Shown piece by piece: positions 1-64,000 of a stretch of 64,000 nucleotides of DNA. The translations under genes and the position numbers were made by a program. The notes under the pieces are model-generated. The model worked only from the letters and a program-made list of their open reading frames with translations, ran no database searches and was not told where the DNA came from. This DNA is from Tagaea sp. (GTDB taxonomy: Bacteria; Pseudomonadota; Alphaproteobacteria; CACIAM-22H2), in assembly GCA_044224405.1 (NCBI GenBank), contig JBGAKN010000003.1, positions 213,658 to 277,657 of the forward strand. The letters are read 5' to 3'. How positions within the stretch are numbered: position 1 is the first letter of the stretch; every line of letters begins with the position of its first letter.

Positions 1-2
1 CC

Positions 3-602
3 ACGCTTGGTGGCTACTTCGCGCGTGGCGGCGATCCGGTTGTCTATGCGGCCGTCGCCAAGGTGGCGCAGGCGTTGGGCTCGACCGCTACCGTGGAACT
101 TCCCGAGGCCCACCGTGCACGTGCTGCGGCCTTCGTAATCACAAATGTCGAGGGCGCACAGCTTCATCTCGAACGCCTGCGCACGCGCGCGGCCGATTTC
201 GATCCCGCGACCCGCGACAGGCTGATCGCCGGCAACTTGCTGCCAGCGGCATGGTATGCGCAGGCCCAGCGCCTGCGCGGCTGGTTCAAGGGCGAAGTCG
301 CCAAGATGTTCGAGAAGTTCGACGTGCTGCTTGCCCCGTCCACGCCCTGCACCGCGCCGCTGATCGGCCAGCAGACCTTCGTGCTCGACGGCACGGAAGT
401 GCCGCTGCGCCCGAATATCGGCATCTACACGCAGCCGATCTCGTTCGTCGGCCTGCCGGTGGCGGCCGTCCCGGTCCAAGGGCTCGGTCCCCTCCCCGTC
501 GGCGTACAGGTCATCACCGCGCCGTGGCGCGAGGATCTGGCGCTGCGCGTCGCCTTCGAGCTCGAACGCACCGGCATCTGTGCCGCACCCGTCGCAAGGT
601 AG
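3..602 (+). CDS. AtzE-family amidase (amidase signature family), 5'-truncated by window edge
   Basis: Frame open from the window edge (TLGGYF...); C-terminal amidase motifs [28 protein letters not shown]; followed by AtzH-like gene. Confidence 0.8.
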
Positions 603-609
603 AAGCACC

Positions 610-992
610 ATGCCGGAGATCAACATCCCCGAGATCCATGCCGAAGTGACCGCCGCGTTCGAGCGCTATGAAGTCGCGCTCACGACGAACGATGTCGTCG
701 TGCTCGATGAACTGTTCAAGGACGCACCCTATACGGTGCGTTACGGCGCCACGGAGATCCTCTATGGCTATGCCGAGATAAAGGCGTTCCGCGCCTCACG
801 GCCGGGCCAAGGCCTTCAGCGTAAGCTCGAACGCACGGTCATCACGACGTTTGGGCGCGACTTTGCCACGGCTTCAACGCTGTTCCGGCGCGTGCCCGGC
901 AAGATCGGGCGCCAGCAACAGACGTGGGTTCGCTTTTCCGAAGGCTGGCGCGTTGTCGCGGCCCAGGTCTCGACGATGGACGAACCGAAAAC

Positions 993-996
<4 letters not shown>
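610..996 (+). CDS. AtzH/HpxZ-like protein (DUF3225, NTF2-like fold)
   Basis: [50 protein letters not shown] match the HpxZ/AtzH pattern; directly after the amidase. Confidence 0.8.
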
Positions 997-3737
<2,741 letters not shown>

Positions 3738-3769
3738 GCGGCTGTCTTAAACGGACGCGGGGCTATTGC

Positions 3770-4420
3770 TCAATAGTCCTGCGACTCACGGGTGATCCGG
3801 CGGATTTCGCGCTGGACCATCCGCTCGACGAGATCGGGCAGGTACTGGTCGAGCCAAGCCTTCAGGATCGGGCGCAGTTCGGCACGCACGAGGTCCTCGA
3901 TCGTCAGGTCCGAGTTGCCGAGCAGCAGGTTGCGCGGAACACGCGCCTGAAGCCCCTGCAACGAATCCGACGCCTGCCGGGCCGTGTCGTCCGACATCAG
4001 GCGGCGTGGCTCCTCGGCCATGATCGGCGGCGGCTTGTCGACCACGTTGGTGAGCTCGAGCACGTCGTCCATCTCCGGCTCCGGCATGCGCGGACGCGGC
4101 GGAGGGGGCGGCGGAGGGGGCGGCGGAGGCGGAGGTGGTGGCGGAGGCGGCGGTGGCGCCTCCATCATCATTGGCTCAGGTTCCGGCTCGGGTTCCGGCT
4201 CCGGCATGGGGGGCGGAGGCGGCGGCGGAGCTGCAGCCGGCGGCGGCGGAGGGGGTGGCGGTGGTGGCGGAGGGGGTGGTGGCGGTGGCGGAGGTGCCGC
4301 CTCGGCGGCAGGAGCCGCCGGCGGCGCCTTACCGGCGTCTCCGTCTTCCGAAATAATGCGACGGATGGAGGCGAGGATCTCCTCCATCGACGGTTCTTGT
4401 TGGTTCTTTGGGTCCGTCAT
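3770..4420 (-). CDS. popZ: polar organizing protein PopZ (DUF2497)
   Basis: N-terminal EPSMEEILASIRRII helix, Pro/Glu-rich disordered middle, C-terminal LRPILKAWLDQYLPDLVERMVQREIRR; conserved position between tolC and valS. Confidence 0.93.
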   Translation of the reverse strand: MTDPKNQQEPSMEEILASIRRIISEDGDAGKAPPAAPAAEAAPPPPPPPPPPPPPPPPPPPAAAPPPPPPPMPEPEPEPEPEPMMMEAPPPPPPPPPPPPPPPPPPPPRPRMPEPEMDDVLELTNVVDKPPPIMAEEPRRLMSDDTARQASDSLQGLQARVPRNLLLGNSDLTIEDLVRAELRPILKAWLDQYLPDLVERMVQREIRRITRESQDY

Positions 4421-4512
4421 CGTCGTGCTTTAACCATTCCAAGTCTTGAGCTTAGGCGACGAATCGCTGCCACGCCAGAGATATATCCACCCGCGGCAGT
4501 CCCCACCCTTCC

Positions 4513-5937
4513 CTACGGCTTTGGTGCCTCGTCAGGTATGTCGGTACCGATCCAACGGTTCCGTGTCGATTCCGAATAGGCCGTCGGGTCGTAGAGATCG
4601 ACCTTGAGGGCCAAGTCGCGCGCCGTAAGACGGCCAGTCGCCGACAGCAGCTGGAACGCCGCCAGGACCTGATCGCGCTGGGACTGGACGAGGCTGACCC
4701 GGCTGTTGAGCAGCTCCTGCTCGGCATTGAGGACGTCGAGGACCGTGCGCGAACCGACGCGCGCTTCCTGCGACACGCCATCGAGCGCGATCTCGTTCGC
4801 ACGGATCTGGGCTTCGAACGACTGGATCTGCGCTCGTGCCGTCGTCAGCTGCTGCCATGCCCGGTTCGCGTCGTCCACGACCTGGCGCTGCGAGACGTCG
4901 ATCTGCGTCCTGCGCTGGCCTTGCGTCTGCTTGGCTTCGCGCACGCGCGCGTCCGTCAGGCCTTGCTGGTAGATCGGCACCGTGACCGCGAGCAGCAGGT
5001 CGACCGTGTCGCGCTGCAGGCCCTTCGAACCGGCGGGATCCATCGAGCGGATCGCATCAGCCTGCAGGTTGACCGTCGGCAGCTTCTCACCTTCGATCAG
5101 CGAAACGTCCTGGCCGGCGGACTCGTGCGCATATCGTGCCTGCGTGACGGTCGGATTGGCCGAAAGCGCGAGATTACGCGCCTCCGCATCCGATCCCGGC
5201 AGGTTCGTCGGCACGGCAGGAACCGCGACGCGCCCGGCCTCGTCGCCGACCACGCGCAGATACGTCGCGCGCGCGCTACGGACATTGCCTTCAGAACCGG
5301 TCCGTGTCGCCTGCGCCTGCGCGAGACGGGCCTCAGCCTGGCTGACGTCGGTCCGCGTGATCTCGCCGACCTGGAAACGGTCGCGCGCCGCATCGAGCTG
5401 GCGCTGGAGAACCTGCACGTTGTTGACGTTGAGATCGAGCACGGCAAGTTCGCGCGCGAGATTGATATAGGCGGTCGCCGCGTCGAGAAGGACGCGCTGC
5501 TCGGTCGCGGACAGCTGGGCACGCGACGCCTGAATGTTGGCTTCCGCGCGCGCGAGTTCGGCCGTCGAACGCCCGCCACGATAAAGCGGCTGGACCATCT
5601 GAAGCTGAGCGAGGCCTTGCTGGCGGACACGCTGGTTCTCGATCGTCTGCCGGTCGCGGCTGCCGTTGGCGCCGTAAACAGTCGAGGTCGTCGAGTTATA
5701 GTCACGCGCCGCGCCCGTATTACCCGTGATCTGCACGGTCGGGCGCCACTGCGACAGCGCACGCGGCACCTGCTCATCGACAGCCCGGAGAGCGGCGCGC
5801 TGGGCGAGCAATTCCGGGTTCGACTTGTAAGTATTCGCAAGTGCCTCTTCGAGCGACTGGGCGCCTGCCGGCGCACCCGCAAATCCGATCGCGAGCGCAA
5901 TTGCCGCCGTCGCCGTGTGTCGCAGCCAACTGTTCAT
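4513..5937 (-). CDS. tolC: TolC-family outer membrane channel
   Basis: Signal peptide then QSLEEALA, RFQVGEITRTDVSQAEARL, VGSRTVLDVLNAEQEL; ATG at 5937 has AGGAG upstream (preferred to the longer ORF-track start). Confidence 0.93.
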   Translation of the reverse strand: MNSWLRHTATAAIALAIGFAGAPAGAQSLEEALANTYKSNPELLAQRAALRAVDEQVPRALSQWRPTVQITGNTGAARDYNSTTSTVYGANGSRDRQTIENQRVRQQGLAQLQMVQPLYRGGRSTAELARAEANIQASRAQLSATEQRVLLDAATAYINLARELAVLDLNVNNVQVLQRQLDAARDRFQVGEITRTDVSQAEARLAQAQATRTGSEGNVRSARATYLRVVGDEAGRVAVPAVPTNLPGSDAEARNLALSANPTVTQARYAHESAGQDVSLIEGEKLPTVNLQADAIRSMDPAGSKGLQRDTVDLLLAVTVPIYQQGLTDARVREAKQTQGQRRTQIDVSQRQVVDDANRAWQQLTTARAQIQSFEAQIRANEIALDGVSQEARVGSRTVLDVLNAEQELLNSRVSLVQSQRDQVLAAFQLLSATGRLTARDLALKVDLYDPTAYSESTRNRWIGTDIPDEAPKP

Positions 5938-6032
5938 TCTAGTCGTGCTCCTGGAATGCCGTGCCGACTCTGCGTTTGCCGCATCGGCCACCGACTCCAT
6001 AGTGATACTTTGCAAGGGTTGCGCCGGTTTCG

Positions 6033-6686
6033 TCAAAACACGAATCCCGGCTCGAGCGCCAAACTTGGCAACAAGGGCGTGCCGGCATCGAACACGATCC
6101 GGCTGCTCAGGGTGTCTGCGAACTTACGCCAGAGCGTCGCGCGTCCGGGCTCGCCGGGTTGCGAGACGACAGCAATCATCCGCCCGCCCTCACCCAGTTG
6201 GCGGGCGTATGCCGCCGGTAGCTGGCCGATCGCGCCTTCGAAAACGATCGCGTCATATGGGCCGGCAGAAGGCCAGCCGCTTTCAAGCGGCCCTTCGACA
6301 ATGATCGCACCGGGAGCAGAAGCGCGGGAAAGGGAAATTTTGGCAGCGGCCGCAAGATGGCTGTCGTTCTCCAGCGCAAGGACGGTTGCACCGAGGGCTG
6401 CCAGAACCGCCGCGCCATAGCCACAGCCGGCGCCGACCAGCAGCACTTTTTCGCCAGGCGCGATCTGGGCGAACTGCACGAGGCGAGCGAAAACCATCGG
6501 CTCCATCAGGAACCTGTCGTTGCCCAGCGGGATGTCCTCGTCGACATATGCGACCGGCCGGAGGGAATCCGGCAGGAACGCCTCTCTCGGCACGCGCGCC
6601 ATCGCTTCGACAAGGCGCTCGTCGATCACCTTGTTGGTGCGCAACTGGCTTTCGACCATGTTGTGGCGGGCTGCGGCGTAATCCAT
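6033..6686 (-). CDS. pcm: protein-L-isoaspartate O-methyltransferase family
   Basis: ARHNMVESQLRT, VPREAF, SAM motif VGAGCGY, GPYDAIV; upstream of tolC as usual in alphaproteobacteria. Confidence 0.88.
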   Translation of the reverse strand: MDYAAARHNMVESQLRTNKVIDERLVEAMARVPREAFLPDSLRPVAYVDEDIPLGNDRFLMEPMVFARLVQFAQIAPGEKVLLVGAGCGYGAAVLAALGATVLALENDSHLAAAAKISLSRASAPGAIIVEGPLESGWPSAGPYDAIVFEGAIGQLPAAYARQLGEGGRMIAVVSQPGEPGRATLWRKFADTLSSRIVFDAGTPLLPSLALEPGFVF

Positions 6687-6762
6687 TGCGACGAAATCTT
6701 CCGGTTAGAACCATGCAGCAGCCCTTGCGGGTCGAATCGACCTGCAAGCCGCCGCAGGTAAC

Positions 6763-6791
6763 TTTATAAGTCTGTCTTGCCTTGATGACAA
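6763..6791 (-). promoter_or_regulatory. sigma70-like promoter for pcm-tolC
   Basis: Minus strand TTGTCA-N17-TATAAA about 80 nt upstream of the pcm ATG. Confidence 0.6.
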
Positions 6792-6867
6792 TCGAGCCGG
6801 GGCTAGATCATTGAATCTGTGGCCTCTCGGCCACGTTTGTGGCAATTCGCGATACTCCAGCGTCCTG

Positions 6868-6896
6868 TTGACCCCTCGGGTCGGGCTGATTATACG
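6868..6896 (+). promoter_or_regulatory. sigma70-like promoter for tRNA-Cys/tRNA-Asn
   Basis: TTGACC-N17-TATACG 16 nt upstream of tRNA-Cys. Confidence 0.6.
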
Positions 6897-6912
6897 TCCT
6901 GCCGTCGCTATA

Positions 6913-6987
6913 GGCCGGGTAGCAAAGTGGTAATGCAGTGGATTGCAAATCCACTATACGGCGGTTCGATTCCGCCCCCGGCCTCCA
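6913..6987 (+). tRNA. tRNA-Cys(GCA)
   Basis: Acceptor GGCCGGG/CCCGGCC, anticodon arm GTGGA-TTGCAAA-TCCAC, GGTTCGATTCC T-arm, encoded CCA. Confidence 0.96.
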
Positions 6988-7049
6988 GCGACAGCCTTTT
7001 TCGACTGGAACACCACGCGGATTTTGTTATAAGCCTGCCTCGTTTTCGT

Positions 7050-7124
7050 TCCCTGGTAGCTCAGCGGTAGAGCAGCCGACTGTTAATCGGCTGGTCGCAA
7101 GTTCGAATCTTGCCCAGGGAGCCA
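7050..7124 (+). tRNA. tRNA-Asn(GTT)
   Basis: TCCCTGG/CCAGGGA acceptor, anticodon loop CTGTTAA, GTTCGAATC, encoded CCA. Confidence 0.96.
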
Positions 7125-7179
7125 ATTTTTCCCCAGTTCGCGCGGGGAATGCCGGATGGCAGCCTGCCGTTGTCCGGCC

Positions 7180-7500
7180 ATGACTCGCCCCATCCTCGCC
7201 ATTCTGGCTGCAGCGGCGCTTCTCGGCGCCTGCACACCGATGCGCTGGGATCATCCAGCGTTCGGGCCTGAGCAGGCGGCGCAGGAAACATCCGACTGTC
7301 GCCAGCAGGCTTGGATCGAATCCCAGCGCAATTCCTTCATGTATGACGGATGGCGTTACCCGCGTTATGCGCGTGGCCCCGACGGGCGAATACGGGCCTA
7401 TCCTGCGCCCTACATGATGAACGACCGCTATTTCGACGAGATGCGCCTTGCCGACTTCTGCATGCGCAACAAGGGATTCAAGCTGGTCCCCGTCACCTAG
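7180..7500 (+). CDS. small putative lipoprotein, unknown function
   Basis: Lipobox LLGAC after a hydrophobic stretch; Cys pair DCRQQA...FCMRNKGF. Confidence 0.7.
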   Translation: MTRPILAILAAAALLGACTPMRWDHPAFGPEQAAQETSDCRQQAWIESQRNSFMYDGWRYPRYARGPDGRIRAYPAPYMMNDRYFDEMRLADFCMRNKGFKLVPVT

Positions 7501-8528
7501 AACTTCATCGAGAACGAGAACGCGCCGAAGCGATCCGGACTGCGTTGGGTTTCGAACTCGCGCGTCCGCATGACGTAGGTGAAAGTGAAGCGGACGGGCG
7601 AATAGACGATGGCGAAGCCCGTCTGGATGTCGGCGACCAGCGGCCGGCGATCGACCGAATAGCTGTTCGCGAACGTGTTGCCGTCGAGCGTGATGTCGCG
7701 CGCGACGGCACGCCCTTCTGTCCCGATAAAGGCATACGCCGCGAACGGATCGGTTTCGACGGTATCGAAATGCATCGAGCCCGCGAGCCCCGGTCGGATG
7801 CGCGGCGGCCCGTAGTCGACGCCGAGATTGTGGCCGATACGAAGCGTCATCCCGGCGCCCGCATAGGTGAACACGTTGCCGAGCGAGCCGCCGACATGGG
7901 GCGAGAAATCGCCCTCGACCCCGGGCAGGATCTGGGACCGGGCGACGTTGCGCCATTTGCGCTCGTAGAACAGCGCGACGCCCGGCTCGTTCCGAAGCTG
8001 GTTGTTCCAGCCCTGCGGCAACGGCGAATTGATCAGGCGGTGATACTCGCGCTGGGTTTCCTCGGCATAGCTCTGCGGGCCAACGATCCCGAGATTGACT
8101 TCGAGCGTATCGAGCTGCGCGCTGTCGCCGCTGGCACGGCTCGACGTGATCGCCGCCCCCAGATACGTCCATCCGGAATACGGCCGGTCGCCGACGATGT
8201 GATCGCGCCGACGGATGTCCTCGGGCGTGTACATGTTCTGCCCGAACGCGTAGCCGACGCGCGTCGTTCCGCCCTCGGGAAACATCGGCACCCAGCTCGC
8301 GAGCTTCAGGCCCCATTCCGGCGTGGCGCGCGGCTCGGAAATCCAGTTGAACCGGATGCCGTTGGTGAAATTGCGATCCGTCTGCTTGGCCGGATCGATC
8401 GCGTTGAACTTGTCGTTCTCGACGATGATCGACAGCGTGCCGCGCGGTTCGCCCGCACCGTCCTGTGCCAGTGCGAATGTCGGGGCAAGTGCCAATATGG
8501 CTGCAATGCAGAGTGCATCCTTACGCAT
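7497..8528 (-). CDS. lpxR: lipid A deacylase LpxR family outer-membrane protein
   Basis: ENDKF, DRNFTNG, GQNMYTPEDI, DRPYSGW, DITLDGN, C-terminal FSMKF beta-signal. Confidence 0.88.
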   Translation of the reverse strand: MRKDALCIAAILALAPTFALAQDGAGEPRGTLSIIVENDKFNAIDPAKQTDRNFTNGIRFNWISEPRATPEWGLKLASWVPMFPEGGTTRVGYAFGQNMYTPEDIRRRDHIVGDRPYSGWTYLGAAITSSRASGDSAQLDTLEVNLGIVGPQSYAEETQREYHRLINSPLPQGWNNQLRNEPGVALFYERKWRNVARSQILPGVEGDFSPHVGGSLGNVFTYAGAGMTLRIGHNLGVDYGPPRIRPGLAGSMHFDTVETDPFAAYAFIGTEGRAVARDITLDGNTFANSYSVDRRPLVADIQTGFAIVYSPVRFTFTYVMRTREFETQRSPDRFGAFSFSMKF

Positions 8529-8581
8529 TCCATTCCCTTACCCGAATTCCGCATCCGGCACTACAATGCGTCCCGATGCGC

Positions 8582-8914
8582 ATGCTGAACACAACCAAGC
8601 TGATGCCTGTTGCCTATGTCCTTTTTGCGGCCGCTTGCGGCCCTGTCCCCGACGCCGGCCGCCTGCAGCACCCGACGATGTCGCCCATTGATCAGGCGAA
8701 CGCGCGCGGCGACTGCGGGCGTGTGGCGCAGGCGGCGCTTGGGCCGGCTCCACCGGCGGCGCTCCCGACCGCCTGCCGCGAAGACGGCGACCTGGCGGCC
8801 CGCGACCGTTGCCAGGCGCAGGCCGATCTCGCCATGATCGCCCAAACGCGCTACATCGAGCGCCTCGATCGCGAAGCTGCCGCATGCCTGCGGGCACGCG
8901 GTTTTCGCGACTGA
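8582..8914 (+). CDS. small putative lipoprotein, unknown function
   Basis: Lipobox-like FAAAC; DCGRVA...ACLRARGF parallels the 7180-7500 protein; start uncertain. Confidence 0.55.
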   Translation: MLNTTKLMPVAYVLFAAACGPVPDAGRLQHPTMSPIDQANARGDCGRVAQAALGPAPPAALPTACREDGDLAARDRCQAQADLAMIAQTRYIERLDREAAACLRARGFRD

Positions 8915-8954
8915 CCCCTTCCCTCTCCGGCTTTTGCGGCTATTCTGCGCGACC

Positions 8955-10496
8955 ATGAATCGAGATTCTCCTTACGATCTGCTCATCATCGGCGGCGGCG
9001 TGAACGGTTGCGGCATCGCGCGCGATGCCGCCGGGCGCGGCCTTTCCGTCCTCCTCGTCGAACAGAACGATCTTGCCTCGGCCACGTCGTCGGCATCGAC
9101 CAAACTGATCCATGGCGGCCTTCGCTATCTCGAACACTACGAATTCCGTCTCGTGCGCGAAGCGCTTTCCGAGCGCGATGTGCTGCTTGACGGCGCGCCG
9201 CACATCATGTGGCCGATGCGTTTCGTTCTGCCGCACGATTCCAGCCAGCGCCCGGCCTGGATGATCCGCATCGGCCTGTTCCTCTACGACCATCTGGGTT
9301 GGATTCCGGGACGAAAGTCGCGCCTGCCCGGCTCGCACAAGGTTGCCCTTTCCGGCAGCCCGTACGGTCGCGGCCTGCGCGACGACGTGCGGACCGGCTT
9401 CGTCTATTCCGACGGCTGGGTCGACGACGCGCGGCTGGTGGCGCTTGCCGCACGCCATGCGGCCGATCTGGGGGCGGATATCCGCGTGCGGACGCAGGCG
9501 ACCGAAGCGCGCCGCGAGAACGGGCTCTGGCATGCCACGCTGTCGGACCGCATCACCGGCCTGAAGACCGAAGTGCGCGCACGCGCGATCGTCAACGCGG
9601 CCGGTCCCTGGGTGATGCAGACGCTCTCGGGCGTGCTTGGTTCGAATGCGCCCGCGTCGATCAAGCTCGTCAAGGGCAGCCATATCGTCGTGCCGCGCCA
9701 GTACGAAGGCGACCATGCGTTCATTCTGCAGAACGACGACCGGCGCATCGTCTTCGTGATCCCCTATCAAGACCAGTTCACGCTGATCGGGACCACGGAG
9801 ATGGCCCACGAAGGCGATCCGTCGCGTGCCGCTATCACGCCGGCCGAGACCGAGTATCTGTGCAAGGCCGCGAACCGCTTCCTTGCAAAACCCATTTCGC
9901 CGGCCGACGCGGTGTGGAGCTATTCGGGCGTGCGCCCGCTCTATGACGACGGCGCCAGCAGCGCGACCGAGACGACACGTGACTACGTGCTGACTCTCGA
10001 CGGCGGAAACGGGACCGCGCCGGCCCTTTCGATCTTCGGCGGCAAGATCACGACCTTCCGCCGGCTCGCTGAGCACGCGCTGGAAAAGCTGATGCCGTTC
10101 TTCCCCGGCATGAAGCCGGCATGGACTGCCGGTGCGCGGCTGCCGGGCGGCGAACTCGACGGGATCGACGGCGATTTCGAGCGCTTCGTCGCGGCGCTTG
10201 TCGCGCGCTTCGCTTTCGTGCCGCCGGTGCATCTGCGCGCGATGGCGCGCCGGCAAGGAAGCCGGGTGTTCAAGTTCCTCGACGGCGTGACGAAGCTCGC
10301 CGATCTTGGCGTGCATTTCGGTGCCGGGCTTTACGCTGCCGAAGTCGACCTGATGGTCGGCGAGGAATGGGCCCGCACGTCCAGCGACATCCTGTTCCGC
10401 CGTTCGAAGCTCGGGCTTCATATCGGCCTTGCCGATCAGGCCGTGCTTGGCAGCTATCTGGCCGAGAAGCACGGATTGGGTCGGGTTCCGGCCTGA
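8955..10496 (+). CDS. glpD: FAD-dependent glycerol-3-phosphate dehydrogenase
   Basis: IIGGGVNGCGIARDAAGRG, TSSASTKLIHGGLRYLE, SGVRPL, FGGKITTFR. Confidence 0.95.
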   Translation: MNRDSPYDLLIIGGGVNGCGIARDAAGRGLSVLLVEQNDLASATSSASTKLIHGGLRYLEHYEFRLVREALSERDVLLDGAPHIMWPMRFVLPHDSSQRPAWMIRIGLFLYDHLGWIPGRKSRLPGSHKVALSGSPYGRGLRDDVRTGFVYSDGWVDDARLVALAARHAADLGADIRVRTQATEARRENGLWHATLSDRITGLKTEVRARAIVNAAGPWVMQTLSGVLGSNAPASIKLVKGSHIVVPRQYEGDHAFILQNDDRRIVFVIPYQDQFTLIGTTEMAHEGDPSRAAITPAETEYLCKAANRFLAKPISPADAVWSYSGVRPLYDDGASSATETTRDYVLTLDGGNGTAPALSIFGGKITTFRRLAEHALEKLMPFFPGMKPAWTAGARLPGGELDGIDGDFERFVAALVARFAFVPPVHLRAMARRQGSRVFKFLDGVTKLADLGVHFGAGLYAAEVDLMVGEEWARTSSDILFRRSKLGLHIGLADQAVLGSYLAEKHGLGRVPA

Positions 10497-10514
10497 AGTC
10501 GGGTTTCCGGAATC

Positions 10515-10542
10515 AAAAAGGCCGCGCCTGACTGGCGCGGCC
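10515..10542 (-). terminator. intrinsic terminator of the minus-strand small ORF
   Basis: Minus strand GGCCGCGCC-AGTCA-GGCGCGGCC-TTTTT; the U-tract faces the minus strand, not glpD. Confidence 0.75.
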
Positions 10543-10565
10543 CCGAACGGAATGTTCTGCTTCGC

Positions 10566-10709
10566 TCAGTGCTTGGTGTGCGGCAGAAGTCCGTCTTCAA
10601 CCAGGATCTTCTTGAGGCTCGCGAGAACTTCCGCGATGTCCGGCATGTCGGACTTCGCGGCGCTTCCCTTGCGGCGGCTCTGCTGGATCGAGGCGATCTT
10701 GCGGGGCAT
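10566..10709 (-). CDS. 47-aa small protein carrying a PopZ N-terminal-helix-like motif (not in ORF track)
   Basis: Manual translation MPRKIASIQQSRRKGSAAKSDMPDIAEVLASLKKILVEDGLLPHTKH*; GC-rich third positions, own terminator 23 nt downstream. Confidence 0.7.
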   Translation of the reverse strand: MPRKIASIQQSRRKGSAAKSDMPDIAEVLASLKKILVEDGLLPHTKH

Positions 10710-10812
10710 GTCTTTCACCGTTTCCGGAGGTTTCGTTGATGATCCGGTACATCAATATTGCATTCGGCTTTGCAAATTGCAAGATCATTTTTTCTAATGA
10801 TGAATTGGTCGC

Positions 10813-10868
10813 TTGACGCTCGTCCTACAGAAATATAGAACAAACCAAGAATTGTACGGATAGGGAAC
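10813..10868 (+). promoter_or_regulatory. SOS promoter with two alphaproteobacterial LexA boxes
   Basis: TTGACG-N17-TAGAAC; GAAC-N7-GAAT (10838-10852) and GTAC-N7-GAAC (10854-10868) resemble the alpha LexA direct repeat GAAC-N7-GAAC; upstream of imuA. Confidence 0.8.
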
Positions 10869-10883
10869 ACGAAGGAGCCGACA

Positions 10884-11801
10884 ATGTTTGAAGCGACTTT
10901 CTCCCCCACATTTTCCGAAAGCTTTTTTCCGGAACATATCGTGCACGAAAGCTTCGCCCGAATGCCGCGGCTTGGTCTCGCCACCTTGCCCAGCCGCAGC
11001 CAGTCGACCTTCGGGAAAATCCGCAATCCATTGATCAAGAATACGATGACCAGCCAATCCCACACGCTTCGCCGCCCCGCTTCGACGACCGTCCAGGAAC
11101 TGAAGGCGCGCTTGGCCGCCTTTGGAGATCGGGCACAGACCGGACGCGGGCCTCTCGCGCTCGGGATCGCAGCGATCGATGCAGCTCTGCCTTGGGCCGG
11201 TCTGCCGCGCGGCGCGCTGCACGAGATCGCGGGTGCTTCGAATGATGGCGCCGCCGCCGGCTTTGCCACCGCCCTGCTCGCCCGACTGGCTGGCGACGGG
11301 CCGGTGCTGTGGATCGCGCGCCGCCCGGATCTAAGTGCCGCCGGCCTTGCCGCTCTCGGCCTCGAACCTGCGCGCCTGCTGATCGTCAACGCGCCAAAGC
11401 GGGCTGACGCATTGTGGGCCTTCGAGGAAGCGCTGCGCAATCCGGCACTCGCCGGCGTCGTGGCCGAGATCGACGACGTCGATCTCACGCAATCGCGCCG
11501 CCTGCAGCTCGCGGCCGAGATGGGCGGGACGACGGCATTGCTGCTGCGCCCGCCCGGTGAACTCGAAACGGCGAGTGCCGCGCGCACGCGCTGGCGCGTG
11601 GCCGCGCTTCCGGCCGAGGCACCGGACGGCGAGAGCCGCCGCTGGCGCCTGACGCTCGCACGCGCGCAGGGCGGCAAGCCGGGCGAATGGCGCATCGATC
11701 ACCGCCGCGACGGATGGACGCTTTCCGATGAAGAACGACCGGCGCTTTCTGGCGATCTTCCTGCCGCATCTGCCGACCGACCGGTGCGCGCGGCAGGCTG
11801 A
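10884..11801 (+). CDS. imuA: ImuA (RecA-like SOS mutagenesis protein)
   Basis: GALHEIAG, ALWAFEEALR, SRRLQLAAE, SAARTRWRV; GAAGGAG RBS before 10884 (alternative start near 11046). Confidence 0.88.
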   Translation: MFEATFSPTFSESFFPEHIVHESFARMPRLGLATLPSRSQSTFGKIRNPLIKNTMTSQSHTLRRPASTTVQELKARLAAFGDRAQTGRGPLALGIAAIDAALPWAGLPRGALHEIAGASNDGAAAGFATALLARLAGDGPVLWIARRPDLSAAGLAALGLEPARLLIVNAPKRADALWAFEEALRNPALAGVVAEIDDVDLTQSRRLQLAAEMGGTTALLLRPPGELETASAARTRWRVAALPAEAPDGESRRWRLTLARAQGGKPGEWRIDHRRDGWTLSDEERPALSGDLPAASADRPVRAAG

Positions 11802-13311
11802 CGACGCGAACGATCCGGTCGCCCGCGCGACCTTCACGCCGGTTCAGGGCGGGCTGCAGCTCGCGGCCGTGTGCCCGCGCGCCGCGCACGTAGACCTGCG
11901 CCCCGGCCTGGCGTTGGCCGAAGCACGCGCGCGCGTTCCGGGCCTGCGCGTCGAGCGACATGCCCCCGAAGCAGACCGCGCGCTGTTGCGACGCCTGGCC
12001 GAAGCTGCCCGGCGCTGGTCGCCTGCCGTCGCCCTTGAAGACGACGACGATGGCCTTCGGCTCGACGTCCGCGGTGTCGCCCACCTGTTCGGCGGCGAAG
12101 ACGGACTGCTTGCCGATGTCGCCGCACGCTTCGCACGCCAGCGTCTTGTCGCCCGCATCTGCCTTGCCGACACGCTGGGCGCCGCCTGGGCCGGTGCGCG
12201 CTTTGCGGCCCCCGACATCCGCGGACAGCCTGTCGCCACACGATTTCAGCCAGGCGAGACCCGCGAGGCGATCGCCGGCCTGAAAGTCGCGGGCCTGCGT
12301 TTGCTGCCCGAGGACCTCGCCACGCTCGAAAGGCTCGGCTTGCGCAAGATCGGCGATCTCTATCCGCTGGTCGATATTGCCGGCGGACGCGCCGCCCTCG
12401 CCCGCCGGTTCGGCCCCCTGATCGCGCGCCGCCTGATGCAGGCGCTGGGAGCGGAAGCCGAGCCGCTCGCCCCCGACACTCCATCGGCGGCATTGCGCAC
12501 GCGGCTTTCTTTCGCCGAGCCTGTCAGCGCGCCTGCCGATATCGAACGCGCGGTCGCATGGCTTGCCGGGGAACTCTGCACGCAGCTGGAAGCCGCCGCA
12601 CTTGGTGCGCGCCGTCTTTCGCTGACCTTCCACCGCGTCGATGGCGAGACGACCCGCATCGCGCTCGGCACCAGCCGGCCTTCGCGCGATGCCGCCGCCT
12701 TCCGCCGCCTGTTCGCCGAGCCCATCCAGCGGGTCGATCCGGGTTTCGGCTTCGAGCTTGCCACGCTCGATGCCGAACTCGTCGACGGGCTGGAAGCGGC
12801 ACAGCAACGTTTCGGCCGCATGCTGATGCCCGACGGCGAAGACACGATCGACCAGGCGCCGTTGATCGCGCCGCTCGTCGACCGACTGGCGAACCGGCTC
12901 GGCGCGGCAAACGTGATGCGGTTGACCCATGTCGAAAGCCACCTGCCCGAGCGTGCCCAGGCCTGCGTGGCGCCGCTGTCGCCGCTGCCCGCAAGACTGC
13001 GCGGCGCACGGCCGCCGGCGCGGCTGCGGCCGCTGCGTCTGCTGGCATATCCCGAGCCGATCGACGTCGTCGCTGAACTCCCCGACGCGCCGCCCGCGAT
13101 GTTCCGTTGGCGGCGGCTCGCCCATCATGTCGCCGCGGCAGCAGGGCCAGAGCGCATCGCCGCCGAATGGTGGCGTCGCCAGGGCGAACCGCGCGACTAT
13201 TATCGGCTCGAGGATCGCGATGGGCGGCGCTTCTGGGTCTTTCGCGAAGGCCTGTGGGCATCGGGCCGCGAACGGCCGCCCCGCTGGTACCTGCACGGAC
13301 TGTTCGCGTGA
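11728..13311 (+). CDS. imuB: ImuB (inactive Y-family polymerase)
   Basis: GLALAEARAR, LRLDVRGVAHLFGGE, GPERIAAEWW, RDYYRLED..G.RFWVFR. Confidence 0.9.
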   Translation: MKNDRRFLAIFLPHLPTDRCARQADDANDPVARATFTPVQGGLQLAAVCPRAAHVDLRPGLALAEARARVPGLRVERHAPEADRALLRRLAEAARRWSPAVALEDDDDGLRLDVRGVAHLFGGEDGLLADVAARFARQRLVARICLADTLGAAWAGARFAAPDIRGQPVATRFQPGETREAIAGLKVAGLRLLPEDLATLERLGLRKIGDLYPLVDIAGGRAALARRFGPLIARRLMQALGAEAEPLAPDTPSAALRTRLSFAEPVSAPADIERAVAWLAGELCTQLEAAALGARRLSLTFHRVDGETTRIALGTSRPSRDAAAFRRLFAEPIQRVDPGFGFELATLDAELVDGLEAAQQRFGRMLMPDGEDTIDQAPLIAPLVDRLANRLGAANVMRLTHVESHLPERAQACVAPLSPLPARLRGARPPARLRPLRLLAYPEPIDVVAELPDAPPAMFRWRRLAHHVAAAAGPERIAAEWWRRQGEPRDYYRLEDRDGRRFWVFREGLWASGRERPPRWYLHGLFA

Positions 13312-16300
13312 GCGACGTGCGTCGCGCCCCGCCTTCCGGTTACGCCGAATTGCAGGTCACCACCAATTTCAGCTTCCTGCGCGGCGCCTCGCACCCGCAC
13401 GAATACGTGCAGCGGGCAAAGGAGCTCGGCCTTGCCGCGATCGGCATCGCCGATCATGCGAGCTTCGCTGGAATCGTGCGCGCACACGCCGCGGCCAAGG
13501 AAGCAGATATGCGCCTCCTCGTCGGCGTGCGCCTTGAGCCGCTGGGCGGCCCGCCGCTGCTCTGCTATCCCAAGGACAAGCGTGGTTATGCGATCCTGTC
13601 GCGATTGATCACGCGCGGTCGCCAGCGTGCGGGTCACGGGCAAGGCTGCAAGATCGACCTTGCCGAGTTGGGCGAATGCGCCGGACGGGTGATCGTCATC
13701 GCCCTCGAGACGGAGGGGCTTGGAGAAGCCGCCCGCCTGTTCGGGCGCGACACATATCTGGCCGCAAGCTTCCGCTATCACGGCGACGACCATGTCGAGA
13801 TCGCGCGGCGCGAAGCCGCCGCACGGGCCGCCCGCATCCGTCTCGTCGCGACCAACGACGTGCACGCCCATGTCGACGAACGCCGTGCATTGCAGGACGT
13901 GCTGACCTGCATCCGGGAAGGCTGCACGATCGACGCGGCCGGCTATCGCCTGCACGTCAATGCAGAGCGCCATCTGAAGGCGCCGGCCGAGATGGCGCGC
14001 CTTTTCAAACGCTGGCCCGACGCGCTCACCGCCACGCTCGACGTCGCCGCCACATGCCGCTTCTCGCTCGACGAGCTGCGCTACGATTATCCCGACCTTC
14101 CCGACGCCGAGCCGGGCAGCGCGCAGGCGACACTGGCGCGTCTTGCCTACGAGGGCGCCAAGAAGCGCTATCCCGATGGCGTGCCCGAAAAGATACCCCG
14201 GCAGATCGCCGATGAACTCGCGATCATCGGCGATCTCGGCTTCGCTCCCTATTTCCTCACCGTGCACGACATCATGGAATTCGCGCGCGCGCGCGGCATC
14301 CTGTGCCAGGGACGCGGATCCGCCGCCAATTCGACCGTGTGCTTCTGCCTCTACATCACGGAAGTGGATCCGGCGCATACCGACCTGCTGTTCGCGCGGT
14401 TCGTCTCGCCCGAACGCCACGAACCGCCCGACATCGACGTCGATTTCGAGCATGAGCGGCGCGAAGAAGTGATCCAGTACGTCTACTCGCGCTATGGCCG
14501 GGAGCGCGCCGGCCTTGCCGCCACGGTGATTTCCTTCCGCATGCGTTCGGCCCTGCGCGAGGTCGGCAAGGCCCTCGGCGTCGGCACCGACGTGACGCAG
14601 GCGCTGGCCGGCACGGTCTGGGGACGCAGCGGGAACGGCGTCGAAGACGCGCATATCCGCGAAGTCGGCATCGAGCCGGACGAGCCGCGCCTGCGCACGC
14701 TGCTGGCGCTGGCGCAGGCGCTGATCGGCTTTCCGCGCCATCTGTCGCAGCATGTCGGCGGCTTCGTCATCGCGCGCGGCCGGCTCGACGAGATATGCCC
14801 GATCGTCGATGCGGCGATGGACAACCGCACGCTCGTCGAGTGGGACAAGGACGATCTCGACGCGCTCGGCATCCTGAAGATCGACCTTCTGGCGCTCGGC
14901 ATGCTGACCTGCATCCGCAAGGGATTCGAACTGGTCGCGCGGACCGGCGGGCCACGGCTCGGCCTGGCCGGCGTGCCGCGCGAGGATCCGGCCGTCTACG
15001 ACATGCTCTGCAAGGCGGATGCGATCGGCGTCTTCCAGGTGGAGAGCCGCGCGCAGATGAGCATGTTGCCGCGCCTTCGCCCGAGACGCTTCTACGATCT
15101 CGTCATCCAGGTCGCGATCGTTCGTCCGGGTCCCATCCAGGGCGACATGGTCCACCCGTATCTGCGCCGGCGGCGCGGCGAGGAAAAGATCGAGTTTCCC
15201 TCGCGCGAACTCGAACAGGTGCTGGGCAAGACATGCGGCGTGCCGCTGTTCCAGGAGCAGGCGATGAGCATCGCCATCGTCGCGGCCGGGTTCACGCCGG
15301 CCGAGGCCGATGCGCTGCGTCGCGCGATGGCGACGTTCAAGCGCTCGGGCCTGATCGGAAAATTCCAGACGAAGATGGTCGAGGGTATGGTTTCGCGCGG
15401 CTATACGCGCGACTTCGCCGAACGCTGCTTCGAACAGATCAAGGGCTTCAGCACCTACGGATTTCCCGAAAGCCACGCCGCGTCGTTCGCGATCCTTGTC
15501 TACGTGTCGGCCTGGCTCAAATGCCATCACCCGGCTGCATTTGCCGCCGCCCTGCTGAACAGCCAGCCGATGGGCTTCTACGCGCCTGCCCAGATTGTGC
15601 GCGACGCGCAGGCGCATGGCGTCATCGTCCATCCGCCCTGCGTCAACGAAAGCGTCTGGGACTGCACGCTCGACGATGCGCGCACGATGCGGCTGGGCCT
15701 GCGGCAGATAAACGGATTCTCGCACGAGGCATGCGACACGCTCGTCGCGGCACGGCCGGCCGGCGGCTATGGCGGCCCCGCCGATCTTGCACGACGCGCG
15801 CGGCTCGATCGCGGAAGTCTCGATGCGCTCGCGCGCGCGGATGCGTTCGCGGCGTGCGGCTTCGAGCGGCGCCCCGCACTCTGGCAGACCGGCTTGCGGG
15901 ACGAGACGGTGCTGCCGCTGTTCGAGCGTCTGGTGCCGGCGGATGCGCGGATCGAATTGCCGTCAATGACGTTAGGCGAAGCGGTCTCCGAGGATTACGC
16001 GCACCTGCGCCTGTCGCTGAAGGCGCATCCGATGGCGCTGCTACGGCGTCATTTCCCCCGCGAGATGCCGTGCGCCGATCTCGTTCATGCGAAAGACGGC
16101 GCGCGCATCTCCCTCGCCGGCATCGTGCTGCTGCGCCAGCGTCCGGGGACGGCGAAGGGCACGATCTTCGTCACGCTCGAAGACGAAGGCGGAGCCGCCA
16201 ACCTGATCGTCTGGCCCAAGGTGTTCGAGGCATACCGATCGATCATGATGGGCGCGCGCCTGATGCGCATCGAGGGACATGTGCAGCGCCAGGGCGACGT

Positions 16301-16424
16301 GATCCATATCGTCACGCGCAGGCTCGCGGACCGTTCGGCGCTGCTCGGCACGCTCGTCGACGGCACGGCGCACGCGCACGAAGCGCCGCCGCACGCGCAC
16401 TACCCGTCGCGCGATTTCCACTGA
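13308..16424 (+). CDS. dnaE2: error-prone DNA polymerase DnaE2 (ImuC)
   Basis: GTG start overlapping imuB stop; YAELQVTTNFSFLRGAS, CQGRGSAANS, PPDIDVDFEH, YGFPESHA, C-terminal SRDFH. Confidence 0.96.
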   Translation: MSDVRRAPPSGYAELQVTTNFSFLRGASHPHEYVQRAKELGLAAIGIADHASFAGIVRAHAAAKEADMRLLVGVRLEPLGGPPLLCYPKDKRGYAILSRLITRGRQRAGHGQGCKIDLAELGECAGRVIVIALETEGLGEAARLFGRDTYLAASFRYHGDDHVEIARREAAARAARIRLVATNDVHAHVDERRALQDVLTCIREGCTIDAAGYRLHVNAERHLKAPAEMARLFKRWPDALTATLDVAATCRFSLDELRYDYPDLPDAEPGSAQATLARLAYEGAKKRYPDGVPEKIPRQIADELAIIGDLGFAPYFLTVHDIMEFARARGILCQGRGSAANSTVCFCLYITEVDPAHTDLLFARFVSPERHEPPDIDVDFEHERREEVIQYVYSRYGRERAGLAATVISFRMRSALREVGKALGVGTDVTQALAGTVWGRSGNGVEDAHIREVGIEPDEPRLRTLLALAQALIGFPRHLSQHVGGFVIARGRLDEICPIVDAAMDNRTLVEWDKDDLDALGILKIDLLALGMLTCIRKGFELVARTGGPRLGLAGVPREDPAVYDMLCKADAIGVFQVESRAQMSMLPRLRPRRFYDLVIQVAIVRPGPIQGDMVHPYLRRRRGEEKIEFPSRELEQVLGKTCGVPLFQEQAMSIAIVAAGFTPAEADALRRAMATFKRSGLIGKFQTKMVEGMVSRGYTRDFAERCFEQIKGFSTYGFPESHAASFAILVYVSAWLKCHHPAAFAAALLNSQPMGFYAPAQIVRDAQAHGVIVHPPCVNESVWDCTLDDARTMRLGLRQINGFSHEACDTLVAARPAGGYGGPADLARRARLDRGSLDALARADAFAACGFERRPALWQTGLRDETVLPLFERLVPADARIELPSMTLGEAVSEDYAHLRLSLKAHPMALLRRHFPREMPCADLVHAKDGARISLAGIVLLRQRPGTAKGTIFVTLEDEGGAANLIVWPKVFEAYRSIMMGARLMRIEGHVQRQGDVIHIVTRRLADRSALLGTLVDGTAHAHEAPPHAHYPSRDFH

Positions 16425-16754
16425 TCAGTCGACGATGAAAAGCGTGGCGCCGGTCGACGTGCGCGATCGATGCGCCTCGGCGCCGTCCGCGACCTGATAG
16501 CTGTGGCCCGGCGTCATGCGGAATTTCCGGCCATCGGCGAGTTCGGTTTCGAGCTCGCCCGAAAGAACGAGCAGCACATGCCCCTTCTGGCACCAGTGGT
16601 CGGCGCTGTAACCGGGCGAATACTCGACCATACGCACGCGGATATCCGCGAAGTGGCGCGTGCGCCAATGCGCCACGCCGGTCTCGCCCTTGTGTTCCGT
16701 GCGCTCGACGCCCGACCAGTCCAGCGTGGCGAAAGGGATGTTCTTCATTTCCAT
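16425..16754 (-). CDS. DHCW-motif cupin fold protein
   Basis: IRVRMVEYSPGYSADHWCQKGH, GAEAHRS, GATLFIVD. Confidence 0.85.
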   Translation of the reverse strand: MEMKNIPFATLDWSGVERTEHKGETGVAHWRTRHFADIRVRMVEYSPGYSADHWCQKGHVLLVLSGELETELADGRKFRMTPGHSYQVADGAEAHRSRTSTGATLFIVD

Positions 16755-16845
16755 CGCACGATCCTAGCGTGTCGAGTCGTGCTTGGGCGACTCGGAAGCG
16801 ATGTGAGACGGTGCCTGTGGATATCCCGAATCGACTTGGTGACTC

Positions 16846-17916
16846 ATGGCCTTGCGCACCTTCTCCACAGCCCTGATCCTGCTTCTCTCAGCCGCAACGG
16901 CGCAGGCTCAGAAGCAGCCCGACTACCTCGACGGCATCTATGTCGGCGGCAGCATCGGCGTGCACAAGCCTCAGAACTCGAATGTAAGCCGCACCGGACA
17001 GACCACGAGCATCAAGATCGGCACAGGCATCGCAGGAGCCGCCGCCGTCGGATACGGCTTCGGCAACGGCCTACGCACGGAACTGGAACTTGGTCAGCGT
17101 GCGGGCAGCGTCAGCGGTGCGCCCGGGGTCGGCGGAAGGCTCGACGTCACGAGCCTCATGGGCAACGTCCTCTACGACATCGCGACTGGTGGATCGGTCA
17201 TCCCCTATTTCGGCGCCGGCGTGGGTGGCGCACGCGTGCGCGCGAAGGATGTCGGCCCCGATCTCGGCAGCGCGTTCGTTTCGGGAACGGACAACGTCTT
17301 CGCCTATCAGGGGATCGCAGGGCTCGATTTCCGCATCGACGACAACATGGCTCTGGGCGCGAGCTACCGCTATTTCGCGACACAGTCGGCGAGCATCACG
17401 AGCACGGCCGGCGACAAGGCGTCGGTTCCATATCGCGATCATTCGGTCCTGCTCGGCATCCGCTACGCGTTCAATCCGACGCTTGCCGTCCCGGCTGCAA
17501 CGCCAGTCGCGTTGGCACAGCCCGTTGCGACTCCGCCCCCCGCGCCGGCACCGGCTCCTCCGCTGGCGGCTGCGACCGTCGTCGGACCGCGCGCCTTCAC
17601 GGTCTTCTTCGACTTCAACAAGTCGAACATCTCGGATGACGCGAACCGCGTACTCGTCCAGGCGGCTGAGTCCGCCAAGACCGGTGCTTTCACCCGCATC
17701 CGCGCGACCGGCCACACCGATACGGTCGGCACGCCGCGCTACAACATGGCTCTGTCGATCCGCCGCGCGAACGCCGTCCGGGACGTCCTCGTCCGCGAGG
17801 GAATTCCGGCTACACAAATTGTTGTCATTGGTCGCGGAGAGACCCAGCTTCTGGTTCCGACCCCAGATCAGGTCAACGAGCCGCGCAACAGGCGTGTCGA
17901 AATCGTTATAGAATAA
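16846..17916 (+). CDS. OmpA-family outer membrane protein (beta-barrel + Pro/Ala linker + peptidoglycan-binding domain)
   Basis: Signal peptide, aromatic-alternating strands ending GIRYAF, VFFDFNKS, GHTDTVG..YNMALS.RRA, NRRVEI. Confidence 0.92.
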   Translation: MALRTFSTALILLLSAATAQAQKQPDYLDGIYVGGSIGVHKPQNSNVSRTGQTTSIKIGTGIAGAAAVGYGFGNGLRTELELGQRAGSVSGAPGVGGRLDVTSLMGNVLYDIATGGSVIPYFGAGVGGARVRAKDVGPDLGSAFVSGTDNVFAYQGIAGLDFRIDDNMALGASYRYFATQSASITSTAGDKASVPYRDHSVLLGIRYAFNPTLAVPAATPVALAQPVATPPPAPAPAPPLAAATVVGPRAFTVFFDFNKSNISDDANRVLVQAAESAKTGAFTRIRATGHTDTVGTPRYNMALSIRRANAVRDVLVREGIPATQIVVIGRGETQLLVPTPDQVNEPRNRRVEIVIE

Positions 17917-18106
17917 AGACTTACGTGATTTTTCTCGTTTAAAATTGAAGCCTCAACAGCGTGTGCCTTTTGCGCCACAGCGGCTCACTAAATACTAAAT
18001 CCTCCCCCCCAGATCCGCGTAGATCATGCTATCTACTGATCAACCGATTCTGGCTCGGCTGAATTTCGCGCGAGCTACTGCACTCGACTTCAAAGGGAAC
18101 CGTCAC

Positions 18107-19216
18107 ATGCGTCTTCGCTCCGCACTGCTCTCTGCCGCAACTCTTCTCGCGTTGGCTGCGCCCGCAGCCGCGCAGAGCACATCCGGTTTCTACATCGGCG
18201 GTGCTGGTGGCGCGAACTGGCTGCAGGACCAGGGCGGCAGCACGAGCCCGGCGGTCGCGTCGATCAGCACGGACTACAAGACCGGCTACGGACTTCTTGG
18301 CGCCCTCGGCTACGGCTACGGCAACGGGTGGCGCACGGAACTCGAGCTCAACTGGCGCAAGAACAACGTCGATACGCTCAAGCGCAATGGCGGCGCCCTA
18401 ACCGGCCCCGGCGGCGACCTCTCCCAGCTCGGCGTTTTCGGCAACATGCTCTATGACTTCAATGTCGGCATGCCGATCACCCCTTATCTCGGCCTTGGGC
18501 TTGGTTGGCTGCGTTCGTCCGCGACACTCAAGGGCAATGGCATCACTGCCGTGGACGACACCGACAATCTGGCCGGCTACCAGCTGATTGCAGGCGCATC
18601 CTACCCGATCGCAAATCAGCTTAAGCTGACGCTCGACTACCGCTTCATGTCGACGTTCCAGAAGCCTGAATACAGCACGACGGCCGCATACCGTGCGGCC
18701 TTCGCCGGCGAAAACACGATTACGGTGGATCGCCCGCTGAATCATGCAATCATGATCGGCCTGCGCTACGAATTCGGCGCGCCTGCACGTCCGGCTCCCG
18801 CAGCCCCCGTCGCGACCCCGGTCGCGGCGCCGGCGCCCGCGCCGGCCCCCGCTCCGGCTCCGGCCCCCGCGCCGGCACCGCAGATCCAGCGGAACTTCCT
18901 CGTGTTCTTCGACTTCAACCAGTCCGCGATCACGCCGGAAGCCGGCCGCATCATCCAGCAGGCCGCGACGACCGCCAAGCAGGGCAGCGTGACGCGCATC
19001 ACGGCAACGGGGCACACCGACACGTCGGGCACGCCGCAGTACAACCAGCGCCTCTCGGAGCGTCGTGCAGCCGCCGTCCAGGCCGAACTCGTCCGCCAGG
19101 GCATCCCGGCGAACCAGATCGTCACCATCGGTCGCGGCGAAAGCGAACTGCGCGTGCGCACCGCCGACGGCGTGCGCGAGCCGCAGAACCGCCGCGTCGA
19201 GATCGTTCTCCAGTAA
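18107..19216 (+). CDS. second OmpA-family outer membrane protein
   Basis: Signal peptide, barrel ending GLRYEF, (AP)n linker, VFFDFNQS, GHTDTSG..YNQRLSERRA, NRRVEI. Confidence 0.92.
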   Translation: MRLRSALLSAATLLALAAPAAAQSTSGFYIGGAGGANWLQDQGGSTSPAVASISTDYKTGYGLLGALGYGYGNGWRTELELNWRKNNVDTLKRNGGALTGPGGDLSQLGVFGNMLYDFNVGMPITPYLGLGLGWLRSSATLKGNGITAVDDTDNLAGYQLIAGASYPIANQLKLTLDYRFMSTFQKPEYSTTAAYRAAFAGENTITVDRPLNHAIMIGLRYEFGAPARPAPAAPVATPVAAPAPAPAPAPAPAPAPAPQIQRNFLVFFDFNQSAITPEAGRIIQQAATTAKQGSVTRITATGHTDTSGTPQYNQRLSERRAAAVQAELVRQGIPANQIVTIGRGESELRVRTADGVREPQNRRVEIVLQ

Positions 19217-19241
19217 CGCTCCCGGCCTCGGCCGGAACGAC

Positions 19242-19270
19242 AAAGGGCCGGTCGAGAGACCGGCCCTTTT
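19242..19270. terminator. bidirectional intrinsic terminator
   Basis: AAAGGGCCGGTC-GAGA-GACCGGCCCTTTT between convergent genes. Confidence 0.8.
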
Positions 19271-19292
19271 CATTTGCGTCATCCAGAAGCGA

Positions 19293-19793
19293 TCAGCGCG
19301 CCAGGGCGAATTGCATGGCCGGGTCGCGGCCGCAGAGTTCACCGAAGCGCTCGCCGTGCTTGGCCCGCTCCTCAACCGCCTCGCCCAGCTTGCCGCGCTC
19401 GATGCGCACGACGCTGGCGAACAGCTCATGCGTGTCGGCACAGAAGGTTGGATTCGCCATCGAGCGGTTCGACGCGTCATTGGCCAGCGCCGTCGTGAAC
19501 GTGTCGTAGCGACGCTGCGGGTTGCCGCCACCGACGCGCCCAAAGTGCTGCTGGATGATCTTGTTGTAGCGCTGGAGCTCGGCCGAATGGCGCTCCACGA
19601 ACGCGTTGTAACCCGCACTCTGGTCAACCTGGCGCAGGCACGACAAGGTCGCGACCATCAGTTCGGTCTGCATGACCCGGGCCTTGACCGCGATGGCTTC
19701 CTCGCGCGTCAGGCAGGCCTGCTGGGAAAATGCCGTCCCGGCCCCGACGGTCAGGGCGACAGCAGCGACGGCGCTCGCAAGTCCAAAACGCAA
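19293..19793 (-). CDS. secreted hypothetical protein with 4 Cys
   Basis: TTG start after GGAGG; signal peptide ending AFS/QQAC; ELMVATLSC, YNAFV, FTTALAN, FCA. Confidence 0.7.
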   Translation of the reverse strand: MRFGLASAVAAVALTVGAGTAFSQQACLTREEAIAVKARVMQTELMVATLSCLRQVDQSAGYNAFVERHSAELQRYNKIIQQHFGRVGGGNPQRRYDTFTTALANDASNRSMANPTFCADTHELFASVVRIERGKLGEAVEERAKHGERFGELCGRDPAMQFALAR

Positions 19794-19910
19794 TTCTGCC
19801 TCCGTCGAAATCGACTTCGCACTTATATATGAAGCGGCGCCCCATCCGAACAGAAAATCCGGAGCCGCTAGGTGCTTCGTAAATCTGGAAAATCCGACAT
19901 AATCGGCAGC

Positions 19911-20711
19911 ATGGACATCGGAATCGTCGGACTCGGCGCCATCGGCGGCAAAGTCGCGGGCATGCTTGCCGCCGGCCGGCCGCACCTGCGACTCGTCGGC
20001 GTGACGGGCCGCGACCCTGCAAAGACGGTCCGCGACGCCGCGCGTCTCGGCCCCGACGTCGCGGTCCTGCCTCTTGCCGAGCTCGTCAAGCGATGCGACG
20101 TCGTCGTCGATTGCGCGACCTCGGCTTCGCTTCGCGATGTCGCCCTTGCCACCTTCGGCGAAAAGCGGACGCTGGTAACCGTCAACGCCGCGGCGCTTCT
20201 CGAAAATCCGGATCTGGCCGACATGGCCGAAGCGACCGGCGCTAGGCTGATCGTCGCGACCGGCGCACTACTCGCCCTCGATGCGGTCGCTGCGGCGGCG
20301 CTTGGCGAAATACGCCGGGTGACGATGCGCAATCGCAAGCCGCCGCGCGGCCTCGCAGGCGCGCCCTATGTCGTCGCGACGGGAATCGACCTCGAAGCGA
20401 TCCGCGAGCCCACCTGCATCTTCAGCGGCTCGGCTCGGGAAGCTGCCCGAGGATTTCCCGCCAACGTCAATGTCGCAGCGGCACTGAGCCTTGCGGGAAT
20501 CGGCCCGGACCGCACCGAGGTCGAGATCTGGGCAGATCCGACGATCGCGCGGAACGTCCACGAATTCGACCTCGTCTCCGACAGCGTCACGCTCTCGGTC
20601 CGCACCGAAGGTCTGCCCTCGCCCGACAATCCCAAGACGAGCGCCATTGTTCCGCTGTCGGTCGTCGCCACGCTTGATCGGCTCGCCGGCAGCGTCAGGA
20701 TCGGGACGTAA
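19911..20711 (+). CDS. nadX: L-aspartate dehydrogenase family protein
   Basis: IGIVGLGAIG Rossmann motif, FPANVNVAAALSLAG, NPKTS. Confidence 0.75.
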   Translation: MDIGIVGLGAIGGKVAGMLAAGRPHLRLVGVTGRDPAKTVRDAARLGPDVAVLPLAELVKRCDVVVDCATSASLRDVALATFGEKRTLVTVNAAALLENPDLADMAEATGARLIVATGALLALDAVAAAALGEIRRVTMRNRKPPRGLAGAPYVVATGIDLEAIREPTCIFSGSAREAARGFPANVNVAAALSLAGIGPDRTEVEIWADPTIARNVHEFDLVSDSVTLSVRTEGLPSPDNPKTSAIVPLSVVATLDRLAGSVRIGT

Positions 20712-21120
20712 GCGCGCGCGTCTCGATCCGCTTTTCGGCGGAAAGGAACTTGTGGACCGGGCAATGCTCGGCGATTGCGACAAGCCTCTGGCGCTGCTCC
20801 TCATCCAGATCGCCTTCGAGAGCGAGCTCGCGCACAATCCGGTCGATCTTTCCCTTTCCGTCCGGTCCGTCGATCTTGTCCATCTGAAGTCGGACCGCGA
20901 CGCGCGTCAGCTTCCAGCCCTTGCGATCGGCGTACATGCGCACCGTCATGCTGGTGCAGGCGCCCAGTCCCGAAAGGATGTATTCGAAGGGCTGCGGTCC
21001 ACGCCCGCCGCCGCCGTCGGCGGCCGGTTCGTCCGCAACAAGGCGGTGCGACCCGACTTCGACACTGTTTTCGTATTTGGGGCCCGTTTCGCGCACCCAG
21101 ACTGGTTCCGGTCCCGACAT
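20695..21120 (-). CDS. OsmC family protein (YhfA-like)
   Basis: ADEPAADGG, GLGACTSMTVRMYA, AEHCPVH. Confidence 0.88.
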   Translation of the reverse strand: MSGPEPVWVRETGPKYENSVEVGSHRLVADEPAADGGGGRGPQPFEYILSGLGACTSMTVRMYADRKGWKLTRVAVRLQMDKIDGPDGKGKIDRIVRELALEGDLDEEQRQRLVAIAEHCPVHKFLSAEKRIETRALTSRS

Positions 21121-21244
21121 GTCGTCCTCTCTCGAAATGGAAGTGGAAAGATTGTCGCCGGTGTTCGAGCGTCACGCAAATGCGCTTTCACCAGTCCGCA
21201 TGCCGCGATATGCCTTGCCGGTCGCGAGCCGGAGGCCGAAGCAT

Positions 21245-21856
21245 ATGACGAATGTCGACGTCGAAATCCATTCCAGGCAGCGATGCTACGACGGCTTTCT
21301 AAAGATCGACGAGTACCGGCTGCGTCACAGGCTGTTCGCCGGTGGCTGGAGTCCGGTCATCGCGCGCGAAATGATGGAGCGTGGCCACGCTGTCTGCGCC
21401 GCTCTATATGACCCCATTCGCGAAATGGTCGTTCTGATCGAGCAGTTCCGCATCGGCGCCTATGCGGCGGGTTCGCCGGCCTGGATGATCGAATGCGTCG
21501 CAGGCATGATCGCGCAGGGCGAAGACCCGGTCGACGTCGTGCGCCGGGAAATCATGGAGGAAACGGGACTTACGGCATCGAACATCGTGCCGGCGGGCCG
21601 GGCGTTCGCTTCGCCCGGCGGGACGAGCGAGATCGTCGAGATGTTCGTCGCGCAAGTCGATTCCTCGAAAGCGGGTGGCATCCACGGGCTGGCGCATGAA
21701 GGCGAGGATATCCGGGTTCTCGTCGAACCGTTCGACGACGCGCTTGCCGCATTCTTCGATGGCAGACGCATCGCCAATTCATTTACCCTGATGACCCTGC
21801 AGTGGCTGGCCCTCAACCAGGTGCGGCTCCGGGAAAGATGGGAGATCGGGAAGTGA
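21245..21856 (+). CDS. nudF: NUDIX hydrolase, ADP-ribose pyrophosphatase type
   Basis: GHAVCAALYDP, EQFRIGA, NUDIX box AGMI..GE....VRREIMEETG, EGEDI. Confidence 0.8.
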   Translation: MTNVDVEIHSRQRCYDGFLKIDEYRLRHRLFAGGWSPVIAREMMERGHAVCAALYDPIREMVVLIEQFRIGAYAAGSPAWMIECVAGMIAQGEDPVDVVRREIMEETGLTASNIVPAGRAFASPGGTSEIVEMFVAQVDSSKAGGIHGLAHEGEDIRVLVEPFDDALAAFFDGRRIANSFTLMTLQWLALNQVRLRERWEIGK

Positions 21857-22905
21857 GCGATATTCGGGACGGGTTCGTCGGCACCATCGGCAACACGCCG
21901 CTCATCCGCCTGAAAAAGGCGAGCGCCGCGACGGGTTGCGAAATTCTCGGCAAGGCCGAGTTCCTGAATCCCGGCGGATCGGTCAAGGATCGCGCCGCGC
22001 TCCAGATGATCCTCGACGCGGAGGAGAAGGGCCTCCTCAAGCCGGGCGGCACGATCGTCGAAGGGACGGCCGGCAATACCGGAATCGGTCTGGCGCTGGT
22101 CGGCAACGCGCGCGGCTATCGCAGCGTCATCGTCATGCCCGAAACGCAGAGTCAGGAGAAGAAGGACTTCCTGCGCCTTATCGGTGCCGAGCTGCGGCTT
22201 GTTCCGGCCGTGCCGTATGCGAACCCGAACAACTACGTCAAAATCTCGGGCAGACTGGCCGCTGAGATCGGCCGCACGCAACCCGGCGGCGCGATCTGGG
22301 CCAACCAGTTCGACAATATCGCCAATCGCGAGGCCCATATCCGCACGACCGGACCAGAGATTTTCCGGCAGACCGACGGAAAGGTGGACGGCTTCATCTG
22401 CGCAGTCGGCTCGGGGGGAACGCTCGCCGGTACGGCGGCGGCCCTTCGTCAGCTCAAGCCCGACGTCAAGATCGGCCTCGCCGATCCGCACGGCGCCGCT
22501 CTCCACAGCTATTTCACGACGGGCACGCTGAAATCGGAGGGTAGCTCGATCACCGAAGGCATCGGCCAGGGCCGGATCACGAAAAATCTCGAAGGCCTCA
22601 AGGTCGATCATGCTTTCCGGATCCCCGATGCGGAAGCGGTCCAGATCGTGTTCGACCTGCTCATCGAAGAAGGCTTGTTCGTCGGTGCATCGACGGGAAT
22701 CAATGTCGCCGGGGCCATGGCGCTGGCCCGCACGCTCGGGCCCGGACACACGATCGTGACGATCCTCTGCGACGGCGGTGCACGTTATGCATCGAAGCTC
22801 TTCGATCCGGCATTCCTGCGCAGCAAGAACCTGCCGGTGCCCGCATGGCTCGACAAGCCGACGGTCAATCAGATCCCGACACCTTTCGAGAAGGTTGCGA
22901 CATGA
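21853..22905 (+). CDS. cysK: cysteine synthase family PLP enzyme
   Basis: IGNTPL, NPGGSVKDRAA, EGTAGNTGIG, GSGGT, EGIG; GTG overlaps nudF stop. Confidence 0.9.
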   Translation: MSDIRDGFVGTIGNTPLIRLKKASAATGCEILGKAEFLNPGGSVKDRAALQMILDAEEKGLLKPGGTIVEGTAGNTGIGLALVGNARGYRSVIVMPETQSQEKKDFLRLIGAELRLVPAVPYANPNNYVKISGRLAAEIGRTQPGGAIWANQFDNIANREAHIRTTGPEIFRQTDGKVDGFICAVGSGGTLAGTAAALRQLKPDVKIGLADPHGAALHSYFTTGTLKSEGSSITEGIGQGRITKNLEGLKVDHAFRIPDAEAVQIVFDLLIEEGLFVGASTGINVAGAMALARTLGPGHTIVTILCDGGARYASKLFDPAFLRSKNLPVPAWLDKPTVNQIPTPFEKVAT

Positions 22906-23747
22906 GCGTCCCTGCCCTCGTCTCCACCGAATGGCTCGCAGCGCGTCTCGGCGACGCGGATGTCCGCGTGCTCGACGGCTCGTTTCACCTGCCCGCCGCA
23001 AAGCGGGATGCGGCGGCCGAGTTCGCCGCCTCCCATATACCGAGTGCATCGTTTTTCGATATCGAAGCGGTCAGCGACCATTCGAACGCGCTGCCGCACA
23101 TGCTTCCGTCGCCCGAGTCCTTCGGCGAGGCCGTCGGCTCCATGGGCATCGACAACCAGACGCACGTCGTCGTCTACGATGCCTATGGGCTAATGAGCGC
23201 CGCGCGTGTCTGGTGGATGTTCCGGGTCTTCGGGCACGACAATGTTTCGGTTCTGGACGGCGGATTCCCGAAATGGACGAAAGAATCACGGCCGACGCAG
23301 AGCGGAACGCCAAGCGTGAGCGCGCGAAAATTCAAGGCTGCGTTCCGGCCGGAGCTCGTCCGCTCGAAGGCCGAAATCGTTTCAAATCTGCCGGTACAGT
23401 CGATTCAGGTCGTCGATGCGCGTGCTGCCGCGCGTTTCGCGGGAACAGCACCCGAACCGCGCGCCGGCCTGCGAAGCGGCCACATTCCAGGCTCGAAGAA
23501 CCTTCCCTATACGCAGCTGCTCGATCCGGCGACCGGAACGGTCCTTCCGCCGCTGGAACTTGCAAAGCAGTTCGCCGCGGCCGGGGTCGACGCCAGCAAG
23601 CCGATCGTGGCCAGCTGCGGTTCCGGTGTCACGGCATGCGTGCTGGCCCTCGGCCTCCATGTTCTGGGGACGACGGGTGTCGCGATCTATGACGGCTCGT
23701 GGTCCGAATGGGGTCTTGCCGACGGCCCGCCGGTCGAGGCCGGCTGA
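22902..23747 (+). CDS. sseA: 3-mercaptopyruvate sulfurtransferase
   Basis: Double rhodanese: HIPSA, DGGFPKW, RSGHIPGS, SCGSGVTAC, YDGSWSEW. Confidence 0.92.
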   Translation: MSVPALVSTEWLAARLGDADVRVLDGSFHLPAAKRDAAAEFAASHIPSASFFDIEAVSDHSNALPHMLPSPESFGEAVGSMGIDNQTHVVVYDAYGLMSAARVWWMFRVFGHDNVSVLDGGFPKWTKESRPTQSGTPSVSARKFKAAFRPELVRSKAEIVSNLPVQSIQVVDARAAARFAGTAPEPRAGLRSGHIPGSKNLPYTQLLDPATGTVLPPLELAKQFAAAGVDASKPIVASCGSGVTACVLALGLHVLGTTGVAIYDGSWSEWGLADGPPVEAG

Positions 23748-23751
23748 AACG

Positions 23752-23789
23752 AAAATCGCCGGTGCGGGATCACCGCACCGGCGATCTTT
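23752..23789. terminator. bidirectional intrinsic terminator
   Basis: AAAATCGCCGGTGCGG-GATCA-CCGCACCGGCGATCTTT between convergent sseA and aapP. Confidence 0.75.
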
Positions 23790-23798
23790 CATACGCGA

Positions 23799-24566
23799 TC
23801 AGTGATTGAGGATCTGCGACAGGAAGAGCTTGGTGCGCTCGTTCTGCGGATTGGAGAAGAACGCTTCCGGCTCGTTGGCCTCGACGATCTCGCCCTTGTC
23901 CATGAACACGACCTTGTCGGCGACGGCTTTGGCGAAGCCCATCTCGTGCGTCACGCAGATCATTGTCATGCCTTCGCGCGCCAGCGAAACCATCGTGTCG
24001 AGCACTTCCTTGACCATTTCCGGATCGAGCGCCGATGTCGGCTCGTCGAACAGCATGATCTTGGGCTTCATGCAGAGCGAGCGGGCGATCGCCACGCGCT
24101 GCTGCTGACCGCCCGATAGCTGGCCCGGATACTTGTTTGCCTGTTCCGGAATGCGCACGCGGTTGAGGAAGTGCATCGCCGTTTCTTCGGCTTCCTTTTT
24201 CGGCACCTTGCGCACCCAGATCGGCGCCAGTGTCAGGTTCTCCAGCACGGTCAGATGCGGGAACAGGTTGAAATGCTGGAACACCATGCCGACTTCCCGT
24301 CGGATCGCTTCGATGTTCTTGATGTCGTTCGTCAGCTCGATGCCGTCGACGATCAGCTGGCCCTTCTGGTGCTCTTCGAGGCGGTTGATGCAGCGGATCA
24401 TCGTCGACTTGCCGGACCCCGACGGGCCGCAGACGACGATCTTCTGGCCGCGCCGGCACTCGAAGTCGATGTTCTTGAGAACGTGGAACTCGCCATACCA
24501 TTTGTTCAGCTGCAGAAGCTGGATCATCGGCGGTTCGGCGGATTGGGCGGCCTTGGCTGCGGTCAT
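23799..24566 (-). CDS. aapP: amino acid ABC transporter ATP-binding protein
   Basis: [34 protein letters not shown]. Confidence 0.9.
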
Positions 24567-24600
24567 TGTGGTCGTGCTCCGTGTCTGCGAATGCCGTTGA

Positions 24601-25701
24601 TCAGCGGTTCCTGCTGCGGTTCAACTCGTTCTCGATTTTCTGGCTGTACTTCGACATCGCGAAGCAGAAGACGAAATAGATCAGCGAGACGCCGAAATAG
24701 ACGTCCGGGCCAAATCCGCGCCACGCGGGATCGGCAACGGCCGTCTTCGCCGCGTTCAGGATGTCGAGCAGGCCGATGATGAGGACCAGCGAGGTATCCT
24801 TGAAGAGACCGATGAAGGTATTGACCATCGGCGGGATGACCATGCGCAGGGCCTGCGGCAGGACGATCATGTTCGTCGCCTGCCAATACGAAAGCCCGAG
24901 CGCGTCGGCGGCCTCGTATTGGCCCTTGGGCAGCGCCTGGAGCCCGCCGCGCACGACCTCTGCCAGATACGCGCCGGCAAATCCGATGATGGCGATCTGC
25001 GCGCGCAGCAGCTTGTCGATCGTGATGCCCTCCGGCAGGAACAGCGGGAACATGACCGACGCCATGAACAGCAGGCTGATCAGCGGAACGCCGCGAATCA
25101 GTTCGATGTAGACGACGCAGAGCGACTTGATCGCCGGCATGTGCGAACGCCGCCCGAGCGCCAGCAGGATCGCCAGCGGAAACGCGAGCGCGATGCCGAA
25201 CGTCGACAGGATCAGTGTCAGGACAAGGCCGCCCCAGCGCTCCTGCGGCACGAAACTAAGGCCGATCCCGCCCCACATCAGGTAGGCGATACTGGCAAGT
25301 CCCACGCCCCAGACCATCGGCAGGCGACTGTTCCAGTTGGAGCGCATCGCGCTATAGCCGTAAAGCCCGAAGAAAATGACGCAGGACAGCGCCGGGCGCC
25401 ACTGCTCGTCATACGGGTAGGTCGCGAAGAGGATGAAACGCCATTTCTCCGGGAACACGGCCCAGCAGGCGCCGATGCCTTTTGCCGCACGGCATTCGGT
25501 CGCCGGGCCGTACCACACGGCATTGAACACGCCCCACCCCAGGAACCAGATGAGCACCTTGCCAACCAGATAGAACAGCACGAGCGTGAGTGCCGTGCTC
25601 CACCAGTTCGCGAAGAGGTTCGCGCGTATCCACTGCGCCGCCTTGGATTCGAACAAGCCCCCCGAAGGGCCGCCGATTGCCGCCGTGTGACCGTTCGCCA
25701 T
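24601..25701 (-). CDS. aapM: amino acid ABC transporter permease
   Basis: [35 protein letters not shown]. Confidence 0.88.
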
Positions 25702-25704
25702 CTC

Positions 25705-26904
25705 TCAACGCTCCTTGAAGGCGATACGCTTGTTGTACCAGTTCATGAATACCGAGATCGAAAGACTGACCGTCAGATACGCGCCCATGATGATCGAGAT
25801 GCCCTCGATCGCCTGTCCCGTCTGGTTCAGAGTCGTGTTCGCGATCGAAACCAGATCCGGGTAGCCGATCGCCACGGCGAGCGACGAGTTCTTCGTTAGA
25901 TTCAGGAACTGGCTGGTCATCGGCGGGATGATCACGCGCAGCGCCTGCGGCAGGATCACCAGTTGGAGCATCGGCCCCTTGCGGATGCCTAGTGCCGACG
26001 CGGCTTCGGTCTGGCCGTGCGGGACGGCAAGGATGCCGGCGCGCACGATCTCGGCAATGAAGCCGGCAGTGTAGGTGATGAGGCCGACGAGCAGCGCCGC
26101 GAACTCCGGCGTCATCGTGAGGCCGCCCTGGAAGTTGAAGCCACGTAGCGTGGGCATGTCCATCGCGATCGGTGCGCCGCCGACAAGCCACACGACAAAC
26201 GGAAGCCCGAGGACCAGACCAACCGTGGCGCCGAACACGGGGAACTGCTGGCCGGTCGCGGCCTGGCGGGCAGACGCCCATCGCTTCATGAAATAGCTGG
26301 CGACGATTCCGATCAGGCACGCGACGCCCATCCAGGCGTGGATCCAGTGCTCGGCCGGAATAGGCATCTTGATGCCGCGGTTCGACAGGTAGACGCCCGG
26401 GATCGGCTGGAGCGCGTCGCGCGGCCCGGGGAAGGCGTCCTGGAACATCGCCCACCAGAAGAACAGCTGCACGAGCAGCGGCAGGTTCCGCATGAATTCG
26501 ACATAGACGGAGCAGGTCTTGGCGACGAGCCAGTTCTTCGACAGGCGGCCGATACCGATCAGCGTGCCCAGAATCGTCGCGAAAATGACACCGAAGAACG
26601 CGACACGCAGCGTATTGAGGATGCCCACCCAAAGCGCGCGGCCGTAGGTATGTTCGGGCTCGAACGGAATGACGGACTCGCCGATGGCGAACCCGGCCTC
26701 GCGCGAAAGGAAGTTCCATCCGGTCGCGATCGCCCGGACTTCAAGATTGCGCAGCGTGTTGGAAATCAGCCACCAGACGATAAGTCCGAAGACGCCGACG
26801 ACAACGACCTGCCAGAAGATCGCCCGGAACGTCGGATCGTTCAGCGACAGCCGCATCGCGCCGCCGCTCGGACGCCCGCCGGAGCCTGCCGAGATTCCGG
26901 CCAT
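25705..26904 (-). CDS. aapQ: amino acid ABC transporter permease
   Basis: GILNTL, RNLPLLVQLFFW, AEIVRAGI, KNSSLAVAIGYPDL. Confidence 0.88.
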   Translation of the reverse strand: MAGISAGSGGRPSGGAMRLSLNDPTFRAIFWQVVVVGVFGLIVWWLISNTLRNLEVRAIATGWNFLSREAGFAIGESVIPFEPEHTYGRALWVGILNTLRVAFFGVIFATILGTLIGIGRLSKNWLVAKTCSVYVEFMRNLPLLVQLFFWWAMFQDAFPGPRDALQPIPGVYLSNRGIKMPIPAEHWIHAWMGVACLIGIVASYFMKRWASARQAATGQQFPVFGATVGLVLGLPFVVWLVGGAPIAMDMPTLRGFNFQGGLTMTPEFAALLVGLITYTAGFIAEIVRAGILAVPHGQTEAASALGIRKGPMLQLVILPQALRVIIPPMTSQFLNLTKNSSLAVAIGYPDLVSIANTTLNQTGQAIEGISIIMGAYLTVSLSISVFMNWYNKRIAFKER

Positions 26905-27048
26905 CGCTCCACCCCTCCACTCGCTGTTTGCGCCGGTTGGCGCGATTTGTCTGGTCGAACCTGCGGCTTGTTCCGCCGCATGGGTAGTCTTTCAAGAACC
27001 GGGCCAGCACCGCCGCCGGACAAGCCGGCGGCGGCACCGGAACCGGCT

Positions 27049-28077
27049 TTAGCGGATCGGCGGGTTGTACATCAGGCCGCCCTGGGTCCACAGGCGGTTG
27101 ACGCCACGCTCGATGCCGAGCGGAACGATGTTCCGCTGGTAGCTTTCGCCGTAGTTACCGACCTGCTTGACGATGTTGTACGCCCACTTGTTGTCGAGGC
27201 CCATCATCGCGCCCATGCCGCCCGTGGCGCCGACAAAGCGCTGGATGGACGGGTTGGTCGAATTGAGCTGCGAGTCGATGTTCGCCGACGTAAGGCCGAG
27301 TTCCTCTGCGTCGAGCATCGCGTAGTGCGTCCAGCGCACGACGTCGGCCCAGCGCGCGTCACCCTTGCGGACGGACGGGCCGAGAGGCTCCTTCGAGATG
27401 ACTTCCGGCAGGATCACGTGATCGGCCGGAACGGGCACGTTGGCCGAGCGGATCGAGGCGAGTCCCGACACGTCGGTCGTGAACGAGTCGCAACGGCCGG
27501 CGAGGTAGGCCGCGATGTTCTCTTCCAGGCGCTCGATGACGACCGGCGTGAACTTTATGTTGTTGGCGCGGAAATAGTCGGCGAGGTTGAGTTCGGTCGT
27601 CGTGCCGGGCTGGACGCAGATCGTCGCACCATTGAGTTCCTTGGCCGACTTGATGTTCGCCGACTTCTTCACGATGAAGCCTTGGCCGTCATAGAAGTTG
27701 ACGCCCGTGAACGTCAGGCCGAGCGAGACGTCGCGCGACAAGGTCCAAGTCGTGTTGCGGACGAGGAGGTCGACTTCGCCGGACTGGACGGCCGTGAAGC
27801 GCTGCTGCGCGGTCAGCGCGGTATATCGGACCTTCGTGGCGTCGCCGAGGACGGCAGCCGCGACGGCGCGGCAGATATCGACGTCGAGACCGGCCCACTC
27901 GCCGCGCGCGTTCGGCAGGCCGAACCCGGCGACCGAGCCGTTTGCACCGCACTGGACAAATCCGCGTGCCTTGATCGCATCAATCGTCGGCGATGGCGCG
28001 ATCTGCTGCGCCTGCGCCGGAACGGCGAGGGCGATCGCGGTGAATGCCGTCGCAAGAACGGTAGCCATGGTTTTCAT
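27049..28077 (-). CDS. aapJ: general L-amino acid ABC transporter substrate-binding protein
   Basis: GLDVDICRAVAAA, RNTTWTLSRD, FYDGQGF, ISKEPLGP, GNYGE, GGLMYNPP. Confidence 0.92.
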   Translation of the reverse strand: MKTMATVLATAFTAIALAVPAQAQQIAPSPTIDAIKARGFVQCGANGSVAGFGLPNARGEWAGLDVDICRAVAAAVLGDATKVRYTALTAQQRFTAVQSGEVDLLVRNTTWTLSRDVSLGLTFTGVNFYDGQGFIVKKSANIKSAKELNGATICVQPGTTTELNLADYFRANNIKFTPVVIERLEENIAAYLAGRCDSFTTDVSGLASIRSANVPVPADHVILPEVISKEPLGPSVRKGDARWADVVRWTHYAMLDAEELGLTSANIDSQLNSTNPSIQRFVGATGGMGAMMGLDNKWAYNIVKQVGNYGESYQRNIVPLGIERGVNRLWTQGGLMYNPPIR

Positions 28078-28294
28078 GAATTCGTACTCCCTGTCCGGAT
28101 CGGATAATTCCTGGGGGCGTTCCCGGCGGTTAACGGCCCGTTTTCAAGCCTTTTCGCCGGAACAAGTAGGCGACGCTAACACGGTCGGCAAATCGGTCTC
28201 AATCGGTTTGTATCGATACGCCGGGAAGTTGGTCGAGTTCCCCGCCCGGGGTTATAGTCGCCCGTTTTCCTCGAAATACAGGCAGTTCCCGGAC

Positions 28295-29479
28295 ATGAAA
28301 ACCGATACAAAGGTCACCACGCTCGGCCGCGATCCCGAGGCGAATTTCGGTGTCGTTAATCCGCCCGTCTATCACGCGTCGACGATCCTTTTTCCGACGC
28401 TCGATGCGCTCGAAGCGGTCCAGAAGACGAAGCACAAGGGCCAGATGCGCTACGGGCGCTATGGCACGCCGACGACATTCGCGCTGCAGGATGCGGTTGC
28501 GGAACTGGAAGGCGGCTATGCCACCTTTGCCGTCGGATCGGGGGCTGCGGCGATCGTCGCGACCCTGATGGCCTACACCAAGTCAGGCGATCATGTCCTG
28601 TGCGTCGACACCGCCTACGCGCCGACGCGGCGCTATCTCGATGTCGTTCTCAAGCGCTACGGCGTCGAGACGACTTACTTCGATCCGGGCATCGGCGCCG
28701 GCATCGCCGCGCTCATCAAGCCGAACACGACGCTCTGCATGATGGAGAGCCCCGGCTCGCTGACGTTCGAGGTCCTCGACGCGCCGGCGATCGTCGCCGC
28801 ATGCAAGGCCAAGGGCGTGGCGACTGCCCTCGACAATACTTGGGCAACGCCGCTGTACTACCGGCCACTCGACCTCGGCATCGACGTCTCCGTCATGGCC
28901 GGCACGAAGTATGTCGGCGGGCATTCCGACATCATGATGGGCCTCGTCACGGTTCGCGATGAAGCGACCTACAAGACCGTGCGGGCGGCGGTCGATGAAC
29001 TCGGTGCCTGCACAGGTCCTGACGACCAGTATCTGGCGCTGCGCGGGCTGCGCACGCTCGGCGTGCGGATGCCGCGCCACTTCGAGACCGGCGTCACGCT
29101 CGCCAAATGGCTGCAGCAGCAGCCGGAGGTGTCCCGCGTCCTGCACCCTGCCCTGCCCGATCACCCGAGCCACGCGATCTGGAAGCGCGACTTCAAGGGC
29201 GCATCGGGCCTGTTCAGCTTCGTGCTGAAGCCGATCCCGCGCGCAGCACTTGCGGCGATGGTCGACGATCTCGAACTGTACGGCATGGGGTTCTCGTGGG
29301 GTGGTTTCGAAAGCCTGATGGTGCCCTCCGACGTCCGGGCGATCCGCACGGCCAATCCGTGGACGGACCCAGGGCAGCTCGTGCGCGTGCATGCGGGCCT
29401 CGAGGCGCCGGAGGACCTGATCGCCGATCTCGACCGCGGCTTCCAGCGCCTGCGCAAGGTCGTGCGCGAAAAGGCATAG
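28295..29479 (+). CDS. metC: cystathionine beta-lyase
   Basis: NPPVYHASTI, YGRYGTPT, DNTWATP, TKYVGGHSD, FSWGGFES; divergent from aapJ as in rhizobia. Confidence 0.92.
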   Translation: MKTDTKVTTLGRDPEANFGVVNPPVYHASTILFPTLDALEAVQKTKHKGQMRYGRYGTPTTFALQDAVAELEGGYATFAVGSGAAAIVATLMAYTKSGDHVLCVDTAYAPTRRYLDVVLKRYGVETTYFDPGIGAGIAALIKPNTTLCMMESPGSLTFEVLDAPAIVAACKAKGVATALDNTWATPLYYRPLDLGIDVSVMAGTKYVGGHSDIMMGLVTVRDEATYKTVRAAVDELGACTGPDDQYLALRGLRTLGVRMPRHFETGVTLAKWLQQQPEVSRVLHPALPDHPSHAIWKRDFKGASGLFSFVLKPIPRAALAAMVDDLELYGMGFSWGGFESLMVPSDVRAIRTANPWTDPGQLVRVHAGLEAPEDLIADLDRGFQRLRKVVREKA

Positions 29480-29482
29480 CGG

Positions 29483-29875
29483 ATGGAGAGCTACGACGAG
29501 GCCATTGGCGAGATCGCGTTCGACGCGCAAGGGCTCGTCGTCGCGATCGCGCAGCAGCACGATAGCGGCGAAGTGCTGATGGTCGCCTGGATGAACCGCG
29601 ACGCCGTGCGCGAGACGCTGCGTACGGGCAATGTCTGCTACTGGTCGCGTTCGCGCATGAAGCTCTGGCGCAAGGGCGAGAGCTCCGGCCAGACGCAGCG
29701 TCTTGTGGAGTTGCGCGTCGATTGCGACGGTGATGCGCTCCTGCTTCGGGTCGATCAGGCCGGCGTCGCGTGTCATACGGGTCGGCGCGACTGTTTCTTT
29801 CGCGTCGTGCGCGACGGCCGGCTCGCAATCGACAGGCCGGTGCTCGTCGATCCGGAAAAGCTCTATGGCGGCTGA
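29483..29875 (+). CDS. hisI: phosphoribosyl-AMP cyclohydrolase
   Basis: LMVAWMN, YWSRSR..LWRKGESSG, DCDGD, ACHTGRRDCF. Confidence 0.93.
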   Translation: MESYDEAIGEIAFDAQGLVVAIAQQHDSGEVLMVAWMNRDAVRETLRTGNVCYWSRSRMKLWRKGESSGQTQRLVELRVDCDGDALLLRVDQAGVACHTGRRDCFFRVVRDGRLAIDRPVLVDPEKLYGG

Positions 29876-30251
29876 CCGTCCGGAACGTGCCGGCGGTCCC
29901 CGCCTGCGCATCCTGCTCGGCGAGGCGGTCGCGCTGGGGCCGGGCAAGGCCGCATTGCTTGCGGAGATCGGGAAGTCCGGCTCCATTTCCCAGGCGGCGC
30001 GCACGATGGGGATGAGTTATCGGCGCGCCTGGACCCTCGTCGCCGAGATGAATCGGGCCTTTCGGGCGCCGCTTGTGACGAGCGAAGCCGGTGGCCGGCG
30101 CGGCGGTGGCGCTGTCGTCACTGATTTGGGCAAGGATGCGCTGGCGCGCTACATACGCATGGAATCGCGTGCCAAGCGGGCGCTGGCGGTTGATATCGCG
30201 GCGTTTTGCCGACTACTCCGGCCAGAGCCCAAACCCCGAAAGCCCATGTGA
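29865..30251 (+). CDS. ModE N-terminal-like winged-helix regulator (no Mop domain)
   Basis: LGPGKAALL, GSISQAARTMGMSYRRAW, GGRRGGGA. Confidence 0.85.
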   Translation: MAADRPERAGGPRLRILLGEAVALGPGKAALLAEIGKSGSISQAARTMGMSYRRAWTLVAEMNRAFRAPLVTSEAGGRRGGGAVVTDLGKDALARYIRMESRAKRALAVDIAAFCRLLRPEPKPRKPM

Positions 30252-30416
30252 CTTGAGTATAATATGTTGAAAAATATAGAATATATCTAATTTTAGCAAA
30301 TCTTTACCTCATGCCGCCGATCCCATTGCGCTTAGCAAATTCCAGCATTATATTGTGATGTAACTACGGATCGGTCGAAGACCATCCGAAAATGGCTGTC
30401 AGAAGGACTGTCGCAA

Positions 30417-30842
30417 ATGGTGGCTTTGCCGCCGATCTCAGCTGCACCGACCCCGCCGGGCTATGCCCGGCCGGTCGCGATTGCGCAGCCAACGCCGGCA
30501 GTCGATGCTGGACGTGGCGCGGCTGTGACGATTGGCGGCGGTGCGGCTTCTTCTGCGATTGCGAATAAGGCCCGCCAATCCCTCGTCGAGGCTTCCAAGA
30601 ACCTTGCTCCGGCAGCTAGCCAGCCGGCGACCGAGTCCGGTGACCAGCCGCGCGTTCAACTTCCGACGCCGCCTTTCTCTCAGAGTGTGGGGCTCTATTC
30701 GGGTTCCACGCGCGTCTATGTCGATATCGTCCAGTCCGGCGAGGATGGCCGGCGTATCGCGCGCGTTTTCGGTACGCCGCCGGCTCCGGCGTCGGGCCGC
30801 AACGATGCAGCAGCGCGCGCACCGGTAAATTTCGTCGCCTGA
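30417..30842 (+). CDS. hypothetical protein, Pro/Ala-rich, weak FlaG-like C-terminus
   Basis: Open frame after AGAAGGA RBS; family assignment tentative. Confidence 0.55.
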   Translation: MVALPPISAAPTPPGYARPVAIAQPTPAVDAGRGAAVTIGGGAASSAIANKARQSLVEASKNLAPAASQPATESGDQPRVQLPTPPFSQSVGLYSGSTRVYVDIVQSGEDGRRIARVFGTPPAPASGRNDAAARAPVNFVA

Positions 30843-30957
30843 GGGCGGCCGTGCGGCTCCGGCCGCGCAATCCACAGACACGCTTTCCAGACGAGACACG
30901 GGTGCCCGAAATCGTTTAGGTTTCGCACCGGTTGATCATAATGCGGCGCACAACGTG

Positions 30958-31287
30958 ATGAACGAACTCGGCGAGACGCTGAAAAGCCTCGATGCCGTGG
31001 GCCCGGAAAAAGCCCTCGGCGTATTCGTCGCCGCCGTTCGTGCCGCGGTTCCGGACGCGCCCGCTTGCTACTTCGACCTCATGTCGGCCGAAGACGTCGA
31101 GCGCCGCCGCCTGCAGCGCCAGTGCGAGACCCATTTCAAGTCGTTGCCGCTTTCCGTGCGCGAAGTCATCCGGCGCGAAGCCATCGTCAAGGCACAGGAG
31201 ATCGTCCAGAGCCCGTTCGAGCGGCTCGCCGCGTCGATGACCTCGTCGATGGAAGACACGAGCCTCGACGATCTCTTCCCGAAGTGA
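30958..31287 (+). CDS. hypothetical protein (~109 aa)
   Basis: Open frame with host-like codon use; no recognisable motif. Confidence 0.6.
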   Translation: MNELGETLKSLDAVGPEKALGVFVAAVRAAVPDAPACYFDLMSAEDVERRRLQRQCETHFKSLPLSVREVIRREAIVKAQEIVQSPFERLAASMTSSMEDTSLDDLFPK

Positions 31288-31313
31288 AGCCGCCTCGACG
31301 GCGGCACGGCGCT

Positions 31314-31390
31314 TGGCGAGCCCAGCTGGATTCGAACCAGCGACCTACAGCTTAGAAGGCTGTTGCTCTATCCAGCTGAGCTATGGGCCC
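31314..31390 (-). tRNA. tRNA-Arg(TCT)
   Basis: GGGCCCATAGCTCAGCTGGATAGAGC, anticodon loop CTTCTAA, GGTTCGAATCC, encoded CCA. Confidence 0.95.
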
Positions 31391-31404
31391 GTCCGGCGCG
31401 CGGA

Positions 31405-31704
31405 TCAACGGATCCGGTCGAACTTGAAATTGTCGGCATAGGCCTTGGGTCTGACGCGAACGGCGTGCGGAACGCCGACCTCGTAGGCGATGCCGTGCCG
31501 GTCGGCATAGGCGATGGCCTCGGCCTGACTGGCGAAGCGCAACTGCAATTGGCCTTGCGTGTCGGACGAGCCCGCCCACCCCATCAGCGGATCTGGCCGT
31601 TTGGCGGCAGCCGGCTCGAATTCCAGGACCCACGCCTTGCTCTTGGCATGGCCGGACTGCATGGCCGTCTTGGTCGGCTTGAAAATGCGGGCGGGCTTGT
31701 TCAT
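31405..31704 (-). CDS. ETC complex I subunit (NDUFS4-like)
   Basis: ARIFKPTKTAMQSG, DPLMGWAGSSDT, KAYADNF. Confidence 0.9.
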   Translation of the reverse strand: MNKPARIFKPTKTAMQSGHAKSKAWVLEFEPAAAKRPDPLMGWAGSSDTQGQLQLRFASQAEAIAYADRHGIAYEVGVPHAVRVRPKAYADNFKFDRIR

Positions 31705-31787
31705 CGGCGCGAAATCTCCGTCAGGTGCCCGGACTTTAGCACCGATTCCGGAGCCCGCGAAACTCCCCTCGCCCGCCCCCGACGAGG

Positions 31788-33152
31788 TCATTCCGCGCCG
31801 AGTTGGACGGCCTCGCCGGCCACCGGCACGGTGCAGGCCCAGCCAAAACGCCGCGCGATCTCCGCCCGAAGCGCCTCGGCGGCGACGGGCTCGCCATGCG
31901 TGACGAAGCAACGTGCCGGCGCGGTCCTGAATTTCGAAAGCCAGTCGAGGATCTCCTCGCGATCCGCGTGCGCGGAGAGCATGTCGAGATTGTCAACCTC
32001 CGCGGCGATCGATACCTGGCCACCGTGGATCTTGACGCTGCGCGCACCGGCCACCATCGCGGCGCCGCGCGTGCCGGCAGCCTGGAAGCCTGCGAACAGG
32101 ATTGTGTTGGCGGGGTCCGGCCCCAGCGACTTCAGGTGATGCAGCACCCGGCCGCCGGTCGCCATGCCACTTGCCGACAGGATGATGCGCGGCACATTGC
32201 TTTCGCCGACGCGCTTCGATTCCTCCACGCTATCGACATAGCGCGCCATGCCGGCGAGCGCGTCGCATTCGCCCGCGTTGAGCCGGTGGGAGCCGAGATG
32301 GTTGGCAAACACCTTGCTCGCGGCCGTCGCCATCGGGCTGTCGACAAAGACCGGCAGGTCCGGAATCCGTCTGGCCAGCTTCAGCTGCCGGATATGGAAC
32401 AGCAGCGTCTGCACGCGGCCGACGGCAAATGTCGGGATCAGCACGCTGCCGCCGCGCCGCGCGGTGCGCACGACGATATCGGCCAGCACGTCCTCCGGAC
32501 TTGTCGTGGCGTGGACCCGGTCGCCGTAAGTGGACTCGACCACGATATGGTCGGCAGACGTGACGGTGGCGGGGTCGAGCATCGTCGGGCTGTGCGGACG
32601 GCCGAGATCGCCGGAGAACAGGATCGTCCGCCCGCCCACGGTGAGTTCCACCATCGCCGCGCCGAGAATGTGGCCGGCGATCCGCAACCTCGCCGAAATC
32701 CCGGGGACCACATCGAAGCTGCGATCGACGCGCTGCGTCTCGAACCGGTCGAGGCTCGCGATCGCCTCGGCGGCCGTATAGAGCGGCAGCGCCGGATGGT
32801 GCTTCGAGAAGCCGTGGCGGTTGGCGTACTCGGCTTCCTTCTCCTGGAGATATCCGCTGTCGGGAAGAAGGATGGCGCACAGGTCGCGCGTCCCGGACGT
32901 GCAGAAGACCGGCCCGCGGAACCCGTTCCGCACGAGCAGTGGCACGTAACCCGAATGATCGAGATGCGCGTGCGTCAGGATGACGGCATCGATGCGTGCC
33001 GGATCGACGGGGAACCGCGCCCTGTTCAGCAGACGCAGTTCCTTCAGTCCCTGGAACAGGCCGCAATCGACGAGCACGCGACGCCCGGCCGCTTCGACGA
33101 GGTACTTCGAGCCGGTGACCGTCCCGGCACCTCCGAGAAATGTAAGACGCAC
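31788..33152 (-). CDS. MBL-fold/beta-CASP metallo-hydrolase (RNA-processing type)
   Basis: LGGAGTVTGS, THAHLDHSG, GHILG, ESTYG, SASGMATGGRV, LSAHAD. Confidence 0.9.
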   Translation of the reverse strand: MRLTFLGGAGTVTGSKYLVEAAGRRVLVDCGLFQGLKELRLLNRARFPVDPARIDAVILTHAHLDHSGYVPLLVRNGFRGPVFCTSGTRDLCAILLPDSGYLQEKEAEYANRHGFSKHHPALPLYTAAEAIASLDRFETQRVDRSFDVVPGISARLRIAGHILGAAMVELTVGGRTILFSGDLGRPHSPTMLDPATVTSADHIVVESTYGDRVHATTSPEDVLADIVVRTARRGGSVLIPTFAVGRVQTLLFHIRQLKLARRIPDLPVFVDSPMATAASKVFANHLGSHRLNAGECDALAGMARYVDSVEESKRVGESNVPRIILSASGMATGGRVLHHLKSLGPDPANTILFAGFQAAGTRGAAMVAGARSVKIHGGQVSIAAEVDNLDMLSAHADREEILDWLSKFRTAPARCFVTHGEPVAAEALRAEIARRFGWACTVPVAGEAVQLGAE

Positions 33153-33159
33153 GGCGCGA

Positions 33160-34182
33160 TCAGCGCTTTTCGTTCAGCATCGGGAAACCGCGCTGGTGCC
33201 AGACCGGATAGGCCGGAGTCACGTCGCTCGCGGCATCGAGGGCTGCACGATGTTCGCTCGAAAGGGTCCAGCCCACCGCCCCTAGATTCTCGACCAGCTG
33301 CTTCTCGTCGCGTGCGCCAATGATCAGCGTCGATACGGTCTTTTGCTGCAACAGCCAGTTCAGCGCGATCTGCGGGATCGTCTTGCCCGTGGCCTTGGAC
33401 ACGGCATCCAGCGCATCGACGATGCGGTAAAGCCGTTCCGCCTCGAATTTGGGTCCGGTTTCCGGAATCTGCGCGGCGCGCGTGCCTGCCGGGGCAGGCT
33501 GGCCACGGCGGATGCGGCCTGTAAGCTTGCCCCAGCCGAGCGGGCTCCAGACGACGGCGCCAACGCCCTGGTCGACGCCCAGCGGCATCAGCTCCCATTC
33601 GTAGTCGCGGTTCAGCAGCGAATAGTACGCCTGGTGCGCGACATGGCGGGGATAGCCGTAGCGATCGGAAACCGACAGCGACTTCATCAGGTGCCATCCC
33701 GAGAAGTTCGAGCAGCCGATGTAGCGGATCTTGCCCGCTTTCACGAAGCCGTCGAGCGTTTCGAGCGTCTCCTCGACCGGCGTGTTGTAATCCTGCCCGT
33801 GCAGCTGGAAAAGATCGATGTGATCCACGGCCAGCCGCTTCAACGCCTTGTCGACAGCCTCTGTCAGATACTGGCGCGACGAGCCGTAGTCGTTCGGTCC
33901 CGGACCGGTCGGAAAGGTCGCCTTGGTGGAGATCAGCACGCGCTCGCGCTTGCCCTTGATCGCCTGTCCGAGGATCGTCTCGGCAAGGCCGGCCGAATAT
34001 CCCGACGCGCTGTCAAACATCGAAACGCCGTGGTCGAGGCAGATGTCGATCAGGCGCGAGGCACCCGCCGCGTCGGTCGATCCCCAGGCCTTGAAGAAGT
34101 CATTCCCGCCGCCGAACGTGCCGGTGCCGAAGCTGAGGGCGGGCACGCGAAGGCCCGAATGTCCGAGGCGGCGATATTCCAT
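33160..34182 (-). CDS. aldo/keto reductase
   Basis: MEYRRLGHSG, FDSASGYS, STKA, DHIDLFQLH, GCSNF, WSPLG. Confidence 0.9.
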   Translation of the reverse strand: MEYRRLGHSGLRVPALSFGTGTFGGGNDFFKAWGSTDAAGASRLIDICLDHGVSMFDSASGYSAGLAETILGQAIKGKRERVLISTKATFPTGPGPNDYGSSRQYLTEAVDKALKRLAVDHIDLFQLHGQDYNTPVEETLETLDGFVKAGKIRYIGCSNFSGWHLMKSLSVSDRYGYPRHVAHQAYYSLLNRDYEWELMPLGVDQGVGAVVWSPLGWGKLTGRIRRGQPAPAGTRAAQIPETGPKFEAERLYRIVDALDAVSKATGKTIPQIALNWLLQQKTVSTLIIGARDEKQLVENLGAVGWTLSSEHRAALDAASDVTPAYPVWHQRGFPMLNEKR

Positions 34183-34367
34183 TTGATGCGGCTCCTGCGA
34201 TGCGGTCGGTGCCAGACGCACCTTCCGTTCTCTCCTGTTTAAGTCGGTGAAATCCCCTTCGCAAGGGCAAGCGGCCGTTCCCTGTACTCGATCCGCGCGA
34301 TCTGCTTCGCTATGATCGGCCGCGAATTGCGGTGCCGCAGGAACCCGAACGCCGGAAAAAGAAAAAC

Positions 34368-35204
34368 ATGACCGCACGGACGAAACCCAGACTGATCGCG
34401 CCGGCCGACGCCTGCGACTGCCATATCCATGCCTACGACAAGGTTTATCCGACAGCCGCGACAGCAGTCGTGCGCACGCCGGAATGGGCGACGGCCGACG
34501 CCTATCGCGGCGTGCGGTCGCGTCTCGGCACGTCGCGCGCGGTCGTTGTCCAGCCGACGGCCTATGGAACCGACAACCGGTGCACGCTCGCGGCGATCGA
34601 ATACCTGGGGTCGGCGAACACGCGCGGCGTAGCAGTCATCCCGCCGGAAATCACCGAAGCCGAGATCGAAGCATTGACGAAGGCCGGCATCCGCGGCGCG
34701 CGATTCCAGATGCTTCCCGGCGGCGTGCTGCCGTGGGAAGCGCTCGAACCCATCGCGGCGCGCATCGCGCCGTTCGGCTGGCATGCGCAGATCCAGTTGG
34801 ACGGACGCCTGATGCCCGAGCGCGAGGCGCAGATCGCCCGGCTTCCCTGCCCCGTCGTCATCGACCATGTCGGGAAATTCCTGAAGCCCGTCCCCGTCGA
34901 TCACCCGGGCGTGAAAAGCCTGCTGCGCCTGCTCGACAACGGACGGACATGGCTGAAACTGGCGGCACCTTACGAGGTTTCGCTCGCCGGCCCGCCGCTC
35001 TATCCCGATGTCGGCGCGATCGCGAAGGTCGCGGCGAAGGCCGCGCCCGAGCGGATGCTGTGGGCCAGCAACTGGCCGCATGTATCGGTTACGGACCTGC
35101 CCGACGACGCGATGCTGCTGGACCTGCTGCTGGACTGGGTGCCCGACGAGCGGGCGCGCGCACTGGCCCTCGTCGACAATCCCGCGAAGGTCTACGGGTT
35201 CTGA
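34368..35204 (+). CDS. amidohydrolase family (2-pyrone-dicarboxylate lactonase-like)
   Basis: ACDCHIH, VVVQPTAYGTDN, GIRGARF, VIDHVG, LWASNWPH. Confidence 0.85.
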   Translation: MTARTKPRLIAPADACDCHIHAYDKVYPTAATAVVRTPEWATADAYRGVRSRLGTSRAVVVQPTAYGTDNRCTLAAIEYLGSANTRGVAVIPPEITEAEIEALTKAGIRGARFQMLPGGVLPWEALEPIAARIAPFGWHAQIQLDGRLMPEREAQIARLPCPVVIDHVGKFLKPVPVDHPGVKSLLRLLDNGRTWLKLAAPYEVSLAGPPLYPDVGAIAKVAAKAAPERMLWASNWPHVSVTDLPDDAMLLDLLLDWVPDERARALALVDNPAKVYGF

Positions 35205-35220
35205 CTTGGATCGATACCGG

Positions 35221-35294
35221 TCGGAGCGGAGGGATTCGAACTCTCGACATCCAGCTCCCAAAGCTGGCGCTCTACCAGGCTGAGCTACGCTCCG
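35221..35294 (-). tRNA. tRNA-Pro(TGG), CCA not encoded
   Basis: CGGAGCGTAGCTCAGCCTGGTAGAGC, CCAGC-TTTGGGA-GCTGG, GTTCGAATC; followed by CCG. Confidence 0.9.
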
Positions 35295-35378
35295 GACCGG
35301 CTTTTGAAGGCGACGCCTGCCTTCGCGCGATGTGATACACGAAGGTTGCCCATCCCGGCAACCTGAAGGATTCCAACG

Positions 35379-36041
35379 ATGTCGCGCGGCAGTTTCGGCG
35401 TTCCCGCAGAATTGCGGGCTTATATACAGTCCGTCTCGCTGCGCGAGAGCCAAATCCAGGCCCGCCTGCGCGCCGAGACGGCAAAGCTGCCGCAGGGTGG
35501 CATGCAGATCAGCCCCGAGCAGGGCCAGCTGATGGCCCTTCTTGCCCGCCTGATCGACGCAAAGCTCTATCTCGAAATCGGAACCTTCACCGGCTACAGC
35601 GCGCTCAGCGTCGTGCAGGCCCTGCCCGCCGACGGACGGGCGATCTGCTGCGACGTCTCCGAAGAATGGACATCGATGGCCAGGCGCTTCTGGAAGGAAG
35701 CCGGCATTGCCGACCGGATCGACCTGCGCATCGCGCCGGCGCTGGAGACACTCGACAAGCTGCTGGCCGACGGGTTCGAAGGCAAGGTCGATCTCGCCTT
35801 CGTCGATGCCGACAAGACCGGCTACGACGCGTATGTCGAGCGCATCGCGCGCCTGCTGCGTCCGAACGGGCTGCTGCTGATCGACAACGTGCTGTGGGGC
35901 GGCAAGGTCGCCGATCCGTCCGCGACAAGTGCCGACACGCAGGCGCTGCGCGCGTTGAACCTGAAAATGAAGGACGATCCGCGCTTCGACATCTCGATGC
36001 TGACCGTCGGCGACGGCCTGACGCTGGCGCGCAAGCGCTAG
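35379..36041 (+). CDS. class I SAM-dependent O-methyltransferase (caffeoyl-CoA OMT-like)
   Basis: MQISPEQGQ, EIGTFTGYS, FVDADK, IDNVLWGG. Confidence 0.9.
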   Translation: MSRGSFGVPAELRAYIQSVSLRESQIQARLRAETAKLPQGGMQISPEQGQLMALLARLIDAKLYLEIGTFTGYSALSVVQALPADGRAICCDVSEEWTSMARRFWKEAGIADRIDLRIAPALETLDKLLADGFEGKVDLAFVDADKTGYDAYVERIARLLRPNGLLLIDNVLWGGKVADPSATSADTQALRALNLKMKDDPRFDISMLTVGDGLTLARKR

Positions 36042-36042
36042 G

Positions 36043-36510
36043 CTAGCGGAACATCGGGTGGACGAGCCTGTCGCCCACCTTGAGGCCGAGCCGGCCGACC
36101 GTCCCGCCGTTGAGTTCGACGACCGCGCGCACCGGTTCTTCCGACGATATGATCGCTTCGGAAAGCGGCACCGCACGCTCCTGGATATGGCGCACCACGC
36201 CTTCGCGGTCGGCGAACAGCATGTCGAGCGGAATGAGCGTGTTGCGCATCCACATCGAGACGGGCGCGTCGCGCTTGAAATCGAACAGCATGCCGGCATC
36301 GACCGCCATCTGCCGGCGGTACATGAGGCCCACCGTGCGCCGCTCGTCGTTGTCGGCGAACTCGACGGTGAATTTGTGCTTCTTGCCGCCGCTTTCGATC
36401 GTGAGGTCCGATTTCTCGAACTTGACGTTGGGCGCCTGCGCCGCTGCCGGCGCCGCGGCCGCCGCCAATGCGAATGCCAGAAAGTTCCGTCGCGTCGTCA
36501 TCGTCGTCAT
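36043..36510 (-). CDS. DUF192 domain protein with Tat-like signal
   Basis: TRRNFL signal; VEFA, GLMYR, GMLF, MWMRNTLIPLDMLF, VVELNGG. Confidence 0.88.
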   Translation of the reverse strand: MTTMTTRRNFLAFALAAAAAPAAAQAPNVKFEKSDLTIESGGKKHKFTVEFADNDERRTVGLMYRRQMAVDAGMLFDFKRDAPVSMWMRNTLIPLDMLFADREGVVRHIQERAVPLSEAIISSEEPVRAVVELNGGTVGRLGLKVGDRLVHPMFR

Positions 36511-36514
36511 CGCC

Positions 36515-37621
36515 TCATGCCGCCCGTCTCGCAAGGTCCGTTATCTCGGCTCGGATCGGTCCCGACGCGGGCGCATCGCGCAGCGTCGTGAACCATTCTT
36601 CGGGCCTGATTTGATCCTTTCGCCGGTGCCAGTGCAAGGGGCGCAGGACCGCCTCGGCGGCTGCGGGAAGCCGTTCTGGGATTTCGAACCCGTTGAGCGT
36701 GGCCCACATGCCGGCCCAGGCGCGCGCCACGCTCCACGGATTGTAGCCGCCGCCGCCGGTTATCAACATCGGCAGGCCCAGCGCCTTGAGCGTCGCGGCC
36801 GCCCGCCACAGCGCATTGTTCGACAGCGACAGATTCGACAACGGATCGTCCGCCAGCGCGTCAGCTCCGCCCTGGACAACGAGCGCACCGGCATCGAACG
36901 CCGCGACGCGCGGCAGAACGACCTCGTCGAGCAGGAGCGCGAACTCGTCGTCGTTGAGCCCGGACGGTACCGGCAGGTTCACGCGCGTGGCGGCGACTTG
37001 CGCGTCGAAGGCGCCGGTGTGCGGCCAGCGGCCCTGTTCGTGGATCGAGGCAATCAGCACGCGCGGATCGTCGCCCAGCGCAGCTTCGACGCCATCGCAG
37101 TGATGCGCGTCGATATCGACATAGGCCACGCGCGCGACGCCGCGATCAAGCAGACGAAGGATCGCCAGAACCGGATCGTTGAGATAGCAGAAGCCGCTGG
37201 CCGCCGCGCGCTGCCCGTGATGCGTGCCGCCGGCCGGCGAATAGACGGTCCGCGCCTGCCCGCCCGCCAGCATCTCGGCCGCCAGCAGCGACGCGCCGCA
37301 GGCCGTGGCCGGGCGGCGGAAGATCTCGCCGAAGACCGGATTGCCGCCGCGGCCGATATTGAAGCGTTCGGAGGCGGCATCGTCGATCGCCTGCGCCGTT
37401 TCCGCGGCCTGAAGGGCGGCCACATATTCGGGCGCGTGGAAACGGGTCAGCTCGTCGGGCGTCGCGGTCGGGCTGTCGATATAGACCGCATCCGGCAGCC
37501 AGCCGAGCGCCCGGCACAAATCGATGCAGGTCGACACGCGCGGGATCGCCAGCGGGTGGTTCGAACCGTAGCGCGAACGCCGATAGATCTCCGAGCCGAT
37601 GAAGCGGGGCCGATGCGGCAT
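36515..37621 (-). CDS. acuC: AcuC-like class I histone-deacetylase-family amidohydrolase
   Basis: HPLAIPR, GGTHH, SGFCYLND, DIDAHHCDGV, QGGADALADDPL, GGGGY. Confidence 0.85.
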   Translation of the reverse strand: MPHRPRFIGSEIYRRSRYGSNHPLAIPRVSTCIDLCRALGWLPDAVYIDSPTATPDELTRFHAPEYVAALQAAETAQAIDDAASERFNIGRGGNPVFGEIFRRPATACGASLLAAEMLAGGQARTVYSPAGGTHHGQRAAASGFCYLNDPVLAILRLLDRGVARVAYVDIDAHHCDGVEAALGDDPRVLIASIHEQGRWPHTGAFDAQVAATRVNLPVPSGLNDDEFALLLDEVVLPRVAAFDAGALVVQGGADALADDPLSNLSLSNNALWRAAATLKALGLPMLITGGGGYNPWSVARAWAGMWATLNGFEIPERLPAAAEAVLRPLHWHRRKDQIRPEEWFTTLRDAPASGPIRAEITDLARRAA

Positions 37622-37679
37622 GGGAACGAGTTAGTGCCGCTTGCCTTCCCCGTCAACGTGGCGCTATAGGAAGGGTGTT

Positions 37680-37757
37680 CGCACGGGGTGCCGGCAATGT
37701 GCCGGCTGAGATCACACCCGAGAACCTGATCCGGTTCGTACCGGCGTAGGGATGCGC
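37680..37757 (+). promoter_or_regulatory. TPP riboswitch (THI element)
   Basis: GGGGTG...GCTGAGA...ACCC..GAACCTGATCCGGTTCGTACCGGCGTAGGGA matches the THI-box consensus; abuts the TTG start of the ABC operon. Confidence 0.93.
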
Positions 37758-37759
37758 AA

Positions 37760-38518
37760 TTGAAGCCCGTCACCGCCCTTTCCGTCTTCGACGTCGATAT
37801 CCGTGCCGCCGGCGTTTCGTTCGACGGCGTCGCGCTATTCGACGGGCTCGACCTGCATCTGCCGGCCGGACGCACGCTATGCCTGCTCGGTCCCTCGGGC
37901 GTGGGCAAGAGCACGCTGCTGCGGCTGGTCGCGGGCCTTGCACCTGCGGCGGCCGGCACGCGAATTTCGGCGAGCGACGGCAAGCCGCTCGACGGGCGCA
38001 TCGCCTGGATGGCGCAGCAGGATCTGCTCTGCCCCTGGCTCGATGCGACAGGCAACGTGCTGCTCGGCAGCCGGCTGCGCGGCACGCCGCCGGACAGGAC
38101 GCGGGCGGAAGCCTTGCTCGACGCGGTCGGCCTTGCCGACAAGCGCACGGCCCTGCCGGCCACGCTTTCCGGCGGCCAGCGCCAGCGCGTGGCGCTGGCG
38201 CGCACGCTGATGGAAGACCGGCCGCTGGTTCTGATGGACGAACCCTTCGGGGCGCTCGACACGATCACGCGCTGGCGCCTGCAGGAACTCGCGGCCCGGC
38301 TGCTCGCCGGGCGCACCGTCGTGCTGGTCACGCACGATCCGCGCGAGGCGCTGCGGCTGGGCGACGAGATCCGCGTGATCTCCGGACAGCCTGCGCGGCT
38401 CGGGCCTTCGCTGCATCCGGCCGGGACCGCACCGCGCGCGCTCGACGATCGGGAGATGCTTGCCCTTGAAACCCGTCTGATCGGCGAGCTCGCGCGCGCC
38501 GATGGCGGTGCCGCATGA
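37760..38518 (+). CDS. thiamine/pyrimidine-precursor ABC transporter ATP-binding protein (ThiZ-like)
   Basis: GPSGVGKST, LSGGQRQRVALAR, MDEPFGALD; downstream of TPP riboswitch. Confidence 0.85.
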   Translation: MKPVTALSVFDVDIRAAGVSFDGVALFDGLDLHLPAGRTLCLLGPSGVGKSTLLRLVAGLAPAAAGTRISASDGKPLDGRIAWMAQQDLLCPWLDATGNVLLGSRLRGTPPDRTRAEALLDAVGLADKRTALPATLSGGQRQRVALARTLMEDRPLVLMDEPFGALDTITRWRLQELAARLLAGRTVVLVTHDPREALRLGDEIRVISGQPARLGPSLHPAGTAPRALDDREMLALETRLIGELARADGGAA

Positions 38519-39270
38519 TGCGCGTTGTCCGCCCGCTGCTGGTGCTCGCCGGCGTGTGCGCGGGCTGGGAGCTGCTCGTGCGCGCCACGGGCGTTCCCCA
38601 CTACATCCTGCCGGGGCCCGTGCGCGTGGCGAACGCGTTGGTCGATCGCGGCGGCTTCATCTTCGAGAACGCGGCGATCACGCTTGTCGAGATGCTGCTC
38701 GGCCTTGCACTCGGCGTGACCTGCGGCGCGGTCTCGGCCCTGCTGCTGGCCCAGTCGCGCGCGGCACGGCGATGGTTCCTGCCGCTGGTGCTGGCCAGCC
38801 AGGCGATCCCGATCTTCGCGATCGCGCCGCTGCTCGTCCTCTGGTTCGGCTTCGGCATCGCGTCGAAGATCGCGGCAGCGGCCCTCATCATCTTTTTTCC
38901 CGTGACGTCGGCCTTCTACGACGGGCTGGTGCGCACCGAACGCGGCTGGCTCGACCTTGCCCATGTGATGGGCGCTTCGCCGTTCCAGATCCTCGTCAGG
39001 CTGCGCCTGCCCGCGGCCCTACCCGCACTCGCCACCGGCATCCGCGTCGCGGCGGCCGTCGCCCCCATCGGCGCGGTCGTCGGCGAATGGGTGGGCGCGT
39101 CTGCCGGGCTCGGCTTCGTGATGCTGCAGTCGAACGCGCAGATGCAGGTCGACCTGCTGTTCGCCGCCCTGATCGTGCTCGCGGGCTTCGCGATCGCCTT
39201 CTATGCCGTCATCGACGCGCTGCTGCGTCGGCTCGTGCCCTGGCAGCCCGTCACCGCCCAGACCGACTGA
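38515..39270 (+). CDS. ABC transporter permease (ThiX-like)
   Basis: SQAIPIFAIAPLL, APIGAVVGEWVG, GLG; NitT/TauT-type. Confidence 0.85.
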   Translation: MMRVVRPLLVLAGVCAGWELLVRATGVPHYILPGPVRVANALVDRGGFIFENAAITLVEMLLGLALGVTCGAVSALLLAQSRAARRWFLPLVLASQAIPIFAIAPLLVLWFGFGIASKIAAAALIIFFPVTSAFYDGLVRTERGWLDLAHVMGASPFQILVRLRLPAALPALATGIRVAAAVAPIGAVVGEWVGASAGLGFVMLQSNAQMQVDLLFAALIVLAGFAIAFYAVIDALLRRLVPWQPVTAQTD

Positions 39271-39291
39271 TCGACCCGGAAGGAACACGCC

Positions 39292-40257
39292 ATGACGATG
39301 ACACGTCGAACCGCCCTCGCCGCCTCGCTCGCCGTCCTCGCCGCACCTGCGCTCGTCCGCACGGCCGCGGCACAGGGCCAGCCCTTCACGCTGCTGCTCG
39401 ACTGGTTCGTCAACCCGAACCACGGTCCGATCATGGCCGCGCAGGAGCTCGGCTATTTCCGTGAAGCCGGGCTCGACATGAAGATCATCCCGCCGGCCGA
39501 TCCGAACGATCCGCCGCGCCTTGTCGCGGCCGGCCGGGGCGACGTCGCCGTCAGCTATCCGCACCTGCAGATCCGCCAGGCCGTCGACGACATCCCGACG
39601 ATGCGCATCGGCGCGCTGATCGATACGCCCCTCTCGACGATCACGGCGCTTGCCGACGGCCCGGTGAAGACGCTGGCCGACCTGCGCGGCCGCAAGATCG
39701 GCTATTCGATCTCGGGCGTGGAAAGCGCCCTGCTGAAGACGATGCTCGGTACGGTCGGCGTCGACATCAAGGACGTGGAACTGGTCAACGTCAATTTCTC
39801 GCTTTCGCCGGCATTGCTTGCGCGCCGCGTCGACGCTGTCATCGGCGCCTTCCGGAACTTCGAGCTCTTCCAGCTCGAGATCGAAGGCTCGAAGGGTCGC
39901 GCCTTCTTCCTCGAGGAGCACGGCGTGCCCACGCACGACGCGCTGACCTTCGCGGCGAACCGCGAACGCGCGCGCGCGGGCGATCCGCGCCTGCGCAAGT
40001 TCCTCGACGCGGTCGAACGCGGCGCCCTCTATTGCACCAACAACCCAGACGAGGCGTGGGGGCTGTTCATCAAGGGCCGCGGCCAACTCGACAACGAACT
40101 GAACCGGCGCGCCTGGAAGGCGAGCGTCCTGCGCTTCGCCCACACGCCGGCGGCCGTGGACAAGGCGCGCGAGCTTCGCTTCGCCCAGTTCCTGCATGCG
40201 AACGGGATCATCCCGCGCGTGCCGCCGGTCGATAGCTTCGTCGCCCAGCTCGTCTGA
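39292..40257 (+). CDS. NMT1/THI5-like substrate-binding protein (ThiY-like), Tat-like signal
   Basis: TRRTALA signal; LLDWFVNPNHGP, GYFREAGL, AFRNFE. Confidence 0.85.
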   Translation: MTMTRRTALAASLAVLAAPALVRTAAAQGQPFTLLLDWFVNPNHGPIMAAQELGYFREAGLDMKIIPPADPNDPPRLVAAGRGDVAVSYPHLQIRQAVDDIPTMRIGALIDTPLSTITALADGPVKTLADLRGRKIGYSISGVESALLKTMLGTVGVDIKDVELVNVNFSLSPALLARRVDAVIGAFRNFELFQLEIEGSKGRAFFLEEHGVPTHDALTFAANRERARAGDPRLRKFLDAVERGALYCTNNPDEAWGLFIKGRGQLDNELNRRAWKASVLRFAHTPAAVDKARELRFAQFLHANGIIPRVPPVDSFVAQLV

Positions 40258-40261
40258 GGGA

Positions 40262-42124
40262 TTATTGCGCGGCCTGGGTCGAGCCGTCGTTCGCGGCGGC
40301 CTCGATGCGGGCCTGTGCCTCGCGCGTCTCGAGCTGGCGGCGCCACATCTGGGCATAGACGCCGCCGGCCGCCAGCAGGTCGGCATGCGTGCCGCGCTCG
40401 ACCACGCGGCCTTTCTCGAGCACGGCGATCTGGTCGGCATCCACGACGGTCGACAGGCGGTGCGCGATCGTCAGCGTCGTGACGCCGGCCGATATCTGGC
40501 GCAGCGATTCCTGGATCGCCTTCTCCGTGCGCGTGTCGAGGGCACTCGTCGCTTCGTCGAACACGAGCAGCTTGGGGCGCTTCAGGATCGTGCGCGCGAT
40601 CGACACGCGCTGGCGCTCGCCACCTGAAAGCTTGAGCCCGCGCTCGCCCACCCGCGTCTTATATCCGTCTGGCAGCGAGAGCACGAATTCGTGGATGCGC
40701 GCGAGCCGTGCGGCTTCCTCGACTTCTTCCTTCGTCGCGGACGGGCGGCCATAGGCGATGTTGTAATAGATCGTGTCATTGAACAGCACCGTGTCCTGCG
40801 GAACGATGCCTATCGCGGCGCGGACCGACGCTTGTGTCACGTCGCGGATGTCCTGCCCGTCGATCGTTACGGCGCCGTCCGTCACGTCATAGAAGCGGAA
40901 CAGCAGCCGCGAGATCGTGGACTTGCCGGCCCCGGAAGAACCGACGATGGCCAGCGTCTTGCCCGGCGGCACGTCGAGATCGACACCGTCGAGGATCGTG
41001 CGGCGCGGATCGTAGCCGAAGGTCACGTTCTCGAAACGCACATGCGCGCCGGTCACCTTCAGGTCCGGTGCGCCCGGATCGTCGACGACCTCCGCATTTG
41101 CATGCAGCAGCTTGAACATCGACTGCATGTCGATCAGCGCCTGCCGGATCTCGCGGTAGACCATGCCGAGGAAGTTGAGCGGCAGATAGAGCTGGATCAG
41201 GTAGGCATTGACCATGACGAAGCCGCCGACGGTCATGGCGCCCGCCGCGACGTCGAACGCGGCCAGCATCATCATGACGGTCAGGCCGATGGCGATGACG
41301 AACCCCTGCCCGACATTCAGGATCGAAAGCGACGTCTTGGACAGGACGGCCGCGCGCTCGTACGCGTCGAGCGACCTGTCGAAGCGTTTGGCCTCGTGCG
41401 CCTCATTGCCGAAATATTTGACCGTCTCGTAGTTGAGCAGGCTGTCGATCGCCTTGGTCGAGGCCTCGCCTTCGGCTTCCAGCATCGCGCGGCGGTAGCG
41501 CAGCCGCCATGCCGTGACGGCGAAGGTGTACGCGACATAGAGCACGATCGTGACGAACGTGACGGCGGCAAAGCGCCAGTCGTAGATGTACCAGAGCGTG
41601 CCGCAGACTAGCGTGATCTCGAGGATGGTCGGCACGACCTGGAAAAGCATGAAGTGCAGCAGGTTCTCGATGCCCGCCGTGCCTCGTTCGATGGCGCGGT
41701 TGAGGCCGCCGGTCTGCCGGTCGAGATGGAAGCGCAGTGAAAGCCTGTGCAGGTGCTGGAACGTCTCCAGCGCCACCTGATGCATGGCCTGATGCGCGAC
41801 GCGCGCGAAAACGATCTCGCGCAGTTCGCTGAAGGCCTGCGAGCAGACGCGCGCCCCGCCATAGGCGAGCACGACGCCGATCGGCACGATCGCGACCGCC
41901 CCACCGACTCCCGAAAGCGCGTCGACCGCATAACGATAGAAGAGCGGCACCGAGATCGTTGCGAGCTTGGCGCCGACCAGCAGCACGAGCGCCGCGACGA
42001 CGCGGATGCGGACTTCCGGGCGATCCTTCGGCCACAGATAGGGCAACAGGCGTGCGAGCGTGCGGACCTCCTGGTCGGCAACGCCCGGAACGTGAAGGGG
42101 ATCGGCGGGACTCGCGCGGCGCAT
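40262..42124 (-). CDS. ABCB/ATM1-type ABC exporter (permease+ATPase)
   Basis: FHLDRQTGG, DSLLNYETVKYF, YLPLNFLG, GSSGAGKST, VGERGLKLSGGE. Confidence 0.92.
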   Translation of the reverse strand: MRRASPADPLHVPGVADQEVRTLARLLPYLWPKDRPEVRIRVVAALVLLVGAKLATISVPLFYRYAVDALSGVGGAVAIVPIGVVLAYGGARVCSQAFSELREIVFARVAHQAMHQVALETFQHLHRLSLRFHLDRQTGGLNRAIERGTAGIENLLHFMLFQVVPTILEITLVCGTLWYIYDWRFAAVTFVTIVLYVAYTFAVTAWRLRYRRAMLEAEGEASTKAIDSLLNYETVKYFGNEAHEAKRFDRSLDAYERAAVLSKTSLSILNVGQGFVIAIGLTVMMMLAAFDVAAGAMTVGGFVMVNAYLIQLYLPLNFLGMVYREIRQALIDMQSMFKLLHANAEVVDDPGAPDLKVTGAHVRFENVTFGYDPRRTILDGVDLDVPPGKTLAIVGSSGAGKSTISRLLFRFYDVTDGAVTIDGQDIRDVTQASVRAAIGIVPQDTVLFNDTIYYNIAYGRPSATKEEVEEAARLARIHEFVLSLPDGYKTRVGERGLKLSGGERQRVSIARTILKRPKLLVFDEATSALDTRTEKAIQESLRQISAGVTTLTIAHRLSTVVDADQIAVLEKGRVVERGTHADLLAAGGVYAQMWRRQLETREAQARIEAAANDGSTQAAQ

Positions 42125-42174
42125 CTTGCGATCAATCTAGGTCCGTGGCCGCCGCGTTTCCAGTCTTCCGGCGC

Positions 42175-45126
42175 CTATTGTGCCGCCTGCCCCGACGCGT
42201 CGCCCACCCGCCCGGCAAGGTGGCGAAGCACGAGCGAGAGCAGCGCGTCCTTGCGGAACGGCTTTGAAATGAAATCGTCCATTCCGGCGGCAAGGGCCGC
42301 ATCGCGGTCGGTATCGAAGGCGTTTGCTGTGACGGCGACGATGGGGACTCGCGCGGCATCGCCTTCCAACGCCCGGATCGCGGCGGTGGCCGCGTAACCG
42401 TCCATCTCGGGCATGTTCACGTCCATCAGGACGAGGTCGTAGGGAACCGTGCGCTGCGCCTCGACGGCCTCAAGCCCGTTCGCCACGGTGTCCACGCGAA
42501 GCCCGAGGGGCTCCAGCATCGCCGACACGATCAGGCGGTTGGTGTGGTTGTCCTCGGCGAGCAGCAGGCGCAAAGGCCGGTTGCGCGCACGTGCCAGCCG
42601 GTCGATCTCGACCGCCCAGTCGATGTTGCTGGGGCGCGCCTCGCTCTCGACTTCCGCGGGCGAAAGCTCGACGTCGAACACGAACACGCTGCCCTTGCCC
42701 GGCGTGCTCTCGACGCGCAGTTCCCCTCCCATGCGCGCGACGAGGCGATGCGAGATGGCGAGCCCCAGCCCCGTTCCGCCGAAGCGGCGCGCGATCGAGC
42801 CGTCGAGCTGCTCGAATTCGCGGAACAAGCGCGGCAGCCGGTCGGTCGGGATGCCGATGCCGGTGTCGCGCACCGAGATCCAGCCGCGGATGCGGCCGTT
42901 GACCTGCGCGCGCGCCGACGCTTCGACATGCACGCCGCCGTGCTCGGTGAACTTGATCGCGTTCGACAGCAGGTTGAGAAGAACCTGGCGCAGCCTTCCC
43001 GGATCGCCGCGCAGGCGCTGCGGCACGTCGCCGTCGATCTGCCAGCCAAGCGTCAGGTTCTTGGCCCGCGCACGCGCTGCGACGATCTCGATCGTCGAGC
43101 GCACGAGGGCGCGCATGTCGAAAACCAGTTCCTCGAATTCGAGCCGGCCGGCTTCCAGCTTCGAGAAGTCGAGCACGTCGTTGATGATCTGCAGCAGCGA
43201 GTCCGACGCGTCGCGGATCGCGTGCACGTAGAGCTTCTGCTGTCCGTCGAGGTTGGTGTCGAGCAGCAGGCTCGCCATGCCCATCACGCCGTTGATCGGG
43301 GTGCGCACCTCGTGGCTCATCGTCGCGAGGAAGCGCGACTTGGCGTCGCTCGCGGCTTCCGCCGATTCCTTGGCCTGCGTCAGCGCGCGGGTCGCCGCGA
43401 TGTCGGCCGTCACGTCCTGGAGCAGGTGGATCTCGCCGCCCGAGGCGGTCGAGAATCCGATGACGCGGATCGTGCGCCCGTCGGCCATCGCCCGGTCGTG
43501 CGGAATGCCGCCGCGCAGCACGAACGAGAGCCGGTCGGCGACCCACGCCTCGCGTTCCTCGGGCGGGATGCCGAAGAGCGGCGAATGCGCGTGGAGATGC
43601 ATGAGATCCACGGCGAGCATGCCCACCTCGATCTGCCCGCGCACGTGCGGATACATCTCCTCGTACTTGCTGTTCCACATCAGCACGCGCCGGCTCGCGT
43701 CGAACATGACGAAGGCGTCGCGCAGCGCCTCGATGCCGTCGCGCAGCGTGCGCTCGCTGTCCTCGGCGCGGATCTTCGCGATCGCCAGCGCCTGGCGCGC
43801 GTCCATCTCCTCGGTCATGTCGCGGCCCGACCCGCGATAGCCCACGAAGCGCCCGCCGTCGTCGAAGATCGGCTTGCCGCTGATCGACAGGAAGCGGCGG
43901 CGCCCGGAGATGTCGAACCGCTCGTAGCGGAAATCGCGGAAGGCCTCGCGACGCTCGAGCTGCGCGCGATGCGCGGTCCATCCGGCCTCGTCGACGCCCA
44001 GCACGCCGATCTCGTCGCGGCGCATGCCGTACTGCGATTCCGGCTGCACGCCCGAAAGCCGGTAGTTGGAGTCCGACAGGAAGGTGAAGCGCAGTTCGGC
44101 ATCCTGCTCCCAGAACCAGTCGGCCGTCGTCTCGGCGAAGTCGCGGAAGCGGCGCTCGCGGTCAAGGATCGCGTTCTGCGCGGATTCGAGTTCGTCGAGC
44201 CGGCGACGCAGCAGCCAGGCCATCGCGAACACGGCCAGTGTCGCGAAAATCCCGACGCCGGCGATGGCGCTGTCGAGCGCATGGCGGTGCGCGGTCGCGT
44301 CCGCGATGGAATGTTCGACATAGATCGCGAGCGGCCACTCGCCGATCCGCTCCATCGCCAGCAGCCGGTTGACGCCGTCGCTCGGGCTCTTGCCCGTCTC
44401 GACCGCCCAGCCTTCGGCCTCGAAATGCGGCCAGCCGACATGGTCGCGCATCGCGTGCGGCTCCATGTCGATGCTGCCGTCCGAAGCGATGCGCACGCGC
44501 GAAACGCCGTCGCGTCCCACGAGGCCGATCGCGCCGTCGCTGCCGAGATCGACCGACTGCGCGATCCGCAGCAGCTTCGCCGGCCGCACCGACAGCAGGA
44601 CGATGCCGGCGAACGTGCCGTCGGCCGCCGCGATGCGGCGCGACAGCGGGATCGAATGGTTCTTCGTCAGCGGGCTCAGCCGCGTCGCCCCAAGGTAAGG
44701 ACTATTCACGGATGAATCGCGCTGCGCCACGAAGAAGTCGCGGTCGGCGAGCGACGCGCCCACGGTGTCGATCGTCGCCGCCACGATCCGGCCCGCGGCG
44801 TCCGTGATCGCGACGAAGTCGATGAGATCGGGCGCGGTCGCGGCGAGCCGCATGAGTGCCTCGGTATCGAGCCCGGGCCCGTTCGCGTGGAACGCGACGG
44901 CGAGCTTCGCGAAACGGTCGACCGATTCCAGCGTGCGCTCCACGCTTTCGCGCGACAGCCGGCACGTCTCGACGATGCTCGCCACCGCGGAATCGTCCGA
45001 ATGCACGCGCTGGGCGTAGAGAGCGGCGGCCACGAGCGACCAGATGACGAGCGTCACCGCCACCGCCATCGCGAGCACGCGATCGATGCGCAGGCGCCGC
45101 GGATTGGGTCGGCGCGACACGATCAT
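42175..45126 (-). CDS. hybrid sensor histidine kinase (TM-Cache-TM-PAS-PAS-HisKA-HATPase-REC)
   Basis: FLATMSHEVRTP, LLSNAIKFT, DTGIG, GGTGLGL, LAEDN...MDVNMPEMDG...KP. Confidence 0.92.
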   Translation of the reverse strand: MIVSRRPNPRRLRIDRVLAMAVAVTLVIWSLVAAALYAQRVHSDDSAVASIVETCRLSRESVERTLESVDRFAKLAVAFHANGPGLDTEALMRLAATAPDLIDFVAITDAAGRIVAATIDTVGASLADRDFFVAQRDSSVNSPYLGATRLSPLTKNHSIPLSRRIAAADGTFAGIVLLSVRPAKLLRIAQSVDLGSDGAIGLVGRDGVSRVRIASDGSIDMEPHAMRDHVGWPHFEAEGWAVETGKSPSDGVNRLLAMERIGEWPLAIYVEHSIADATAHRHALDSAIAGVGIFATLAVFAMAWLLRRRLDELESAQNAILDRERRFRDFAETTADWFWEQDAELRFTFLSDSNYRLSGVQPESQYGMRRDEIGVLGVDEAGWTAHRAQLERREAFRDFRYERFDISGRRRFLSISGKPIFDDGGRFVGYRGSGRDMTEEMDARQALAIAKIRAEDSERTLRDGIEALRDAFVMFDASRRVLMWNSKYEEMYPHVRGQIEVGMLAVDLMHLHAHSPLFGIPPEEREAWVADRLSFVLRGGIPHDRAMADGRTIRVIGFSTASGGEIHLLQDVTADIAATRALTQAKESAEAASDAKSRFLATMSHEVRTPINGVMGMASLLLDTNLDGQQKLYVHAIRDASDSLLQIINDVLDFSKLEAGRLEFEELVFDMRALVRSTIEIVAARARAKNLTLGWQIDGDVPQRLRGDPGRLRQVLLNLLSNAIKFTEHGGVHVEASARAQVNGRIRGWISVRDTGIGIPTDRLPRLFREFEQLDGSIARRFGGTGLGLAISHRLVARMGGELRVESTPGKGSVFVFDVELSPAEVESEARPSNIDWAVEIDRLARARNRPLRLLLAEDNHTNRLIVSAMLEPLGLRVDTVANGLEAVEAQRTVPYDLVLMDVNMPEMDGYAATAAIRALEGDAARVPIVAVTANAFDTDRDAALAAGMDDFISKPFRKDALLSLVLRHLAGRVGDASGQAAQ

Positions 45127-45237
45127 GTTTTCTGCTGGATCAAACGTTTCCCCGATATCGATTGAGGGTAGGCGCCCGCCCCCAGCCGGGCAAGATTCAC
45201 CGGGCCTACGATGAGAGCCGGCTGGAAAAGGACAACA

Positions 45238-45316
45238 ACAGGTTACGACAGGTTACCGTAACCTGTTTATCCCCTTGAAGTTAAACGCATGTAACCTGTC
45301 TCGAGGTTTCGGTTAC
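45238..45316. repeat. array of ACAGGTTAC / GTAACCTGT 9-mers in both orientations
   Basis: ACAGGTTAC at 45238 and 45248, GTAACCTGT at 45258 and 45291, partial GGTTAC at 45311. Confidence 0.85.
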
Positions 45317-45457
45317 GCAAGCCTTTCTGGCATACGCAAGAAACGCGGTGCAGCGTCTCCCCGCCTCGCTCCCTTTATCCTCCACGATGTCAAACAGCAC
45401 AGGCTTTCGCCCTGCGCCGAATGATAGGGATTTTTGGCCTAAAGTAAAGGATTACAA

Positions 45458-45856
45458 TCAGCGAACCGCCGCCGCGCACGCGAACAGGTCGGTGGTGCCT
45501 TCCGGTCCCGGCGCGATGACCGACGCCAGCGGATGGCAGGTGCCCGCCCAGCAGATCTCGTAGTCGGCGGCATAGCCGCGCCGGCTCAGCGAGACATGCG
45601 ACAGCGGCGCGATTTTTGGAACGTAGTGGAACCAGCCGTCGCGCAACACCGCATCGGCCGGCGGCTCCATTCCCGCCCCGCCGCCCTGCACGCGCGCGGC
45701 GACGGGCCCGAGCGTCGTGCCGCGCACCTGCCAGTCCTCTTCCCAGCGCACCTTCTCGATCGAGTGGGTCCAGGCGAGCGTGAAATCGGCGGCCGGAATG
45801 CTGGCGCCGACGACCGCCGGAAAGATCCCGAGGCAGAGGGCGCCGAGCGCGCTCAC
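45458..45856 (-). CDS. DUF1850 domain protein
   Basis: FTLAWTHSIEKVRWEEDW, GAGMEPP; GTG overlaps the TRAP permease stop. Confidence 0.82.
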   Translation of the reverse strand: MSALGALCLGIFPAVVGASIPAADFTLAWTHSIEKVRWEEDWQVRGTTLGPVAARVQGGGAGMEPPADAVLRDGWFHYVPKIAPLSHVSLSRRGYAADYEICWAGTCHPLASVIAPGPEGTTDLFACAAAVR

Positions 45857-47946
45857 GCCGGGCGGAGCGCCGCGCGGGTCCGCCGCCAGTTCCACGCGAT
45901 GACCGCCGCCGCGACGGCGAAGCCGATCTCGTCGGTCAGCGGAACGGCCGCAACGAGCAGGAAGGCCCCCGCCGTCGCCGCGGCGCGCTCGCCCCAGCCC
46001 ATCGGCCCGATCAGGTAGGCGCTGGATGCCCCGCCCCACAGGCCGATCGCCAGCAGCGCCTTGAAGGTGATGTAGACGACGGCAAGCGGACTGTCGGTCT
46101 GCAGCAGCAGCGCCGGGTCGTAGATGAACATGAACGGGATGACGAACCCGGCCAGCGCCACGCGCACTGCCAGGACGCCGATCTTCATCGCCGATTCCTT
46201 GGCGATCGACGACGCCGCGAAGGCCGCGAGCGCCACCGGCGGCGTCAGGTCGGCCATGATGCCGAAATAGAACACGAACATGTGCGACTGCAGCAGCGAA
46301 ACGCCCATGCCGAGCAGTGCCGGCGCCACCATCGAGGACGTGATGATGTAGTTGGGAATCGTCGGGATGCCCATGCCGAGGATCAGGCACACGACCATCG
46401 TCAGGACCAGCGCGGCGATGCGGCTGTCGCCCGCGAGGCCGACCACGACGCGCGCGAACGTGCCGCCGAGACCCGTCAGCGTCAGCGTGCCGATGATGAC
46501 GCCGACCAGCGCGCACGCGATGCCCACGGCGATGGCGTTGCGCGCACCGTCGGAAAGGCTGTCGAGCATGAGCCGGAACGTCTCGCGCGCGCCCTTCATC
46601 GCGGCCGTGACCGCCAGCAGGATCGCCACGCCGCCGACGATGTAGATCAGGTCCTCGTTGCGCAGGTAGAGCCCGCAGCCGAAACCGATCGCGATCCACA
46701 CGAAGCCGCGGAACGGCCCGCGCCCCATCTTCGCGGTAATGCGCCCGCCGAGGATCAGGACCACCGTGAATCCGAGCCCCACGGTGCCCGCGTAGAGCGG
46801 CGTGAAGCCCGCGAACAGCAGATAGACGAGGATCGCCAGCGGCAGCAGCAGGTACCAGTCGCGCTTGATCGCCGCCATGGCACTCGGGCACTGGTCCTTC
46901 GGCAGGCCGACGAGCCGGCTGCGCTTGGCCTCCAGATGGACCATCCAGAAGGCCGAGATGAAATAGAGGAAGGCCGGGATCGTCGCCGCGAGCGCGATCT
47001 CGCCGTAGGGCATGTCGAGATTCTCGGCCATGATGAAGGCGACCGCCCCCATCACCGGCGGCATGATCTGCCCGCCCATGCTCGCCGTCGCCTCGACCGC
47101 GCCGGCGAAGGCCGCGCGGTAGCCGAAGCGCTTCATCAGCGGGATCGTGAACTGGCCCGTCGAGACGACGTTGGCCACGCCCGACCCGTTGATCGTGCCC
47201 ATCAGCGCCGACGAGACGACCGCGACCTTGGCCGGACCGCCGGTGTAGTGGCCGACCGTCCCCATCGCGATGTCGTTGAACAGGCGGATCATGCCCGCCT
47301 TTTCCAGGAACGTGCCGAACAGGATGAACAGGAAGATGAAGGTCGCCGAGACCTGGATCGGCGTGCCGTAGATGCCTTCGACGCCGCGATAGAGCTGGTG
47401 CAGGATCAGGTCGAACCCGTAGCCGCGATGGCCGAGCGGATAGGGCAGCAGGTCGCCGAAAAAGAGATAGACGAGGAACGCGCCGCAGATCAGCGGCAGC
47501 GCCAGCCCCATCACGCGGCGCGAGGCCTCGAAGACCAGCGCGATGATCAGCGTGCCGACCGCCATGTCGGTCAGGTTCGGATCGGGGCGCGTCATCAGGT
47601 CGACATAGAAGACCCAATGATAGAAGCCGAGCGCGAACGCGCCGATCGCCAGCCCCCAGTCGTGGAGCGGGACGCCTTTTTCGGGGCCGCCGCGGCGCGC
47701 GCGGAACAGCATGAAGACCATGAACAGCAGGAACCCGACATGCACCGAGCGCACGATGATGCTCGACAGCGGGCTGTACGCCGACGTGTAGATCTGGAAG
47801 AGCGAGAAGACGACGCCCGCCCAGTAGGTGACCTTCCCGGCGAAGCCGTCCAGGACGGGAACGTGGTCGGGCAGCGACTCCTGGACCTTGCGCAGTTCGG
47901 CCTCGGAAAGGGCCGGCGCTTCGCCGAGCGGGTTCTTGGCATTCAT
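45853..47946 (-). CDS. TRAP transporter fused 4TM/12TM permease (TAXI type)
   Basis: GGPAKVAV, GSGVANV, ASMGGQIMPPVMG, GMGIPT, TPPVALAAFAA. Confidence 0.9.
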   Translation of the reverse strand: MNAKNPLGEAPALSEAELRKVQESLPDHVPVLDGFAGKVTYWAGVVFSLFQIYTSAYSPLSSIIVRSVHVGFLLFMVFMLFRARRGGPEKGVPLHDWGLAIGAFALGFYHWVFYVDLMTRPDPNLTDMAVGTLIIALVFEASRRVMGLALPLICGAFLVYLFFGDLLPYPLGHRGYGFDLILHQLYRGVEGIYGTPIQVSATFIFLFILFGTFLEKAGMIRLFNDIAMGTVGHYTGGPAKVAVVSSALMGTINGSGVANVVSTGQFTIPLMKRFGYRAAFAGAVEATASMGGQIMPPVMGAVAFIMAENLDMPYGEIALAATIPAFLYFISAFWMVHLEAKRSRLVGLPKDQCPSAMAAIKRDWYLLLPLAILVYLLFAGFTPLYAGTVGLGFTVVLILGGRITAKMGRGPFRGFVWIAIGFGCGLYLRNEDLIYIVGGVAILLAVTAAMKGARETFRLMLDSLSDGARNAIAVGIACALVGVIIGTLTLTGLGGTFARVVVGLAGDSRIAALVLTMVVCLILGMGIPTIPNYIITSSMVAPALLGMGVSLLQSHMFVFYFGIMADLTPPVALAAFAASSIAKESAMKIGVLAVRVALAGFVIPFMFIYDPALLLQTDSPLAVVYITFKALLAIGLWGGASSAYLIGPMGWGERAAATAGAFLLVAAVPLTDEIGFAVAAAVIAWNWRRTRAALRPA

Positions 47947-47998
47947 GGAATGGAATTCCCTGCTTCTGGCGAAACGCCGGTCCCGGTCCGGATCCGGC

Positions 47999-48976
47999 TT
48001 ACTTCAGGAGACCGCGTTCGCGGTAGAAACGCTCCGCACCCGGATGCAGCGGCACCGGCGGGTTCTGGAACGCGGTCTTGACGTCGATCGCCTTCGCCGC
48101 GGCGGCGCTGGCGACCATGCGGTCGAGATTGTCAAACATCGCCTTGGTCATCGTGTAGACCATGTCGGCCGACACGCGGTCCGACGTGACGAGGAAGTTC
48201 TTGATCTGGATCGTCTCGACCGCCGCGTCCTGGCCCTTGTAGGTGTTGGCGGGCATCGTCGCCGGCTGGTACGCCGCATCGTTGATCTTGGCGATGATTT
48301 CGGCCGGGATCGCGACGATGACGATGTCGGTCGTCGTGGCGACGTCGCGGATCGCGGCGACGCCGAGGCCGGCCGAGATCAGCGTGGCGTCGAGCTGGCG
48401 GTTCTTGATCAGATCGACCGACTGGCCGAAGGGCAGGAACTGCACCTGCGCGAAGCCGCTGCCGAGATTCTGCGGCCCGGCATAGCCCAGACCCGCGGCG
48501 GTGAAGATCGCGCGCGCGTTGACTTCCGTGCCCGAGCGGGGGGCGCCGACCGAGACGCGCTTGCCCTTGAGGTCGGCCAGCGTCTTGATGCCGGACTCCT
48601 TCGAGGCGACGATCTGGATGTAGTTGGAATAGAGCCCGCCGATCGTGCGAAGGCGGTCGAGCTTCTGCGGGAAGCCGATTTCCGCGTTGCCGCGCCAGGC
48701 GTCGGACAGCGCGTCGCCGAGCGTGAAGGCGACTTCGGCGCGGCCGGCCTGGATGAGGTTGAGGTTCTCGACCGAAGCGGCGGTCGACTGGTGCTGCACG
48801 CGCGACTGTGGCAGCGCGCCGGCATAGATCGCTTCAAGCGCCTGGCCGAGCGGGTAGTAGACCCCGGTCGTGCCGCCCGACACGATATTGACGAACTGCG
48901 CGTTCGCCGCGCTCGATGCGGCAAGCGCGATGCCGAAGAAGGCGGTCGCCAGCGCGGATTTCAGCTTCGATGCCAT
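47999..48976 (-). CDS. TAXI family TRAP solute-binding protein
   Basis: GGTTGVYYPLG, SVENLNL, GAPRSGTE, PLHPGAERFY. Confidence 0.92.
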   Translation of the reverse strand: MASKLKSALATAFFGIALAASSAANAQFVNIVSGGTTGVYYPLGQALEAIYAGALPQSRVQHQSTAASVENLNLIQAGRAEVAFTLGDALSDAWRGNAEIGFPQKLDRLRTIGGLYSNYIQIVASKESGIKTLADLKGKRVSVGAPRSGTEVNARAIFTAAGLGYAGPQNLGSGFAQVQFLPFGQSVDLIKNRQLDATLISAGLGVAAIRDVATTTDIVIVAIPAEIIAKINDAAYQPATMPANTYKGQDAAVETIQIKNFLVTSDRVSADMVYTMTKAMFDNLDRMVASAAAAKAIDVKTAFQNPPVPLHPGAERFYRERGLLK

Positions 48977-49138
48977 CTGTTTCCTCCATAACGGTGTATC
49001 TTGTGATTTAACGTCATTAGACGCATCTTCCGGACCGGGTCAAGGCTCGGTGCCTGCACCCACCTGAATCGAATGGAAAATGACGTCAAATTTGCTTAAC
49101 CCGTGGGCAACCGGCCCGGATCACCAAGCGAGCATGCG

Positions 49139-49732
49139 ATGAATCTCAGCGGCGAATATCGTCTTCCCCTGTCCCGCCAGACCGTCTGGAACGGCCTGAA
49201 CGACCCCGAAATCCTCAAGCAGTGCATCCCGGGCTGCGACGAACTGGTCAAGGCGTCGGATACCGAGATGTCGGCCAAGGTCGGCCTGAAGATCGGGCCG
49301 ATGACGGCCAAGTTCACCGGCAAGGTGACCCTTTCCGACCTCGATCCCCCGAACGGTTACAAGATCGCCGGCGAAGGCCAGGGCGGCGTCGCCGGTTTCG
49401 GCAAGGGCTCGGCGGTCGTCACGCTCGAGGACGACGGCGCGGGCGGCACGATCCTGCGTTACACGGCCGACAGCCAGGTCGGCGGCAAGATGGCCCAGCT
49501 TGGCTCGCGCCTGATCGACGCGACCGCCAAGAAGCTCGCCGACGAGTTCTTCGGCAAGTTCGCCGAAATCGTCGCCGCCCCCGCCGCGGCTCCGTCCGGC
49601 GAGGCGGCACCTTCCGCACCTGCGAACGCGCCAGTTGCGTCGGCCGATGCGGGCGGACTGCCGCAGTCGGTGTGGATCACCGCACTGGTCGTGGCGATCG
49701 GCGTGGTGCTGTGGATGGTGCTCCGTAACTGA
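49139..49732 (+). CDS. coxG: CoxG (SRPBCC) membrane anchor
   Basis: LNDPEILKQCIPGC, GGKMAQLGSRL, C-terminal TM helix. Confidence 0.88.
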   Translation: MNLSGEYRLPLSRQTVWNGLNDPEILKQCIPGCDELVKASDTEMSAKVGLKIGPMTAKFTGKVTLSDLDPPNGYKIAGEGQGGVAGFGKGSAVVTLEDDGAGGTILRYTADSQVGGKMAQLGSRLIDATAKKLADEFFGKFAEIVAAPAAAPSGEAAPSAPANAPVASADAGGLPQSVWITALVVAIGVVLWMVLRN

Positions 49733-49849
49733 TTCGCAACACCGGTTTGGCTTGACGCCGGACAGGTGCGCGCCTGAAACTCCACAACAATTAATATGGA
49801 TGCTTCGCCTCAGCGAGCATCCCCGATATTCCGACGAGGGGGAAAGACG

Positions 49850-50323
<474 letters not shown>

Positions 50324-50366
50324 GCACAATCGCGAAAACGCGAAACGCTTCCAGGGAGGACCCACG

Positions 50367-52748
50367 ATGTCTGTCGACGGGATCGGCGCCGCAGTCCGGC
50401 GCAAGGAAGACTTCCGGTTTCTGACGGGACGCGGCAACTACACCGACGACATCGACCGCCCGAACCAGACGCACGTCTACATCCTGCGTTCGCAGGTGGC
50501 GCACGCGACGCTGGGCAAGATCGACGCGTCGAAGGCGCTGAAGGCGCCGGGCGTCGTCGCGGTGTTCACCGGGGCGGATTTCGCGGCCGACAATATCGGC
50601 GGGCTTCCCTGCGGCTGGGGCATCAAGAACAAGGACGGCTCGGCCATGCACGAGCCGGGGCACCCGGTGCTCGCGCAGGGCAAGGTGCGCCATGTGGGCG
50701 ACCCCATCGTCGCCATCGTCGCCGAGACGCTGGCGCAGGCCAAGGACGCGGCCGAACTCGTCAAGGTCGAGCTCAAGGAACTGCCCGCGATCGCGCAGGT
50801 GCGCGACGCGCTGAAGCCGGGTGCCCCCATCGTCCATGACGGCGGGCCCAGCGGCAACATCTGCTTCGACTGGCACATCGGCGATGCCGATGCCGTGGCC
50901 GCCGCCTTCAAGAAGGCGCACAAGGTCGCCAAGATCGATCTCGTCAACAACCGCCTCGTCGCCAACGCGATGGAGCCGCGCGCGGCCATCGGCGAGTTCG
51001 ACCGCGCGACGGGCGACTACACGCTCTACACCACCAGCCAGAACCCGCACGTGATCCGCCTGCTGATGGGCGCGTTCGTGCTGCACATTCCCGAAAGCAA
51101 GCTGCGCGTGTTCGCGCCCGACGTTGGCGGCGGCTTCGGCTCGAAGATCTATCACTATGCCGAAGAAGCGCTGGTCACCTGGGCGTCGGCCAAGGTCGGC
51201 CGGCCGGTGAAGTGGACGGCCGAGCGCTCGGAATCCTTCCTCTCCGACGCGCACGGCCGCGACCATGTGAGCCACGCCGAACTCGCCCTCGACAAGGACG
51301 GCAGGTTCCTCGCGCTCAAGGTCTCGACGCTGTCCAACATGGGCGCGTATCTGTCGACCTTCGCGCCCGCGATCCCGACCTATCTCTACGCGACGCTGCT
51401 CGCGGGCGTGTACACGACGCCGGCGATCTATGCGGAAGTGAAGGCGATCTTCACCAACACCGTGCCAGTCGACGCCTATCGCGGCGCGGGCCGCCCGGAG
51501 GCCGCGTTCCTGCTGGAGCGCATCGTCGATATCGCGGCGGCCGAGATGGGCATGGACCGCGTCGAGATCCGCAAGCGCAACTTCATCCCGACCAACGCGT
51601 TCCCCTACCAGACGCCGGTCGCGTTGCAGTACGACAGCGGCGACTATTTCGCGACGCTCGACGGGGCCCTGAAGCTCTCGGACTACAAGGGCTTCGAGGC
51701 GCGGCGCGCGGAAGCCAAGAAGCGCGGCAAGCTGCGCGGCATCGGCATCTCGACCTATGTCGAGGCGTGCGGCATCGCGCCGTCGAACATCGCGGGTGCG
51801 CTGGGTGCGCGCGCGGGCCTGTTCGAATGCGCGAACGTGCGCGTCCACCCGACCGGATCGGTCACGCTGTTCACCGGCTGCCACAGCCACGGACAGGGCC
51901 ACGAGACGACCTACGCGCAGCTCATCGCGGAGCGCCTGGGCATCGGCCTCGACCAGATCGAGGTCTCGCACGGCGACACGAACAAGATCCCCTTCGGCAT
52001 GGGCACCTATGGCTCACGCTCGCTCGCGGTCGGCGGCACCGCCGTCGTCAAGGCGCTCGACAAGATCGTCGCCAAGGCCAAGAAGATCGCCGCCCACCTG
52101 ATGGAAGCCGCCGAGGCCGACATCGAGTTCAAGGACGGCAAGTTCACGGTCGCCGGCACCGACAAGTCGAAGGCGTTCGGCGAGATCGCGCTGACGGCCT
52201 ACGTGCCCCACAACTTCCCGCTTGAAACGCTGGAGCCCGGCCTCGACGAGACCGCGTTCTACGACCCGAAGAACTTCACGTTCCCGGGCGGGGCGCATAT
52301 CTGCGAGGTCGAGATCGACCCCGACACGGGCGTCACCAAGGTGATCGGCTTCGCCGCCGTCGACGACGTGGGCCGCGTCATCAACCCGATGATCGTCGAG
52401 GGCCAGGTGCATGGCGGCGTCGCGCAGGGCATCGGGCAGGCGCTGCTCGAGAACTGCAACTACGACGATGCCGGCCAGCTGCGCTCGGGCTCGATGATGG
52501 ACTACACGATGCCGCGCGCCGACGACCTGCCCTCGTTCAAGGTCGCCACCGCCGTCACGCTGTGCACGCATAATCCTCTTGGAGTCAAAGGCGTCGGCGA
52601 AGTCGGCGCCATCGGCTCGCCGCCCGCGGTGATCAACGCCGTGGTCGACGCGCTCAAGGACTATGGCGTGCGCCACATCGACATGCCCGCCACGCCCCAG
52701 AAGATCTGGGCGATTTGCAATTCCGGCCGCCGCGCGGCCGCCGAGTAA
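50367..52748 (+). CDS. coxL: form II CoxL-like molybdopterin large subunit (xanthine dehydrogenase family)
   Basis: GGGFGSK, active-site AYRGAGR (form II, not AYxCSFR), HGQGHET, KGVGEVG; S-L-M order. Confidence 0.88.
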
Positions 52749-52770
52749 TTTTCGAGGACGGAGAAGCACC

Positions 52771-53565
52771 ATGTACGATTTCGCCTATCACAAGCCCGGT
52801 TCGGTCGCCGACGCGGTCAAGCTGCTCGGCGCCGACGGTGACGCCAAGGCGATGGCCGGCGGCCAGACGCTGATCCCCACGCTGAAGCAGCGCCTCGCGC
52901 GGCCCAGCGCCGTCGTCGATCTCTCCGCGATCCGCGACCTCTCGGGCATCACGGTTTCGGGCGGCAAGATCACCATCGGCGCGATGACGAAGCACGTGGA
53001 CGTCGCGAGCTCGGCCGAGATCAAGAAGGCCCTGCCCGCCCTCGCCGCACTCGCCGACGGCATCGGCGATCCGCAGGTGCGCAACCGCGGCACCATCGGC
53101 GGCTCGATCGCCAACAACGATCCGGCGGCCGACTATCCGGCCGCGTGCCTCGCCCTTGGCGCCACCATCAAGACCAATTCGCGCGAGATCGCGGCCGACG
53201 ATTTCTTCAAGGGCATGTTCGAGACCGCGCTGAAGGCGGGCGAGCTCATCGTGTCGGTCAGCTTCCCGGTCGCCGAGAAGGCGGCCTACATGAAGTTTGG
53301 CCAGCCCGCCTCGCGCTACGCGCTCGTCGGCGTGTTCGTCGCCAAGGGCCCGGCCGGTGCCCGCGTCGCGGTCACGGGTGCGGCCGCGTCGGTGTTCCGC
53401 TGGAAGGAAGCGGAAGCGGCACTGGCGAAGTCCTGGGGTGCGGCGTCGGTCGAAGGGCTGAAGGTCGCCCCTGGTGGCCTCAACAGCGACATCCACGCGG
53501 GCGCCGAATATCGCGCCCACCTGATCGGCGTGATGACCAAGCGGGCGCTCGCCGCCGCCGGCTGA
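52771..53565 (+). CDS. coxM: CoxM-like FAD-binding medium subunit
   Basis: AGGQTLIP, QVRNRGTIGGS, NDPAADYP. Confidence 0.9.
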   Translation: MYDFAYHKPGSVADAVKLLGADGDAKAMAGGQTLIPTLKQRLARPSAVVDLSAIRDLSGITVSGGKITIGAMTKHVDVASSAEIKKALPALAALADGIGDPQVRNRGTIGGSIANNDPAADYPAACLALGATIKTNSREIAADDFFKGMFETALKAGELIVSVSFPVAEKAAYMKFGQPASRYALVGVFVAKGPAGARVAVTGAAASVFRWKEAEAALAKSWGAASVEGLKVAPGGLNSDIHAGAEYRAHLIGVMTKRALAAAG

Positions 53566-53597
53566 TCGACCCCTTCGGAATTCTCATATCGGCAATG

Positions 53598-53629
53598 CGA
53601 CGCGCCCCAACCGGGGCGCGTCGTTCTTT
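53598..53629 (+). terminator. intrinsic terminator after coxSLM
   Basis: CGACGCGCCCC-AACC-GGGGCGCGTCG-TTCTTT. Confidence 0.65.
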
Positions 53630-53694
53630 GCGCGTGCGGTGCGGACGTGCCATCCTGTTCCACCCGTTCACGGCCCGAGCCAAGTGACCCCGAA

Positions 53695-54609
53695 ATGACT
53701 TCGAAGACCGCCCTGCCGGCCAGCGTCGATGCCACGCTCGCCCTGCTCGCCGACCATCGCTATATCGCCGACCGCAGCCTTGCGACCGCGCTCTACCTGT
53801 CGCTGAAGCTCGGCCGGCCGCTCTTCCTCGAAGGCGAGCCCGGCACCGGCAAGACCGAGATCGCGCGCGTGCTCGCCGCCGCCCTCGGCCGGCGGCTGAT
53901 CCGCCTCCAGTGCTACGAGGGGCTCGACGCCTCGACGGCCGTGTACGAATGGAACTATCCGCGCCAGATGATGGAGATCCGTCTTGCCGAGGCGGCCGGT
54001 GCGAGCCGCCAGACGCTCGACGAGGCGATCTTCTCCGAGCGCTTCCTGATCCGCCGCCCGCTGCTCGAGGCGCTGTCGCCCGATCCCGCCGGCCCGCCGG
54101 TGCTGCTGATCGACGAACTCGACCGCGCGGACGAACCGTTCGAGGCGTATCTGCTGGAGGTGCTCGGCGACTGGCAGGTGACGATCCCGGAACTCGGCAC
54201 GATCAAGGCGCCCGCCCCGCCCATCGCCATCGTCACGTCGAACCGCACGCGCGAGGTGCACGACGCGCTGAAGCGCCGCTGCTTCTATGCGTGGGTCGAT
54301 TTCCCGAACGCCGAGCGCGAGCTTTCCATCGTGCGCGCCAAGTGCCCGGGCGTGGGCGAAGCGCTTTCGGGGCAGGTCGTCGCGTTCGTGCAGAAGCTGC
54401 GCGGCGAAGACCTGTTCAAGCTGCCGGGCGTGGCCGAGACGCTCGACTGGACGAACGCGCTGGTGGCGCTCGACCGCATCGCGCTCGATCCCGCCACCAT
54501 CGACGACACGCTGGGCGCGTTGCTGAAATACCAGGACGACATCGCGAAGATCCGCGGCACCACCGCCCTCAAGCTCCTCAAGGAAGTGGAGGCCGGCGCC
54601 AGCGCATGA
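53695..54609 (+). CDS. coxD: CoxD-like MoxR AAA+ ATPase
   Basis: LEGEPGTGKT, LQCYEGLD, LLIDELDRAD, HDALKRRC. Confidence 0.88.
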   Translation: MTSKTALPASVDATLALLADHRYIADRSLATALYLSLKLGRPLFLEGEPGTGKTEIARVLAAALGRRLIRLQCYEGLDASTAVYEWNYPRQMMEIRLAEAAGASRQTLDEAIFSERFLIRRPLLEALSPDPAGPPVLLIDELDRADEPFEAYLLEVLGDWQVTIPELGTIKAPAPPIAIVTSNRTREVHDALKRRCFYAWVDFPNAERELSIVRAKCPGVGEALSGQVVAFVQKLRGEDLFKLPGVAETLDWTNALVALDRIALDPATIDDTLGALLKYQDDIAKIRGTTALKLLKEVEAGASA

Positions 54610-55817
54610 GCGAGGCCGGAACCCTGCTCGAGAACGTCGTGCGCTTCACGCGCCTGCTGCGCGCCGCGGGCCTGCCGGTGGGACCGGGGCGCGGGATCGA
54701 GGCGGCGCGCGCGGTCGAGGCGACGGGGCTTTCCCGCAAGGCCGACCTCTACTGGGCGCTGCACGCCACGCTGGTGAACCGGCGCGAGCAGCACGAGATC
54801 TTCGACCAGGCGTTCCGCCTGTTCTGGCGCGACCCCAAGCTGCTCGAGCGCGCGATGGGCATGCTGCTGCCCAGCGCCGTCGACCCCGACGCGGACGAGC
54901 CCAAGGACCCCACGCTCCGGCGCGTGGCCGAAGCGTTCCACCGCCCGCCGCCTGTTGCGGCCGACGGCGCGCCCGAGGAGCGCACCGATCTCGACGCCGC
55001 GATGACGTGGTCGGACAGCGAATTGCTGCAGAAGAAGGATTTCGAGCAGATGAGCTCGGAGGAAATGGCGGCCGCCACGCGCGCCCTGCAGCGCTTCGCC
55101 GCCCCGTTCCCCGAGCGCGAGACGCGCCGCTTCCGCGCCAGCGCCACGGGGCATCGCCTCGATCCGCGCGCCACCCTGCGCTCGATGATGCGCACCGGCG
55201 GCGATCTCGTGCATCTGCGCTTCAAGGCGCGGCGCACCGAGCACCCGCCGCTGGTCGTGCTGCTCGACATCTCGGGTTCGATGGAGCGCTATGCGCGCAT
55301 CTTCCTGCATTTCGTCCACCTGCTGGTCAACGACCGCGAGCGCGTGCACGTCTTTCTCTTCGGCACGCGCCTGACGAACGTGACGCGGGCATTGCGTCGC
55401 AAGGACATCGACCTGGCGCTCGCCAAGGTGAGCGAGATGGTCGACGACTGGTCGGGCGGCACGCGCATCGGCGCCTGCCTGCACGAGTTCAACCTGCGCT
55501 GGAGCCGGCGCGTGCTGGCGCGCAGCCCGACCGTGCTGTTCGTGACCGACGGGCTCGACCGCGAAGCGGGCAGCGGCCTGTCGCGCGAGGCCGAGCGGCT
55601 GGCGAAGTCGGCCGGGCGGCTGGTGTGGCTCAACCCGCTCTTGCGCTATGACGGGTTTGCGCCCAAATCTCTGGGAGTCCGGGCGATCCTGCCGCATGTC
55701 GACGAGTTCCGGCCGGTGCACAATCTCGTCAGCCTCGCCAGCCTCGTCGAGGCACTTGCCGCCCCGCCGCGCCCCCGGCGCACGGGCCGCTATGAATGGA
55801 AAGGAATGGCCGCATGA
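54606..55817 (+). CDS. coxE: CoxE-like VWA domain protein
   Basis: LLDISGSM MIDAS motif, WSGGTRIG, VTDG, WLNP. Confidence 0.88.
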   Translation: MSEAGTLLENVVRFTRLLRAAGLPVGPGRGIEAARAVEATGLSRKADLYWALHATLVNRREQHEIFDQAFRLFWRDPKLLERAMGMLLPSAVDPDADEPKDPTLRRVAEAFHRPPPVAADGAPEERTDLDAAMTWSDSELLQKKDFEQMSSEEMAAATRALQRFAAPFPERETRRFRASATGHRLDPRATLRSMMRTGGDLVHLRFKARRTEHPPLVVLLDISGSMERYARIFLHFVHLLVNDRERVHVFLFGTRLTNVTRALRRKDIDLALAKVSEMVDDWSGGTRIGACLHEFNLRWSRRVLARSPTVLFVTDGLDREAGSGLSREAERLAKSAGRLVWLNPLLRYDGFAPKSLGVRAILPHVDEFRPVHNLVSLASLVEALAAPPRPRRTGRYEWKGMAA

Positions 55818-56128
55818 GCGACGATGTCCTCGACCAGGCCGCCGACTGGCGCCGGCAAGGCCGCAAGGTCGCGATCGCGACCGTGGTGACGACATGGGGT
55901 TCCTCCCCGCGCCCCGTCGGCTCGCAGCTTGCGGTCGATGCCGACGGCAAGTTCGTCGGCTCGGTTTCCGGCGGCTGCATCGAGGGCGCCGTCATCAAGG
56001 AAGCGTTCGACGCGATCGAGACGGGCCGCCCGCGCCTGCTCGATTTCGGCATCACGAACGAGCAGGCCTGGGACGTGGGCCTCGCTTGCGGTGGCAAGGT
56101 GCAGGTCTATGTCGAGCGGCTGGACTGA
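55814..56128 (+). CDS. XdhC/CoxF N-terminal-domain protein (split XdhC)
   Basis: TWGSSPRPVGS, GSVSGGCIEG, GLACGG. Confidence 0.85.
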   Translation: MSDDVLDQAADWRRQGRKVAIATVVTTWGSSPRPVGSQLAVDADGKFVGSVSGGCIEGAVIKEAFDAIETGRPRLLDFGITNEQAWDVGLACGGKVQVYVERLD

Positions 56129-56131
56129 GCG

Positions 56132-56824
56132 ATGAAGCCCGAAATCCTCGAATCCCTGCAGAAGGCGCGCGCCGCCAAGCGGCCGGTGGCGCTGGCCACG
56201 AACCTCAAGTCCGGCGCGCAGAAGCTGATCTTCGAGACGGAGGCCGAAGGGCCGCTGTGCCTCGACATCGACATGCTGGCGGGTGCCGCCGACATGCTGA
56301 AGCGCGACGAGAGCGGCACGCTCGCGACCGGTGCCGGCCCCGTCTTCATCCAGGTGTTCAACCCGCCGCCGCGCCTGATCGTGGTGGGCGCCGTCCACAT
56401 CGCCGAGCCGCTGGCCCGCATCTCCGCCATCGCGGGCTACGGCACGACGCTGGTCGATCCGCGCCGTGCCTTCGCTGGCTCGCAGAAATTCGACGGCTAT
56501 GCCGTCACGACCGACTGGCCGGACGAAGCGCTTGCGGCCCTGAAGCCCGACACGCGCACCGCCATCGTCACGCTGTCGCACGATCCCAAGATCGACGATC
56601 CCGCACTCGAGGCCGCGCTCAACTCGCCCGCGTTCTATATCGGCGCGCTCGGTTCTCGGAAAACGCATGCGGCGCGTCTCGAGCGCCTCAAGGAGCGCGG
56701 CTTCACGGACGCGCAGCTAGCCCGCATCCGCGGCCCCGTGGGGCTTGCCATCGGCGCGCTGTCGCCGGCCGAGATCGCCGTCTCGATCGTCGCCGAGATC
56801 ACGAAGATCCGCCGCGGGGAATGA
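56132..56824 (+). CDS. XdhC/CoxF C-terminal Rossmann-domain protein (split XdhC)
   Basis: VGAVHIA, DPR, SHDPKID, YIGALGS, PVGLAIGA..PAEIAVSI. Confidence 0.85.
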   Translation: MKPEILESLQKARAAKRPVALATNLKSGAQKLIFETEAEGPLCLDIDMLAGAADMLKRDESGTLATGAGPVFIQVFNPPPRLIVVGAVHIAEPLARISAIAGYGTTLVDPRRAFAGSQKFDGYAVTTDWPDEALAALKPDTRTAIVTLSHDPKIDDPALEAALNSPAFYIGALGSRKTHAARLERLKERGFTDAQLARIRGPVGLAIGALSPAEIAVSIVAEITKIRRGE

Positions 56825-56828
56825 AGCG

Positions 56829-58448
56829 ATGCGCTTCGGCCCCACCCGCATCGACGAAGCCGAAGGCACAATCCTCGCGCACGGGCTGAAGCTGCCGGGC
56901 CTCGCCTTCCGCAAGGGCCGCGTGCTGTCGGCCGAAGACGTCGCGGTGCTGCGCAATGCGGGCATCGGCGAAGTCGTCGCGGCGCGCCTCGAAACCGACG
57001 ACGTCCCCGAGAACGAAGCGGCGCAGGCGCTGGCGCGCGCCCTTGCCGGCGACGGCGTGGAAGTGGCGGCCCCCTTCACCGGCCGCTGCAATCTTTTCGC
57101 GCGCGCGCCCGGCCTTGCGCGCATCGACGCCAAGCTGATTGGCGCGCTCAACGCCATCGACGAGGCGATCACGGTCGCCACGCTCGACGACTACGCGCAT
57201 GCGCCCGCGCGCGGCATGCTCGCGACGATCAAGATCATCCCCTTCGCCGCTCCGCGCGCGGCCTTGCGCAAATGCCTGGCGCTCGCGGCCGAAGCGAAAG
57301 CCGTGCGGCTCGCGCCCTTCGCTGCCAAGCGCGCGGCGCTGCTGCAGACGGTCCTGCCGGGCCTGAAACCCTCGATCCTCGATAACACCGAGGCCGCGAC
57401 ACGCACCCGCATGGCCTCAATAGGCGGCGAGCTTGCCGCCACCCAGCGCTGCGACCATGCGGTGGGCGCGGTCGCCTCGCGCTTACGCGAATTCGCGGCG
57501 CAGGGTTACGACCCGATCCTGCTGCTGGGCGCTTCGGCCGTGGTCGACCGGCGCGACGTGCTGCCGGCAGCGATCGAGGTCGCGGGCGGCCATATCGACC
57601 GCTTCGGCATGCCCGTCGATCCGGGCAACCTGCTGCTGCTCGGCACCATCGGCACGCAGCGCGTGATCGGCCTGCCGGGATGTGCACGTTCGCCCAAGCT
57701 CAACGGCTTCGACTGGGTATTGCAGCGCCATGCCGCCGACCTGCCGGTCGATGACGGTGCCATTGCCGGTCTCGGCGTGGGCGGACTGCTGGCCGAAATC
57801 CCCCGCCCGACCCCCCGCGCAGGAACGGCCGTACCCACGGCGCCGCGCGTCTGCGCGATCGTGCTTGCGGCGGGCAAATCCTCGCGCATGGCGCCGGCCA
57901 ACAAGCTCTTCGTCGAGATCGACGGGTTGAGCCTGCTCGACCGCGCGGTCGAAGCGGCGACCGGCTCGACCTGCGTGGACACGGTCGTCGTCATCGGCAA
58001 CGAGGCGGCGCGCGCGCGCGCCGGGCTCGCCGGGCGCAAGGTGCGCATCGTCGAGAACAAGGATTTCGCCCAAGGCCTCGCGACGTCGCTGCGCGCCGGC
58101 ATCGCCGCCGTGCCGGCCGACTGCGACGCGGCCGTCGTGCTGCTGGGCGACATGCCGCAGGTGACGGCGCAGCACGTGAACCGGCTTCTCGCGGCCTACG
58201 CGCCCGGCGAAGGCCGCTCGATCTGCGTGGCGACGCGCGTGGGCAAGCGCGGAAACCCCGTCCTGTGGTCGCGCAGCTATTTCGACGAGATGCTGGCGCT
58301 TGACGGCGATCAGGGCGCGCGCGCCCTGATCCGCCGCCACGAAGATGCGGTGTGCGAAGTGGAGATGGACGACGACGGCGTGCTCCTCGATCTCGACACG
58401 CCCGAGGCGCTGGCGGCGTTCGTCGCCGGCAAGGGGAAGCGGGCTTGA
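56829..58448 (+). CDS. molybdopterin-binding domain / MocA-type nucleotidyltransferase fusion
   Basis: PVDPGNLL, GLPGCARSPK; C-terminal IVLAAGKSSRM, LGDMP, GNPV, GDQGAR. Confidence 0.85.
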   Translation: MRFGPTRIDEAEGTILAHGLKLPGLAFRKGRVLSAEDVAVLRNAGIGEVVAARLETDDVPENEAAQALARALAGDGVEVAAPFTGRCNLFARAPGLARIDAKLIGALNAIDEAITVATLDDYAHAPARGMLATIKIIPFAAPRAALRKCLALAAEAKAVRLAPFAAKRAALLQTVLPGLKPSILDNTEAATRTRMASIGGELAATQRCDHAVGAVASRLREFAAQGYDPILLLGASAVVDRRDVLPAAIEVAGGHIDRFGMPVDPGNLLLLGTIGTQRVIGLPGCARSPKLNGFDWVLQRHAADLPVDDGAIAGLGVGGLLAEIPRPTPRAGTAVPTAPRVCAIVLAAGKSSRMAPANKLFVEIDGLSLLDRAVEAATGSTCVDTVVVIGNEAARARAGLAGRKVRIVENKDFAQGLATSLRAGIAAVPADCDAAVVLLGDMPQVTAQHVNRLLAAYAPGEGRSICVATRVGKRGNPVLWSRSYFDEMLALDGDQGARALIRRHEDAVCEVEMDDDGVLLDLDTPEALAAFVAGKGKRA

Positions 58449-59638
58449 ACGCGATCCGGGCCGAATTCCCGATCCTGCGCGACGGGCTTGCCTATCTCGA
58501 CAGTGCGGCAAGCGCGCAGATGCCGCGCGTCGTGCTCGATGCCGTGCGCGATTTCGAGACGAATTCGCGCGCCAACGTGAAGCGCGGCGTGCACCGGCTG
58601 GCCGAGGCCGCGACCGAAGCCTTCGCGCAGGCCCGCGCCCGCGTGGCGGCGTATCTTTCGGTGCCCGCGGACGAGATCGTGTTCACGAGCGGCTGCACGG
58701 CCGCGATCAATCTCGTGGCGCATTCCTTCGGCGCGCTGCTGAAGCCGGGCGACGAGATCGTTCTCAGCGCGCTCGAACATCATTCCAATCTCGTGCCCTG
58801 GCAGATGCTGGCGGCGCGCGGCGGAATCGTGCTGCGTTTTCTCCCGGTGACCGCGGAGGGCCGCATCGATGCCGCCGCCCTGCCCGGCCTGCTGGGTCCG
58901 CGCACGAAGCTGGTGGCACTGGCACACGTGTCGAACGTCACGGGCGCCATCCTCGACGTCCCGGCCGTGGTCGCGGCGGCCAAGCGGGTGGGTGCGCGCG
59001 TGCTGTTCGACGGCGCGCAGCGTGTGCCGCACGGGCCGGTCGATATCCCGGCGCTTGGCGTCGATTTCTATGCCTTCAGCGGCCACAAGCTGTTCGCGCC
59101 CCACGGCGTGGGTGCGCTGTGGGCGCGGGCGGCCCTGCTCGACGCGATGCCGCCGTTCCTGGGCGGCGGCGAGATGATTGCCGAGGTGCAGCTCGAGCGC
59201 AGCACGTGGGCAAAGGCACCCGCGAAGTTCGAGGCCGGCACGCCGCCCATCGGCGCCGCCATCGGCCTCGGGGCCGCGTGCGACTGGCTGGCGAAATTGC
59301 CGTGGGCCGCGATCGCGGCGGAAGAGGCGCGGCTCACGCAACGCCTGCTCGACGGGCTGGCCGCAACGCCCGGCGTGCGCGTGCTGGGGCCGGCGGGTTT
59401 GCAGGCGCGTGCACCTGTCGTGTCGTTCGATCTTGCCGGTGCGCATCCGCACGACGTCTGCCAGATCATGGACTCCCACGGCGTGGCATTGCGCGGCGGG
59501 CATCATTGCGCGCAGCCGCTGCACCGCCAGTTCGATCTTGCCGGCACGTCGCGCGCCTCGCTCGCCCTCTATAGCGACGATTCCGACGTCGACCGCTTCT
59601 TCGCCGGGCTTGCCGAAGCAAGGCGCGTGCTGCTGTGA
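58445..59638 (+). CDS. sufS: SufS-type (group II) cysteine desulfurase
   Basis: YLDSAAS, EHHSN, SGHK, FEAGTP, RGGHHCAQP; TTG overlaps the previous stop. Confidence 0.88.
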   Translation: MNAIRAEFPILRDGLAYLDSAASAQMPRVVLDAVRDFETNSRANVKRGVHRLAEAATEAFAQARARVAAYLSVPADEIVFTSGCTAAINLVAHSFGALLKPGDEIVLSALEHHSNLVPWQMLAARGGIVLRFLPVTAEGRIDAAALPGLLGPRTKLVALAHVSNVTGAILDVPAVVAAAKRVGARVLFDGAQRVPHGPVDIPALGVDFYAFSGHKLFAPHGVGALWARAALLDAMPPFLGGGEMIAEVQLERSTWAKAPAKFEAGTPPIGAAIGLGAACDWLAKLPWAAIAAEEARLTQRLLDGLAATPGVRVLGPAGLQARAPVVSFDLAGAHPHDVCQIMDSHGVALRGGHHCAQPLHRQFDLAGTSRASLALYSDDSDVDRFFAGLAEARRVLL

Positions 59639-60033
59639 GCGACGCGCTCTACCACGATGCGATCCTCGCGCGCGCCAAGGATACGGCACGCGAAGGGCGG
59701 CTTGCCTCGCCCGACCGCACCGCGACGCGCGACAATCCGCTGTGCGGCGACCGGGTGACGTTCGATTTCGCGCTCGACGGCGCGCGCATCGCATCCGTGC
59801 GCCATCTGGTGCGCGGCTGCACGCTGTGCCGGGCATCGGCGGCCCTGCTCGCGAGCGAACTGGAAGGCCGAGAAGCCGCCGAAATCGATGCCGCCGCCGC
59901 CCGGCTCGACGCGGCGCTGGCCGGGACGGGCGGCTCCGACTGGCAGGTCTTCGCCCCGGTCGGCCGCCACAAGAGCCGCCACGATTGCGTGCGCCTGCCG
60001 CTGGCCGCTGCGAAGGCCGCCTTCGAGGCTTGA
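59635..60033 (+). CDS. SufU/IscU-like sulfur-acceptor or scaffold protein
   Basis: DNPLCGD, GCTLCRAS, RHDCVRLP; GTGA overlap with sufS. Confidence 0.82.
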   Translation: MSDALYHDAILARAKDTAREGRLASPDRTATRDNPLCGDRVTFDFALDGARIASVRHLVRGCTLCRASAALLASELEGREAAEIDAAAARLDAALAGTGGSDWQVFAPVGRHKSRHDCVRLPLAAAKAAFEA

Positions 60034-60089
60034 TTTGCCCGACTGACCCCGTTACATACTGCGCGCCTTCCGGTCACCGACCGGCCGAC

Positions 60090-60165
60090 GTTCCCTTCGT
60101 CTAGAGGCCTAGGACACCACCCTTTCACGGTGGATACAGGGGTTCGAATCCCCTAGGGAACGCCA
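60090..60165 (+). tRNA. tRNA-Glu(TTC)
   Basis: GTTCCCT/AGGGAAC acceptor, CCACC-CTTTCAC-GGTGG, GGTTCGAATCC, encoded CCA. Confidence 0.96.
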
Positions 60166-60283
60166 TTTTTACAATATGTTAATCGCTAAATATAAACCTC
60201 TGACTGAGGTTGATTTCGGCATACCTACGCATGCCATCGGCGCTCCTGCGAATCGCCGCAGGGCCGGGCTAGACTTCCCCGCG

Positions 60284-60781
60284 ATGCCGGCTGAATTCAT
60301 CGTCCTCGAACCGGGCATGCGCCCCTATGAAGATCGCGAGCCCCGGCTCTCGGCGATCTTCGACTATTGGACGTCCAAATGCCGCGACGGCCGCGTGCCG
60401 GTCCGGCGCGACATCGACATGGTCGAGATCCCGCCCAAGGTCCTGCCGCTGCTGATGCTGTTCGACGTCCTGCCTGCAAAGGCAGGATACCGCTTCCGCT
60501 ACCGGCTCATCGGGACGACCGTCGCCCAGTATATCGGGCACGACCACACGGGCCGCTGCATCGACGAAGTGATCCCGGCCGACCGCGCGGCAGCGATCCT
60601 GCCGAGCCTCGTGGCGGCGATCGACACAGGCCTTCCCAACACGCTTGAAGCGCCCTTCGCCTTCCCGAACCGCGATTTCAACTTCGTCCGGCGGCTCGTC
60701 CTGCCGCTGTCGGCGGACGGCACGGCCGTGGACATGTTGATGACCTGTTTCGTTTTCAAATCGCTTTCGGGAAAAACATGA
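60284..60781 (+). CDS. stand-alone PAS domain protein (PAS_5/DUF1457-like)
   Basis: IFDYWTSK...PVRRDID, FRYRLIGT, GHDHTG, RLVLPLSADG..VDMLM; start uncertain. Confidence 0.8.
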   Translation: MPAEFIVLEPGMRPYEDREPRLSAIFDYWTSKCRDGRVPVRRDIDMVEIPPKVLPLLMLFDVLPAKAGYRFRYRLIGTTVAQYIGHDHTGRCIDEVIPADRAAAILPSLVAAIDTGLPNTLEAPFAFPNRDFNFVRRLVLPLSADGTAVDMLMTCFVFKSLSGKT

Positions 60782-62001
60782 CGCGACCGGCGAACATCCT
60801 CTTCATCCATCAGAATTTCCCCGGCCAATACCTGCATCTGGCACCGGCGCTGGCTGCGCGCGGACACAAGGTGTGGTCGCTGTCGATCCGGCGAAACGCG
60901 CCGTTGCCGGGCGTGACGAGCGCGCTCTACGCGCCAGTGCGCGGCACGACGCGCGAGGCGCATCCCTGGGCGCAGGATTTCGAGACGAAGATCGTGCGCG
61001 GCGAGGCGTGCGCGCGCGCCATCGAGACGCTCGGGGCCAAGGGCTTCGTGCCGGACATCGTCTGCGCCAATCCGGGCTGGGGCGAATCCCTGTTCGTCAA
61101 GGACGTGCTGCCCGCAGCGCACCTGCATCTCTATCTCGAATATCTCTATCCCACGCGCGGCGGCGACGTCGGCTTCGATCCCGAATTCTCGCCCGACAAC
61201 GCGGCCACGCGCGCCCATGCGCGCGCCAAGCGTGCGGCGCAGCTGCTCGCGATCGACGCGATGGACAGCGCGGTCGCGCCGACGAACTGGCAGCGCGACA
61301 CGTTCCCCGAAACGATGCGCGAGCGCATCGACCTCTGCTTCGACGGCGTGGATACCGGGGTCGTCCGCCCCGATCCGGCCGCCGTGCTCGAGCATGGCGG
61401 GCGGACATTCCGGGCGGGCCAGCCGATCGTCACGTTCGTCAGCCGCAATCTCGAGCCCTATCGCGGTTTCCACACATTCATGCGTTCGCTGCCCAGGCTT
61501 CTCGCGGCCGTGCCGGACGCGCAGGTGCTGATTGTCGGTGGCGACGGCGTCAGCTACGGAAAGGCGCCTGCGGACGGCGTTTCCTTCCGCAAGCGCTTCG
61601 TCGACGAACTCGCCGGCCGCATCGACCTGTCGCGGGTCCATTTTCTCGGCACCGTCCCGTACCCGACCTTCGTGCGTGTGCTGCAGGTATCGGCCGCGCA
61701 CGCCTACCTCACCTATCCGTTCGTCCTGTCCTGGTCGATGGTCGAGGCGATGGCGGCGGGATGCCTGCTCGTCGGCTCGTCGACCGGGCCGGTCAAGGAA
61801 CTGGTCGAAGACGGCGTCAACGGCCGGCTGGTCGATTTCTTCGATCCCGACGCGCTCGCCGACACGCTGGCAAGCGCGCTGCGCGATCCGGCGGCGCACG
61901 CCGCCATGCGCGCGGCCGCGCGGCGCACGGCCGTCGAGCGTTACGACCTTGCCGCGTGCCTTGCCCGGCAGGTCGAACTCGTCGAATCCCGGATCGGGTG
62001 A
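60778..62001 (+). CDS. glycosyltransferase family 4 (GT-B)
   Basis: FIHQNFPGQY, GWGESLF, RNLEPYRGF, YLTYPFVLSWS, EAMAAG. Confidence 0.9.
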   Translation: MTRPANILFIHQNFPGQYLHLAPALAARGHKVWSLSIRRNAPLPGVTSALYAPVRGTTREAHPWAQDFETKIVRGEACARAIETLGAKGFVPDIVCANPGWGESLFVKDVLPAAHLHLYLEYLYPTRGGDVGFDPEFSPDNAATRAHARAKRAAQLLAIDAMDSAVAPTNWQRDTFPETMRERIDLCFDGVDTGVVRPDPAAVLEHGGRTFRAGQPIVTFVSRNLEPYRGFHTFMRSLPRLLAAVPDAQVLIVGGDGVSYGKAPADGVSFRKRFVDELAGRIDLSRVHFLGTVPYPTFVRVLQVSAAHAYLTYPFVLSWSMVEAMAAGCLLVGSSTGPVKELVEDGVNGRLVDFFDPDALADTLASALRDPAAHAAMRAAARRTAVERYDLAACLARQVELVESRIG

Positions 62002-62002
62002 T

Positions 62003-62734
62003 TCAGCCCCAGACCGGCGGCGGGGGAATGCTCGCAACGAGGCTCGACAGCCCGTCGGCATAGCGCCGGCGCAGCTCGTTCCAGTACGGGTCGTCCTTCT
62101 CCAGCGTGGCGAAGTTTCTGGCGGAGAAGCTGTCGGCTTCGTAGCGCAGCAGGTCGATGGGCGCATCGACCGAAAGATTGCTTCGCATCGTCGCGTCGAA
62201 CGAGAGCAGCGAGAGTTTGGCGGCCTCGCCCAGCGTGCTCGCCCCGGTCAGCGCACGGTCGAGGATCGGCTTGCCGTACTTGGTCTCGCCGAGCTGCAGG
62301 AAGCGCGAGCGGTCGGACGCCTCGACGAAGTTGCCGGCCGAGTAGATATGGAACAGCCGCGGCGGCTCGCCGAAGATCTGCCCACCGACGAGGAAGTTGC
62401 CGTTGGGGTCGCCGAAGGGCTGCACGAAGCTGCCGTCGCGCGCGAGAACCTCGCGAAGCTTCGTGCCCACCATCATCGCCACGTCGAACATCGTGTTGGC
62501 GGCGTGGATGTCCTGGCCGAACATGCCGGTCCCCGCGGTCTCGCGGAGCGCGCTGACGACGGCCTGCGTGGTGGCAAGGTTGCCCGCCGACAGGATCGCG
62601 ATCACGCGCCGCCCCGGCACCTCGAAGATCGCCAGCTTCTTGACCAGCGCCACCTGGTCGACGCCCGCGTTCGAGCGCGAGTCCGACGCGAGGACCAGCC
62701 CCGTCGGCAGTAGGATTCCAAGGCAGTACGTCAT
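62003..62734 (-). CDS. anbu: Anbu proteasome-type (Ntn) protease
   Basis: MTYCLG (Thr1 nucleophile), SDSRSNAGVD, GETKYGKPILDR, TMRSNLSV. Confidence 0.88.
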   Translation of the reverse strand: MTYCLGILLPTGLVLASDSRSNAGVDQVALVKKLAIFEVPGRRVIAILSAGNLATTQAVVSALRETAGTGMFGQDIHAANTMFDVAMMVGTKLREVLARDGSFVQPFGDPNGNFLVGGQIFGEPPRLFHIYSAGNFVEASDRSRFLQLGETKYGKPILDRALTGASTLGEAAKLSLLSFDATMRSNLSVDAPIDLLRYEADSFSARNFATLEKDDPYWNELRRRYADGLSSLVASIPPPPVWG

Positions 62735-62829
62735 CCGTTTCCCCCGATTCCGGTCGCGCCGGTTCACCCGAGCATCGACTTTGGCGGCGGAAGCTGCAAG
62801 TCTGTCGTTGATTTCCGGGAGGTAACGAC

Positions 62830-63762
62830 TTGACGCGCAAACTGGATCTCGCGGGGCTCGTCGCTTCCGTCCACGACGACATCCGCCCGCAGATCGGCAC
62901 CGGGCGCGTGGCCGACTATATCCCCGCCCTCGCACGCGTCGATCCGAACCATTTCGCCATCGCCATCGCCACCTGCACGGGCGAGACGGCGCAGGCCGGC
63001 GACGGCGAAGTGCCGTTCTCGATCCAGAGCGTCTCGAAGGTCTTCACGCTGACGCTGGCGCTGGGCCGCGTGGGCGACGCGCTGTGGCGCCGGGTCGGGC
63101 GCGAGCCGTCGGGCTCGCCGTTCAACTCGATCGTCCAGCTCGAACGCGAACTGGGCATCCCGCGCAATCCGCTGATCAACGCAGGTGCCCTCGTCGTCAC
63201 CGACACGATCCTCGCCGGACGCCGGCCCGAGATCGCCGTCGCCGAGATCCTCGCCTACCTGCGCGAGCTTTCCAACGACACGCGCGTGAGCGTCGACCGC
63301 GAGGTCGCGAAATCGGAGGCCGACACCGGCTTCCGCAACGCGAGCCTCGCCAATTTCATCCGCTCGTTCGGCAACATCACGAACCCGGTCGAAAGCGTGC
63401 TGGAGACCTATTTCAACCAGTGCGCCCTCAGCATGAACTGCCGGCAGCTCGCGTGCGCGGGCCTGTTCCTCGCCAATGGCGGCATCGATCCGGTCGGCGG
63501 GCAGCGCGTGGTCGACGCGCAGGCCGCAAGGCGCATCAACGCGATCATGATGACGTGCGGGCACTACGACGCGTCGGGCGATTTCGCGTTCCGCGTCGGC
63601 CTGCCGGGCAAGAGCGGCGTGGGCGGCGGCATCCTCGCCATCGCGCCCAAGCGCGCGTCGATCGCGGTGTGGGCGCCAGGGCTGAACGCCTCGGGCAACT
63701 CGCTGGTGGGCGCGCTGGCGCTCGAAAGCCTCGCGCGGCGCACCGGCTGGTCGGTCTTCTAG
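62830..63762 (+). CDS. glsA: glutaminase
   Basis: [42 protein letters not shown]. Confidence 0.93.
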
Positions 63763-64000
63763 CTCCCGGTGCCGGGGCGGCGACGGAACGGAAAGACGGC
63801 GCGCAGATCCGCATCGCGCAGCCAGAGCCCGCCCCACATGAACAGGCCGAGATAGATGCTGAACAGCGTATGCGTGAACAGCGGATTCTCGACGCGCATC
63901 TGCGTGGCGATGGCGCCGCCCAGAAGGCCGGTCATCAACACCGCGCCAAGGATCGCCGTGCGCGGCACCAGATACAGCGCAAGACAGGCGAGCTCGATCA
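63759..64000 (-). CDS. DoxX family membrane protein, 5'-truncated by window edge
   Basis: [35 protein letters not shown]. Confidence 0.8.

Follow-up and report, generated by a model that had tools for sequence, protein, structure and literature searches.

A conserved 47-residue protein family encoded beside imuA in Tagaea and its relatives, with a borderline likeness to the N-terminal helix of PopZ

The window analysed here, meaning the whole stretch of 64,000 nucleotides from Tagaea sp. (contig JBGAKN010000003.1), carries on its minus strand, at positions 10566-10709, a 47-codon open reading frame that is present exactly as the original prediction had written it. It starts with an ATG at 10709, ends with a TGA stop at 10568-10566 and codes for the product MPRKIASIQQSRRKGSAAKSDMPDIAEVLASLKKILVEDGLLPHTKH. 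An in-frame GTG is located at 10718, three codons 5' of the ATG. Because the two codons between the GTG and the ATG vary freely in relatives while the ATG is invariant, the ATG is more likely to be the start, and the GTG to belong to a weak Shine-Dalgarno sequence, GGTGA (10719-10715), which is partly kept as GTGA/GGA in the orthologues. The gene had been called unannotated, which holds for the ORF track available to that reader, but not for the databases, in which orthologues from several NCBI MAGs already have entries labelled 'hypothetical protein'. The window also contains the popZ gene, whose product was identified by a DUF2497 match at 7.9e-23 (Pfam) and has the N-terminus MTDPKNQQEPSMEEILASIRRIISEDG. 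The features of the small gene, of its control region and of popZ are collected in Table 1.

Table 1. Features of the small gene, its surroundings and the popZ comparator, numbered from the first nucleotide of the window.
Feature	Position	Strand	Basis or context
popZ gene, 216 aa, DUF2497 at residues 140-211	3770-4420	-	between valS and a TolC-like gene
PopZ H1 coding segment PSMEEILASIRRIISEDG, comparator	4340-4393	-	translation
Intrinsic terminator: 11-bp GC-rich stem, 5-nt loop, U-tract	10518-10544	-	terminator scan, RNA fold, compensatory changes
Coding sequence of the 47-aa microprotein, including stop	10566-10709	-	ORF list, homologous clusters, frame open in 26 loci, dN/dS
C-terminal tail LLPHTKH	10569-10589	-	family alignment A3
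PopZ-H1-like segment PDIAEVLASLKKILVEDG, residues 23-40, with predicted amphipathic helix 25-38	10590-10643	-	translation, BLASTP, hhalign, AlphaFold2
N-terminal tail, residues 1-22	10644-10709	-	alignments, AlphaFold2, charge count, dN/dS
Weak Shine-Dalgarno-like GGTGA, 5 nt 5' of the ATG	10715-10719	-	sequence
Palindrome TTGATG-N8-CATCAA	10736-10755	.	alignment of nine orthologous upstream regions
Candidate promoter TTGCAA-N17-AATATT (-35 10782-10777, -10 10759-10754)	10754-10782	-	sequence
Palindrome TTGCA-N3-TGCAA, 13 bp, overlapping the -35 of the small gene	10770-10782	.	sole match in window; conserved half-sites
Two tandem LexA-type direct-repeat boxes, ATTC-N7-GTTC and GTTC-N7-GTAC	10838-10868	-	pattern search; kept in all lineages

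We investigated the distribution of the small gene by homology searches. A search of 5.8 billion proteins with the 47-aa protein gave 16 homologous clusters at 79-98% identity, and a profile search with the microprotein family added 15 more at about 45-65% identity, that is 31 clusters in all. Eight of the species-representative genomes carry the small gene, all of them Tagaea or other Rhodospirillales MAGs; one more distant member of the family is labelled Telmatospirillum, and a metagenome scan contributed only 5 further loci. The frame is intact in all 26 orthologous loci that were fetched, with 46-50 codons ending in KH-stop (KHS-stop in locus L009), and the ATG and the stop are invariant in all lineages. 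Comparison of the window with eight Tagaea loci showed 12/9/33 variable sites at the first, second and third codon positions, and 3/1/17 in codons 23-47. The Nei-Gojobori dN/dS ratio is 0.17 overall, with a dS of about 0.6-0.7, and differs between residues 1-22 (0.39) and residues 23-47 (0.019), so that extreme purifying selection is limited to the helix and the C-terminal tail described below. The checks on orthologues and on dN/dS proposed with the original prediction thus came out in favour of a conserved ORF, found always between imuA and glpD. Judged by this pattern of conservation, the 47-aa ORF is a real, strongly conserved protein-coding gene. No meaningful match was obtained in Pfam, NCBIfam or PDB when the protein and the family profile were used as queries, nor did any of 22 family members match a Pfam entry; tblastn against 72,556 plasmids returned no homologue, and an Rfam scan of 10300-11000 returned a chance match only (E 0.83). 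The family, missed because of size cut-offs, is undescribed. It is restricted to one group of freshwater alphaproteobacteria, a clade of family rank within the Rhodospirillales that comprises Tagaea, Telmatospirillum and relatives.

The positions of its signals indicate that the small gene is its own transcription unit, with a weak sigma-70-type promoter and an intrinsic terminator after the stop. The TTGCAA-N17-AATATT promoter that had been proposed is present, and its -35 together with A2 and T6 of the -10 is conserved in all nine Tagaea sequences, but it agrees with the consensus at 8 of 12 positions and, being below the 9-of-12 threshold of the sigma-70 scan, was not called. The terminator, originally placed at 10515-10542, is real: on the minus strand the stem runs from 10544 to 10518 and is followed by TTTTTGATT, the region folds at -31.8 kcal/mol with a z-score of -3.2, and the stem pairing is kept via compensatory changes across the Tagaea loci. 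Over the -35 of the small gene lies the palindrome TTGCA-N3-TGCAA; 8 of 10 lineages keep its half-sites, whereas its centre is variable (ATT, TTT or AAT). As this is how an operator is expected to behave, the palindrome is a probable operator, and its conservation over the -35 suggests a dedicated regulator of the small gene. In the non-Tagaea relatives another palindrome, CCGCAAA(A)TTTTGCGG, is found some 15 nt farther upstream. For the Fur box of Caulobacter a 9-1-9 ATTGCGA-type site has been published, and for the Irr ICE the sequence TTTAGAA-N3-TTCTAAA (PMC2724300, PMC1698941); neither fits TTGCA-N3-TGCAA, and a reading of it as a Fur/Mur or Irr box was rejected. Sigma-54, CtrA-box and EcfG-type promoter readings, checked by eye, gave no fit either. 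The other palindrome named in the original prediction, TTGATG-N8-CATCAA, exists at its position but, in an alignment of the nine orthologous upstream regions, occurs in no other strain and, not being conserved, is probably nonfunctional.

The small gene is placed head-to-head with the imuA promoter in every locus, as had been claimed, and this promoter bears two LexA-type boxes, ATTC-N7-GTTC at 10838-10852 and GTTC-N7-GTAC at 10854-10868. The boxes sit between the -35 of imuA (TTGACG, 10813-10818) and its ATG (10884). Seen from the -35 of the small gene they are 55 bp upstream, and the two -35 elements are only 30 bp apart. A pattern search found no LexA-type box within 10740-10800. Going by these positions, the boxes belong to the imuA promoter and not to the small gene, and since the interval 10740-10800 has none of its own, there is no sequence reason to expect LexA control of the latter. 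The damage control proposed earlier for the small gene, and LexA/SOS control in general, is thereby unsupported by the sequence, and what links the gene to DNA damage is its adjacency to imuA. In all loci the gene order is dnaE2-imuB-imuA, with the small gene divergent and glpD convergent, and this order persists down to 58-69% identity of ImuA and 74-80% identity of GlpD to the proteins of the window. Beyond glpD the lineages differ, with genes for an outer-membrane protein, for ppk/ppx, or for a phosphonate-binding protein with a two-component system. Such an invariant order agrees with a functional link to ImuABC, and also with plain inheritance within a clade that is fairly shallow.

The architecture of the microprotein was examined with an alignment of 22 sequences of the family (A3) and with AlphaFold2. 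Run with the family alignment, AlphaFold2 predicted one helix only, at residues 25-38, with a pLDDT of about 87-94; the remainder was predicted to be unstructured, the N-terminal tail having a pLDDT of 56-62 and no secondary structure. By charge count this tail (residues 1-22) is basic, with a net charge of +5 in Tagaea and of 0 to +4 in most other members. It contains the conserved N-terminal motif of the family, K4-I5-x-x-(L/I)8, also written KI(A/V)x(L/I), which is separated from the helix by a variable linker of 12-15 residues. The family core in A3 is P-(D/E/Q)-(I/L)-x-x-(V/I)-L-A-(S/D)-L-K-K-I-L-x-E-D-G and the family end, (L/V)-L-P-x-x-K-H (GLLPxxKH with the preceding G40), is invariant. 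The residues invariant throughout the alignment are L29, A30, L32, K33, K34, I35, L36, E38, D39, G40, L42, P43, K46 and H47, and the microprotein ends 7 residues past the helix. The longest hydrophobic run is not above 5 residues, and the helix is amphipathic with K33, K34, E38 and D39. The microprotein would thus consist of three parts: a basic, disordered tail with KI(A/V)x(L/I), an amphipathic helix of 14 residues and the GLLPxxKH end. Selection that freezes only the helix and a short tail of an otherwise disordered protein is in keeping with an interaction motif that folds on binding, and in this model the microprotein is most likely cytoplasmic and works by docking onto another protein with its helix and tail.

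The helix had been singled out for its likeness to the N-terminal helix of PopZ, H1. The ungapped alignment on which the original prediction relied is correct: BLASTP aligned PDIAEVLASLKKILVEDG with PSMEEILASIRRIISEDG over 18 residues, of which 9 are identical and 15 positive, with an E value of 3e-5 that holds for a single comparison. The identical residues are P, E, LAS, I and EDG, and the conservative exchanges V/I, L/I, KK/RR and L/I; the hydrophobic faces of the two helices are in register. When the family was compared by hhalign with a profile of 26 PopZ N-termini, 22 columns were aligned with a probability of 77% and a P value of 2e-5. A search with the family profile among the 1037 six-frame ORFs of the window returned PopZ as the top non-self match (13 bits, E 0.0046), the next ORF scoring 4.1 bits. 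The reverse search with the PopZ-H1 profile returned the small ORF as its top non-self match at E 0.011, followed by a match at E 2.1, so PopZ H1 and the microprotein are reciprocal best non-self matches in the available sequence. With a profile built from the non-Tagaea members alone, PopZ was still ranked first, at E 0.13 on the scale of the window. In a further 389k residues from the 26 loci, nothing exceeded 4 bits but a four-repeat H1 protein and, at the edge of locus L007, a PopZ fragment (8.6 bits); over the six-frame translations of the window and the 26 loci (507k residues), only H1-bearing ORFs rose above noise with the family profile. The repeat protein, P0019, was also the best non-family match among 1.84 billion representatives, with E 1.6e-5 and 3-11 bits per repeat. 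The one other match of that search, the HEAT-repeat protein P0020, was set aside as an artefact of repetition, each repeat adding about 1 bit over the first half of the helix only.

The statistical weight of this likeness is modest and, on the sequence scores, borderline. The E value of the H1 match is about 0.005 within the window and rises to about 0.02 for a proteome of 4000 proteins, and the apparent significance is inflated by the microprotein having been picked for its H1 likeness. The family-profile search of 1.84 billion proteins returned no single-copy PopZ with E ≤ 0.001. Against the PopZ-H1 profile, which is very narrow, most Tagaea-type members scored 11-12 bits and one, P0021, 6.5 bits, while the non-Tagaea members reached 2.3-3.7 bits. 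The motif EP(S/T)MEEILASIRRIISED of PopZ H1 compares with the microprotein at 9 of 18 identical residues and a hhalign probability of 77%, but with only 2-4 bits for the non-Tagaea members. Two of the PopZ-like residues, E27 and S31, are confined to Tagaea and are replaced by V/M and D in the other members of A3. Neither the invariant M-E-E nor the S24 of PopZ is conserved in the microprotein family, and the position of the second glutamate of PopZ (Caulobacter E12 by alignment) is hydrophobic in most members. A Pro/Asp N-cap, hydrophobic residues at heptad positions a, d and e, a central basic pair and a Gly C-cap are common features of helices, and part of the H1 likeness is such generic helix grammar. 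The charge of the flanks differs, being basic in the microprotein and acidic in PopZ. A search with the PopZ N-terminus found no intermediate sequences between the microprotein and PopZ, and all its short matches, examined as possible stand-alone H1 proteins, have the appearance of truncated PopZ gene calls running on into an acidic or Pro-rich linker. A recent duplication of the 5' end of popZ was rejected as well, the local DNA alignment scoring 19 against a shuffled mean of 17.5 ± 2.4. It is only in Tagaea that popZ lies within 6 kb of the small gene.

PopZ, the organiser of the cell pole, consists of an N-terminal helix that binds clients, followed by a linker and an oligomerisation domain (PMC9512792), and in Caulobacter its residues E7-E23 form the binding site for CpdR, RcdA and ChpT (PMC11519897). 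In the dilute phase, according to a 2026 study, H1 also makes contact with the oligomerisation domain of PopZ itself and restrains condensation (PMC12999525). The microprotein shares with H1, a molecular recognition feature spanning residues about 7-23 in Caulobacter, the same amphipathic face over 18 residues in register, and it too is predicted to be an isolated helix. The part of PopZ responsible for polar self-assembly is absent, as had been stated: the microprotein has neither the acidic, Pro-rich linker nor the DUF2497 / PF10691 oligomerisation domain, and its only disordered part is basic. Its helix is located at residues 25-38 of 47, whereas that of PopZ lies at the extreme N-terminus, and the GLLPxxKH tail and the N-terminal KI(A/V)x(L/I) have no counterpart in PopZ. 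The sequences offer no evidence for common descent of the microprotein helix and PopZ H1.

Taken as a whole, the explanation that we favour, with slightly better than even confidence, is that of a new microprotein family, expressed as its own unit, which docks onto a partner with its helix and tail and whose helix is a look-alike of H1. Given this in-register resemblance, the likeliest class of partner, taken singly, would be whatever H1 binds, either PopZ clients such as ParB, ChpT, CpdR and RcdA or PopZ's own oligomerisation domain, and in that case the microprotein would act as a non-polymerising competitor. That the H1 likeness reflects shared binding surfaces in this manner is possible but doubtful; a coincidental likeness together with some other partner, all such cases taken together, is at least as likely. 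The fuller statement, that a stand-alone, non-polymerising H1 look-alike competes for the H1 surfaces on clients or on the oligomerisation domain and so tunes the polar hub or condensate, is a tentative one that we hold a shade less probable again. While the gene, its conservation and architecture, the sequence likeness and the positions of its regulatory elements are shown, binding by the microprotein and any phenotype are inferred. In its full form the original prediction was more specific, proposing a free PopZ-H1 decoy that could titrate ParB, ParA, ChpT and CpdR and free the centromere or hold up the cell cycle, possibly on induction by DNA damage together with imuABC. The H1-like helix without the linker and oligomerisation domain of PopZ agrees with it, as does the head-to-head arrangement with the LexA-boxed imuA promoter, but the boxes are on the imuA side, the promoter of the small gene bears a different, conserved palindrome, the equivalent of E12 is hydrophobic in most members and the similarity is borderline, so we consider a damage-induced decoy improbable. 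PopZ itself could instead be the target, the helix binding the oligomerisation domain and the basic tail the acidic linker, so that the microprotein would partition into, cap or soften the condensate. The contact of H1 with the oligomerisation domain that restrains condensation (PMC12999525) and the H1 likeness itself are in line with this, and a tail of net +5 facing a PopZ of net -15 in the window, with a linker of -10, suits PopZ binding slightly better than competition for clients; against it, the charge of the tail falls to 0 to +4 in other lineages, and the statistical caveats on the likeness apply here too. We judge such a PopZ-directed action unlikely, if a little less so than the damage-induced decoy.

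Should the PopZ likeness be coincidental, the microprotein might be an accessory or regulator of the ImuA-ImuB-DnaE2 mutasome, acting through its helix and tail. Its invariant order with imuA and glpD while the genes beyond glpD change, the short distance between the -35 elements and the invariant family features that are unrelated to PopZ speak for this possibility, but the same data tie the small gene just as closely to glpD, the synteny could have been inherited without selection in so shallow a clade, and the microprotein has no clamp-binding or RecA-like motif. We know of no ImuABC system with a partner like it, and regard a role in the mutasome as rather unlikely. The divergent promoters, the palindromic operator, the size of about 47 aa and the basic N-terminus with its alternating KIASI could also be those of a small DNA-binding regulator, for example of the ribbon-helix-helix type, that acts through this N-terminus on the control region shared by imuA and the small gene. 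Ribbon-helix-helix proteins, however, have a strand followed directly by two helices, while AlphaFold2 predicted one helix only, a variable linker of 12-15 residues comes after the N-terminal motif, and no Pfam match to any DNA-binding family was found, which makes such a regulator very improbable. The suspicion that there is no gene at all, but an ORF open by chance in GC-rich DNA, or else a non-coding element that is conserved, might be raised by the shortness of the frame, its weak Shine-Dalgarno, its promoter below the consensus threshold and the many spurious ORFs of high-GC DNA. A dN/dS of 0.019 in the C-terminal half at a dS of about 0.7, the dominance of third-position changes, the invariant ATG and stop, and the lack of an Rfam match leave it hardly credible.

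If the helix does engage partners of PopZ, the microprotein would be without natural precedent as a trans-acting regulator made from the hub's own recognition motif, and would offer a compact tool to probe the admission of clients to a bacterial condensate. The near-invariance of H1 among alphaproteobacteria means that the idea could be tested directly in Caulobacter, or with PopZ foci reconstituted in E. coli. No publication that connects PopZ with a stand-alone H1 microprotein turned up in a literature search, which is only weak evidence of novelty. Were the likeness coincidental, there would still be a well-supported family of small proteins with a clear regulatory signature beside the imuABC mutagenesis cassette.

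The microprotein can be compared with several known systems. The eukaryotic microProteins, such as Id and LITTLE ZIPPER, are proteins with a single interaction motif that interfere with larger relatives (PMC6003976). Like them, the protein described here is small, has one interaction element that resembles a module of a multi-domain hub and lacks the assembly domain of the hub; unlike them, it belongs to a bacterial host, and its kinship to the larger protein, PopZ, is putative, the two being reciprocal matches at E 0.005-0.02. It would, if the competitor reading is right, be a bacterial counterpart of the eukaryotic microProteins that acts on a condensate scaffold. SidA and DidA of Caulobacter and Sda and MciZ of Bacillus are checkpoint inhibitors of a few dozen residues, each of which binds one target, and SidA and DidA are membrane proteins under the control of LexA or DriD. 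The microprotein resembles this group in its length and in the damage-linked role that had been proposed for it, but differs from SidA and DidA in being soluble and amphipathic, with no membrane-spanning segment and no LexA-type box at its promoter. No sequence similarity to SidA, DidA, Sda or MciZ was found. The four-repeat protein P0019, a TIR-domain protein of 413 aa from locus L021, has the H1 motif four times outside PopZ, and it is this protein that the microprotein profile matched best outside the family. It differs from the microprotein in that its repeats are near-identical to the true PopZ H1, that it has an enzymatic/signalling domain, and that it comes from another organism and another gene context. 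Since P0019 carries H1 outside PopZ, H1 can be regarded as a portable module.

The two tandem LexA-type direct-repeat boxes upstream of imuA were kept in all the lineages examined, and we therefore regard them as a clean SOS operator for imuA-imuB-dnaE2. The imuA promoter is divergent from that of the small gene, which encodes the 47-aa microprotein, and the -35 elements of this pair are separated by 30 bp only. This spacer contains an A/T-rich block, GATCATTTTTTCTAAT, which is conserved in Tagaea and is possibly a shared UP element or a regulator site.

Features of the region between imuA and the small gene (window coordinates)
Feature	Position	Remark
Palindrome TTGCA-N3-TGCAA	10770-10782	overlaps the small gene's -35; conserved
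Spacer between the -35 elements	10783-10812	
imuA -35, TTGACG	10813-10818	
LexA-type direct-repeat boxes, two in tandem	10838-10868	between the imuA -35 and ATG
imuA ATG	10884	

Counterparts of the TTGCA-N3-TGCAA palindrome were found at equivalent sites in four of the fetched loci (L009, L014, L015 and L019), and in the non-Tagaea relatives a second palindrome, CCGCAAA(A)TTTTGCGG, lies about 15 nt upstream of it. A Fur-alpha box and an Irr box were considered as the identity of the first palindrome, and neither matches it. A microprotein 100% identical to that of the window is encoded on the JGI metagenome contig Ga0075163_10590920 (locus L022, 408-548), indicating that this strain, or one very close to it, was sampled elsewhere.

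We found also that H1, the N-terminal client-binding helix of PopZ that the microprotein helix resembles, is a portable module used outside PopZ, since the 413-aa protein P0019 (locus L021, 4001-5242) carries, after an N-terminal TIR_2 domain, four near-perfect copies of the motif, EPTMEEILASIRRIISEDD, with a spacing of about 58 residues. This TIR protein with H1 repeats may have a role in defence or signalling.

The PopZ of the window (3770-4420, minus strand) has an extreme linker, in which proline forms two uninterrupted tracts of about 20 residues each, in addition to a PEPEPEPEPEP stretch. The proline content of this linker is 57% and its net charge is -10. Among the 'PopZ' genes called on long contigs, many are short and end within the linker (proteins P0035, P0039, P0044 and P0090). 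They probably reflect a frameshift or a break of the assembly within the Pro-rich repeat and are not stand-alone H1 proteins, which is a pitfall when mining for H1-only proteins.
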